Assembly (NCBI GenBank): GCA_002189035.1
Contig: NEEC01000009.1
Coordinates: forward strand, 992,001-1,056,000
Reading direction: 5' to 3'
Length of the DNA stretch: 64,000 nt
Source of the DNA: Utricularia gibba
Taxonomy: Eukaryota; Plantae; Magnoliophyta
The notes below the pieces were generated by a model. It saw only the letters and a list, made by a program, of their open reading frames with translations. It was not told the DNA's origin and searched no databases. Position numbers and translations under genes: made by a program. Positions 1 through 64,000 of the stretch are shown here, piece by piece (position 1 is the first letter of the stretch; each line of letters opens with the position of its first letter).

Positions 1-17
1 TGCAAATATCTTAACAG

Positions 18-428
18 GGTGCTCATGTTGAGGCTGTGAAATCACACCCTTCTTCCGACGGATTCGATTTGTATGATGGCCTTGATGACTTGGATATCCA
101 TCCACGCTTGAATGAAGACCATCTCTATTTGTCGGGGATGCATCATGAAAACAATGAGTTAAACCCCCTCTTCCTGGATGAAATGGGCTACATTGAACTT
201 GATGATCTGATGGGGCCACTAACCAGCTCCGCTGAAGAGCTGCTATTCGGATGCTACGGTGCCAACAGGTTTCAGCAGCTCAACCACCAAGGCACAGGTC
301 TGAATCAGTACCCACTTTCATCAGCCCCTCTTCCTCCCTTCCCTACAGGAACCATGGGTACTGCCGGCAATCCAGAACTGCCTCAGACAACAATGCCTTC
401 AACAAGCGTACGTTTCACTGCCCAATGA
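18..428 (+). CDS. Internal or terminal exon of a gene that begins left of the window; acidic low-complexity region resembling a NAC transcription factor C-terminal domain
   Basis: Acceptor ttaacag at 11-17, then open frame GAHVEAVKSHPSSDGFDLYDGLDDL...GYIELDDLMGPL. Possible further intron at about 408-496. No diagnostic domain inside the window. Confidence 0.35.
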   Translation, partial: GAHVEAVKSHPSSDGFDLYDGLDDLDIHPRLNEDHLYLSGMHHENNELNPLFLDEMGYIELDDLMGPLTSSAEELLFGCYGANRFQQLNHQGTGLNQYPLSSAPLPPFPTGTMGTAGNPELPQTTMPSTSVRFTAQ

Positions 429-1005
429 CCGATCTTGTATCAAGTTGCAATGCAAAACTTCCACCTTATTCCATTCTTTGCTTGCTAAAAATGCAGGGAT
501 GCTATGAGCTTCTGCCGGCATCGAATGCTGCCACCGCCTGTGGTTCGGAGCAGCTGCCTCCGCCACAGCAATAACGACGACCCTGAATGGAAGGGAAGGG
601 AAGTGATAAGTTCCCTGGTACATGAAGTGCTTACGTGCTTCTCCACAGCAGGATGTGGATACTTGCGATTGCGAGATCGCTGTTGAAGGGCTCTCGTTCA
701 TGTCTGGAAGCTATATTCGCTTCCATCTTGTTCTGCTTGTGTTTGGAGGAACTCTGGATGTTGGTTTCTGTACTCTGTTGCTGTCACCATTTCTGAATAA
801 CAACGCTGCTTTAATTTACTGTTTTGTTTTTTAATGTAGTAGCCGTTACCCGTATTCTTTTTTTTTTTTTGGTATTTAAAATATCATTATGAACAAGAAT
901 TTATTAAATGTAAATATTAACTTTATAAAATAAAAGAAATAATAACGAGGCCCAATATGAAGACACAGGCGGAGTCCATTTCAATGGAACCGTTTCTTCT
1001 CAACG

Positions 1006-1013
1006 TTTCCCGC
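1006..1013 (+). promoter_or_regulatory. E2F-binding site upstream of FAS2
   Basis: TTTCCCGC matches the E2F consensus TTTSSCGS, about 370 nt upstream of the FAS2 ATG. CAF-1 genes are S-phase/E2F-regulated. Confidence 0.6.
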
Positions 1014-1381
1014 CGTCGCCCTCTAACAGGAACTGGCACTAAGCGCGCCAGAAGGTCTTGTGGCGAAAGTGCTCTCCCTGTTGTGCTTCAGACGTGTGTC
1101 AATTAAGCTCAGCCTGAGTATCATTTGTCAGTCGCGGATCATAAACTGTGAAGGATTCTTTTCTTGTGTGTATGTGTCCATAATTTTGTATTTTCAAGGG
1201 TTTGTGCTCAGGATTGTAATTATTGTTGTATTCTGGAAGTGATCTTGGTTTTGGATGACTAGCTGGTTTGTTTTTCTACACAGAAACTGTGGTGTCTCGA
1301 TCGGGAGTTTTATTGTGTTTGTGGGATGTGAAGGTTTCAGTTGACGGGAACTTAATAATTTGTTGAAATTGCAGTCTTGCA

Positions 1382-3935
1382 ATGAGGGGTGGAACAGTTC
1401 AGATTAATTGGCATAGCTCTGAGCCGGTTCTCTCCTGCGATTTCCATTCACTCTCTGGCCTCCTTGCCACCGGCGGGGCTGACCATGACATTAAGGTGCC
1501 ATATGTTTGTTGAACTTGTTTTCGAATTTACCTGGTTCAAAATCTTCGCATTTCCTGTTTTGAGATGGTTTTTTTTCCTTCCGTTTATGTCGTCTTGTTT
1601 TCACTCATTTGTCCATTGTCAATGATGAAGGAAACTTTCGATTACTTGGGAATATCATAGCTCTTACTGTTTGTAACTAATGTAGCTGTGGGCGTTGGCC
1701 TCTGGTCGAGATCAAACGAGAGAGATTGAGATTGCGTACAAATGCAATCTTTCGTGTCATAGTTCTGCTGTCAATGCACTGCGTTTCTCACCTTCGGGTA
1801 CGTTACCTGTACATATCACAAGCATTCTGATGTTTATGATTGAGCTTACAGAACCGCTTGCCTGCTCTTCATTTTGTTCTTGATTCTGGGAAAAAACACT
1901 TTCCGTGCCTTATTTTTGTAATATTGTCATTCCATTAATATGTTTTCTGAGACACGAATGTGCACCGAAATTGCAGGAGACATGCTTGCCTCTGGTGCTG
2001 ATGGTATTCTTTTTCTCCTTGAGAATGAATGTTCTTTTGAAGAGAACTTTTAGAACCATCTTCACTGAATATATTTTTCCTTAAGGAGGTGAGCTGATTT
2101 TATGGAAATCTCACACTACTGATGCTGGTGAAGTATGGAAGGTTTTCAAATCATTGCTGTGAGCATTTGGACAAGCCTATCATATTGAAAAGCTCATATT
2201 TCTATAATTATCATGTTGAATCCATTAGACTCACTTTACGTGTATCTCCCCCATCTTTAAATTTTACTACTGAACAACTTCAGGTCTCACCGTAAGGATG
2301 TTTTGGATATACAATGGTCCAGTGATGGGGTGTATTTACTTTCTGGTTCGGTTGATAACTCGTGCATTCTATGGGATGCGCATAAGGGTATGCTAGACGA
2401 AATTTGCCGATTTGAGAGGTTAATGAGCTAAAGTCCATTAACTCAGCTTAGTTGTGATGTAAACAGGTTCTGCCCTTCAAAGTTTGGATGCACATTCACA
2501 CTATGTTCAAGGTGTAGCATGGGACCCGTTGGGGAAATATATATCATCACTCAGTGCAGACAGAACCCTTCGGATTTACATCAACAAGCCATCAAAAGCA
2601 AAAGGGTTTAGAAATACCAATTTTGTGTGTCAAGATGTTATCTCGAAGATGGATCTGCAGACAACTGATGACTCAAAGGTTTTCTTTTTATTGGTTCATA
2701 TTCAGAAGGCTTTCAGTGTAGTGAAACTTCTGATCATGACCTCAATACCATTTAACCCATGCATATGGATTTGCTTTTTAGTCTACCAGAAGCCATCTTT
2801 TCCATGACGAAACTCTGCCATCCTTCTTCCGAAGATTAGCCTGGTCACCGGATGGAGCGTTTTTAGTGGCTCCTGCTGGTACTGAAACTTTGTATACTTT
2901 AAATGACCATCCGGTTTCTAGAGCATGATACAGTATTATTGAGAAATACTTTAAGGAGAGTGATTAAGGGAAAGTATTCTTATATATTGTTTGCGGAAAT
3001 TAAGCGGTAATACCCTGTTCTGACATTGCAGGTTTATATAAAACTACACCATCTTCAGAAGCTGCCCATGCTGCGTATATTTTTTCAAGAAAGGATTTTT
3101 CCAGGCAAGTTTCATGTATGACATGCAATAACTATGGACTCTAATTTTCTGATCTCATAATGTGAGCTGTACAGGCCCACTCTCATGCTTCCATGTTCCA
3201 GCAAGCCAGTTGTTGCAATACGGTTTTGCCCCATTAAGTTCCGTTTGCGTGGAACAAGCACGTGTATGTTCTTCCTCCCTGAATCACTGATCACGCGTAA
3301 TCCCATAGCTGAATTTTGATGCAGTATCTTCATATTCTCTGGTTCTTCAGCTCCAATTTTCAAGATTCCGTATCGCCTTATTTTTGCGGCTGCCAGTTTA
3401 GACTCCTTATATGTGTACGATACTGAGAGCATCCAACCAATTCTAGTCGTAGCTGGTGCACATTATGCTGCGATAACTGATATCGCATGGTAATCTTCAT
3501 TATCAATTTTTTATAGAAATTTTCATCCTTGACTTAACTTTACAATGCCATAATCTCAAATCGTTTCAGGTCTGCTGACGGCAAATATCTAGCACTAGCA
3601 TCTCGGGATGGCTACTGTACAGTTCTCGAGTTCGAGGAAAGTGAACTTGGTTCACCATGGGCCTCCTCAGGTTTGCAAGCCTTCTCTGCGCAACAGCAAT
3701 CCTAAAATGCCTCTCTTAACAAGGTCACTTCATTTCAGAAGAAGAGGTCAGTCAGGATGCCGACAAGACCATCGTCACCCACGATGTATCTGAAGATGCA
3801 AGAAAAAGTGTAGGAAATGCGAAGGGTGATGACATAAAGGATGATGGCAAAGAAGCCACACGATCACAGACACAAAATGAGGGTACAAGGATGAATGCCC
3901 CCAAGAAGAGGGTTACCCCTTTCAGAATTGATTGA
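1382..3935 (+). CDS. FAS2: Chromatin assembly factor 1 subunit B (CAF-1 p60), WD40 protein, multi-exon
   Basis: Spliced translation [38 protein letters not shown]...[14 protein letters not shown]...[11 protein letters not shown]...[22 protein letters not shown]...C-terminal [10 protein letters not shown]. Exons join in frame; one GC-AG intron (3105-3174). Confidence 0.95.
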
Positions 3936-4435
3936 CCTGGTGAAAAAGCGACTATTACTTGTCCAAATCTGCCATCTCCTGTAGATTTCCTCTTTTCCCT
4001 TCTTACCAGAACATGTCCCCAATGTGTGATCTGGTGTAGGTTCCATCTTTTTGAATTAACTTGTCCCACCAGGGCTTGCTGTTTTGTGCTTTATATGGAA
4101 CATTTATTATTGCGTTTGAAATACAGGTTCTCAAAACAAGAAAGTCAAAAGCTTTAGAAAAGTTATGTACATATTGGGGAAGCTCAAGTCAGAGTCGCAA
4201 TACAAGACTTTCAAAAGATCCTAACGCAGCACAAAGTTCATCCATCAAAAGGGGCTTGAAAAGTTGAGTGAGAAAAGTAGTAGAAGGGAAGTTAAAACAG
4301 AAACTGGAAAAAAATGGGGGATGATACTTGAACGATTCGAATGACCTTCTTCTAGCTTCTGTTGGTACATTTTCAGAGAAACTAAGCAACGGGAGTCTCC
4401 TAAATCTGACTGAAAGAAACCCACAATCGGGGACA

Positions 4436-5098
4436 TTATTGAAAATCAAAGAATTGATTGAAGTTGAAAAGACCAAACGGGGAAGAGCCCGGAGACGGGG
4501 ACACCAGTGGAGCCGAAAACATCGTCGCCGGACTTGGAATGAACATGTTGAATGATGGGTCCGATGGCGGCGAGAAGAATCCTGTCGGAATCGGGGGTAA
4601 GCCTGTCGGAGCCGGAGACAAGATCCCTTGAATTCCGCCGCTCAAAGAAACCCCGCTGTTCTCGATTAAATCCGCCACGGAGTTTCCGTCAGAGGGGTTT
4701 ACGGCGGGTGTGGGTTCTTTTTGAGTAACAGGGCTTGCTTTCTCTATTGAGGCGAGCCTCGCCGCAGGAGAAAGGGATCCGCTGGGATTCGACGACGACG
4801 CGCTGCTGTTGCCTGTGAGTCGCTGAACGAGGCTCATGAAGTCGCCCACAGTTGTGTGGATGATTCTGGGCGAAACCGCGTAGATTATTACGGGCTGACG
4901 ATCTTCGGTGGGAACCGGCGGCGGCAGCTGCGGGTTGTGCTTCTGTGGAGGTTCTCCGATTGGGGGTTTCTTGATTCTGAAAGAATCCTTGTTGACTTTG
5001 AGAGCGGTGGGGCGTGGACCTTGCAACTCCTTCCGTGGAGCAGAACGTTGGCCGCGGCCGGTGGCGTTGCTGGAGGAGAAGAACTCCGGCGAGCTCAT
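4436..5098 (-). CDS. MKS1: VQ-motif protein, MAP kinase substrate 1-like, intronless
   Basis: FMSLVQRLTG VQ motif plus MKS1-type blocks GPRPTALKVNKDSFRIKKPP, PVIIYAVSPRIIHT, SPAARLASIEK and GILSPAP. ATG at 5098 (MSSPEFF). Confidence 0.9.
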   Translation of the reverse strand: MSSPEFFSSSNATGRGQRSAPRKELQGPRPTALKVNKDSFRIKKPPIGEPPQKHNPQLPPPVPTEDRQPVIIYAVSPRIIHTTVGDFMSLVQRLTGNSSASSSNPSGSLSPAARLASIEKASPVTQKEPTPAVNPSDGNSVADLIENSGVSLSGGIQGILSPAPTGLPPIPTGFFSPPSDPSFNMFIPSPATMFSAPLVSPSPGSSPFGLFNFNQFFDFQ

Positions 5099-5448
5099 CG
5101 ACGGGAATGGAAAATTCGATTTCTCGTCCAGTTGAATGCGCCGTGTGCGGGGGAAGGGACGCTGATTGGTAAATGGCACGACAACAACCCAATTAAATAA
5201 AAATATTTTTAAGTCTTTTTTTAATAATTTATAAAATAATCAGATTTTACTGCGCATTCCGTCTTTCATACTTCTCGTCATTCACCGGCCATCAACAATT
5301 ATGTTCACGATCAGCGAGCCAGCGGCGGCGTTGGAATGATCGCCGGTGGCGGTTGATCGGAGAGAAACTGGCAGTTATTCTGCGACTGAGTAATTTCCAA
5401 GTGAGGTGGATGTTGCAGAAGGAAAACAGGTCGTTTGGGGAGATGTGT

Positions 5449-7468
5449 TCATTGTTGGGGAGGAGGATTTACATTCCAATGTCTTAACATCCCTCTCCAG
5501 CTACAATCCCTGTCGATACACACACCGATTCGCTCATCCTTGATCCTGATTCTCCAATGCCCATCGGAGTAATTCGCCTTTTCAGCTTCTCTTCTGTCCC
5601 ATTCAAGCTGCGCTTTCTGTAACGTTTTGAGTAAGCAGAAGCTCTGTAACTCCTTCGTCATCGAATCGTGCATCTTCCACCATCTTCTGTGCGCAGCGTC
5701 GCTGGCGAACTCTCGCAATCTTCCCACGTTCCAGTTGCAGTCGTAGTCCTTGAAACACGCCCATGGCTTGTTTCCCAGTAAATGTAGAACGTAAAGGATT
5801 GGTGGGTCTGCAGAGAACAGCTCAAGTTTCTTCTTTTTCGCTGCGTAGTCGTCTCCTTCCAGAAATGCTTCAGGAAGTTCATGTGTCTCGGTATCCTGTG
5901 CCACCATGTGAATATCTCGTTCAAGTACCCCTGTTTGTGTCACGGTTATTGCTGATCATGGAATCGAGGATCAAACAGAGAAACTATTGTTTTGCACCTG
6001 GTCTCCTCCATTGCTTGAATAAATCTTGTCAACATTGTCCATGAGAAGCTGGAAGGTACAGTTTGATGGCTCTATGACCATCACACCGGAGTTGAAAAAC
6101 GATCCGTCATTTCCGGTTGCGGAGATCTCCGGCATCTGAAACAGAATGTCGATGTTCCTGAGAATTAACATGTCTGAGTCTATGAAAATTATCTTATCAT
6201 AATCTATGAGTTGCCATAGCCTAAACTTGCTGTAGTTCCACTCATTGTACGAGTCTTTCTCAGCATTGGGATTTCTTATTCTTTCTATGGTTCTAACTTG
6301 CCAGCCCGCAGCTTCAAGTCCGCGCCTGTTATGCTCACTGATCGATTCGTCCACCAGAATCACGAGGTCCCTTGTCGAACCAGACATCTTGATGCTCTGT
6401 GCTACAACTATGGCTCCACAGACGTAGGAATAAACTGAATGCAGGATCGTCGCATAGGCCTCACGTTGCTGCTTTACTGCATAAGTCCCTTTGGTTTCTA
6501 GTGCAAGTTCACATGATCCTACAGGGAGAGTAAGCTTCTGTCTCAGTGCACTCAATTCTGGTTTATAGAGCCATGTGTTTCCCTCATGTGCAACAAGATC
6601 TTTGCAAGTGAACAGATCAGGCATCGGAATACATGTTGTCACAAGCAGCAGATGCAAATGGCGGCTTGGTCTGCGTGACACGATCAATTTCGCTGCTGCA
6701 AGTTGTAAGTGTAAACGAGCAACGTCCCTGGACTTGTTCCGGCAGGGAAGCTTCACAGCAATCAAATCAAGCCTTTGTTGTGGAATTACAAGAGATGGAA
6801 AAGAGGGGCACCTTGGAACTTCTTCTGTTTCATGCTCCTCGTCGATCCATTCGGGTACAGCGTCTCCCACGTCACGTTTTCATCTGCGTGTTCGAGATTC
6901 AGCAAGATGTGATTTGCGTTTGGCAGAATATGTTTCCAGTCATGGATCTCACTGCCATTGAAATTCAGAAGACCGATCCCTTTCACATTTGTTTCTAACG
7001 GTAAATTACTTAGAATCTTGGCAGCTTCTTCACTGCTGAAGGAAAAATCTGCTCTGTATCTTGAATCTGTGGCGCCCCCTACGTACCTACTCAGACAAAC
7101 AAATGCATTCAGAGGAAGAATTCCTGCTACTGAAGAGATCACTTGTTATTATACTCACTGAGAAAAGGTCTGGTTTTTCGCAGTTCTTCTACAAGCTGCC
7201 CGAGACGAAAGGATGAAGAGAAAACCGCTGAGGAGAAGTGCAAAGACTACATATTTCAAAGGGTTCCCTTTCCAATTTGTGATCTTCCCTGCAGTTGAGA
7301 ACGTGAGAGGATTCTGGGCATTCTTAGCCTTGATTCTCTGCATCCTTCTTCTGTAAATATCACCTCTGTTGAAGCCAGAATGTCAAACTGTGCACGAACC
7401 ATAGAAATCTCTAACTCGCAGGGAATACTCACTCACATTCTCTGTCTTCCATCCATGGATTTTTGCAT
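5449..7468 (-). CDS. GUX: GT8 UDP-glucuronate:xylan alpha-glucuronosyltransferase (GUX/PGSIP family); two apparent 1-nt frameshifts
   Basis: N-terminal TM segment, REAYATILHS...YVCGAI, DYDKIIFIDSDML (DxD motif), FNSGVMVIEPSNCTF, GGDQGYLNEIFTWWHR, LHLLGNKPW. Frame breaks at about 6853-6855 (LYP/EWID) and 5859-5860 (HFW/EGD). The 5' start is approximate. Confidence 0.9.
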
Positions 7469-8127
7469 CACGCAATCAGAGAACAGGAGGAGCACAAGAA
7501 CTTCGCAGCGCATCATCGTCTCTTTAAGGCATTGTGCCAAAAGGATGGTAAGCAACCAACATGAGAAACTCATTTGAAGATCACAATGCATCATCCCAAA
7601 AGGAATGATATCTGCACTTGCCAAACCTGTGCCCAACATTTACAGCAAAATTCGTTTACTCCAACTCCGGTTTAGTGCCTCTCTTGATGGAATTCACTCG
7701 TTTTCTTTATAAAGCTTTAGTCTTTAATTGTGGGTCGAATATTATATATTCTAATATATCTTTGGTGGATTCATAGGTCAATAAAAGATTTTCAGGATTC
7801 AAGATACGTGACATTTTCAAAGGGGGAAACTCAGAATAAATAGTGGGAGGAAAGAAAAGAAACCTGAAACTTCTTGGAAAGAGTTTATCATACAATTCTT
7901 TTCAGGAAAAAAAGGCGTCTCTTTCTACCCCTCTGAAGCGTCCAGAATCCAGGAAAACTAACGGGGAGGCGGCGGGGTGTGGTGGCGAGCTTAGACGAAA
8001 GGCTACTTCGTTCAAAACTGAACTGGTAACTGTTGGGTTGCAGCCTGCAGGGAGTTTTGGTCACAAAAATTGTAATTTTAATGTATTAAATATCAAAGAG
8101 ATATTTTTTGTTGTGCAGGGGGCGAGA

Positions 8128-8214
8128 ATGAGGTTGGAACCTCCAAAGAATGGATTCATGGCTGTGGCCTTCCCAACGAATTCAATCTTCGTCCATTCTT
8201 CTACCTTCTATTGA
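8128..8214 (+). other. Candidate uORF (28 aa) in the spliced ATG13 5' leader
   Basis: Acceptor tgtgcag at 8112-8118, then ATG...TGA encoding MRLEPPKNGFMAVAFPTNSIFVHSSTFY*, followed by a gtaaga donor near 8256. The leader structure is inferred. Confidence 0.4.
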
Positions 8215-8517
8215 ATTCTCACCTGCAGTTGAGCAGCGGATACGACAATTGACTTGGGTTTTAACGTAAGACTATCCAAACCTGGTTGATTGCGTGGCAT
8301 TGCATCCTACCCAGCTCTTTTTTCTGCTTTTGGTTCTTGGCTGGAGTTTCGAGTTTCTTCCTCTTTTATCATGTTTTAGTTTTTTGTGGGTTCAGGAGTT
8401 TGTTTCAAAGCTGACTATCCCGCATACTCAAAGCTGTTGATTTGGGGGAATCAAGGTGGGCTCAAGGGCTTTCTGTAAGATCGGGTTGTTCTTCGACGAG
8501 TTTGAAACCCTGGAAGT

Positions 8518-10388
8518 ATGTTGTCTATTACTCAATCGGAACCTGCGAAGATGGAACAGATAATCACTGAGTTTTTCGCTAAAAGTCTTCACATAATACT
8601 GGAATCTCGCTGCCCTTATGTCTCATCGCGCAATTACAGCGGCGATCAACATATTCACGGTCCATCTCCGTCCCGCTCGCTGTTGTCCACGCCGAGTTGT
8701 AAGCCCAGGGATAAATGGTTCAATCTGGCCTTGAGGGATTGCCCAGCAGCTTTGGAAAATATTGATTTTTGGAGGCAGGCTCATCTTGAACCTATGATAG
8801 TTGATGTGATTTTGGTGCTTGCTTCCCCTAAAAGAGGGCTTGCTCAGAATTCTTGTGGTGCTGATAATGATGAACTGTGTGATCCGAAGAATGTGAAGAT
8901 CATCGAGAGATGGGTATTACAATACGAGAACAAGCGGAACTCTGGAAATGTAGGTGGTTCTTCTGGGTGTAAAAGATCATGTTCTCCCAGTTCTCAGACG
9001 TTTTATAAGAAGTCAATACTGCTGTTAAGATCCTTGTATGCAACTCTTCGACTTTTGCCTGCTTATAGGTTGTTTCGTGATCTTGTTTCATCTGCCAAGA
9101 TCCAGTTTTATAATCTTTGCCACCGGATTTCGACATTTGTTGAGCCATTTACTCGTGGAGAAGAAGCAGACATGAGAAGATTTGTGTTCACTCCTCTTGA
9201 AACTTCATGTGGCAGGCTTTGCCTTTCAGTCCAATACAAATCATCTGTTTTGGATGTAAATTCTGAGCCTTCAACTCCTATATCGTCACAGCTCATTCCA
9301 GAATATGTTGGCAGTCCTTTAGCAGAGCCACTGAAAAGGTTTCCATCTCTTCCTACCTCAAGCAGCCCCTCACGTCCATCCCCGTTTCACAGACGCCATA
9401 GTTGGAGCTTTGACTTGTATTGTGCATCATCACCTTTGTCTTCATCACCATCATCGAGACAGATTTGCGATCGTTCTTCTGTATCTCCATTTCCATCTAC
9501 ATCTTCCTCACCCTTCACTCCTCCATCCGATAAGCTACACCGTACTCCATCAAAGACTAATCCTCCAAGTCCATCACAGCGATTGCCACCATCAGGCCTT
9601 CATGAACCCAACTCCCCAAATGACGAGGTAGCCCTGGTTCATTTTGTAGTGCATTGAAGAGTATTTATCTCTTACACCTTCCTCACTGCAGTTCTCAAAT
9701 TCCGGAAAGGGTGATAAGTTGGTGGACTGTAAGCAGCCTTCTAGAAGTGCTTCTAGACTATCCCCTTACAATGAGCAAGCTGAATCTGCCTTCTCTGGAG
9801 CGTTTATCGTAGATGACGATGATCTGATGGAGCCAAACATACGGTATATATACAAATGTCAAGACTTCATTTTTAATTCTCCGGCTTCAAACCTATGTGG
9901 TTCTTGAACATATTTTATGTGTTTTCTGTTCCACATTCTCTTCTGCTACATGTATTAGCAGAAGCACTCTACTCTTCTTTAAACAAATGCATTTGAACTC
10001 TATGAAGGGATTGAAAGCCCCTGTTATGCAATATTGGTGTTAGTTTCTGTCCATATGTGATCTGGGAATGGGGTATTTGATGCTTACATGTCTTCCATTA
10101 CGCTGCCTGCATAGATCTATTACACCACAAGGCCAGGTTGAAACGGTAGCCAAGAAATCACGAGATGCTGCAGTTGGTGCTCTGGTTCATATGCTGAAGA
10201 AAGCACCTCCTCTCTCCAGAGCCCACACCACCGGTGTGCCAAGCCCTGAACTGCAGAAGTCCCCAACTCCCCAGCAACCATCTGCTTCATCAACTGGGAA
10301 AACTATAGCAGATGCACTGCGCGAGCTCCTGGAGTATTCCAGGATGAAGGAACAGATTTTGGAGCAAAGTAAAGCTTCTGAGGCGTAG
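8518..10388 (+). CDS. ATG13: Autophagy-related protein 13 (ATG13b-like), 3 coding exons
   Basis: HORMA-type N-terminus MEQIITEFFAKSLHIILESRCPYVSSRNY, DKWFNLAL, IIERWVLQYE, YKKSILLLRSLYATLRLLPAY; C-terminal DAAVGALVHMLKKAPPL. Exons 8518-9627, 9692-9843, about 10113-10388. Confidence 0.93.
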
Positions 10389-11477
10389 TCTTTGGAGCCT
10401 GGTTTGATCTCCCAGCGAATGGGGTGGAGCTAGGCCTCTTAATTAAGTTTCCTGTGCAGTTTTTTTCCATTTTCCTGACACTAAACTGCTCTGTCTAGTT
10501 GCTGCTACGCAGTTGTGTACATAGGTGAGCCTAATGCTGGCGTAATAGCTTGTACATATACATCTGATCGGCATCAAGTACATATATTTATACTATGCAG
10601 CTATGCTTCTGCTTCATGCTTCTTTTTAGACCGCAGGGGGGATGTTTCTAAATGCAACGTTGTTTAGGGGCGTCTTTCCAAAAATGGAAGGTCTTTGAAG
10701 GGCCATTGGGCTTCGATTCCATCTCAGAATTCCAGGGCTGATTTCCTTTGGGCTCGGCCCAATGGGTCTTCCCAACCATCATGCTGTTCACCAGCATGTA
10801 GCCCAACCCAATTGAAAGAAGGCAGAATAATTTCATTTAATTAATAATATATTTAAATTACTTATTTTTATTATGATTAAAATTGATAATGTATCTAAGA
10901 TACATGATTCATAAATATATTTTAAAATAATATCTTTTTTTATACATATGAGATAAAAAAATCAAAACTTATATCAAAATAGAGTTTCCTTTCATTTCTG
11001 ATAAAAAAAAATTAGATTTTTCTTTAGAGTTATTTTTAATACTTTGTTACATTATTTTAATGAATTGTTTTTTATTCATACATAATTTAACCAACCAACC
11101 AAACAAATAAACAATATTTAGTTTCCTACCAAAACCATCCATATTAATCCAACATAACACATCCTAAGAGTTTTCAAAAACATGGTTGAAGAGATTATAA
11201 AAGTGTTTTATAACTAATGTATATAATGGAAAATATACCCATTAAATAGTTTTCAACATAGGTAAAATAAATCTATCAAACATCATTTCCACTCTAATGT
11301 ATAAATATTAATCATGATACACCTATATTGAGATTAATTAAATAATTAAAAAAAATAACTAAAGCATACAGCAAACTATTGTAGCAGTTCAGATGCTCAA
11401 GGAGCCATCTGGTTTCTGAATGTCATCTCATCTTTTATGTCTTCCATGGCTTATAGGTGACGAGTCAGGCCTTACGT

Positions 11478-12630
11478 TCATTCAGCGACTGTTCTCTCCA
11501 GGATGAACATGTTCTCCTTGTCGTCTCTGCCAATCCTCAGCGACTCATCCACGTAGCTGTAGAAGCGCAGAGTCACTGATGATTCTGATGCATTTATCTT
11601 AATTTTGAGATTCAGTATCATCAACTCACGTTAGCTCCAGCCATCCCTCCGGGTTGAAAATGTCGAGCAGAAGATCGTAGTTCTTGCGGAACACGTTCAT
11701 CAGCTGTGGTTGATGATCATATCAATCCCAGGAAATGAATCATCAATGTGAAGAAGACGAGGCCTTATTTACCTGGGGTGGAGTTATCTCTGCTTTTGCG
11801 AAGCTGATATCTACTCGCTGCATGAACCAGTTATAGGAATCCATGGTGTAAGATATCAGAAACGCAACAGGTACTCACTGTTTTTGAGGCAATCTTGAAT
11901 GCGGCCTCGATTCTCAATTCTCCGCCCAACAGGCTCAGCCCTCTGGCGTTGAACTTGATGACATTCACCGCTTTACCCTCGATTCAGGAATTTGGATGTC
12001 AGGAACCCAAAAGTGTGGCAGACTGAATCCAGTGGTGTGCTACTGAATGGTACCTGAGTAATGTCAATAGACTGGAAGAAATCCCCCAAAGTTATGAAGT
12101 CACGCAGTCCAAGTTTGGTCCTTTTTGAGCCAAGGATGGTGATTGTGCTGTAAATCAGTCTCCAATCTCCAGCTACCTGGACCATTGTTCTCTTCAACTA
12201 ATCAACTGCTTGGTAGTTGAACGATAACAACACTTGGGTTACCTTTTCGAGAGTGGAAGTGGGATCTGGGAAGGGAGTTTGGGACTCAAGAAGAGCAACC
12301 AAGTTGTCAATTTCAGTTTTCTTGGAGGAGGGTACTCCAAATATACCCCTGTTTATGCCTGAAAGGAACAAGCAAAAATCAACTAAAGAATGCCTCTTTT
12401 TCTCCATATCGTTCTCATGTACCTTCCAGGGCAGAAAGAAGAGCTTGTTTTTCGTTGGATTGTTGGGTAATTCCATAAGCTGCTGCTGCAGCTCGGGAGG
12501 AAGCAGGAGACTGGGACAAGATCCCTAATCTGATTCCAGCTCCAGCACTGGGAGAGGCTATCAAGCTCGGCATTCTATGGGGTTGTGGAGGAACCACGTG
12601 TTGGGCTATGACTGGCGATTGAACAGCCAT
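11478..12630 (-). CDS. FBN5: Plastid lipid-associated protein, fibrillin 5
   Basis: Transit-peptide-like N-terminus, [91 protein letters not shown]. Six exons join in frame. Confidence 0.9.
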
Positions 12631-13161
12631 TGTTAGTGTTCTTGTTGGATGGAAGCAGCAGCCGGAAAATGTGATTTCTGGTGTTTTGAAAGCTGAATGG
12701 AGGAGGAGCTCCTTCCTTCCGGCAGCTGGGCACACGCTCGTTGACTGTTAGTTGCTTCAATTAAAAGTAATTACGTTTTATCTCAAATTAAAAAGTAGTT
12801 AATTATCTAAGGGAGAACCCACGGGGCCAATCATTTAGTTCCACGTCATCTCAATGATCGCGCTTTGTTATCGCCTGAACGAGGAACCCTACTCTTGAGG
12901 GAAAACCTGAATAAATTAGGGCGAAGGAATCTACAGCAAGAAGATAACTGAGGATCAAAAGGCAAAGGGGAAAAAAGTGAAACCGCGAAGTGGAAGCTAA
13001 TCCCGAAGTAGTTACCAGGAAACGATGAAGAGACCTTCCAAAATTAGGTGTGTGAAATAGTAAAAGTAAGTTCGATTTCAGCTTTCTTCTTCTGCTGCTG
13101 CTTCCTCAGCTGGGGAGGGGGAGGGATTTCAAGCCGTTTTTTCCTTGCCCCAGTTGAACCC

Positions 13162-14980
13162 ATGTTGGAAGATTCTGTTTTGTATGAGAATTCGAGCCTG
13201 GGTGCCGAGGGAGTAGCTGTTGCTGGCCCGGACGCGGTGATGGTTGAGCTGGGAAATGAATGTGGATTTGATGATGGTGAACGGAATTCATCTGGGAATC
13301 GGTGGCCGCAGGAAGAGACTTTGGCTTTACTCAAAATAAGGTCTGACATGGAAATGGCCTTTCGAGACTCTGCTCATAAAGCTCCTCTTTGGGACGAGGT
13401 TTCCAGGTGTCCTTTTCTCTTTAATTATCTTCGCCCTGCTTCAGTTACAGCTTTTCTCTTCTTTCTATTGGTAGTGCGGAGCAGTAAATCTTAAGTGAAG
13501 TTTGTTCTGCTTTACTTTACTGGTTGATGGTTTTGGGCAAAGTCGTTGATTTTGAGTGTAGTGAATGCTGCTTCATTTGGTTCTCAAGTTTATGCCCTCT
13601 GTTTCTTATTTGTCAGCTGTGTGTTTTGCTCTTTTTTCAAAAGAACTCACAGGAAAAACGCGTTCATGCATTGTGGTTGTCAGGGAACTAGCTGAGTTGG
13701 GGTATCATCGAAGTGCCAAGAAGTGCAAAGAGAAGTTTGAAAATGTATCCAAGTATCACAAGAGAACCAAAGAAGCCAGATCCAGTAGCCAGAAAGCTAG
13801 AAGCTACAGGTTTTTTGAGCAATTGGAGCTTTTGGATTCCAATTTCTGTATCCCGTCAGCTCCCATGAACCAAATCTCGTCCTACTCTATGGAAATGGTA
13901 CCGACCCCATCAACTACTGTCATGACCAAGGCTGTGAATTCTAGCCAGGAATTGAACTTACCTTGCACAGACAGACAGCATGATGCGGATTTCATGTTGG
14001 CCCCTACTTCAACGGAGCTCTCCTCTGAGGAATCGGAGGGAAGCGCTAAGAAGAAGCGGAAGCTGGTGGATTATTTTGAAAGGCTGATGAAGGATGTTTT
14101 AGAGAAGCAGGAGGAATTGCAGAACAAATTTCTTGAAGCCATAGAGAAATGTGAAAAGGAAAGGATAGCTAGAGAAGAAGCATGGAAAGTGCAGGAGATG
14201 GCAAGGATAAAGAGGGAAAAAGAGCTTTTCGCTCAAGAAAGAGCTATGGCTGCAGCCAAAGATGCAGCAATGCTCGCTTTCTTGCAAAAACTCACTCAGC
14301 AGACAATCCCTGTTCAGATGCCTGATATTCTCACCACCTTGTTTGATAAACCGTCAGAAAATCTAGGAAATGCTTTGGAAAAACATTCTGAATTCCAAGA
14401 GAATGTTGTTGGCGAATCTTCTACTCGCATAGAGAGACAAGATAACAGTGCAGGCGAGAGCACAATTCTGATGAGCTCCTCACGTTGGCCAAAGGCAGAG
14501 GTTGAAACATTGATCATGCTGAAAACTGATCTTGACTCAATGTATCATGACAATGGGCCGAAGGGGCCGCTTTGGGAAGAAATCTCCTCTTCCATGAGGA
14601 AACATGGATACGACCGGACTGCCAAGAGGTGCAAGGAGAAGTGGGAGAACATAAACAAATACTACAAGAGAGTAAAAGACAGCAACAAGAGACGGCCAGA
14701 GGATTCCAAAACATGCCCTTATTTCAACTTGCTAGACTCTATTTATGCTAACAAATCCAAGAAGCTAGAGTGCATTTCTGACAAGGGTGGCTCCAACATG
14801 AAGCCTGAACAGATACTGATGCAGATGATCGATCAGCAACCGCAGGCTTCATTGGGTGAATATGGAGAAAGTGATGCTCTTCACCAGGACGATGATGTAG
14901 AGGAGGAACAGGGTGACAACAGTGGAAGTGGCTACCAAATCATCGGCAATAACTTGTCATCAGTGACCAGTTTGAGCTGA
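13162..14980 (+). CDS. GT-2 clade trihelix transcription factor (two trihelix domains with a central coiled coil)
   Basis: RWPQEETLALLKIRSDM...LWDEVSR|ELAELGYHRSAKKCKEKFEN, central KQEELQNKFLEAIEKCEKERIAREEAWK, second domain RWPKAEVETLI...KRCKEKWENINKYY. One intron, about 13407-13684. Confidence 0.93.
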
Positions 14981-16011
14981 GAACTCCAATTCCACTCCCA
15001 GAGACAACACCCCAGTCTTGAGAGCCTCTCCTAAGTTTGGATCACTCCACTTCTGAGTTTGGATCATTTCATTTTGTTTGTTTGAAGAGTGTGCTTGTTT
15101 GTTTGTAGTACCAACCAGAGATCCTGCATTCTGTATCTAAGCCTGGAATAAGTGTCACCTTTCCTTGTATTCTATTCACATTTGTTTGGAAATTAGTTGC
15201 TATTTTCGAAATTTAAAAAATGAGGCAATTGTAATAAATACATTTTAAATTTCATTCATTATAAATACCTTAAATTTTAAGTTTTAAAATTGTAAAAAAC
15301 AAAAAGACATTCAAAACCGTGCAAAGATTTAAATAATTTTTAAAACTTTTAAAAAGTAAACCGGTTTATAATATCATGAAACAATTTTGATTTCACATTT
15401 AACAAAATTTTATGATAAGATTCTTCATATTCACATATAAAATTTGACGAATTGAAATCTTTTATTAAGGTTATATCATGACTCATAATTTTTGGAATTC
15501 GATGAGAATAATATCATTAGAAAAGAATAAATGAAAGTTATGAATACTATTTGCAACAATATACCATAATAACGGAATTATAGTTAAAATTAGTTAGTTT
15601 TGATAATATAAGAGATTGAATATGTAATTTTGTAAGTTTAGAAGTAAATTATTTAAAAAAAATTTAGAGGTTTATAATGTAATTTTGAAATTTGTAGATT
15701 AAATTATTAGTAATTGGGTATAATGGGGTGACGCACTCAAACTTGATCCTTTAAAAAATAGAAATATTATTACTAAAAAAGAATATGTTTTTTGTACGTT
15801 ACAAAAAATGTTTGAATAAGCTGAAATTTGCAATTTTTTTATAATTTAAAAATTCGAGGAGACACAATAATTGCACGTGGGTCACTGTCTGATTAACCTT
15901 GATTTAAATGCCCCCTCCCTCGCTATCGCACATTCCCCCATTTTTCTGCCCCTTGTTACTGACTCTGCTCCGGCGACCGCCGTTGCTGAACTTCTGACTC
16001 TGCCGTCTCCA

Positions 16012-16608
16012 ATGGCGGAGTACGACCGCGGAAATCAAAGCTACGGGGCTTCGGGCCACCACCACCACCACCACCATCACAACACGATCTCCAAAGAAAC
16101 TGCCCTTCAAGCTCTCAACACAATTATCCAACTTCATTTCGAGAAAACTCTGGAGAAAAAGAGAGCCGTCGATGTCCAGAAGAAGGAGCTCTGGAAACTC
16201 TTCCACCTCTTCTTCCTCTTCCTCGCCCTTATCTTCGTCGCCCAATCGCAGTCGCCGCGTCTGCAGTGTCGCCATTGCTGGGTCCCCATCGGTCTGATTT
16301 CCCTCGGGCACCTCATTTTCTATGTGTCCGTCGCCCAGACACTCCGATGCATCAATGGGTTTAAGTACCAGCGCCGATGTCATAAGCTCACTCTTGGCCT
16401 CGCCACTGAGCGCCTCCGGCAGCTAAAAATCCGACTGAGCAGCGGTGGCGCGTTGGAGGACATGGGAGAGGATCTGGAGATTCATTACCAGGAACCCCCG
16501 GATAGCTACTTTGGTAAGTTTAAGAGAAACTGGGCTATCCATTTTGGCTTCTTGATGTTGATTTATGGCTTCATGGTATCTTCTTCAGTAGTTCTTCTCT
16601 GTTTCTAG
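16012..16608 (+). CDS. Uncharacterised plant membrane protein with an N-terminal poly-His tract, intronless
   Basis: 198-aa ORF from ATG 16012 with three hydrophobic segments (LFHLFFLFLALIFVA, WVPIGLISLGHLIFYVSVA, WAIHFGFLMLIYGFMVSSSVVLLCF) and H8 near the N-terminus. G-box CACGTG at about 15874. Confidence 0.8.
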   Translation: MAEYDRGNQSYGASGHHHHHHHHNTISKETALQALNTIIQLHFEKTLEKKRAVDVQKKELWKLFHLFFLFLALIFVAQSQSPRLQCRHCWVPIGLISLGHLIFYVSVAQTLRCINGFKYQRRCHKLTLGLATERLRQLKIRLSSGGALEDMGEDLEIHYQEPPDSYFGKFKRNWAIHFGFLMLIYGFMVSSSVVLLCF

Positions 16609-16904
16609 TTCAGATTTTTTCCTCTGTAGTCTGTACTTTGTTTTCAATTAATTAATTCATAAGACAATGCCATTAACTGGAGAGAAGTTGTGATCGGCTG
16701 ATGGTTGGCAATTATTTTAGAAGGTGGGATAACTGAATGCAAAATAGTGGCTAAGTCTATGGATTAGGGAACAGGGTTGCTCTGCTTTCTGCAGAAATTT
16801 ATGGTGAATGGAAGAACAGAGCCCACCATGGAATCATCCCTGTGTATTTATAATCCCAGGACCACTCTATAAATAATGAAGCACTGGAGCAGGAGTTATC
16901 AGTT

Positions 16905-17732
16905 TCATTGGCTCCAGTTTGATGCTGTGGCCATGCCGGCATTCATGAGCAAGTTTGCAACCTTCATTGCCCCTGCATTGGACCCTAATACTCCCTTTTG
17001 ATATCCATCATCTTCCTTTGCGTTTATGATCGCCGGTGCAGTCTCACTGTTTCTCCCGTCGATGGAGTTGTTCTTTTGCTCGTTGCATCCCTTCTTGAAG
17101 GCCCGGCAAACCACCCAACCTTCTTCCTGCAATATGATCTTCATTCACTTCTTGATAGCGACATGGAAAGTTTGTGGATGCTAAGGTCTAGTTTAAGTTT
17201 ACTTGCCGGTGTCTGTGATGAAGCATTGCCACGAGATTGAAGTCTATACTCGTGCATGATCCACTCTGTTTTCTTTCCATTAGGTGCCCTCCCTGTGTAG
17301 AAAACAAGTGTTTTCCTCATCCCAATCAAGCTCCTTTTGTCATAAACTTCCTTGTCTCTTCCTGTGGCCTTCCAGAACCCAGTGATGGTGGCCCGATTCG
17401 TCCTCCTCCCTGTGGGACACTTTCTGCACTTGTAGTTGAAGAAGAACCACTCATGTTGCCTCTCGAGTCCAATAGCGCACTTATCTAGCAACATTGTATG
17501 CTGGTGTTTGAGCATTTGGATATGGCATATGACTACAGTTTAGAGCCAGTACCTTGAAGTTCCCATGGCTCCACTGTATAAAGATCAACCTCCCTGATAA
17601 CATCTAGATCGATCTTCTGGGAGCTCACCTTCTTCCTCAAATAATATCCCACGAGCTCTACATCTGTGGGATGAAACCGAAAACCGGGGGTACACCAGAT
17701 GCCCTGGTTTCTAGTGTTTGCAAGGGATCCAT
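16905..17732 (-). CDS. VND: VND1/2/3-like NAC transcription factor; 1-nt frameshift in exon 1 and a short C-terminus
   Basis: VPP(G)[85 protein letters not shown] at about 17777-17782; GC-AG intron 17127-17206; frame break at about 17684-17690. Confidence 0.85.
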
Positions 17733-18364
17733 CACATTACAAGTTTGTGACACACAAAGGAGTGGAAGGTCTTGCTTATATAGAGCAGGAGAAGAAGGGA
17801 GGATGCATATGAAGCTCAGCCACTACTGCAGAGGATGTGGGATCATGAGCCAACAACACAGACAAGCAATCATCATACTGTTGGATTGGATCCTCCATCT
17901 GTGATCTGTAAATGGCATTGCACAGCAAGTGCATCCATGGGAAAAGCCGAAAAGAGGAGTGACAACAAATCGAGCTGAGCACGCGCTCTCCGGAGAAGAG
18001 CATTTGCATAAGAAAAGAGAAGCTCAACAGGGCTCACTCTCCGCCTGCATAAGAAAAAGCCACTTTGATCGGGAAAGTAGACGGGCTGAAAGTGATTGGC
18101 AGGGATGGCTGCTTCAAAGAGATGCCTAGTTCTACTCCTCAAGTTTTATTAGAATAAAAATGGAACTCCTCACTTTGGAAGGAAACCAATGTCTCTTTGC
18201 TCTTCATTCCTGTTGCTGTGGTGCTTACACATTTTGCTCAATGAAATAGCTGTTTCACTCTGAAAACGCAGATGAAGTAAACTCCTCATGAATTTAGGGA
18301 AACTGAAGAAACCAACAGCATATCCCATCCAATGAATACAGGGAGGGCTGAGGCAAGATAGAAA

Positions 18365-19246
18365 TCAGATGCTGGAACCACCAAGAGCCATCACCTTGAA
18401 CTGCTCATTCATGGCCACAAGCTGCGCCTCTTTCGTGTCAAGTAAAGCTGTCAGTCGCACATTCTCTTCCACCAGTTTCTGTACCTCTGCTTCCTTCTGC
18501 ATCTTCTCATTTTCCAACTGAGCGTTTTTGGCTACCAGCCTGAGATATAGAAAGGTACATGATCAAGCCTTGGGACATGGCATATTCTGAATCAATACAT
18601 CAGTGTATCAAAATATTGCGTGCAAGAAGAAGATATCACGATGGGAAAGTTCACCATGACAACTTGATCATCTTTAGGCAACACATTTTGTGTGGTTTAG
18701 CAGCAGACATGTCATAAAGCAAGAGCAGTTTCATGATTCTGGTGAAATTTGTCCCTTCATTTAGCTTTAACTACCAGCTAAAGGCACACAAAGCAAATAC
18801 CCTCTTGTCTATTCGTCAATAAAGATGCAATCTTCATCTAGGAAATTATGACAGACAGATGCAGGAACAACAAAAGTGCCTAAAACCCAAACCGAAAGAA
18901 CTAAATTTTTTCGATCATTTTCACAATCAATCACCACAGCGACACGGAATGCAACTCAAGAAATAGGGCTTGTTACTACTACTAACCGTTCAAAGTTCTT
19001 CTCTATGGCCTGAAACTGCTTCTCGGATGAAATCAACGTTTCCCTTATACTGATGACACTGTTGACATAGGACTTCAACGATTCGAAGTCATGCTTGACG
19101 CGGTTGAGCTCCTCCTCATTCTCCGCGGCCCTTTGTCTCTGACGAGCACTTTCTTGAACCAAATTTTGAACCGTTTGCCTCATCTCGCTCAGAATACTGT
19201 TAGTTGCAATCGCGAGCTGCTCCATATCCTCCAAATTCAGAGACAT
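18365..19246 (-). CDS. Coiled-coil protein of unknown function (resembles the At4g36105/At2g17990/At5g66250 family, from recall); 5' end uncertain
   Basis: RQRQRAAENEEELNRVKHDFESLKSYVNSVISIRETLISSEKQFQAIEKNFER spliced (intron about 18540-18986) to LVAKNAQLENEKMQKEAEVQKLVEENVRLTALLDTKEAQLVAMNEQFKVMALGGSSI*. Confidence 0.8.
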
Positions 19247-20877
19247 AGATCTCAGCTTCGCTCCCGTTGCTGCACTCTTCTTGCCCTCTCTCCTTCCCCA
19301 GTCAAAACTCAACAGCCGCGGCTTTAACTGCGATAGGGACTACCAACAAAAAAAAAAGAACCACTCCTAATCAAATCTTTTTTAATTTTCACTTGTCATC
19401 TCTTTAGGGTTTTTTAAGTGGACCGCCTCAAATTTTGATCTTGCAAATCTCCATGTTATACTCTAGATCTTGGTCTTCCTTTCCCGTGAGTAAACCCAAG
19501 CTTCTCGTGTTTTGATAGGTAAACCATTGAAGCAACGGCACACCCATGGGATTTGGTGAAGGGAAAGTGCAAAAAAGGCGTTGCCTTTAGTCTTCATTGC
19601 AGAAAAAATGAGAGGGGCGAGATGGATTGAAGTTTTGGGTCCACTTCCCAAAGAAGATTGGTGGCCCTTGCTATCGTCCTAGTGTTTCCTCTTCACTTTT
19701 CTTCAACTTTGCTCCAACAATTATGCGCTAGTCATTCAATACTTTGGCTATAATTCAGCGCAAACTTCTTGTGATGATTGCATTGCTTGTTGGGTTCATG
19801 TCTGTTTGTTTTTGTGTATCAAAATCCCAACATTTTCTGATTCGGTGTAACCTGCACTGAAAGAAACTGGGGAGGCGTGTTGGGTTTCAAAGATGGTGCC
19901 TGTTGGCATTGAATGCTAAAAAGTTCCAGATTCACACATGGAGAGGCAGGGAAGCAATGTCTTGTGGCAGCTGAGATTTTCTGTTTGTGGATTGGCAGTC
20001 TCTTTCTGGGTATTAAGAAGTTGCAGAAAAGCAATGAAATTGATACACACACAGAGGACCAAATCTTGAAGATATTGAAAAAGAAGGGATGATTGCAATT
20101 TCCATACAGAGGGTTTGTACCATAACATGTGCAGTAGGAGAGGGGGAGATTTGAGTAGAAGCAATCAGTTAGAGTTCAAGGAAGGAAACTCACACACAGA
20201 CAACCAACCAACATATTCATGTGTTTATCCCTTGCATATATTCATATATGTATTACTGCTCTGTTTGAGAAACACTCAGAATGAAGGAATGAATGGGATG
20301 GTCCCTGGCTCTTGGTGCGTACTGTTCTAACATCTGCTAGCTTATATGCGTTTTGAAATTTGAATATGTTGTCCTCCCCAAGCTGTCATAGCAGCTACTA
20401 GCAAATGTGGTGCGTGCACTGTTTGATCATCTAATAATTTCCCTCGAGCTCTGGTCATCTCATTTCTATCAGCCTACAAGATGACTTAGCGATGCTCTTT
20501 TTATCTGCTGATGGGCTTGTTCTGAATGCTCCTCTCGAGCCAGACTCAGTCCACCACCGGCCACCGCCGTTAGCCAGCCGCCCATCGGCTGACATGATGG
20601 CTTGCTTGTCCGTTTGCAGAGAGATATGTATCTTTGATGTTCTAAGTGAACCCGAATTCTTCTGATGAAAATAGATCTTTTTTGTTGTGTAGTTGTTTAA
20701 AAAGTTTAGAGGGTTGTCGACATCAGCAGTCTTTCTCTCCCAGATATCTCTCTGATCGCAGAATCTCCGGTCCCATGTGCCCCACATCTCCTCCTCCTCC
20801 TCCTCTGTTTCGTCTTCTCTATATATTCAGTACAACCATCTTCGAAATCCCATTACCTGTTATTTTGGTTTTATTCT

Positions 20878-21790
20878 GTGGAACGCGCAAACCTGGCGGC
20901 GATTAACGACGACGGCGGCGGTGGAAAATCCGGGGCCGGATCAGTACTCTGCCGTCAGACGAGCACGAGGTGGACGCCCACGGCAGAGCAGATACGGATT
21001 CTCAAAGATCTTTATTACAACAATGGCGTGCGGTCACCGACGGCGGAGCAGATTCAGAGGATCTCAGCTAAGCTCCGGCAATACGGGAAGATCGAAGGTA
21101 AAAACGTCTTCTACTGGTTTCAGAACCACAAGGCTCGTGAGCGCCAGAAGAAACGCTTCACTTCCGTACTCCCTCATCCTCCTCATCCCCCGCATCCATC
21201 CCCCGATCAGCATCTCACCGTCGCCGCAAAGTTCAGCACACCCATTTCACCTTCAGGTTTAACCCCATTTTACAGTACCGCTCATCAACACAGAGCATCA
21301 TTGTTTGGTCTCAATTCCTTCACCCTTTCTACTTATAGGTGGATTTGGAGGTCCCTTGGCCATGGAGATGAAGTTTAGAGTAAGTATTCATCAACTCTCC
21401 AGAACTGCTAACTGATAATAAAAAAAAAAAAAAAAAAAAACAGACAACGTGATCCTCATTATTATATACATTCAGTGCATGTTCTTACTGTTGTACGTGA
21501 TAGGAGTTCGCTGTTACTCCCGGAAACGGCGGTGGCGTGTGTACTCCACAGAGCTTTGTATTTGACCCCTTTCCTCCGCGTACCATTCTTCTACGTGTGT
21601 AAAGTTTCCGATACGGGACGAAGAACCTGCGGCGAGTGAGTTTGAAACGCTGCCGTTGTTTCCGATCCGGGAAGAAATGGCGACGAAGCTAGGCCGTCAC
21701 GCCCGCGAGGTAAGTGTCGTCAGCGACGGCGCGTCTCTTGAACTCAGTTTGAACTCCTCCTTCCACGACACCGGAAACCGCCATGGCTAA
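20878..21790 (+). CDS. WUS: WUSCHEL homeodomain protein; apparent GTG start and a 1-nt frameshift in exon 3
   Basis: WUS-type homeodomain [31 protein letters not shown]...[18 protein letters not shown], small exon 2 [17 protein letters not shown] box ETLPLFP and EAR motif ASLELSLN in exon 3. Confidence 0.93.
21418..21440 (+). repeat. Poly-A tract in WUS intron 2
   Basis: Run of about 23 A. Confidence 0.8.
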
Positions 21791-23530
21791 GCTAACGAGA
21801 CAATGTAGTCCACGAAAGGACATTTGTTGTACGGTTTGCGTATTATTATTGGTTTTGATCAAAAGAAATTATTATTATTATTATTATTATATGTACATAA
21901 AAAAATCTTTTTTACATTGCAGTTTTATCAATTTTAAATTAAAATATATAAATTAAATATTATTTCATAATACATATAACATATCGACTCATTACCACAT
22001 AATACATTTAATCATCCAATCTTTCTCTCTCATACATTACATCCAATTTTTTACAAATAGAGTAGTCAATTTTATCATGCATTGAAAAGATAGTGACCAA
22101 TTTGTAATACACTTCAATGAATTATGTTATATCAGGGTCATTTATAAAAATGATTACCCTATTTTATATAATTTTTATATATATGATGACTATTTTTATC
22201 ATATATTCAGAATCAGTATGTCCAATGTGGCATAACTTTAGTTTCTGAAAAAAAGGGGGAAATCAACACCAGCATCGATTTGTGTGAAGTGGGATTTTAT
22301 GGGGATGCAATTGAGTAACTGAATGGCGGGGTTGGGCTCCCTCGAAAAGATGAGTCTGCTGTGACTGATTTTGAGCAGGTTGTGCAAATGGCAGTTTAGT
22401 CTCCAGAAGTATGTAATGATGAGGGCATGTCAATAGGCTCAGACAACAACATAGTAACAGACAAATTCATGCTTCCGGTCACATTCTTTTGTGCTCAACA
22501 GCACAGAGATGGACAGACAATCATCAAATAGGACACCAAGTTGAGGATGGAATGGGAATGGGTTGTTATGCATGTGGACAGAAGGGGGGTTTCCAACTTC
22601 CATAAAGAAATGGTGCGGGATCCATTCAAACTGTAAAGTATGTCGCCTTTACGCCTTGTTCTGGACAAAAAGGAGGCTTCCAGATTCAAAACGCACACCA
22701 AGACGTCCAAATCACAAAGATTTTGGTGTTCCCCTTTGCGGTTCAGATCTTTGATACTTTTGCAGTTTCAGGTACAGGGCACCCCATCTTATCTACAAAG
22801 AGAGTTTTTAGAACCAGAAGACCAGGATGGCAAATAAAGGACTTGGCAAAGTCATGCCAATATATACGAAAAATAATAAAACATTTGATTGTTTGTTTCT
22901 CTTTGTAGGTTAGTTAGAGCAGATAGCAGGCAAACAAAGGTCTTGGTTGCCAAATTCTCCTTTTGATACTTTGTTGCATCATCGGTCACGGAGAACATGA
23001 CTGGGAAAGAGAGAGGGAGAAAGATACCTTGGGCAAATCTTGATTTTAAATCAAGAACTCGCCAGCTTACTCCACCAAATCCGATGAAGCTGCAGACCAA
23101 GAAGAGTTGCTTCAAGTGCGTTGCATGAGGCCAATGCCAGGAAGAGTGGTAGCCCTTGCCAAACTGAAAGATGATTCAATAGACATTCAGAAGGAGCACC
23201 AAGTAAAATAAGTAAACAGAAAAAACTAAGACGAAATAATAAATTGTTTGCGGTTCGAGAACTAATGGAAGGGAAGGGAGGAACATTAGTCTGTTGGAAA
23301 CTAATATAAGATTCCCAAACTAAAGAGGCCATGGATGTTAATGGTCATCATTCCCATCACTGCGCGGCACACGAGAGCAACAAATTATTGATGTAATAAG
23401 CACTGGTAAAAAGGTCAATACCTGTAGCCATTACTGCATCGTGAGAAGTTCAGTACTCACGAGTTGATTCACTAATGCTAAATGACAAATGCTCCATATT
23501 TTCACGCCTCGTACATCAGAAGACAATGAC

Positions 23531-25934
23531 TCAGTTCCTACTTCCGACATACGCAGCAATTTTAGACACATCTGGAATCCAAAAGGAGAGCTCGGAAGAC
23601 CCGGTTACGAACATCAAGCTCCCTGGAGACCACTTGATTGCAGGTGGAAAAGCTTCCTTGCTCATCCAACTTGCAACCTGCATCACATGCATCCCAGGAC
23701 AAAAATAAGCAGAAATACCATCTCATGTATGCTCAGTTAGTTTGAAAAAATGACGTCTGTTTCAAAACTGGCTGCTACACATATAGTATCAACAAGCGAA
23801 AGAAGCCTCTTGCTCAACATAGAACTTCCCGGGTTGCAATTCATCTAGTTTCAGCCCCACCCCGTTCAACATCAGACGCTCATTTAATAGAGTCACCCCT
23901 CTCCCGAAATGCAAAGTGAACTCAAGGTTTAAATGAGTAAAAATATCTGACAGAATAGGAATCAAGAGTGATGTTTAAAGTGAATGACATGGAACGGCAG
24001 TAGTTTATCATACTTCCTTGCCACTCCGAACATTCCAAGCACAAACACTCCCATCCCCGGAGCCTGCAAGGCACCAAAATAATGCATTTGAATACCAGCA
24101 TATCCTCAATTATACACTACTTCAAACGATACAAATGCCAGGGAATCATAATTTCAATACTTGTGATACGATATATAGAGATTACTTAGTTTTTTCAATG
24201 CCTTGTAATACGGGAGATCTCTGACCTGATATGACAAACATTCCCTCGGGGCTGAAAGAGGCTTCCAAAGTGGAATCACCGGTGACTGGTTTGACATTGA
24301 ATGTTGATAACTACAAAAGAATTAAGGTTATAATTCATCATGCAATGATTGTGATAATCCAGCAAGCTAATCTGGCTGAAAAAATATACAAGGGTTCCAC
24401 GGAATGAATCGAGCACATGGATATGACCGCTTGAAGTTGTCAAAAGCATCAGTCTGCCATCATTACTGAACTTAATAGCATTAGCCTCTGAAACATCGCC
24501 TCCATAAGAGAATATTTCGAAAGGGCCCTAAGACAGAGGAACACGACATTCAGCAAAACTAAAATACAGAAACATTCCTCTCTCCTGCAGTACCATACTA
24601 CCTTTTCATATTTTCGAGCATCAAACATTCGTATGTATCCTCCAAAAGCAATTGTAAAAACAAGTCCTTGGTCATCGTATGCTGCAGCAGGTCTTCCTTG
24701 AACACGCAGCAGGCCCTATTTTCGGAAGGCCAGCTCTATTAGAGCTCGGGAGCACGAAAAACATAATATCATGCAGCAAATTATGATACACGTCTCCACC
24801 TGGCATTTCTCGGCTCTTTGATCCCAAAGCAAGACCGTTCGATCAAGAGATCCAGAAATAAAACAATCTTTTCTACAACATAGACTAAGAGAAACAACCC
24901 TGTACACAAAATTCACTAACAACGTCAGCCAAATATATTTCCAACAGTAAGGCAACCAACAAAACGCCATAAAAGTGTGGACTACCTGTCACGATGACCC
25001 TTAAAGTACCTCAGGTACTTGTTATCATTCAAGGACAGAAGTCGCAAAGATTCTAGTGCAATAAAAAAAAAATTCAGAAGAACAGGCATAGATTGACAAT
25101 TTTTCGACAATGCTAATGTTATCTGCATTACCGTCCCAGCCATTTTTTGAGGAGTAGATAACAGTAGTAGGATGTGAGGTAAAGCTAACAAGATCAACTC
25201 CGTACTTTTTGCTGTTTATCGTCTTCAGACATCTGGTTGAACGACCAAAGTCATCTCATAACAGACAGAAACATCACATAGCCTATAAGCATAAGTAATA
25301 TTTGTTCACATTTGAAAAGCATGACATAACAGAAACCATGAGTTGGTGTATCAGTCTGCTAGTGGACAAACAAATTGGAGAATCGCAAGTTTCCCATTTT
25401 GAATTTTCACCCAAACCATCAAGGCTCAAAACACTAAACCGAATCACGACCCCATTCTTGTACCAGAGCAAATGATAAGAAACCTTAACAAAAATGAGAC
25501 GCTTACGTTGCATTAGCCACATCATATAGTCGAATAGACTCGTCATCACTAGCAGTCACTAAATAATTTGATGTCTTGTGGAAGTCCATGGAACTGATTC
25601 TACCACTCTAAAAGGGAAAAAAAAATACGGAGAGTGTTAAGAATGGATGAATTCAACAGGGGTCGTTTCTGGGGGGAACAAACATATAATACGGAGGCGT
25701 TTACGTAGAGAATGAAAGAAGAAATTGTACATAGTCGCGAAAAGCCATCCCAACTTCCATGCTTTGTATAAGCTCTTCCGTGAGCTCCAGCGAGACTTTT
25801 TCTTCCTTCTCCTGTAAGGATCCTGCGGAAGGCAGAGCAAAAGGGTAACACTCGCCACAAGGATTTAACGCGGGAAATCGCTCACAACAAGCTGTGAGCA
25901 AATAGATGGAACAGCACTTCGCCTTACCAAACAT
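23531..25934 (-). CDS. S2Lb: WDR82/Swd2-like WD40 protein (COMPASS-associated, S2Lb type), multi-exon
   Basis: MFGSLQEKEEKVSLELTEELIQSMEVGMAFRDYSGRISSMDFHKTS...TINSKKYGV...DNKYLRYFKGHRDRVVSLSL...GSLDRTVLLWDQRAEKCQG...IKWSPGSLMFVTGSSELSFWIPD. Exons join in frame. Confidence 0.92.
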
Positions 25935-26190
25935 TGCTGACAATTGGAGGTGTGCTTAGCTCCCCTTCAGCGCAGATGTACTCTGCAACAAAAAGATCAT
26001 ATTTTTGAAAAACAATACCCCATTTTTTAGGTTGCGCTTTGGGAGAAGAGTGAAACTAAATACTTATAAAGATATGGGGTTGATTGTGAAAATTAGCCAA
26101 TTTGTGGGCATCTTTGGTAACAAACTGGCAAATTCAATTTAAAAAGCCGCCTCCCGATACGGAATCCGATCATCCCACCGGAACTTGCAG

Positions 26191-27519
26191 ATGGTTGCGA
26201 AGAAGTCCGCCACCGCCGGAGAATTCTCGCAAGTTCCGGCACTGAAACTGATATTCTTAGGAGGTCCCATTTCTGGTCAGGCCCGCGTTTTCAAGGCCGG
26301 TTCCAAGGTGCAGATAGGCCGGATTTTAAAAGGTAACACTCTGTCAATCAAAGATGCCGGAATATCTTCAAAGCACCTCCTCATTCAAGTCGAGGATCTC
26401 GGCCAGATAGGATGGGCGATCACGGACCTGGGTTCTTCAAACGGCACCGTTCTGAACGGCGACCAGCTGGGGGCGTCGCAACCGGCTCTGTTGTCTGAAG
26501 GCAGCATTATTAAAATTGGGGAGGAGACGTCGATTGAGGTAAAATTTGAGGCCACTGCAGATAAAATTAAGGTTGATTCCAAACCTCCGAGAAGGAATAC
26601 GCGGCGAAGAGTGGGGAACCAGGCTGCTGGTTCAGGGTTGAATGAGGAGGTGTCTGAGATGTCATTGTTGGCCAATGACCGAATTGAAGTTGCCTCGGAG
26701 TTTGATGTGCAAAAGGAGACAAAGGAAAAACTGTGCTTGAAGAGAACCAGAAAACAGGAAAAGAAAGGAAATTTGAAACTAAATGTTGATGAAGGTGTGA
26801 CTGAAGTTGGCAAGAAGCTTACTGGTGATTTGATCGGTAGGAGCACAAGGAATTCGAAGAAGAATTCGAATTTTTTGGAAGATGTCAATGCTGAAGGGCT
26901 TGCAGATGGAACTTCTAATGGAGCAGGACAAAAGCTGGTTACGAGGAGGCTCAGGAGTTCATGGAAGGAAGATAATAGTGATGATCTTGAGAAAGGTTTG
27001 GGTGTTGCAGAAGGTAGGAGGGGTAGGAAGGGAAAAAGAAGGGGAAACAATGCTGCACCTTTGGAGAAGGAGAACGTGGAAATGAAACCAGGTAGTAATG
27101 AAACTGAGCAAGAGAAAATCATCAAATCGGAAGCTCCAGCTACTGAAGTGGTGGAGAACTTAAGCGGCGGTAGCACATCTGAGATCCGAGATGCACAAAT
27201 TGCTGGTAAAAATAGGGAAGTAAAATCATGGAGTCATGGAAATGAGCGAGAGAAACCAGATACCGGAGCGGCTGAAGTGGTTGAAAACGATGCTTCCATA
27301 TCCGAGGTCCCAGATGCACAAGTTGACGGTAGAAACGTGGAAGCAATGGCAGTGGATCTGGAGAAGATGACACTAGGGGAATGGTTAGAGTTTTTGGAGG
27401 AAGCTCTGCCTGAACAAATAATTCGAACAACCGATGAGATGATTAATGATATGAGGCGGAGGGCTGAGAGGTTACCTGAGTTTTTGATGCAGCAGGGGAA
27501 GGATAAAGAGCAAGGCTGA
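26191..27519 (+). CDS. FHA domain-containing protein (At4g14490-like), intronless
   Basis: N-terminal FHA signature IGRILKGNTLSIKDAGISSKHL...DLGSSNGTVLNG, charged linker, conserved C-terminal DLEKMTLGEWLEFLE..LPEQI...DEMI.DMRRRA. Confidence 0.9.
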   Translation: MVAKKSATAGEFSQVPALKLIFLGGPISGQARVFKAGSKVQIGRILKGNTLSIKDAGISSKHLLIQVEDLGQIGWAITDLGSSNGTVLNGDQLGASQPALLSEGSIIKIGEETSIEVKFEATADKIKVDSKPPRRNTRRRVGNQAAGSGLNEEVSEMSLLANDRIEVASEFDVQKETKEKLCLKRTRKQEKKGNLKLNVDEGVTEVGKKLTGDLIGRSTRNSKKNSNFLEDVNAEGLADGTSNGAGQKLVTRRLRSSWKEDNSDDLEKGLGVAEGRRGRKGKRRGNNAAPLEKENVEMKPGSNETEQEKIIKSEAPATEVVENLSGGSTSEIRDAQIAGKNREVKSWSHGNEREKPDTGAAEVVENDASISEVPDAQVDGRNVEAMAVDLEKMTLGEWLEFLEEALPEQIIRTTDEMINDMRRRAERLPEFLMQQGKDKEQG

Positions 27520-27782
27520 AGAAGGTTCATATGATTGAAACTGGAAAAAGGAGCAAATATATGTGTTCTATGTAACCCCACTTCAAGCCGATGCAATGAA
27601 ATTAACAGTGTTTGATTATGTGATTTACGGTTTCATCAGAATGAAAGCACAGAGTAGAAGCAAAAACAATCCAGAACAAAAGCAATCTCAAAGGTGTCAC
27701 CAGCAAGACACCATGAACTAAATCTAGAGGGGAATAAATCTGCAAAGCAAGCCAAATTAATCAATCAAGAAAGATCTATCCC

Positions 27783-28939
27783 TCAACCCGATGGCGAAGC
27801 TACTGCTGGCTCTTCGCCTTTGGAATCGTTCTCACCCTTCACTTCTTCCTCCCCTTCGATCTCATCATCACTATTGTAGACAAACCGAATGTGCTTGCCG
27901 GTGAACTTTGGCCAATCACCTACAGTCATTTTATTCATTCCTTGGCAGAGCTCATTCATCACTTCTTCATCATCCTCCACTTCTTCTTCTTCATGTTCAT
28001 AGTAATCCTCATTCTCTGGCCATTCCATGCATTCGTTTTCGCCATTCTCAGCCATGGCACTTCTTGCATTTTCCTGGATAGACCAAATGAACGAGTTATC
28101 ATCGTCACTGGATGGTTTTTTCCCACTGTTCGTTTTGTCTCCTTGACAAGAAGAGCCTCCTGTGAAATTTGCTTTTTCGGAGAAATCCAGAAGCAAAGAC
28201 CTTGTGATCACATTCTCATCCTCCCCGCCATCATATTTACCCTCAATCATCATCTTAATCAGAAACCAAATCAATATCAAAATAACAAACTGATGATCAA
28301 AAAAGGGAAAAAGAAAACAACTACTGGAGACCAACAAACCTGGGGCGCCAGAATCCTTTCAGCTGCTGGTGTAACAGAAGGCAAATCATCACTACCACAA
28401 GAGAAATCATCCACTTGAGGTGTGTTGACCGGAGTCGGAGCGACAACTGTAATCGGAATCGGAGAGTCGATGCTGTGTCCGTCAACTGTGAAGAGTACCC
28501 TATTTTCAATCGCAACCCTGCGAGGTTCTCCTTCTTCAACCTTCTGCAAAAGAAGACTCTTCACTTGACCTCGCAACAGAGCTTCACCAGATCCAGGCGC
28601 TGATTGAAAAATTGCCTTCTTCTTAGAAGTCAGCGATGATGGAGTTGCCAGACTTCCTATGGCCAACCCAATAATCGGTGAATCATTCGTTATATCAATT
28701 AGGGCAGATCGATCTTGCCGCTGCACTGATTTCGCATTCCCTTTCTCACATTCATCAAGTGTTCCTGCAAGAACAATCAGAAACACTTAAAATAGAAAGA
28801 ATAAAGAAACTATGGATTAAAAGGCGGAACAGGGGGAAACGGCCCATACTCGTCGCCAGAAAAGGTAAACCACCGTTGTTGGGACGGAAGAAAGCACCTG
28901 CGATCTCGTTACTCTTCTAACGAACAACGGAGTTTCCAT
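27783..28939 (-). CDS. Uncharacterised conserved protein (At5g66230/At3g51230-like, from recall); probable 1-nt frameshift in exon 1
   Basis: METPLFVRRVTRSQ start, DRSALIDITNDSPIIGLAIGSLATPSS, GSGEALLRGQVKSLL, ITRSLLLDFSEK, KFTGKHIRFVYNSDDEI. Exon 1 phase only fits if one C is added at about 28881-28883. Confidence 0.8.
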
Positions 28940-29060
28940 GTTTCTGTTGCGTAGTTTCGCCGGAATCCTATGCACTCACAGGCTTCGTGAGATGAGAAGG
29001 AAGAAGATTCCGAACGAGCAGGCGGTGAGATATATAACCACAATGAACTACGAATTTTTT

Positions 29061-29094
29061 GACCGTTGAGTTTGCCGGAAATAAGCCGTTGGGA
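29061..29094 (-). promoter_or_regulatory. Two MSA (MYB3R-binding) elements
   Basis: CTCAACGGTC and TCCCAACGGCT on the minus strand, 120-155 nt upstream of ATG 28939. Confidence 0.6.
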
Positions 29095-29785
29095 TTTAAA
29101 TCTCATGGGCTTGGGCCTTAATACCGAGCCCATCTTCTTGTCTGAAAACAGGCATAACAATCAGAATATTAGTAATTACCAAAATTGCCCTAAATTTTTA
29201 CATTTTCAAGGAGCATATTTATGGAAATTGCAGATTATGTCAAGATAATCACACACGTTTTGTCTTGAGAGTTTCTATGTCCAAAAAACATTTTATTATT
29301 AACAAAAGCAAATGATTCTAAAATTGTTTTTTTCCTGATAATGTTTAAAAATTCAATATATTAAAAATTATTATCAAAATCAATTAACTAAACAATTTTT
29401 TTGTTGGTTTGAAAATCTTTCACCTCCCAACAAAATAACAATCTTCTATTTGTGGTGGCATCCACAAATGGAAGAAAATGGTTGAGGAAGCTGTCCTTGT
29501 CTGTGTTCCATCCCCAATGGGAAGCCGAAGAAAACACAACAAAAAGACATGGAAACATTGAAGTGGGGGAGGGAGGAAAGTAGGGAGCAATGGTGACCCT
29601 ATCCTTCCTCTTCTTCTTCTTCTTCTTCCCTTCTGCTTCTCAATTGTTCTGAAAGGAGAAGGCTCTGCCTTGCTGATCCTCTCTTTCCTTTTCCCAGATA
29701 CCCATCGATGGGATTATTTTTCTAAAAGTTGAGTGGTTCTGTTTACAAGGAATCCTTGTTGCACTTTTTGTTTTTTGTTGGAGAG

Positions 29786-32278
<2,493 letters not shown>

Positions 32279-32718
32279 CATATACAGGCAGAGATAGGGG
32301 TCCTGTATTCAAGTGATCCAGGTTCCATGCATTCCAACACAGAGATATATTAAAGTGTCAAGCTATTTATATAGTAAATGCAGTAACTTCATTGCTGTTG
32401 AAGCCAAAGAAGGGTGTAACATAATCCTTTCAAATTGGAAGAGGAAAAACGTCACCAGCCTCACAAATTAAGAAGGAATGTACGATACCTGTTGGAAAGC
32501 CTACCCGAGGTATTAACATAAGAGAGCGACCATAAGAATCAATTCATAATCTGTATTTACCATAATCCATGTAGTGTGTGATATTTTTACATGTTTATGC
32601 CACAAAATGCAAGAGAAAGGGAATCATGGTGAGAAACTATAATCTGTTTTCCCGTGGGGAGAAAGAATCAACCATCATAACGTTGAATATGAGACAATAA
32701 TCGAACTACCCCCTTCGT

Positions 32719-34643
32719 TCACTTCAAATTTGTTGGTACCCTTATTCCACTGGAATGGTAAAGCTCCATTTTTGTCTTGGCTTCCATCACCAACTTCTCT
32801 GTCTCCTCGACCTGCATCAGAGTAGCTTTCTTAGACGCCCACTCGAGCACCCTGTGTACTTCCGCTTTGGTAAGTTGTTCGCTCTCCGGGACATGAATTG
32901 CAATGTAGGACAGAAGAACCAGCGCAGGGTTCTGCAAGACATGTCCTGAAAAGTAGACATGTTGCACAAGATGCTTTTCCCCTCCAGCAGCAAGGATCGC
33001 TTTTGAGTGTTCGACATGCAGAAAGTTCTCCTTCCAGGCAAACTTTGTGAGTGCGATACACGATTCCTTGGAGATATTTTCCTCTACGCTCTGATCCAAA
33101 AGCTTCACCAATGGCCTTATCATCCTCGTCTCGGTAGACTTGAAAATTCTCGACAAGTTCCCAATGCTCCTTATGCAGGGGATAAGGAGCTGAGAATCCG
33201 CCTTTTGGATCACACTGAGCATTTGATCGACTACAGCTTTGCAGGCAAGGGAGTTGGGTCTGAAAGCTGTTTTTCTGAGCTCAGGGTTCAACTCTGCCAT
33301 TGTTGTGATCTCCATCAAAGCCATAGCAGAATTATATTGAACTTCTTTTGTTCCGTTCTCCATGAGAAAAGCAAAACATAGTAAAGCTCTGGACTCCGTT
33401 ATCCTTTGGCAAATCGGAGGATTTCCCTTTGCCAGCTTCCAAAGTGCCTTTGCAGCCATCGCTTTCATATACGCTTTAGTTTCTGGATCCTCCAATTCCC
33501 TTGCTTTAATGTTAACCCGGGAATGCGAATGCAATGGACTTGGCGGACCATGATGATGATGATGCAAAGGGCTCACCTTCCCACGATTGTTAACACCCTC
33601 CATAGCAATTTTACTTGCCACAACATCATGCATCTGATTAGAATGATTCTTCCCTAAAGGATGACGAATTAAGCTCTTCTCCTCATCCAAATCAACCCCA
33701 CTCATCATATTCTCGTTGTTCGTCTTGCTACTGGCCAAAACGACGGCAGCGTGCATCGAAGTGGCCTTGCTCGCCACCGCGTATTTGCTGTGCTCTGGCA
33801 CAGTCTCGAAAGATAGCTGATTAACAAGCAAGCCTATGATGTTCTGCTGAGCAAAGTGATCCTGGCATTGGGGATAGTGGTCAACAAGCTCCGAGATAGC
33901 CCAGGCTACCTCAGCCTGCACTTTCATACGATCTTCTTTGAGGATCTTGGCAAACACTGAGCAAACTCCGGCAAGAATCATCTGCTCCACGCTTTCAACG
34001 TCTTTCCCAAGCAATCCAATGGCTCGCGCTGCATTCAACTGCCCTTCCAATGTCCCTTCCTTCAACAATTTCAACAACGGCCCAAGTCCGCCTTCCTCGA
34101 CGATCGAGTGCGTGTTACGTTCGTTATCCCGCGCAAGAGCCACCAACGTCTGCGCCACGGTCGCGCGGACGGCCGGCGAGCCTTTTTGCAAAAGCGCGAT
34201 TTGCTGCCAGATCAAGGGAAGCATCGGCTCAGTAAGGGCAATCGGCGGGAGACCGAGGTGCTCGTCGTCGTCGTTTCCCACGCGAAGAGCCAGGAGACAT
34301 CTGCGATGGAGTTCTCTATATGCCCCGTCATCTTCCGGATAGCCGCGGCGGAGATGATTGTAAAGACGCGCTTGACTATTCCATGACCACGGCATTTGAG
34401 CACCAGAGTCAACGAATTCTCCAGAACATTCTGTGTGTCCTCGATGATTCGACGCGCTGGTTGCTCGTAGAGATCGCTGCTGGCACGCGCCGCCTGCCGC
34501 AGCAGCTCCGACAGCTTCTCCGCCGTCCCCTGGAGATCCGCGCAGTCCTGCTTGAACATAGTTGCTTCGGCGGCTGCCTTTATCAACTGGTCCGCCGATT
34601 GAATCGCGGTAGCCAAGATCTGCTTCAACAACAAATCTCCCAT
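32719..34643 (-). CDS. ARO: ARMADILLO REPEAT ONLY protein, intronless; 1-nt frameshift near 34287
   Basis: MGDLLLKQILATAIQSADQLIKAA...IADVSWL in one frame continues as LRVGNDDDEHLGLPPIA...ARM repeats...YHSSG in the -1 frame. Confidence 0.9.
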
Positions 34644-35119
34644 CGATTCCAAATCCGAAGAGCAGTAGAACCGCAGCTGCGGTGGACCGTCTTCTGCCAC
34701 CGTGCAGCCAGCCCTGACACCTAAGCAAGATTTTTATTCACGGTTTCTTTCCAACCAAGACCAAATCACGCCGCGACCAATGCCTCATTTTCCCCCTTCT
34801 CGAAACCCTCGTTTCAATAGCCAAAAAAAACTAAGTAATAAAAACGGACCACGTAAGCCTCATCATGTTATAAATTCACATCGAATTTATTTCATGTTTC
34901 TAAGCAATTACACAAATAAATGTTACTTAAATTGTATACTAATAGCTAAGTTTTTTAATCTTTTTATTATGAAAATACTAATTATGCATAAAAACTAAAT
35001 TCCAGATGATCAAACCTGATGGAGAATCAATGTGGTGGGTTGCGTTTGATAGTATGGTGAGTTTATTACAGCTTGGTTCAGGCGATCAAAATGAATGGTA
35101 AGCGGTAGTGATGCGCGGT

Positions 35120-37227
35120 TTACAGGGTTTTTGCTACAGAAGGGAGAGACCTGAGAAGGTGTGGCGAGGGGCGGCGGAGGGTGTGGTTGAGCAGAAGCAT
35201 GAGCGTGAGGAGGGTCAGAGCTCCGGCCTGGTGAGCCGCGCCCAGTGAAACTGGGACGTAAGACAAAAGGGTGGAGATCCCCAGTGTCACCTACAGCCAA
35301 GACAGATCCATGGTTAGTGGGGACATGCCATGCCGGAAGGCGTAGGAAGTGAATATGGGTGCTTCATACCTGAACAGCCGCCATTCCCACAGTGCTTCCG
35401 ATTAGGGATCTTACTGCAGGGTGTATGTCCAAGCTCCTGGATGCCCACCACACTCCGCCGATGGAAAACAGTGTTGCGGTGGCGAGGATTCTATGGTTGA
35501 GCTGGTTGCAAGTGTGTGGGAGATCGAGTGAGTGAATACATTGGCGTTTGGAGTGACTTTCTGTGCATGTGAAGGTAAGATTTTTACCTGCACGGTTGAT
35601 GTGTTCTCGAAGAAGTTCCGTATCAGCGGCTTCAGCTGAAATATGTCATCTGGAATCCAGACATCTCCCATCTTTGGGAAGGTATTGAAGGCATGCCCCT
35701 TTAGATTGAGAGCAGGGTTAGTCACTTTGTGCAAGAAGAAGTTGAAAAAGATATGCAGTTAGTCACTTACTGCATCATTTCCAGCAACAAATGCTCCTGA
35801 GACAGCAGTTATCCCCACAAGAATGCTAACAGGAAGTGCAAGGCGCTTAACTTTAGCTGCACCTTGAACCCAGGCTAAGGATTCAGCTGGAGGTTCCGGC
35901 ATCACGACGGAAAGCCCCGTCCAGAACAGACCACAATAAATAACAAATGCTGAAGTCAGATGAGCCGCGAGGCGGTATGGACTCACCCTTGGTTCGGTAT
36001 ACTCAGACTCCGGCTCCTGGCAGATGAACAGAAATTCTCAAAAAAACGATACTTTTGAACAAGAAGCCATTTCCCTGTTACCTCTAAGCCGCTTTTGACC
36101 ATCCACCAGCCAATTAATCCCTGACCAGCCCCGAGAGCAAACAATCCAGAAAGCCTGATTCCCAAGCGCAAAGTGATATATCCCTTGCGAAGGAAGTAGG
36201 AAAAAGGGAGTGCGAACATTATGCCAAGCGCTCTTCCCCACATGCGATGTGCATACTCCATCCAGTATATGAACTTAAAGTCCTCAAGACTCATTCCCTT
36301 ATTTATCCTACAGAAGGCTAACACATTCATAAGCAATCCAAAAGCACTAGCATAAACCACAAGGCAAATACAAGTGCTTGTTACCTTATATATTCAGGAG
36401 ACTGCTTATATTTTTCAAATTCACTAACCCATTTTTCATGAGAGAGAGGTGGAAGCCCACCAGTGAATTTCCAATCGGTCATTGAAAGACCAGATCTTGT
36501 CAATCTGGTAACACCACCAAGTACCACCATACTAAAGACCCAAGCAGCAGAACCAAAGAGCCAAATACCCACTGCTTTCTGAGCATTTGGTCCTGCAGTC
36601 ACAAGAAGTTTCACTCCACCTGTATCTTTTGCAGATACTGACGCCACAGTGGAGAAGCTTCTTGACGATGGCTTTAGATTCTAGGAAAAGAAAACTGTCA
36701 TATAATTGCCGGAATTTCACTCGAACATTTCATGATTCCAACAAACTAAATTGGTTTATATATATATGGCACCAGGGGAAAAAAGGAATGCAGTAAAAAT
36801 TACCGAATGCAATGATAATCAATAATCTAAGTAGATGTAATAATGCTTTCTCTTGACTAGAAACAAACGAGACAATAAAGTTTTTCACTTTCTTATGTTC
36901 ATAATCACTTGCGCATGTCATCCGGCGAAAAAGTTCGCCCTTCACTCATGTAAGGTGAAAGAGAAGAGGATACCATGGAACAAAGAAATTTACCTTACAC
37001 TGGGATTGAAGCAAAGACCTGAACCCAGCGCCAACAAGCCCCGGCGAGACAGAAGATTCAGCAGGAATCAACCTCGAAAACCCAGAGTAAAACCTCGATT
37101 GGGTCTCACTGGAAGACCCCCAGGACTTTGAAAACACCGTCTTCAATTCCCTCGCACCCGAATACGAAAGTATACCCTTGAAGGACTGTGACCTTCTTAG
37201 AAATGAAACGATTTTGTGCTCAAACAT
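35120..37227 (-). CDS. COX15: Cytochrome c oxidase assembly protein COX15 (heme A synthase)
   Basis: Mitochondrial presequence-like N-terminus, VVLGGVTRLTRSGLSMTDW, FIYWMEYAHRMWGR, SPYRLAAHLTSA, GAFVAGNDAGHAFNTFPKMGD, TVQLNHR, AAHQAGAL. Seven exons join in frame. Confidence 0.95.
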
Positions 37228-37649
37228 GGCGGATAAAACTCTCTTCCTTCCCACTAACAGCGAACACAAAATGCCAAAACCAAATCCCGATCAGCCGGCG
37301 GCGGTTGCTGCTATAGGCTACAGGAAACCTTGGGCGTTCTCAAATTGGGACAAGGGCGGCTTCTCTAATCTTTACCGTGAAACTAGAAAGTCAATAAACA
37401 GCGATTATCCGGTGCCGGCTACCGGAAGCAAGCAAGCCGTTGGCATTGAAAATCAAGCCAAGGGTTTTCCAGCCTTGAGGTGCAATGGAGAATTTTTGTG
37501 GGGTTTTTCTGAGATTTTGACTCTTCTTTTTCCTTCAGTAATATTTATTATTAACAATATGTAAATTCAAATACATTTTATTCATTATAAAACACCAAAT
37601 CTGTCCACGAGGTGAAGACAGAGAAACGGCGCGGCGGTTACTTCAACTG

Positions 37650-38245
37650 TCAAACTCCCGGAGACTTGACCGGAAATCCGTTGCTCACCCAAGCACTGTA
37701 CCCCCCTTCCATGTCCATCACGTTCTTGAACTCCTGCAGTTCTTCATCCTCTCAGGCTACTACTCCAGATCAATCAATAACACACTTTAAAAAGAATTAC
37801 TCACTGCTTCCACAAGATCAGCAGCCGCTTTCGCAGATCTCGACCCCGCCTGGCAACCCTGGAAACAGTTTTTCAGAATAGAAATCAGACAGCGAGAAAA
37901 GGAAGTTGGGGCTGCCTGCCCCATGGAAGATGGTCGGAAGTTCGCACCACAAGGACGTGATCTTCTTTGGAGAAGACAGCTTGGACCTGGTCTCTGAAGC
38001 TGGATTCTTCTTCGGGCCAAGTGGGGTGAAAAACATGTAAGGGACGTTGACTGCATTCTCCAGATGCCCCTGCCTGAATTCCTCCTCGGTCCTGCGATAA
38101 ACCCCAACTCCATTCCCATTTCTCAGACATTGATGATGATGATGATGATCCAGGAAGAAGCTTACCGTACGTCGAGGTACCGGTAACGGGGCTCCTTGGT
38201 GAGGAGATCTCTGGCTCCTTGAACGTTGATGCGGGCAACCGCCAT
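37650..38245 (-). CDS. Single-domain rhodanese/thiosulfate sulfurtransferase (STR16/STR18-like); 1-nt frameshift near 38002
   Basis: YLDVRTEEEFRQGH...VNVPYMF...KNP/SFRDQV...HVLVGCQAGSRSAKAA...MEGGYSAWV. Four exons; active-site loop CQAGSR. Confidence 0.88.
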
Positions 38246-38824
38246 GGGGATGGAGCTCGGAAGGCTACGAGGAGGAGACAGAGAGATATTAGACAAGGAT
38301 TTGATGAATGGGAGTAACTGCGTGTTTGTGTGTGTGTGGATTTGTACCCTGAAGCTGCAGAACCCATCGGCAGAAGATAAGATCCTCTTCCTCTGGTTTC
38401 TGATATATATGGAAGGATGAAGGAATACATCAGCGATTACGTCAGCACGTGCAGAGATCTGCACAAGCTTACATCATCACTGACATCTTCAGAAAAGGTA
38501 CCAAATCTGACTCGCATCATTTCAATAATTTTGATATAAAAAGAATTTAAATTTGAAATTTAAACAGTTATTTTTATATTATATTGACTTCGATTTAAAT
38601 TATTATCTTTTTTTACTTATAAAAAATATAATAGGAGAAAATAAAAATTGTATGATCATTATAAAAGGCTGCATTTTTATATGATCATTATGGGCCTTTA
38701 GGTGAATGGGCCGGGCCCGTTTTCTTTGGATGACTGCCCCCTGATTCTAAGTTGATTCGCGGCATGGGGGAGCTTTGTTTTTTGTAAAGAGGAACGGAAG
38801 TTTAGGGTTGGGAGATTTGCAGTA

Positions 38825-39885
38825 ATGAAGGATTACGAGGTGATGGTTATTCGTTTTTCGAAGAATTCTGTTTGGGTTGTGGGGGAATTTTTAGCTGTTT
38901 TAATCCAGATACTTCTTTTTGATAATTTGGTGTCGCCGTTGCTTTTTGTCCGTATATCTGAGTATTTTGTTCTGCTCTTCTAATTCCTGGTAGATTGTAT
39001 TGAGATGGCTGACTTTTTTGTGACAATGGATGGGATTATTTGGCTGCTGTTCCAAATGCGTGAGAAAATGTTTTTCTTTGGCCTGAGGCATTTTCGTTGT
39101 GCGTTCGATAGTTACTGAGGGTGGCCCTGGAATTTTTTATTCGTTTCACACTGCAACATGTATTATGTAGATTTTTCTCACATCAAGCATGTTATGATTA
39201 GAAATATGCGCTGTTCTTGCACATCCTCCTACTTGCAGTTAGACATAGTTCACTTGAAAGAAAAGCATAGTGTAGCAAGGTGAGTGGTAGTGTTTCTTTT
39301 GCTAGTGTGGGGATGTGCTCGTTCGCTGGCATCATGGTACTGAAAATGCTCATGTGTAGAGTGAAATCTTCCTTATTTATTATTGCTCAGTGTGTGCATT
39401 TCTGAAATGGAGTGATACAGGGGATAATATGATCCGTGCCGTGCTCGTATATAATGCTTAGATGTAACCTCAAAAATCTGATGCTAAGCCTCTCATATCT
39501 TAACCCACGCTGTGTACTGCAGACTGAAGAAAAAAAGCAAGCTGCTGCTGATGTTTTATTTCAGTATTCCAAATTTGCATTAGCGTGCATTGGTAATAAA
39601 GCTCGTCCCTGTGACTTGCGTTTGCATTTGATGAAGGTCCATTCCTTTCTCTCTACATCCTACATTCATCATCTCTTTGTTTCTGCTGGTGATGCAATGA
39701 GTGATGAAGGTTACAGATCTTAAACCTTACCATTATCTTGTAAATTTCAGGAAATCTCCGGTCTTCAGACAACATTGAAGAAGGCTTCACCAGCTCCCTC
39801 CACCAAAATGATGCCAGAATCTTCAAGCTCCGTCGTTGCAAGGCTTGATAGATCAGACAGCTCATGCCATACATCTTCAGGTTGA
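38825..39885 (+). CDS. Small conserved uncharacterised protein; 5' exon structure uncertain
   Basis: Exon TEEKKQAAADVLFQYSKFALACIGNKARPCDLRLHLMK spliced to EISGLQTTLKK...SSSVVARLDRSDS. Start placed tentatively at ATG 38825. Confidence 0.6.
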
Positions 39886-40198
39886 AGAATCAGTTGATTT
39901 TGTCGATTAAAAAAGCCATCTTGACCAGTTGATTTTACTGGCTTGTAACTTTGTGCTAAAAAATTAAAACCCAATGTGTAGAAATTTTATTATATGCAAT
40001 CCATATTTAAAAAAAAGTTACTTCACTGAATAACAGCAGTAAATCCGATAATTTATATGGGATTTTTGCAAAGCCTATTTTTTAAATTACAAAAAAACCA
40101 TGGGGCCGCAGAGAGATTATGGTTTTTTGATTGGGCAGAAAGAAAGAGATCCGAGGACGGAGTTCGCAATTCATGTAAAATATAGGGCCAAAACTAAT

Positions 40199-40248
40199 AA
40201 ACGGTAGTATACCAACGGCTACTAGAACGTTTACTATTGCAACGGTCA
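40199..40248 (+). promoter_or_regulatory. Three MSA cores upstream of the MS5-like gene
   Basis: AAACGGT, CCAACGGCT and GCAACGGTC within 50 nt, 130-180 nt upstream of ATG 40378. Confidence 0.65.
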
Positions 40249-40377
40249 AATTTTTTAAATTGTCCATCTTCTTCTTCTATAGCCCCTGCTATCTCCTCTC
40301 TCTCTCGCTCTCTCTCCCGTGCTTCCTTTCACGGTCTCATTACATCTCTGGTTAAAAAGTTGAAATTCTGTGCAACA

Positions 40378-41924
40378 ATGCAAGAGATGTGGAAGGCACC
40401 GCAGGAGTCCCGCCCAACCAAGTCTGCCCTTGTTCGCCGGCGAAGCCGATTGGAATCGGGCGGACGCGGTCGGAGGCCTTCCATGTTGCCTACAAGGTCC
40501 CAATCGGGGACACTCCGTATGTCCGGGCGAAGAATGTTCAAGTCTGTTGATCAAATCAATCTTCTCTTCGCCTCTACAATTTGTGTGCCAGGACACTGAT
40601 TTTGTGGTTTTTGTTTGTCGTGCTCAGCTGGTGGAAAAGGATCCTGACAGGGCGATTCCCTTGTTTTGGGCGGCTATTAATGCTGGAGATAGAGTGGATA
40701 GTGCTCTCAAGGACATGGCCATTGTAATGAAGCAGCAAAACAGGGCCGAGGAAGCTATCGAAGCAATCAAATCCCTGCGCTGCCGGTGTTCGGATCAAGC
40801 ACAGGAATCGCTTGACAACATATTGCTAGACCTATACAAGGTGTGTGTTTTATGCATCTGTGTTTCCATGTCTTAATGGCACTGGTTTGCCTTCACTTAC
40901 AATTGCAACTGTATGCTTCTGTAGAGATGTGGAAGACTGGATGATCAAATAGGCTTGCTGAGGCACAAGCTGCATCTGATTCAGCAGGGAATGGCCTTTA
41001 ACGGGAGGCGCACGAAAACGGCACGGTCCCAAGGGAAGAAGTTTCAGGTATCTGTGGAGCAAGAAGCCACCAGATTACTGGTAAGATTTCTAAGAAACAT
41101 GTATAATGCTGAGAAAATTGTGACTTCTGAAGGAAAGATTGAATCTTTGAATTTCTTAGGGGAACTTGGGATGGGCGTTGATGCAACAAAACAATTATAT
41201 TGAAGCAGAAGATGCTTATAGGCGAGCTCTGTTGCTGGCGCCTGATAACAACAAAATGTGCAATCTAGGAATCTGTCTAATGCAGCAGGGAAGATTGGCA
41301 GAGGCCAATGAAACTTTGCGCAGAGTTAAGCCGGCCATGGCGGACGGCCCGAGAGGCAGCGATTCCCATCTTAAGGCCTACGAGAGAGCCCAACAAATGC
41401 TTCGTGATCTTGAATCGGAGAGAATGAATTGCGGTGGGGATCAGGCGGAGCAGAGAAGACTATTCGACGTGCTTCTCAGCACTTCCGCTCTCTGGCAGCC
41501 TCAGCCCTGCCGAGATCAGGCCACCGGAGCCGTTTCAATTCCAAAGCCATATGAAGAAGCCTTTGCAGATGAGAATGCAAACTCCAACTTGCAGACAAAC
41601 ACCCTGGAAATGCTGAAAAAGAAGCAGCAAAGTTGTCACACAACAATGAACTCACTCAACATCGATGCACCTCCCTTTTATGTCTCAAAAGGCTCCTCAT
41701 TTGCGGACAGTCTCAAGAGAACAAGGTCAGGAAACACACCAAAATCATCAGCTCCAGAAAACAAGGAAAACTGGGCTGATTTTCTGCCTGACAATAAGGA
41801 TTTTGAGGATGCAATAATAGCAGGGGCGATTCTGGGTACGAAGAAGGAGGAAAACGGAATGATGCCGCAGAAGAAGGTAGACAAGAGGCTCAAAGTATTT
41901 CAAGAGATAACACCACGGGCTTGA
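40378..41924 (+). CDS. MS5/TDM1/POLLENLESS3-like TPR protein (At3g51280-like); frameshift in exon 1
   Basis: RPTKSA/(P)CSPAKP...KVPIGDTPYVRAKNVQLVEKDPDRAIPLFWAAINAGDRVDSALKDMAIVMKQQNRAEEAIEAIKS...GNLGWALMQQNNY...PDNNKMCNLGICLM...RLKVFQEIT. One C missing at 40427-40429. Confidence 0.9.
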
Positions 41925-42575
41925 CAGCAAGCAACATAACTTATTAACCTTATGGTTGAGATGAACACTTAGTTCTTTCTCTTCATTGTTTTCTCACTGT
42001 TGAAGCTAGTGGGATTGTGGGAGTGACGTAACTCCATCCCTCTTCGATTTGATTATCCAAATAACATAACCCAGAAAAAAAGGTCGGACTTTTTTTCAGT
42101 TATCAAATTTCTTTACTGTATCGGAAGCTCCAAATAAAAGATCAGGTGGATTAGGCGAGAATTCCGAGTGAAGAAAGAGAGATGGCGAGCGGTTCAACGG
42201 CAGCATTTGCATGCTAAAAAAAGGAAACCCAATTTTAATTGCCAAGACAAGCAAAAATCTTGCCTCCAATGACCGGTTGTTTTCTTTCATACTTTCAGTT
42301 TTTCTCTCATCTCCACATCGCCCAGTACATATTCCAATCTGGGGTTTCTTGTTCATTGATCATTCCGCGTAAAGGAGTTGAAGGGGTTGAAAAAGCCGTT
42401 CTCTTTTTTACTTCCGGTGGTACTAGTTTTTGCAATTTATCTCCTTTTCAGAGCTAACACTATCAAGATTTCTATGTATTTCGCTAGGTATGGTTGTCGT
42501 TTTCAAGTCCAAGCAAATCTAACTACCCGATAGCGAGAAGGAGAAAAGAGAAACTTGTGCGGACGGCCAAATTAG

Positions 42576-43762
<1,187 letters not shown>

Positions 43763-44218
43763 ATCCACCAAGTGAGCCGGTTCTGAGTTGCAGGTCTGAG
43801 AAGTTGGATTCGCCTCGCGTTGCATGGAGTGCATACAGAAAAAAGTCGACTCTCAGCATATGAAGAACAAGATTGGCAGAAGTGACCATCTAGAACATTC
43901 TCGATTCAACCAATTTCTCATGATCTCAGTCTATATGCAGTCATGTGCTGTGTTCTTCTTTCTAGTTTGTCTTGTTCGGGGATCAGTTATTTCATTCTAT
44001 TCAACATCTACTCTGTTCCAACCATCTAACAGTCCATGCACTATTGGGCTAAACGGTTGAACCGGCCCAACTAAAATGGGCTCAGATACACGGTCCGTGC
44101 AGTGTTGGGCTTGATGCGGTCCATATATGCGTCGTTTGGTTTTGCTTTAATTGTGGTATGCGAACTGCGACCTCATTGTCAGCGTCGGCTTAAACCTGGG
44201 CGGCGATCGTTTGATAAA

Positions 44219-47200
44219 ATGGCGGGACGACGCCGGGATGATGACAGAGAAGGAAGAGATGAAGCGTCGCCGGTGTACAATGTGGTCTTCGTTGACACTA
44301 GCCTCGATACTCACCTTGCTATGCCCGTATCGGGCTCTGATACCTTATCGCAATTCAAAGGCGTGTCTTCCGTATCTTTTGTTATTGGATTTCTGAAAAA
44401 TGTTAAATTCTCAGGAATTCTGACTTTTTATGCGGTTATGGTGATTGCTATATTTTTTTTTATGCAGAAAGGATGGAGGTGGAGCACATGAACTGTTTTC
44501 CAGAAATTGGGAAGATACATATCAATTCCTTGAAGGTGACAGATTGTGAACTTTTTTATGTTGGGTTCACGATTTCGTGCTGATTTATTGTTTATGATCT
44601 TTCTAGATCAAATATGGAGGAAACTTTTATCATATTCCAGATTCTTTGGTTGTCTCGAGTTTGTTTGTCGGGGAAAGGGAAGCTTGGTCTCTTTCAGCTG
44701 ATGTTTCCAAGGATTCAACTCTTCTCTTATGTCAGTTTCCTTCGAATGTGGATATCAAAGATGATGCAGTTACAGTTTCGAAAAATGTAATTGATTGTGC
44801 AGAAACTTTGCCCTCGAACATGAATATTAGGCCAGGTGTCTCTTTATCTCTGCCTGGTGCTGATAATGTAAACAATATAGTTGCATCTGTAATTGCTGAG
44901 GTTGAGGCTGATCTGGTTCAAAATCGTAATGATGAAATGGATGCTCCGAAAACATCCACCGACCTGAGTACTGAAAAGGAAACGGTTTCTGGCGTAATTG
45001 CTAGACTTGAGGGTGAGAAATCTCCAGAGAACGCTGTAGGCTCACCCAGCAGTGCGTTTTCCGATGGAAATTCTTTGGAAAGAAAATCTCGGAGAAGAAA
45101 GAAGAGGAAAGTATGCCCTGAGGAATATGCAAGCCAGAATACAATTTTAGAAGATAGTAGCCACATATTAGATGAATCCACCAAGGATTCATCTAATCTT
45201 AAGATTGTTAACAGCAAGGATTCAACAACTGATGCTGCAAAGGAAGGGCTCAGATGTCTGTTCAACTCGGATCATCAAGCTGATCCTAGTCAATTTAAGG
45301 TAATTACCAAAGACTCAGGTTTTAGCACCTCTCAATATGTTATTGAGAAATGCGGTGAGGTTTTTGATGGAGGACTCTCTCCGACAATGGCAAAAAAGAG
45401 TACGCCTGAGGACTCTCAAAGCACTCTTGTGGGAGATGAAATAGGAAACCAACATGTCAGGTTTGATCGTTCTTTATGTCTTGAAGAGTCTGTGCTAGAG
45501 GAAAGTTTTGATGGGAAAAAGAATGAGAAAAGGAAAAGGACAAAGAAGGTTGTGCATGCTGCTACAGAAATACTTGAAACAGCATCTCCGAATCTCGACA
45601 ATATTGAAAATATGAAGCTGCCCTCTGACACACAAAATGATGGTGAAAAATCTGTACAGGAGGAAGGCCTCGATGTGGAAAACAGTGAGAAAGGGAAAAT
45701 GAGAAAAGATGTGAATACTGCTACAGAAACGTTTGATGCAACATTGAGGAACCTTGAAAAAACTGAAAGAGTAAAGCTGCCCTGCGAAATTCAAACTGCT
45801 GGTGAAGGTTCTGTACGAGAGGAAAATTTGGATCAGAAGAAAATCGAGAAAAGGAAAAAGAAAAAGAGAGATGTGAATTCTGCTACAGAAATACTTGATA
45901 CTACATCAAAAAACCTTGAAAAAACTGAACGTATGAAGCTGGCCCCTGAAACCGGAAATGTAGGTGAAGAGTCTGTGCGAGAGGTGAATTGTGATGGGAA
46001 AAAGAACGAAAAAAGAAAAAAGAGAAAAAGAGATATGGATACTTCTATGAACCATGGAAAATCTGAATCTATGAACCTGATCTCTGAAGCTCAAAATGTA
46101 GATGAAGCAAAGGATGTTTTGTCCATGAAACGTTGCTCTGAATTACTGATGGAATCCTCAAACTGCAAGTCATCTGAGCTTGCTGGTTTAGATTTGATCC
46201 AGAAAGAAACAAGCATCGTGCCACCATCTTCCTCCGATCCAAATCCCATAATGGAGCCTAAGACTTCCGATGGTATCAAAAAGAAGAAGAAGAGGAAGAA
46301 CCGTAATGAGGCTACTATGGAGAAGTCAGGTGTGGATCAGTCTGATAAACTGTCCCCTGATATATGGCCCGCAATAGTGAACAATGAATGCAGCGACTTT
46401 TGCAATGATGGAGTTGATTCCCAGCTGAAATTGGATTCATCTATGCATTCTAATGAGAAGATGCCGGATGCCAATGGAGATGGTTTCAACACTGTGCCCT
46501 TGAATCAAAAACCTCAGCAAGTCAGCAATGTCGTCAGTGGGAAGGGGAATGTGGAAGAAATTACTAAAGAAAGCCAAGAAGAACCTGCTTCGGAAAGAGA
46601 ACTTCAGGGCAAGGAGTTGAATGAGCTGAAGGTGAATTTGGAAGCTGAGGATGAGAAGTCCAAAAAGAGAAAAAAGAAGTCATCAAGATCCAGCTTGGCA
46701 GGCCTGAAAGATACACTACAAGTCGAAGATCCAGAATTTGATAATAAGGCGTCATCAAAGAAAGGTGTGCGTGATTTCACACAGTCAGAACAAGTGAGTG
46801 ACTCTGCTAGACCTCTGCTTCTTTCACAGAGAAGTAATGAAGCCCTTGGAGAGAACCAGATGACTCGTATCAATACCAGTGATATTGAAACAGCCAAAAA
46901 CGAAGGCGAAAAAATTGATTTCCACGAATACTTTGGATCTGCGAAAAAAACTGGTAAAGATGAAATCGTATCCGAAGAATGTCAGTCAAATGAGGGGAAT
47001 CGGGCTCCCAAAGCACGGGGGCGTAGCAAGATTCCTTCTTTATCTTCTTCTAGAAAACAAACGAGTGCATCCATTGATAAATCAAGTGCTTGCAATTCAG
47101 AGACATCGCATAAGAAGAGAAGGAACATCACGAGTTCACGTCCAGCTCAGGGTGCTGTGGCAAAAAAGGCAGTGACAAAAACTTTGCCAATAAAACTAGG

Positions 47201-47663
47201 CTCGGTTTTTGAAACTGATAGCGATCGCAGTTACGAAGATGAGAAGGGGAAAGTTCATTCAGGTCACAGCACCAATAGTCCATCAAGTAGTTCTTCTGAG
47301 TCCATCCATACCAAGGGTGAAAGTGAACTGAACCTCAATTCAGCTAGAAATGGTATGCTGTAGCTGTACTTTCTATTCATTTAGAAGTTGACCTCCAGTT
47401 TGCATTATGTATAACTACGTCTTCTTGACCTCATCTCAGGAACCAGCAAAGCGACTCCAAACTTACTGTAAGTCTCTCACTGATGAGCTTGTATGTTTTC
47501 TTCATTGAAAATCTTGGTGTTATTACTAATACCTGTGCCTTGGAGCAGTGATTCGGGATCCAAGGGCATGACAATGGGCATGATCCTTAGGAACTCACAG
47601 ATTTTCAAACAAGCACTGAATCGAGCCTCATCCCAAGACGAAATCGAGCCTACAGACAGCTGA
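44219..47663 (+). CDS. Large Lys/Glu/Ser-rich protein of unknown function with a conserved N-terminal domain and internal repeats
   Basis: N-terminal VFVDTSLDTHLAMPVS...EHMNCFPEIGKIHINSLKIKYGGNFYHIPDS; 2.7-kb exon 44607-47352; two small 3' exons ending MILRNSQIFKQALNRASSQDEIEPTDS*. Confidence 0.8.
45487..46040 (+). repeat. Coding tandem repeat, about 160-nt unit (53-54 aa), about 3.4 copies
   Basis: Units begin SVLEESFDGKKNEKRK, SVQEEGLDVENSEKGK, SVREENLDQKKIEKRK and SVREVNCDGKKNEKRK; the first three each contain ATE(I/T)(L/F)...NL...KL. Confidence 0.85.
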
Positions 47664-48045
47664 CCGCAAGAACCTTTCTCTAAAACGCAACATAAGAGTT
47701 AGAATAAATTGGAGCCGCCTATCCATGAACTTTATGTTATTCTCCTTTGAATTGAAGGCCACCCCTCAGGCGAGTTTTGTACTTTGTTCCTCTGAAAGTG
47801 CAAATTTTGAATTTTGAAAGTGTAACTTTGAGCTTCCCCCATGCTGTGCGGTATGATAAACATTGAAAATTGAAAAAAAAAATGATTATTGTCTTGGAAA
47901 AATACAAGTTCTTCATGAATGCCAGTTTAACTAAAAACAATGTTTTCTCTACGTAAGTGAGATCAGAAATAATCAGCTTTGCTTCAGGGCAACTCCAAAG
48001 TTGCAACTCTAACAGCAACAGTTACATGGAGGTCAGTAACTAGTA

Positions 48046-50083
48046 CTAACTGCTGCTTTGTGCATTGCACTGCTTGGCCTCTTTCTGTGCATCAAACCGA
48101 GCAGGTTCGCATCTTGCTGCGTATCCGAATTTTAGGGTGTTGTATTTTCTATGAACTCCTGTAAGTTTTCCTGTTTCTGCCTTCTCATGAAATTCAACCA
48201 TCTCCCTTGAACACTCTCTGTCCAGTGAAAAGATTGTTATGTAAAATTCGAATCTCCCACTTCATTTAACACCAAGTACTCACCGTAACTCTTCTTCTGA
48301 GTAGCCTGTGTGCCATTCACAGGTCTTGCTCCATTGCCCTACTCCATATAACGTCAACTGTGCGGTGTAAACAGCAGCAGCAGCAAGGAATGAAGGTGAG
48401 TGCTTGAGCATTTCATACTCCACCAGGCAAAGCTCAATCAGGAAGAAAGCCAGATGCTCAAGCTACATGCATAGAATACCAAGTTAAGTTCTTTATCTGT
48501 TTAGTAGTAAATAATTCATGAAGTCAATCGAGTAGTGGTATTCTTCCCCAACCTTTCGATCGGATTGTGCAGCCTTGAGGAAGCGTCTCATGAACACATA
48601 TGGAGTTGGAACAGACATATTGAATTGCAGGGTGTTCAGCATCAGTTTCTCCTGTGGTGTAAAGCAGCACAATTTAGATTAATAGCTGTTGCTTGAACTT
48701 TAACCATGTTAATTTCTTACCATTTCAAGGACCTCCTTCCTTGTATATGCCTTATCTGAAATGAAGATCAGATCAGCAACCACAGGGACAGAAACTTCCT
48801 CGTACTTGCAAGCTAAGAGCATAGCCACAAGGCCAACAAGCTGCAACTTCTTTCTAGCAACCGATTGGGTAGCTAAAAACCGATCTATCAGGTTTACTGT
48901 CAGGAACAGTGTCTCTTCTCGAAGTTCAAATTTATGGTGAACCTCAACCAGCCAGTCGATGAGAATGGCTCGCATTCTCTCATTGATGTCGAATTGATTT
49001 ACCATATATACAGAAGAAACGCAGCTGGAGCTCTGCAACAAGCAACAATGGCTGCTCTCTCAGTACACTGCACTTTGCTTATCATCTTCCAACTGAGATG
49101 CATCAAAACCAGTATGATTAAGCTGGGATTGTTGTAATGTACCTCTATTTTCTTGTAATGTGCATATAAATCTTCTATGTAGTCTACAACGGCAAGTGGA
49201 TCCTTGCAGTCCTCGCCCTTGCATCCTCGCCATCATGTCCACGATTGTCTCTTCAAATATGTCATCCATTTCAACCTCCTCCTACAAAAGTGTCATTTTG
49301 TTACTTGAATACACATTCGAACAACGAGATTCTGTATGAATACGAGAAGGGCGCTCACTGTTTGGCTCGTTTCTGCTCTTGCAACCTCGGGACGCTCCAG
49401 AGACATGGGCTCAGCTTCAGTTAGAGGAATGTCCTCCCACACTGTGAGCTTATTTGCACCAGTCCTTGCCTTCTTTGCTTCCTGCTAAGCTCAGGGTTGT
49501 CATTTTCGTTATACTGAACTTTCAATTCAACTTCACAAGGAAGCAGATGCTACCTCAGGGTAATTTTGCTGTGGAAACCCCAACTGTACAGCGCACTTCC
49601 TGGGAAATTTTGAGAAAAATACATGAAGCTAGAATCCAACGAACCTACAAGAAGTAACAAAATTACTGCAATCTGACCTCGTGACGGGTCTGTTTTCTGC
49701 CAAACTTGCATTTTCCCTGGAGAAAATTCAAACAGGAAACGACAATTCATTTTCAGCGAAACAACAAACATGACAAAATTTTAGCTCGAAGATCTTTAGA
49801 TTTGTACTCTGCCAGTCCTCTCTTGTTAACAGCACCACAGAAATGAGCACCAGGAGCTTCTCCAAGATCGCGATTAATAACACTTAAAGGTCTTCTCTTC
49901 GGCCAAACCTCTACACCAAACTTCCTCCCCGTCATCGCCCCGTCTGCCATTTTCCCATAACCAAGAGTTAAAAGGAGCAAACACCCAATACAGAAAACCA
50001 ATGCAGCTACCTGTGGGTGGTCTAATCAAAAGATTATTCTTATTCTCATCAGAAACAGCAATCTCTTCTGCTTTTCTCAGCAT
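48046..50083 (-). CDS. CYCB2: B2-type mitotic cyclin; frame disrupted around 49201-49238
   Basis: AVSDENK start exon, D-box [21 protein letters not shown], cyclin box [16 protein letters not shown]...[54 protein letters not shown]. Confidence 0.93.
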
Positions 50084-50224
50084 CTCTAAAGTTGGTTTTT
50101 GAGAGAAAAGGAAGAAACTTTCAATGGAATAAGAAGAAGAATTCAAACATGAAAAAAAAGACAAGATTTTGAGGAGCGATAGGGGGGTTATGTAATTGTG
50201 AAGTGGGGACGAACACACAGACCC

Positions 50225-50270
50225 CTCCTGTCTCTCTCCCTCTCTCTTCCTCTCTCTCTCTCTCTCTCGC
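50225..50270 (+). repeat. CT-rich microsatellite in the CYCB2 leader/promoter
   Basis: Imperfect (CT)n run. Confidence 0.7.
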
Positions 50271-50297
50271 TCCGCTGGCTGTCGCTTCCCAACTCTA

Positions 50298-50662
50298 AAC
50301 GGCTTAATATAATTCCCTTGTTTTCAAAAGTAACGGCTAGTGAAGGGCGTCCGTTGGATCACAAAAAAAAGACACAAAAGCTTGTGTCGGGACACAGACA
50401 CAACGGTAACCTTGCGCTATTGTACGCCGCCACGTGGCATCTAGAAATCGTTTTGTTTTAAACACACCTGACATCACCCATTTTTACTAAAAAAAACTAT
50501 ACTTTCCAACGGATACCAAATACGCCTTTAAATCTGTCTTTAATATTAAAAAATATAAAAAAAAACATGAAAATGAGCGTTAAAATAAAATTAAATAAAT
50601 AATCAATTTATACAATTATTTCAAAAATCGAAATTACGATCCATCGAATAACTGTTCAACGG
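50298..50662. promoter_or_regulatory. Cluster of six MSA cores plus a G-box in the CYCB2 promoter
   Basis: AACGG at 50298, 50332, 50351 (reverse, TCCAACGG), 50402, 50508 (TCCAACGG) and 50658; palindromic GCCACGTGGC at about 50428. Confidence 0.75.
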
Positions 50663-51613
50663 TCAATCTCGAATACCCGACCCGGCCCAAGACCCGCAGT
50701 CCAAAAATAGAACACGGTCCTCTCTCAACACGGTGACCATATAAAAATGGGCCCGGTCCGGTCCGCAATCCCATTGTAATAACAGCACAGCCGAGCCGAG
50801 CCGCGGCGGGGCCCACGTTCGGTGGTCAAGACAATTTTCTTTTCTTTCGTTTAATTTATTACATTAATAAAAGCATAAAGCATCTGTTTTATAATGCATG
50901 GATAATTATGGTACGGAAATGATATGAAGGGATTAATCAGCATGATTTGTAGCTTGGTTGAGCTCGAAAGGTGTCTAAGTATTGGAGATTTATATGTATC
51001 TTGGGATATTAATCTGGATGAATTATGGGGAAAAAAGGATTTACGAGGTTTGGACGACTTACCAACTCGAAATTGGATGATTGAATTTGATTCTATTTGG
51101 GGTTTGGCTGAAATTAGGTGGCTTATGGAACTTATAGAATGTAACTTAAATGTGATGAGTGCAAGGCATTTTCGTGCTCAGGTCGCACCGCATCTCGCAT
51201 ATAATGCAAGGATTCCTGGAGCCAGGCGTGTGTTTGTGCATGCTGCATTTGCTCTCCGGGGGGAGACATGGATTCCGGCAATGGGGAACCTGGGGGAGGG
51301 TTCTCGTCGGATCCTCTGAACCCAAAAGGTAGAGGAGGAGGAGGAGGAGGAGAGAGGAGAAGGGTGCTGCTTCTGGGGTTTCTGAGGCTCCGCCGGCTTC
51401 ACAGTCACTAACCCTGAGAATGGGAGTTCCGGGGCAGTCTGCTTTCCGGTGGTATACGAGGCCAGTTCCGCCTCCGCCTCCACCCCTACCACCGCCGCCG
51501 CCACCACGGCGGAATCCGGTTTCTGGAGGGTTAGGGTTTTTGGGTAGGCAGGGTCTTGTTGTGACGGTGGACGGGGGATACAATCCGTGCCAGGACCCGG
51601 ATCCGGCGGTGAG

Positions 51614-51999
51614 ATGACCCGGAAGAAGATGCGGCACGGAGAAGGATCCGGGAAGCAGGCGAAGCCCGGATCCGGCAAGGGTGGTGAACATACAAAATGC
51701 GTTGTCTGCGGAAAAGGGTTTGCTTCTGAGAAAGCTTTGTTTGGGCACATGCGATCCCACCCGGGAAGAGGATGGAGGGGCGCTTACCCTCCCCCTCTTT
51801 CCGTGCTAGCGAGGAGTTCGCCGATGTTCGGGCTCTCCAGCAAGCCAATGCAACCGCCGCCTCCGCCGCCGCCCCACACCAGGACGCCTCCGCAGCATCT
51901 TTACTGGAACCTGGCCCCCGCCACCGTGGACGCAAGCCCCCTGAGAACAGCCGTACCCTTCCCGACCTCAACCGCTCGCCGCCATCGGATGATGAATAA
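51614..51999 (+). CDS. Single C2H2 zinc-finger protein with a DLN (EAR-like) motif, DAZ3-like; 1-nt frameshift at 51791-51795; may extend 5' to ATG 51268
   Basis: CVVCGKGFASEKALFGHMRSHPGRGWRGAYPP/(P)SFRASEEFADV...TLPDLNRSPPSDDE*. Upstream Pro/Gly-rich frames could be joined by two further single-base additions. Confidence 0.75.
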
Positions 52000-53042
52000 T
52001 GATAGCCCTCATCCCATCTGTATTGCTTGTCTGTCTTTGTTTTGTCGACTAGATGACCTAGCACTAAAAACACAGACTGAACCCTAAAAAGCATATGCCA
52101 ATTAGGGTTTCATCCCTTGTTTTTATAACTAGGGTTTCATGTCATGGTACCCTCATTTGTGTGGCATTACTCATGGTGCTTTATGACCACCACATCAATA
52201 AACTCCATGTCTCAATATCTCAATCTACAACACATTATCACCACAACATTTCACACCCCGGAATCACAATCTTGCAAACAAATCTAGCATACATTATCAT
52301 CACAACATATGTCGCGATTCGGAACCGCTACGTCGACATGAATTGTTCAAATCATTTGCAAATCCGTCGCGTTGCATAACCACTAGCTCACCATCAACAT
52401 GGATAGATACGCTCAATGTGCTCAAAGATCCCACATCGCGTTAGCACCATGCATATGCCACTAGCCACATTGTGGGCTGGTCTCCAACTCTTGATTCTCA
52501 GGTTGGTTACTTCCATCATCAAGTCTAGGGAGTGAACACAAGTACATTGAGGTTGAAGGCTTGTCCGAAGAGCACAAATGGTGTCCTAATGGCTAATGGT
52601 CAAGGGGGTGTGTGTTTTTTTAAATGAAATCCGCTGGAATTAATTGCAGTGGCGTTTTGCTCGTCCAAAAAGCAAGAGTGAAATCGTGGAGATATGGAAA
52701 CTGGTTGCATATCATTGATTACACATTCCATTTAAATGCAATTAATCAGACAAAAATAAAATTATTACACCCCGGTCTGGAGATGCCTGTTTTGTGTCCC
52801 TATTCGCTAAGGTTGGTGTGACCCCCCGGAAATAAAGGGGGGTAAAATATGCTGGCACTCCTTCAAGTTTAGCGATATTAGGTTTTAGTCCCTGAAGTTT
52901 TTTTTCTTTTTATTGTGGGTTTATTTTTAATTTTTTAGCTGAATTTTATTGGGTCGGGTCGTTGAAGAAGCGGAGCGCTGTCCAGCCCATTAGGAAGGAA
53001 ATAAGCCCGGCAATCGCGGGATGGCTGGAAGGGGGTCCACGA

Positions 53043-53634
53043 GATATTTTCAGTTGGCCGCGGCAGCAGGGGGAGGACGCGGCCGGCGGTATGTCCGTGA
53101 AAGTGGTGACTGACGAGAAGGTGGAGGTTCTCCGGAAGCAGATTGCAGTGAACGCCGTCATTTGCGAGCAGCTCGCGAGTTGCGTAAATGCGACATGTGA
53201 TATGCTCTGGTTGAATCGCCAAATGAGAAGAGTCAGAAGTGGACACTGAAATTGATCTCCGAATGAGAAGAACACTAAGCCTCAAAGTTTGTCTTCATCT
53301 GCAGAGGATCTGTCCTTTTAGAACCCTTGACTTCATTCTGTGGATGCTCTCAATGGGAAGACAGAATCTATTTTATATCTAGCTGCATATCAAAGTTTGT
53401 TGGCATCGGCAAATGCCCTTCTATGGCATCCAGTCCGAGTAACTACATAGCCTTAGCCTTATCCCAGAAAATTTTTCCATCCTGTTCTGTTTTCTTTTTG
53501 TTTAAACTCATACTTTCCCAGACTTCTGTTCTCCTTATGCTTTTACAAACGCAGGAATAGGAAAGATAATGGGGAAGATGGAAATTCATAGGAACTATAG
53601 TCATTTTCAACAAGATGGCTGTAGCATGGACTGA
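53043..53634 (+). pseudogene. WOX13: WOX13-like relic lacking the homeodomain
   Basis: N-terminal motif GGMSVKVVTDEKVEVLRKQIAVNAVICEQL, then almost directly post-homeodomain-like ESEVDTEID(S)PNEKNTKP...AEDLSF*NP* (stops at 53319 and 53328), QMPFYG, and last exon GIGKIMGKMEIHRNYSHFQQDGCSMD* (53555-53634). Confidence 0.8.
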
Positions 53635-53991
53635 TAGCTTGGAAAGTTATCCGCCCCATACATGTTTATACACAGACTTACAATGCTCCTGGTTGTGCTT
53701 TGGAAGAAAAATCTGTGGGAGTGACAAAGAATGAACTCCGTGATTGTTAAAAGTTACTGCATTTACTATTTTGGTGACATCGGTAAAGTTACTGCATTTA
53801 CTGCAAATGATTGAAATTGCAATGTTGAATTGCTTATCTTTTCAACTGAAAGCCACAGGTACCCGAAGAAAAAGCAACATCAGATTGAGCTACTGGTTTC
53901 TAAAAGCTAGCATACTGTCTCTATCTACTCCTCACTCAATGAAATACATCAGGCAGCCAATCCTACCTACATGCAACAGGGAAGGTGGGGC

Positions 53992-55529
53992 TCAGACGCT
54001 ATTCAGAACACCCTTCAAAAGATCCAAACCTTCAGCTGATATGCTCCTCCTTTTATGCGTTTTTGGAACTTCGATACGAGGTGGAGGATCAGGTGAGAAA
54101 CAGATGACTAGAACTGTTAGATTGTCGCATGTGTTCCGCTTGAGTGCTTCCTTTACGAGTTCCCTTGAGCACTTCTCTGGGTCATTATGTACCATGAGTT
54201 CCTTCCTCACGATTGTTACTGCGTACTGACTACTCATTACATCCCACAGGCCATCGCATCCTATGATGAGGAACTCATCTTCCTCCGTCAGAACAATCTC
54301 CTGTAGCTCAGGATCCGAGCTCAAGGGGCACTTTGCACCTTTGTGACCCTTTATGTGCCAGTCACCAAGTGAACGAGCCACCGAGAGCTGGCCATTGAGA
54401 TAGCCATCATAAATCACACCCCCTAGTTTCTCGATCCGGAGTCGTTCGGATGTGGAGTTTGGCTTGTGGTCCTTCGACAGCTCTACTGCTCTTCCTCTTT
54501 TTCCCAGCACAGCTCGAGAATCCCCTGCGTTTGCGATGATCAGACTCCTGAAGAACCATCAAAGGAAATCAATCACTTGTTCCTCATGGAGAAAGAACAA
54601 ACCAGCTGCTAACCTTCCCAACATGAGAGCAGTGAGTGCAGTAGTGCCTGAAGAACGATCAAGATTCTTCGCATCCGCCAGGGCGTGATCAGCTCTCACG
54701 AATGCATTCTTCAGTGCTTGCTTCACCCCCTTTGGGAATTCAAAGTCTTCCACTACAAAGTTAAGGATATTCTTTCTTGCAAAGGTTGCAGCATCTGTAC
54801 CGCCATGGCCATCAAACACCTGCAGTTAGTCATCACTCAGTTATCTCTTTGAGACCTTCTGTCTCCAACTCCAGGTATCGACTGGTTTCAGTAAAGGAAT
54901 TTTCAAGGGTCACTCACCCCATAAAAGGCTCCTGGAGAAGGGAAGCCATTATTAGCCTTGTTGAGATGCTCAGAAAGATTATCTACGCAGATATACTCAT
55001 CCTCCATGTATGTCTTGGGTCCCATCTCCGAGCAGCTTCCTGATCGGAAAACAGGGATAAATCCAGAACCTTTCCCCGATGAGTCGCGACTGGGTTCGCT
55101 GGAGCACTCCTGTACAAGTTAAATGACGGTTAGAATGCGCCCAGATGAATGATCCAGCCAGCCACCTCAAGCTTGTATCTACATGCTTCTTCCGTACCAT
55201 TACCAGAAGAAAATGGATGTCTATGCGTGGCTAGGAATGCAGGGGAAAAGCATTAGCCTTTTGGAAAATCCCAGGCATAAAAGACTGAAAACCAGGGCAT
55301 TCTTCCAACATCTCATGAAAGGAAAGGAAGATGAGAACAGGGGGTCTACCAGAGTCGCTTGGCTGATGCAGTGGCGCATCAATGGCGGACGAGCCAATTT
55401 GGCCTGCGTTGGATCGCCGTCTTCCTCCTGAGTCTTGCGCTGACTTGTTGAAACCGCCTCCTCATCATCTCCGGAAATCCCAGAATCTGATGCCCATCGA
55501 AATGAATCGGCGTTTGCTCCCGGCGCCAT
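53992..55529 (-). CDS. Protein phosphatase 2C (clade G, PP2C27/47-like)
   Basis: [101 protein letters not shown]. Confidence 0.93.
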
Positions 55530-56151
55530 GAGCAATCGATTTGAAAGCTTGTCAGGATCTGGGCGTTCTCTTTCTTACATGGGAACGCAGAAGCGAAATA
55601 ACGGAACAGGGAAAAAGCGTACGGTTTTCAGCATTTCATGGGCACATTTGTAGGAGTAACGTGTGTCGTCGCAAAAATGTAAGCTTTCCATTCCACCACA
55701 CCCCGGACACGGGGACACTCCTTGACGTCCTTTAGATTGGAACATCTAACTAATTCGTCCCTAATTTCACTCTCTGTTATCAGGTAAACGTTATTACCAG
55801 CTCTGGAAGAGTTGTTGACAATATCAGAGAGAAGCCGTGAACGAGTATTCTCCTTTCGAAAGGTAAAAAGTTCAACTTGGCGATTGCTTTTAATTGATAA
55901 TTACAGGTGTCAACATCTCGCCGGCGTGTTCCGATAGTTACATGCTGCCACCGGAGACACCCCCGCCGGGTTTTGTTTCTTTCCCTCTCTCAATTGGGGT
56001 TTCAACCGACAGTTAGCAGAGGAAACCATAGTTTGTTTCTCCAAATGGAGGCAATCAATCAGGGGAAAAGTTCTCCATTGATGGGGCTCTTGGATCATTA
56101 TCGTTGAGCCAAAATAGAAAGAAAACAAAAGAATCAGCTTCAGTCAACCAG

Positions 56152-57765
56152 CTACTGCTCTTGTAGCTTGAGTTTCTGCAGGTTGGCCGCTCCCTTGTCG
56201 ATCTTGGGTTCATCATTTGCTGCATCCTCGTGTTTCTGGTCACCCATTTTCAGCCAAGGATGCTGGAGGCACTGCCGGACCGTGGGTCGTTTCTCCGGGT
56301 CGAAGTCTAGAATGGGTTGAAGAAAGTCTGTGAATCCCAGAGCATCGCCTTCGGAGAACTTGTACTTGTCGATGAGTAGCCGGCTCAGTGATCCGTACTT
56401 CAGTCTTCTGATCCTCTTCAGGTCGCCGTATCTGTCAAAGTAATCTTTGGATCGAGCCCCGGATGTGGCGACCTTTCGAGAACAACTGATGATTCTTCAC
56501 TCACAGGGTTCATCAAGCTTTGCCATTCCGAGAAAGGAAACGTAAATGCATCATACCTTACGAGGAATCTTTCCCAGGAGCTCCATCATCAGAGCAAGGT
56601 GATCCTGCAATTTTAGTATATTTTACCTGAAATCAAGCATGAATAGAAAAAAAATGGTAAGAAAGAAATGCACCTCATCTTCACTGAAACCTTGTCCGTC
56701 CTTAGGTACAAACATCATCTCCCCAGTGGCGAGCTCAAAGGCGGTACAAGCAAATGACCACATGTCAGCAGGGAAGGAGTAGCCAGACTGAAGTATGACT
56801 TCCGGGGCCCGATACTGTCTTGTTTGAATCTCTTCAGCAATTGGCTTATCAGCCCAACAAGCGTTTCCAAAGTCTACTACCTTACATCTCAGATCAATCC
56901 CATTCAGACACCTAGCAGGCTTGGGAGCTATGATTGGATCCCCCATTGAAGCTCGCTTCTCTGATATCCTAGCAGCTGCTCTTCTTGCTTTCTGCTTCAG
57001 TTTTTTCTCAATGCTGTTCATGGTCGCCCCGCTACTGGGGTTCCCCCCTTCAGGCCTCTCAAGGACAGGAGTCATTCCTGACCTAATGGGATCTTTCGAA
57101 GGATTAACGGTGGAAAACAGCAGGATGTTCTCAGGCTTCAGGTCTGTGTGCAGGATTCCCAATTGACCATGGAGGTAATCCAGTGCAGTCAAAATGCATT
57201 TGCAGATTTCCCTCACTCTGTTCAGTTCAAGACCCTTGTATCTGTTATATTTGATCAGTTGGAGTAAACTATCACCAAGGAATTCCAGAACCATGCAGAC
57301 ATGCTGCCCATTTGGCCCTGAATGCTTGAACTGATCCACCAAGAAGACAACATATTTGCTGTTGGAGGGATCCCCCTTAGCTATTGCTGAAAGGATGTCA
57401 ATTTCATGCAGCGCAGCTTGAGCAAACTGAGGCGCACTTTTTTGGATTTTCAATGCCACATATTTCTGGTCACCACAAGCATCCACACAAACAACAAGAG
57501 TAAAATTGCGATCACACCCACAAATCAAAATGAAGCAAAACGGAGAAATTATAGAAAAAGAACTCATTTTTCTTACAGATGTCTGAGTATCGTAAGCAAG
57601 CCAAACAGTGGAAAACTGTCCCCAGCCCAGTTTCTGCTGCGCGATGTATCTCCCGGCGGCGAACGAGTCGCCGATCCTAACGGCATGGTACCCTCCTTTC
57701 CTGTACGAATCAATCCCCTCATCTTCGTCCTCCGATCCTGAAGACGAAGAGCGACAACCAGACAT
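56152..57765 (-). CDS. SRPK: SR protein-specific kinase (SRPK1/2-like)
   Basis: DEGIDSYRKGGYHAVRIGD, KLGWGQFSTVWLAYD, VALKIQKSA, LHTDLKPENILL, CKVVDFGNACW, IQTRQYRAPEV, DHLALMMELLGK, PEKRPTVRQCLQHPW. Confidence 0.95.
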
Positions 57766-58565
57766 GGCGATCAAAACAAAAACCGATCAAGAACCAAGAC
57801 CATATATCAAAAACAGAAGGAAGCCTGGCGGTGAGGTAGGAAACTGGAGAAGCCGCAGGAAGAAACCGGAAATGTAATTCAAATCAAACTGGGTTCTCCT
57901 ATTTTTAATCAATCCATTGATGTGGCTCTCAAAACAAGACTCTCTCCACTTTTTTCTCTAACCTTTTCCCCTTTTTCCCTTCCCTTCACTCTAAATCAAA
58001 CATCCCACCGAACTGAACCCCTCCCCTCCCTCCCCACCTCATCTCCGGGAGGTGATTAGCCGGAGTCTATGGCATGCAGTGAAGAAGATAATGATGACCT
58101 TGACCCTTAATCCTATTTACTTGATTCTGTAACCTTATTCTAACATGTTGATTTCAAGCGGTTGCTTTTTCTTAATATCTTTTGACTTTTGCGATATTGT
58201 CTGATTTCTGAAAATAGATTATATATATATATATACAGATATTGGTTTCAGCAGAAGCCCTGTTATAAAGCTATCCGTTTGATGTCCCGACACGAGCTCC
58301 CAAGACAGCCAATCCCCCGGGCCGCCTCTGCTCTACCCAGCCGTAGTCAATTATCAATCCATCCATCCAATTTGATTTTTAATATTCAGGAATTGTCTGA
58401 TCTGGTTCCTGATCCCTGGATCACTATTCCTATGCACATACGCTCACTGGGTATCGGGAAAGCGACGACTTTGTGATCTTTTTCTTGGATCTGGAGCTCG
58501 AATTGTAGCCGAATTCCAGTTTCTGTCGGCTTTGGCTTCTGGGTTTTTGTTTGGGAGGAGTTGGG

Positions 58566-60509
58566 ATGGAGTTGGTTTCGGCTGATCGGGTGGTGGGGGA
58601 GGTGATGAGGATATACCGGTCGCTGCCGGCGCGGCCGGGAGTCGAGGAAGTGGAAACTGCGAAGGCGTTGATCCGGAATTTCGAGAAGGAGGAAGAGATG
58701 AGAATCGAGGGGATTGAGAGGATGAGAAAGGCGACGGCTGTTCCGGAGGAGTTGTTCATGGTTTTGCAGGAGATGCAGAAAACGATGGTTCGGTTTCAGA
58801 TAAAGGAGCGGAAGCTGGAACCTCGGAAGGTGCTGGATCTCGAGGACGTCCACCTTGTGTTCGACGATTTGATTCAGAGAGCTTCTGGGTGTTTTCCCGG
58901 GATTTCGCCGGAGTCCACTTTGACGTCAGAGAGCTCAACCTTCAGTTTCAGTTCAACAACGACTACCCCTTTCTCCTCTTCTTCAACCGTGGCGACCACC
59001 CAGTCCACATCCTCGAGGTTATACAGTGAAAAGGAGCCGCCCGTCAGGGCTTCAGAGTCTCCGTTCAGCAAAGATGACACTTTCGTGAAGAAGGCAAAGG
59101 CTTCGTTTCATGTGAACGGAAGAGGATCTGCAGACTTCGGCGCTGTGCAGCAGACTGATCTTCAGGTCACCCCTTCAGGTAAGTCACTTCCCTGCCATTA
59201 CAAAATGCATGACTGTGAGATGTGATGCACAGCTTAGCTTGACGGGGGAAGTTTTGCTGGTCATAGGTGAGGATCAGGAGAAACTGAGTTTCTTTAAACT
59301 AGCAAGTGTGATTGAAGTTGGTGCAAAGAAGAGAAGTGAAGAGCTTGTCCTGAAAGGGAGGCTAACAGATCAAGTAGAATGGCTTCCTGATTCTGTGGGG
59401 AAGCTCACAAGTGTGATCCTTTTGGACCTGTCGGAAAACAGAATTGTAGTGCTGCCGGAGACCATAGGCGGGCTTTCCTCATTGAAAGTGCTGGATCTAC
59501 ATGGAAATAGGATCAGTGAGCTACCAGACTCCATTGGGAACTTGCTCAGTTTGCTGAATCTTGACTTGGGAGGAAACCTGTTGAAATCACTGCCACCTGC
59601 GATTGGTGGCTTGGTTAATCTTCAGGAGCTGGATGTGAGCTCAAATGGGATTTCTCACCTTCCAGAGACAATAGGATCGCTTGTCTCGCTAAAGAAACTG
59701 AACATTTCAACAAATGACATCGAGGAGATCCCTCACACAATCGGTAAATGTACTTGGCTCAAGGAGCTTCGAGCAGACTATAACCGGCTGAAAGCACTCC
59801 CTGAAGCAGTCGGACGAATAGCAACACTGGAGATACTTACAGTGCGTTACAACAACATCAGACAGCTGCCCACAACAGTGGCATCCATGTCAAGCTTAAA
59901 AGAGCTGAACGTCAGTTTCAATGAGCTTGAATCTGTCCCTGAGAGCCTGTGTCTTGTCACAACAATAGAAAGATTGAACGTTAGCAACAACTTTGCTGAC
60001 TTGTCATCACTGCCTAGATCCATTGGGAACCTGGAAAGGCTAGAGGAGCTGGATATGAGCAACAACCAGATAAGAGTCCTCCCGGACTCCTTCAGATTGT
60101 TGACACGTCTGCGTGTCCTCAAGCTTGAGGGGAATCCTCTGGAACTACCACCAGGAGATGTGATTGTGAAAGGACCTCAGGTAAGGATTCATCATTTATC
60201 AATCATCACCACAACTGCCCGTTTGAAATCAAATGTTGAGTTCTGATAAACTTCTTTTCTACAGGCAATTGTTGAATACATGGCTGGTGGTGCTGCAAAG
60301 AGAGATGCAAGTCTGAGGCTGTCAAACAGAAGAGCCCCTGGGCAAACCTTTGCTTTTTTTCCAAATCCAACAAAAGGAAACGCAGTGGTAAGTACGCAGG
60401 CTACTATAATCGACCCAGCATTTCAATCATTGGTTTCGTACCGTCGCCAAGGATAAGAAGCTGAGCCTAATGTGCATGCCTTGTTCTCTTCACAGGAATT
60501 GAGCGGTAG
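58566..60509 (+). CDS. PIRL: Plant intracellular Ras-group-related LRR protein (PIRL4/5-like); 1-nt frameshift in exon 3; 3' end uncertain
   Basis: EVMRIYRSLPARPGVEEVETAK N-terminus, about 10 LRRs (LDLSENRIVVLPETIGGLSSL...), LEGNPLELPP, and exon 3 AIVEYM...DA/(K)SEAVKQKSPWANLCFFSKSNKRK with one A missing at 60309-60310. Confidence 0.9.
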
Positions 60510-61371
60510 CTTTTGCTGGGAATCAGAAGCCTTATTGCTTACATGGGCACATGGGGAGATCCTTCTCAGTTTCAACAATGCTTTTTTTCTTTTTTGTTTC
60601 CATTTGCAGCTTGTGTTTCACCACCCTGCAGCTCGGTTTCTACCCTTTTCCTGTTTGTTCAGCTTAAAGGTTATGAATAACTTAAAACAGTTACCTGGAA
60701 ACTTCGCAGCAGCTACTTCATGAACCCCCAAAAAAGGTTTGTTCCCTATTCATTTCGATATCCGATGCTCTTTGCGAATGATCTAATATTTCATCGCTGG
60801 GGGGTTCAAGAATAGAGGGCAATTACGGTGCAGCAATTTTCTTTAGACGCCACGTACAGGAGAGCATAGCCCCTGTAACGCAGATTATTAAGATTACCTG
60901 ATGACGAATACCCTGTAACTATTTGTGGCGCCGATGCATTCACGGTCGCACAAGCAATCAAAAGAAGCGCATCTAGCACAATCACTTGGATTGAGGATAC
61001 TACCGCATGGGGCAATGAAGGGATGAAACTGGGTCGAAACCACTAGTGTCGGAGAACAAAAACCAACAAGGGAGTGCCAGAAACCTCGACACAGAAACAA
61101 CATCATCAAGCCATATAGATCGTAGCCCATAATTCTCGAGTTAATATCTGACTGGAAGTAAATTCTCAAAAACATTCACCAGGCATAAAGTAACAAACAA
61201 AAGGGATAAGATGAAGTGACAAACTTACTACTGAAGTTCTAGGGCATCAAAAGATCCAGGGATCCAGTTTTACGCATTGGTCCACTTACAATCACTTGTT
61301 AGGCGCAGGACAGGGCACAAAAATTCTCAAAACTACAGCTCAATACAGCAATAGAAGTAGCGCATCCAAGC

Positions 61372-63073
61372 TCAACTCTGGCTCCTGCTCCTGCGCTTTT
61401 CACTAGCTCCATTCCTAAAAGGTTAGCATAGCCATTAGAAGATAACAATAATTTAAATATATAAGTTTAAACAGAAATTCGTTTTCAAATGTATTTGCTC
61501 AACAAAACACTACAGTAATTGTGGATCTCACCGCAATTCTATAACTTCAAGCAAGCCCTAAAACTAACTCAAACTTGAATCAACTTACAGTTTTGGATAA
61601 GCTTACATGCTATTAACCAAGTTTACAACAAATAGCAAACATCTGATCCACACATCTCAAAAGCAATTAAAAACAAGGTTCATATGCTCAAATGTATTTT
61701 GAGTTCAATCAACTTGAAAAAAAAAGATGGCTTACCCATTGGCATATGGGGCCTCATTACGATTAGGTGATCTACTGTAACTGCGGCCTCTTGGAGATGG
61801 ACTGCGGCCTCTTGGGGATGGACTGCGACCTCTTGGGGAGGGACTGCGGCCTCTTGGGGAGGGACTGCGGCCTCTAGGGGAGGGACTGCGGCCTCTTGGG
61901 GAGGGACTACGGCCTCTTGGGGAGGGACTGCGACCTCTTGGGGAGGACTGCGGCCTCTTGGGAGGGACTGCGGCCTCTTGGGGAGGGACTGCGGCCTCTT
62001 GGGGAGGGACTGCGACCTCTTGGAGAGAGACTGCGACGAGTGGACCTCCCACGCGGACTATAACTTCTGCAGCAGTGACAGAGAGGGAAAGAGTTAAAAA
62101 AATGATCATTCATAGACACCATCATGCATTTCAAAACTTCCTCCAAAGCAGGAAACAACGTTTGAAGACTAGTATATACACTAGTAGTCCTTGAGTATTC
62201 TTATTTTACCTTCGGCTATAACTAGGACTGCGGCGATACTTAGGGGGACTACGACGATATCTAGGAGGGCTGCGACTTCTACGCCTCCCAGAACCTGCAC
62301 GCCTGCACTCACGGGCAAAATGGCCAGGCTCGCCACATTCGTAACACTTCAGATCAGAACCAGAGCGCCCACCACGGCCACTACCACCATGTGACAACTC
62401 AACTCTCCAGCCATTTTTTCCTGTTCAGAACAGAGATATGGCACCATCACAAATATTACTGATAAAATAGCACTTACTCCACCTCCCCCCTCCCCATCCC
62501 AAAAAAAAGGGAAAAAATGGCAAAAATACACAGAAATCTCACCATCAAGTTCCCTTATGGCATCTGTGGCATCCCTTCGATCATCAAAATCAACAAAAGC
62601 ATAACCAGGTGGCCTCCTTGCGACCCACACACTGCATGCAAAACAAAAAGAATAAATTTAAAACACGAAAACCATACTACATCCAGACAACCTAAAAGAA
62701 TAGCATCAACCAAGAAGACGTTCTTAAAGCTACACAATAGTCTCTGGAAAACTCATGTCATAGAAATACTAAACCATAACCAGGTAACCTTCTGGAAACC
62801 CACACACTGCATGCAAAACAACAAGAATAAATTTTAAACAAGAAAACCTCATTAAATCCAGACAACCTAAAAGAATAGCATCAACCAGGAAGACATTCTT
62901 ATAGCTACACAACAGTCTCTGGAGGACTCATGTCACAGAAATAATAAAGCTACACACTCAGGATAACGATCCCTGGTAATTTACCTTCTGATTACTCCAA
63001 AGACGCGAAATTCATCCTCGAGTTCGCGTTCAGTGACTCGCGGATCGAGATTCCCAACATAGACCCTCGACAT
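61372..63073 (-). CDS. RSZ22: RSZ-subfamily SR splicing factor (RRM + zinc knuckle + RS domain); two 1-nt deletions in the RS repeat
   Basis: [26 protein letters not shown]...[15 protein letters not shown]...[10 protein letters not shown]...[16 protein letters not shown], then (SPRGRSP)n and a final exon ending EKRRSRSQS*. Confidence 0.93.
61780..62035 (-). repeat. 21-nt coding tandem repeat, 12 copies, encoding SPRGRSP
   Basis: Unit CCAAGAGGYCGCAGTCCCTCC; two adjacent units (about 61940-61966) are 20 nt long. Confidence 0.95.
62600..62950 (-). repeat. 175-bp direct tandem duplication covering the 3' part of RSZ intron 1 and the start of exon 2
   Basis: Plus-strand copies start ATAACCAGGT at 62601 and 62776 and share CCCACACACTGCATGCAAAACA, ATCCAGACAACCTAAAAGAATAGCATCAACC and AGTCTCTGGA..ACTCATGTCA. 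Confidence 0.9.
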
Positions 63074-63684
63074 ACCGAACTGCAGTTCCTGAACCAAAAA
63101 AAACTCAAATACGAACACTCAGGAGCATTTACATATCAGAATCAGCCAACATTCTCCAAAACCCCATTCATAATCGAAAACACCCATCCATAGAAACGAA
63201 ATATGGCACCCTCATCCATTTCAAAAGCAAAATAAAAGATTCTAAAACTTTCGAAAGCCCCTGGTAAGGCCTTATTCAAGCATCCATATTCGAGGCGAAG
63301 GCGACACACCTGCAACCCTAATTTTGCGGTTTGAATTCCCCCAGATCCAACGGAAAGAAAACCGCGTCCATATATGTGCCGGAGATGCGTGTGTGAAATT
63401 CCAATAATGCCCTATATTGTCGCTCAACGGTCTTATTGAATATTTTCCTATTATAGAACCTTTTTTATAATTATATTTCTCGAATAGGGGCCTGGGCCTG
63501 TCTAATTTTCGTAAATTTGCATTTTGGGCCTCACAAAAGTCACAAATTCCATTTATGGGTCGTCGAGAAAAAGTGATTTTGCCCAGAACGGCGGCTCAGA
63601 TGTGCAATATTGTCTCCTCCGACCACCGGCCCCCCAAGCCTCGCTGCCCGAAGCTGTTGGATTTCGAACCCTAGCATCTCTTCA

Positions 63685-64000
63685 ATGTACAACAGTGCCG
63701 GCAATGCTGACGGCCATTTTTCCAGTCCCGGAAGCAGTGGCAGCATTCGGTATCCCGTGCAACGTCGTCAAGTTTATCAGCCAGTGATGGTACCTGTTCC
63801 ACCACCCCCGTCTCGAATGTTTTTCTCTGCATCCAGAGACGGCGATGATGACGCCGATTTTCCCTTTAGAGATGATGGTTTTCCTGAGTGGAGCAACCAG
63901 GAAATAAGGGACTTCATCGAAATCAAGGCTCAGCTTGAATGGGATTTTTCTGTAGCTGACAGGAATAAAGATCTGTGGGAAACTGTGGCTAACAGAATGA
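63685..64000 (+). CDS. GT-1 clade trihelix factor (GT-3a/3b-like), 5' part only
   Basis: Open from ATG 63685 to the window end: RDDGFPEWSNQEIRDFIEIKAQLEWDFSVADRNKDLWETVANRM. Confidence 0.8.
   Translation, partial: MYNSAGNADGHFSSPGSSGSIRYPVQRRQVYQPVMVPVPPPPSRMFFSASRDGDDDADFPFRDDGFPEWSNQEIRDFIEIKAQLEWDFSVADRNKDLWETVANRM

Follow-up and report, generated by a model that had tools for sequence, protein, structure and literature searches.

Can a WUSCHEL (WUS) gene that has no in-frame ATG ahead of its homeodomain still produce a homeodomain protein, and at which codon would its translation begin? The locus that raises this question lies in a 64,000-nucleotide stretch of the Utricularia gibba genome (contig NEEC01000009.1, positions 992,001–1,056,000; hereafter the window, whose own numbering is used throughout). 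We compared the window with contigs from two independent genomic DNA data sets (X1 and X5) and with RNA contigs from two studies (X6 and X9). The gene and its coding motifs are laid out as follows:

20878–21790, + strand: WUSCHEL gene, three exons, from the GTG position to the stop TAA at 21788–21790
20878–21256, + strand: exon 1, encoding the N-terminal arm, the homeodomain and a Pro/His-rich linker (translation, Pfam, and the splice joint 21256/21339 in X6 and X9 RNA contigs)
20965–21147, + strand: region encoding the homeodomain, including the extra Tyr of the WUS type, LYYNNG (Pfam PF00046, residues 30–90)
21257–21338, + strand: intron 1, GT..AG, 82 nt (joint in X6 and X9)
21339–21379, + strand: exon 2, 41 nt, with the earliest in-frame AUGs of the spliced mRNA (21362 and 21368), both 3' of the homeodomain
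21380–21503, + strand: intron 2, GT..AG, 124 nt, containing a poly-A run (joint in X6 and X9)
21504–21790, + strand: exon 3, ending at the stop TAA (read-corrected translation)
21647–21664, + strand: WUS box TLPLFP (translation of exon 3)
21734–21754, + strand: C-terminal EAR-like motif SLELSLN (translation of exon 3)

The homeodomain of exon 1 matches Pfam PF00046 (E=2.6e-14, residues 30–90) and, in an alignment of 18 WUS sequences (17 from Lamiales), is identical at 62 of the 62 invariant columns. Exons were translated and searched one by one, and the named database entries that match best are WUSCHEL proteins annotated in Salvia, Sesamum, Antirrhinum and Olea. With the WUS proteins of Lamiales (Antirrhinum ROSULATA/WUS, P0054; Sesamum, P0012; Salvia, P0002–P0007) the gene shares its homeodomain, the extra Tyr and all invariant columns, together with the TLPLFP WUS box, the C-terminal SLELSLN, an acidic stretch, the three-exon layout and an N-terminal arm of similar length bearing an ND/EDGGGGK motif. 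It departs from them in that a GTG replaces the ATG start, in the length of its protein (approximately 235 residues versus 250–290, with a reduced middle region) and in being one of two copies. Judged from its sequence, the gene belongs to the WUS clade of WOX homeobox genes, fitting every tested feature of that clade but the AUG. As assembled, exon 3 is falsely truncated ahead of the WUS box: the window is without one T in a T-run at 21569/21570, a T that is inserted in X5, X6 and X9, and the WUS box and EAR-like motif come into frame with exons 1 and 2 only after this read-supported T behind 21569 is restored. The assembly shows a systematic 1-base deletion error in this region, at approximately 3 per kb.

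By direct reading, the WUS frame is open from an in-frame stop (TAG, 20707) through the end of exon 1 at 21256 and contains no ATG, in agreement with the initial annotation, which had described exon 1 as having none in frame. Where orthologues have ATG-GAA, this gene has GTG GAA CGC, beginning at 20878. The residues ME open every one of the 17 WUS proteins from Lamiales, as well as all plant WUS loci recovered from metagenomes, 17–26 residues before LCRQ; in the same alignment the GTG-start gene reads VE, 23 residues ahead of LCRQ. Aligned as DNA, tGTGGAAC in the GTG-start gene stands against aATGGAAC in another WUS locus. The orthologue alignment thereby upholds the earlier proposal that the GTG at 20878, with G at +4, occupies the usual WUS start. 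An A-to-G substitution in this WUSCHEL duplicate would have changed the ancestral ATG to GTG; this change belongs to our best explanation of the locus, which, taken whole, we hold to be about as probable as its negation. No WUS gene lacking an AUG was described in the literature searched. The elements around the 5' end that bear on initiation are:

20775–20906, + strand: out-of-frame ATG ORF, 43 codons, starting 5' of the TATA box (zero X6 RNA depth there)
20820–20827, + strand: TATA-like box TATATATT (direct reading; transcription start expected near 20850)
20878–20880, + strand: GTG where the ancestral ATG start stood, U at −3, G at +4 (orthologue alignment; G in X1 and X5 DNA contigs)
20893–20895, + strand: in-frame CTG, codon 6, optimal context aacCUGg, best near-cognate candidate (context rule, PMC7605272)
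20911–20956, + strand: predicted GC-rich RNA hairpin, starting 15 nt past CUG 20893 (folding versus shuffles)
21023–21025, + strand: earliest AUG on the mRNA, in frame +1 and in strong context (acaacaAUGg), which would yield an 88-residue product to TGA 21369–21371

The initial annotation had also read the two ATGs that flank the GTG as out of frame, and correctly so: the ATG at 20775 opens a 43-codon ORF ending at 20906, and the next one, at 21023, lies in frame +1 within the homeodomain. Its TATATA at about 20819–20826 is present as TATATATT, with the coordinates shifted by one base, to 20820–20827. Frame +1 is open over the entire exon 1 (20777–21262, 161 codons).

The GTG is the true base and no assembly error. 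The site lies deep inside long contigs of both DNA data sets. The X5 contig (spanning 19728–20998, depth 35) is approximately 1.1% diverged from the window and the X1 contig (19300–20984, depth 10) carries one substitution in 1685 bases; neither differs from the window at 20878–20880. All 16 substitutions and 6 gap letters of the X5 contig are listed, so GTG is certain in X5. For X1, one 1-base insertion among 1685 bases of the window has no listed position; that this gap is an insertion follows from the spans of the X1 record (1690) and the window (1685). Such an insertion could recreate an ATG only as an A exactly behind 20878, which X5 rules out for its own lineage, and it cannot bring the ATG at 20775 into frame, since this would need a deletion. 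An assembly or sequencing error, in which the true sequence is ATG and was lost through a substitution error or through the dropped A (TCTG[A]TGG) proposed in the initial annotation, would have in its favour this unplaceable insertion and an assembly that is error-prone, as had been suspected, for 1-base deletions elsewhere in the region: single bases are absent from the window at 19335, 20085, 20141, 20310 and 21569 relative to every read set covering them. However, these errors are deletions rather than substitutions (1 substitution per 1685 bases against X1), and the orthologue alignment matches a substitution better than an indel. Both DNA read sets read GTG, the depth-35 X5 contig with every difference accounted for and the X1 contig with no substitution there, and where reads with ATG at 20878 would have spoken against the GTG, the contigs of both show G instead. 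We therefore regard an error at this site as scarcely credible.

A mis-modelled 5' end is only slightly less improbable. Spliced RNA contigs from both studies have both introns removed, and the GTG-start copy is transcribed and correctly spliced. Contigs cannot fix the transcription start, which probably lies near 20850, approximately 25 nt 5' of the GTG: the X6 contig over exon 1 stops at 20880, X6 depth is zero across 20301–20879, and a coverage end 55–60 nt past the TATA box fits such a start. The ATG at 20775 was previously placed outside the mRNA, and this is probably right, given zero X6 RNA depth there and the TATA box at 20820. An upstream exon or transcription start that provides an in-frame ATG could make use of a good acceptor-like site, tctttctctcccag, at approximately 20743 inside the open frame, and a transcribed stretch (19300–20258) is located upstream. 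Yet the open frame at 20710–20877 is without any in-frame ATG, its translation as an upstream extension is unlike a WUS N-terminus, and the gap in X6 coverage is crossed by no joint into exon 1. Direct reading finds no AG acceptor directly at the GTG, and no upstream exon joined to exon 1, with or without an in-frame ATG, is seen in the RNA contigs of the two studies. Right ahead of the GTG, X5 further differs by one extra base behind 20872 (+1) and by A>T at 20873; the 1-base indel would disrupt any upstream extension and argues that the region 5' of the GTG is non-coding. X5 and the window differ at six places within the 100 nt that precede the GTG and at just two, each synonymous, within the 100 nt that follow, which places the onset of constraint approximately at the GTG.

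The upstream transcribed stretch is represented by a 1694-nt X6 RNA contig (depth 19, greater than that of WUS) that covers 19300–20258, between a minus-strand neighbour and WUS, and ends beside a variable site at 20259. It contains no ORF >82 aa and no Rfam match (an Rfam scan of 18300–22300 gave 0 matches), and could be either an extended 5' leader belonging to the neighbour gene or a non-coding RNA. The neighbouring feature, 1.6 kb upstream of WUS, is exon 1 of a small coiled-coil-like gene (18959–19246, − strand) whose nearest relative in the database, at 73%, is a partial hypothetical protein from Genlisea aurea, a match that places the genome in Lentibulariaceae.

With no in-frame AUG before the homeodomain, homeodomain-bearing WUS needs a near-cognate start. 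Three in-frame near-cognates precede the homeodomain, GUG 20878 (U at −3, G at +4), CUG 20893 (A at −3, G at +4) and AUU 20902, and a start at either the GUG or the CUG would yield a protein with the whole homeodomain. Two plant regulators, AGAMOUS (ACG) and FCA (CUG), have a main ORF that starts at a non-AUG codon. Among near-cognate starts in plants, CUG performs best, with ACG and GUG next; sites in use have a strong −3/+4 context, and non-AUG sites have been mapped genome-wide in tomato and Arabidopsis (PMC7605272). Under these rules, with A at −3 and G at +4, CUG 20893 is no worse a candidate than the GUG and, from its context, would be the more likely start of the two, GUG 20878 being poor at −3. 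Like AGAMOUS, FCA and the tomato and Arabidopsis sites (PMC7605272), the gene has no in-frame AUG upstream of its conserved domain and offers an in-frame near-cognate candidate with a purine at −3 and G at +4 (CUG 20893). It differs from AGAMOUS/FCA-type starts in that those are experimentally proven and kept between species, whereas the putative WUS start is known from one species only, derives from a mutated AUG and, at the ancestral site (GUG), has a weak −3 base. The hairpin at 20911–20956 was considered as an enhancer of near-cognate initiation and lies at a favourable distance from the CUG, but its stability does not exceed that of shuffled sequence (z = −1.45; 14 of 200 shuffles are equally stable), and it was not counted.

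We thus propose that the mRNA, with no in-frame AUG ahead of the homeodomain, would give rise to homeodomain-bearing WUS only through near-cognate initiation, at GUG 20878 or, more likely, at CUG 20893, while the majority of scanning ribosomes would continue as far as the out-of-frame AUG at 21023. Because this first AUG is out of frame and in strong context, WUS output should be low, and from the GTG-start copy it should amount to a small fraction of normal. The outcome would be a translationally weakened, low-output WUS copy with the paralogue as a buffer. Weak near-cognate (GUG/CUG) translation of this copy is, in our assessment of the sequence, an evenly balanced proposition.

The same scanning order allows a different outcome, in which all products are without the homeodomain: an 88-residue frame +1 peptide from AUG 21023, a C-terminal WUS-box and EAR fragment from AUGs 21362 and 21368, or both. 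AUG 21023 is the earliest AUG and has the best context, and the stop of its ORF (TGA 21369–21371) overlaps the in-frame ATG at 21368 as AUGA, a stop-start at which reinitiation might release the C-terminal fragment as a small interfering protein. Eukaryotic reinitiation past an 88-codon ORF is inefficient, however, and there is no sign of selection on either product. The frame +1 ATG lies, in the DNA alignment, in YNNG codons conserved across other WUS genes, and would be a by-product of codons that all WUS genes conserve. We consider products of this kind very unlikely to be all that the gene makes.

A stronger challenge to near-cognate translation comes from the second WUS copy that is present in the genome. 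Paralogous contigs, one in X1 (record 2) and one in X5 (record 12), match the window at 91% over 20937–21132 and at 93% over 20711–20765, and the N-terminal segment in between differs. As this copy exists, a null allele or decaying duplicate is about as plausible as dose tuning. The GTG-start gene would then be a nascent pseudogene or null copy whose protein was abolished by the ATG-to-GTG change, whose function is carried by the paralogue and whose intact look reflects recent loss, a possibility that we rate short of even but take seriously. In a duplicate pair, pseudogenisation most commonly begins when one member loses its start codon, and fractionation after whole-genome duplication with loss of a start codon would likewise leave a paralogue and, as for a first disabling hit, the start codon as sole lesion. 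The coding comparison of the window with X5 is compatible with this: ten coding changes (4 synonymous, 6 non-synonymous) accompany a single 3-nt deletion, such that 6/10 coding differences alter the protein; pN/pS is 0.47, not significantly below 1 (P=0.19 against neutrality); and coding divergence, at approximately 1.4%, is not below the 1.1% of the upstream non-coding sequence. The poor −3 base of the GUG points the same way. Against loss, and unlike the fractionation case, the GTG is common to two lineages approximately 1.1% apart (window/X1 and X5), yet neither a frameshift nor a stop is found in three haplotypes, the sole coding indel is 3 nt long, and expression and splicing persist. The read-corrected gene shows no further disabling lesions of the kinds sought (frameshift, stop, lost splice sites), and the GT..AG introns are used in RNA. 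By a rough estimate, a neutrally evolving copy would have remained intact with a chance of ~0.25. The homeodomain is unchanged, two studies still find correctly spliced mRNA, and the divergence pattern shifts right at the GTG.

Several features of sequence variation accompany this comparison. The 55-nt block at 20711–20765, 5' of the TATA box, is 93% identical in the paralogue and is followed by 170 nt that are unalignable; it may be a conserved proximal promoter element. Over 21151–21790, X5 and the window show 7 exonic differences past the homeodomain, 6 of them non-synonymous, and, with the poly-A run set aside, 0 differences at 206 intron positions. Two exon 3 haplotypes occur in X6, and the variant 21613 A>G turns an Ile into an in-frame Met.

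Turnover of the WOX family in U. gibba has been noted in the literature. Searches for a WUS gene from Lentibulariaceae in the protein database and among metagenome contigs found none, matching only other families, and a metagenome scan for WUS loci recovered those of poplar, Arabidopsis, grass and other plants, all starting ME, with no bladderwort relative among them. Among Logan contigs the nearest, L001 and L002, were rejected as sister WUS genes because their DNA is distant from that of the window; a Genlisea aurea contig reached via the neighbour gene (73%) is, at 2 kb, too short to extend to WUS; and a JGI match (P0123) was set aside as a route to a relative, the WUS locus of the same metagenome (L024) being from an unrelated plant. 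The exact ORF products of the window have nothing on record in other public assemblies.

WUSCHEL acts dose-dependently in the shoot stem-cell niche, and the bladderwort lineage is famous for its blurred organ identities. It is conceivable, though in our view unlikely, that the non-AUG start is maintained by selection, with one WUSCHEL copy obligatorily GUG/CUG-initiated and conserved in sister Utricularia species. A low translation rate, set by context, would in that case fix how much of a mobile stem-cell regulator is made in plants whose shoot body plan is aberrant, and the out-of-frame AUG at 21023 would act as a built-in ribosome sink. Because the gene has no ATG and a false exon 3 frameshift, automatic annotation will miss or mis-model it, and WOX gene counts for this genome should be read with care. 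If translation from near-cognate codons alone is true, this WUSCHEL copy would be a natural, ready-made case of dose setting at initiation; if the copy is dying, it would date a very early step of duplicate loss, in which the start codon goes first and transcription and splicing are still intact.
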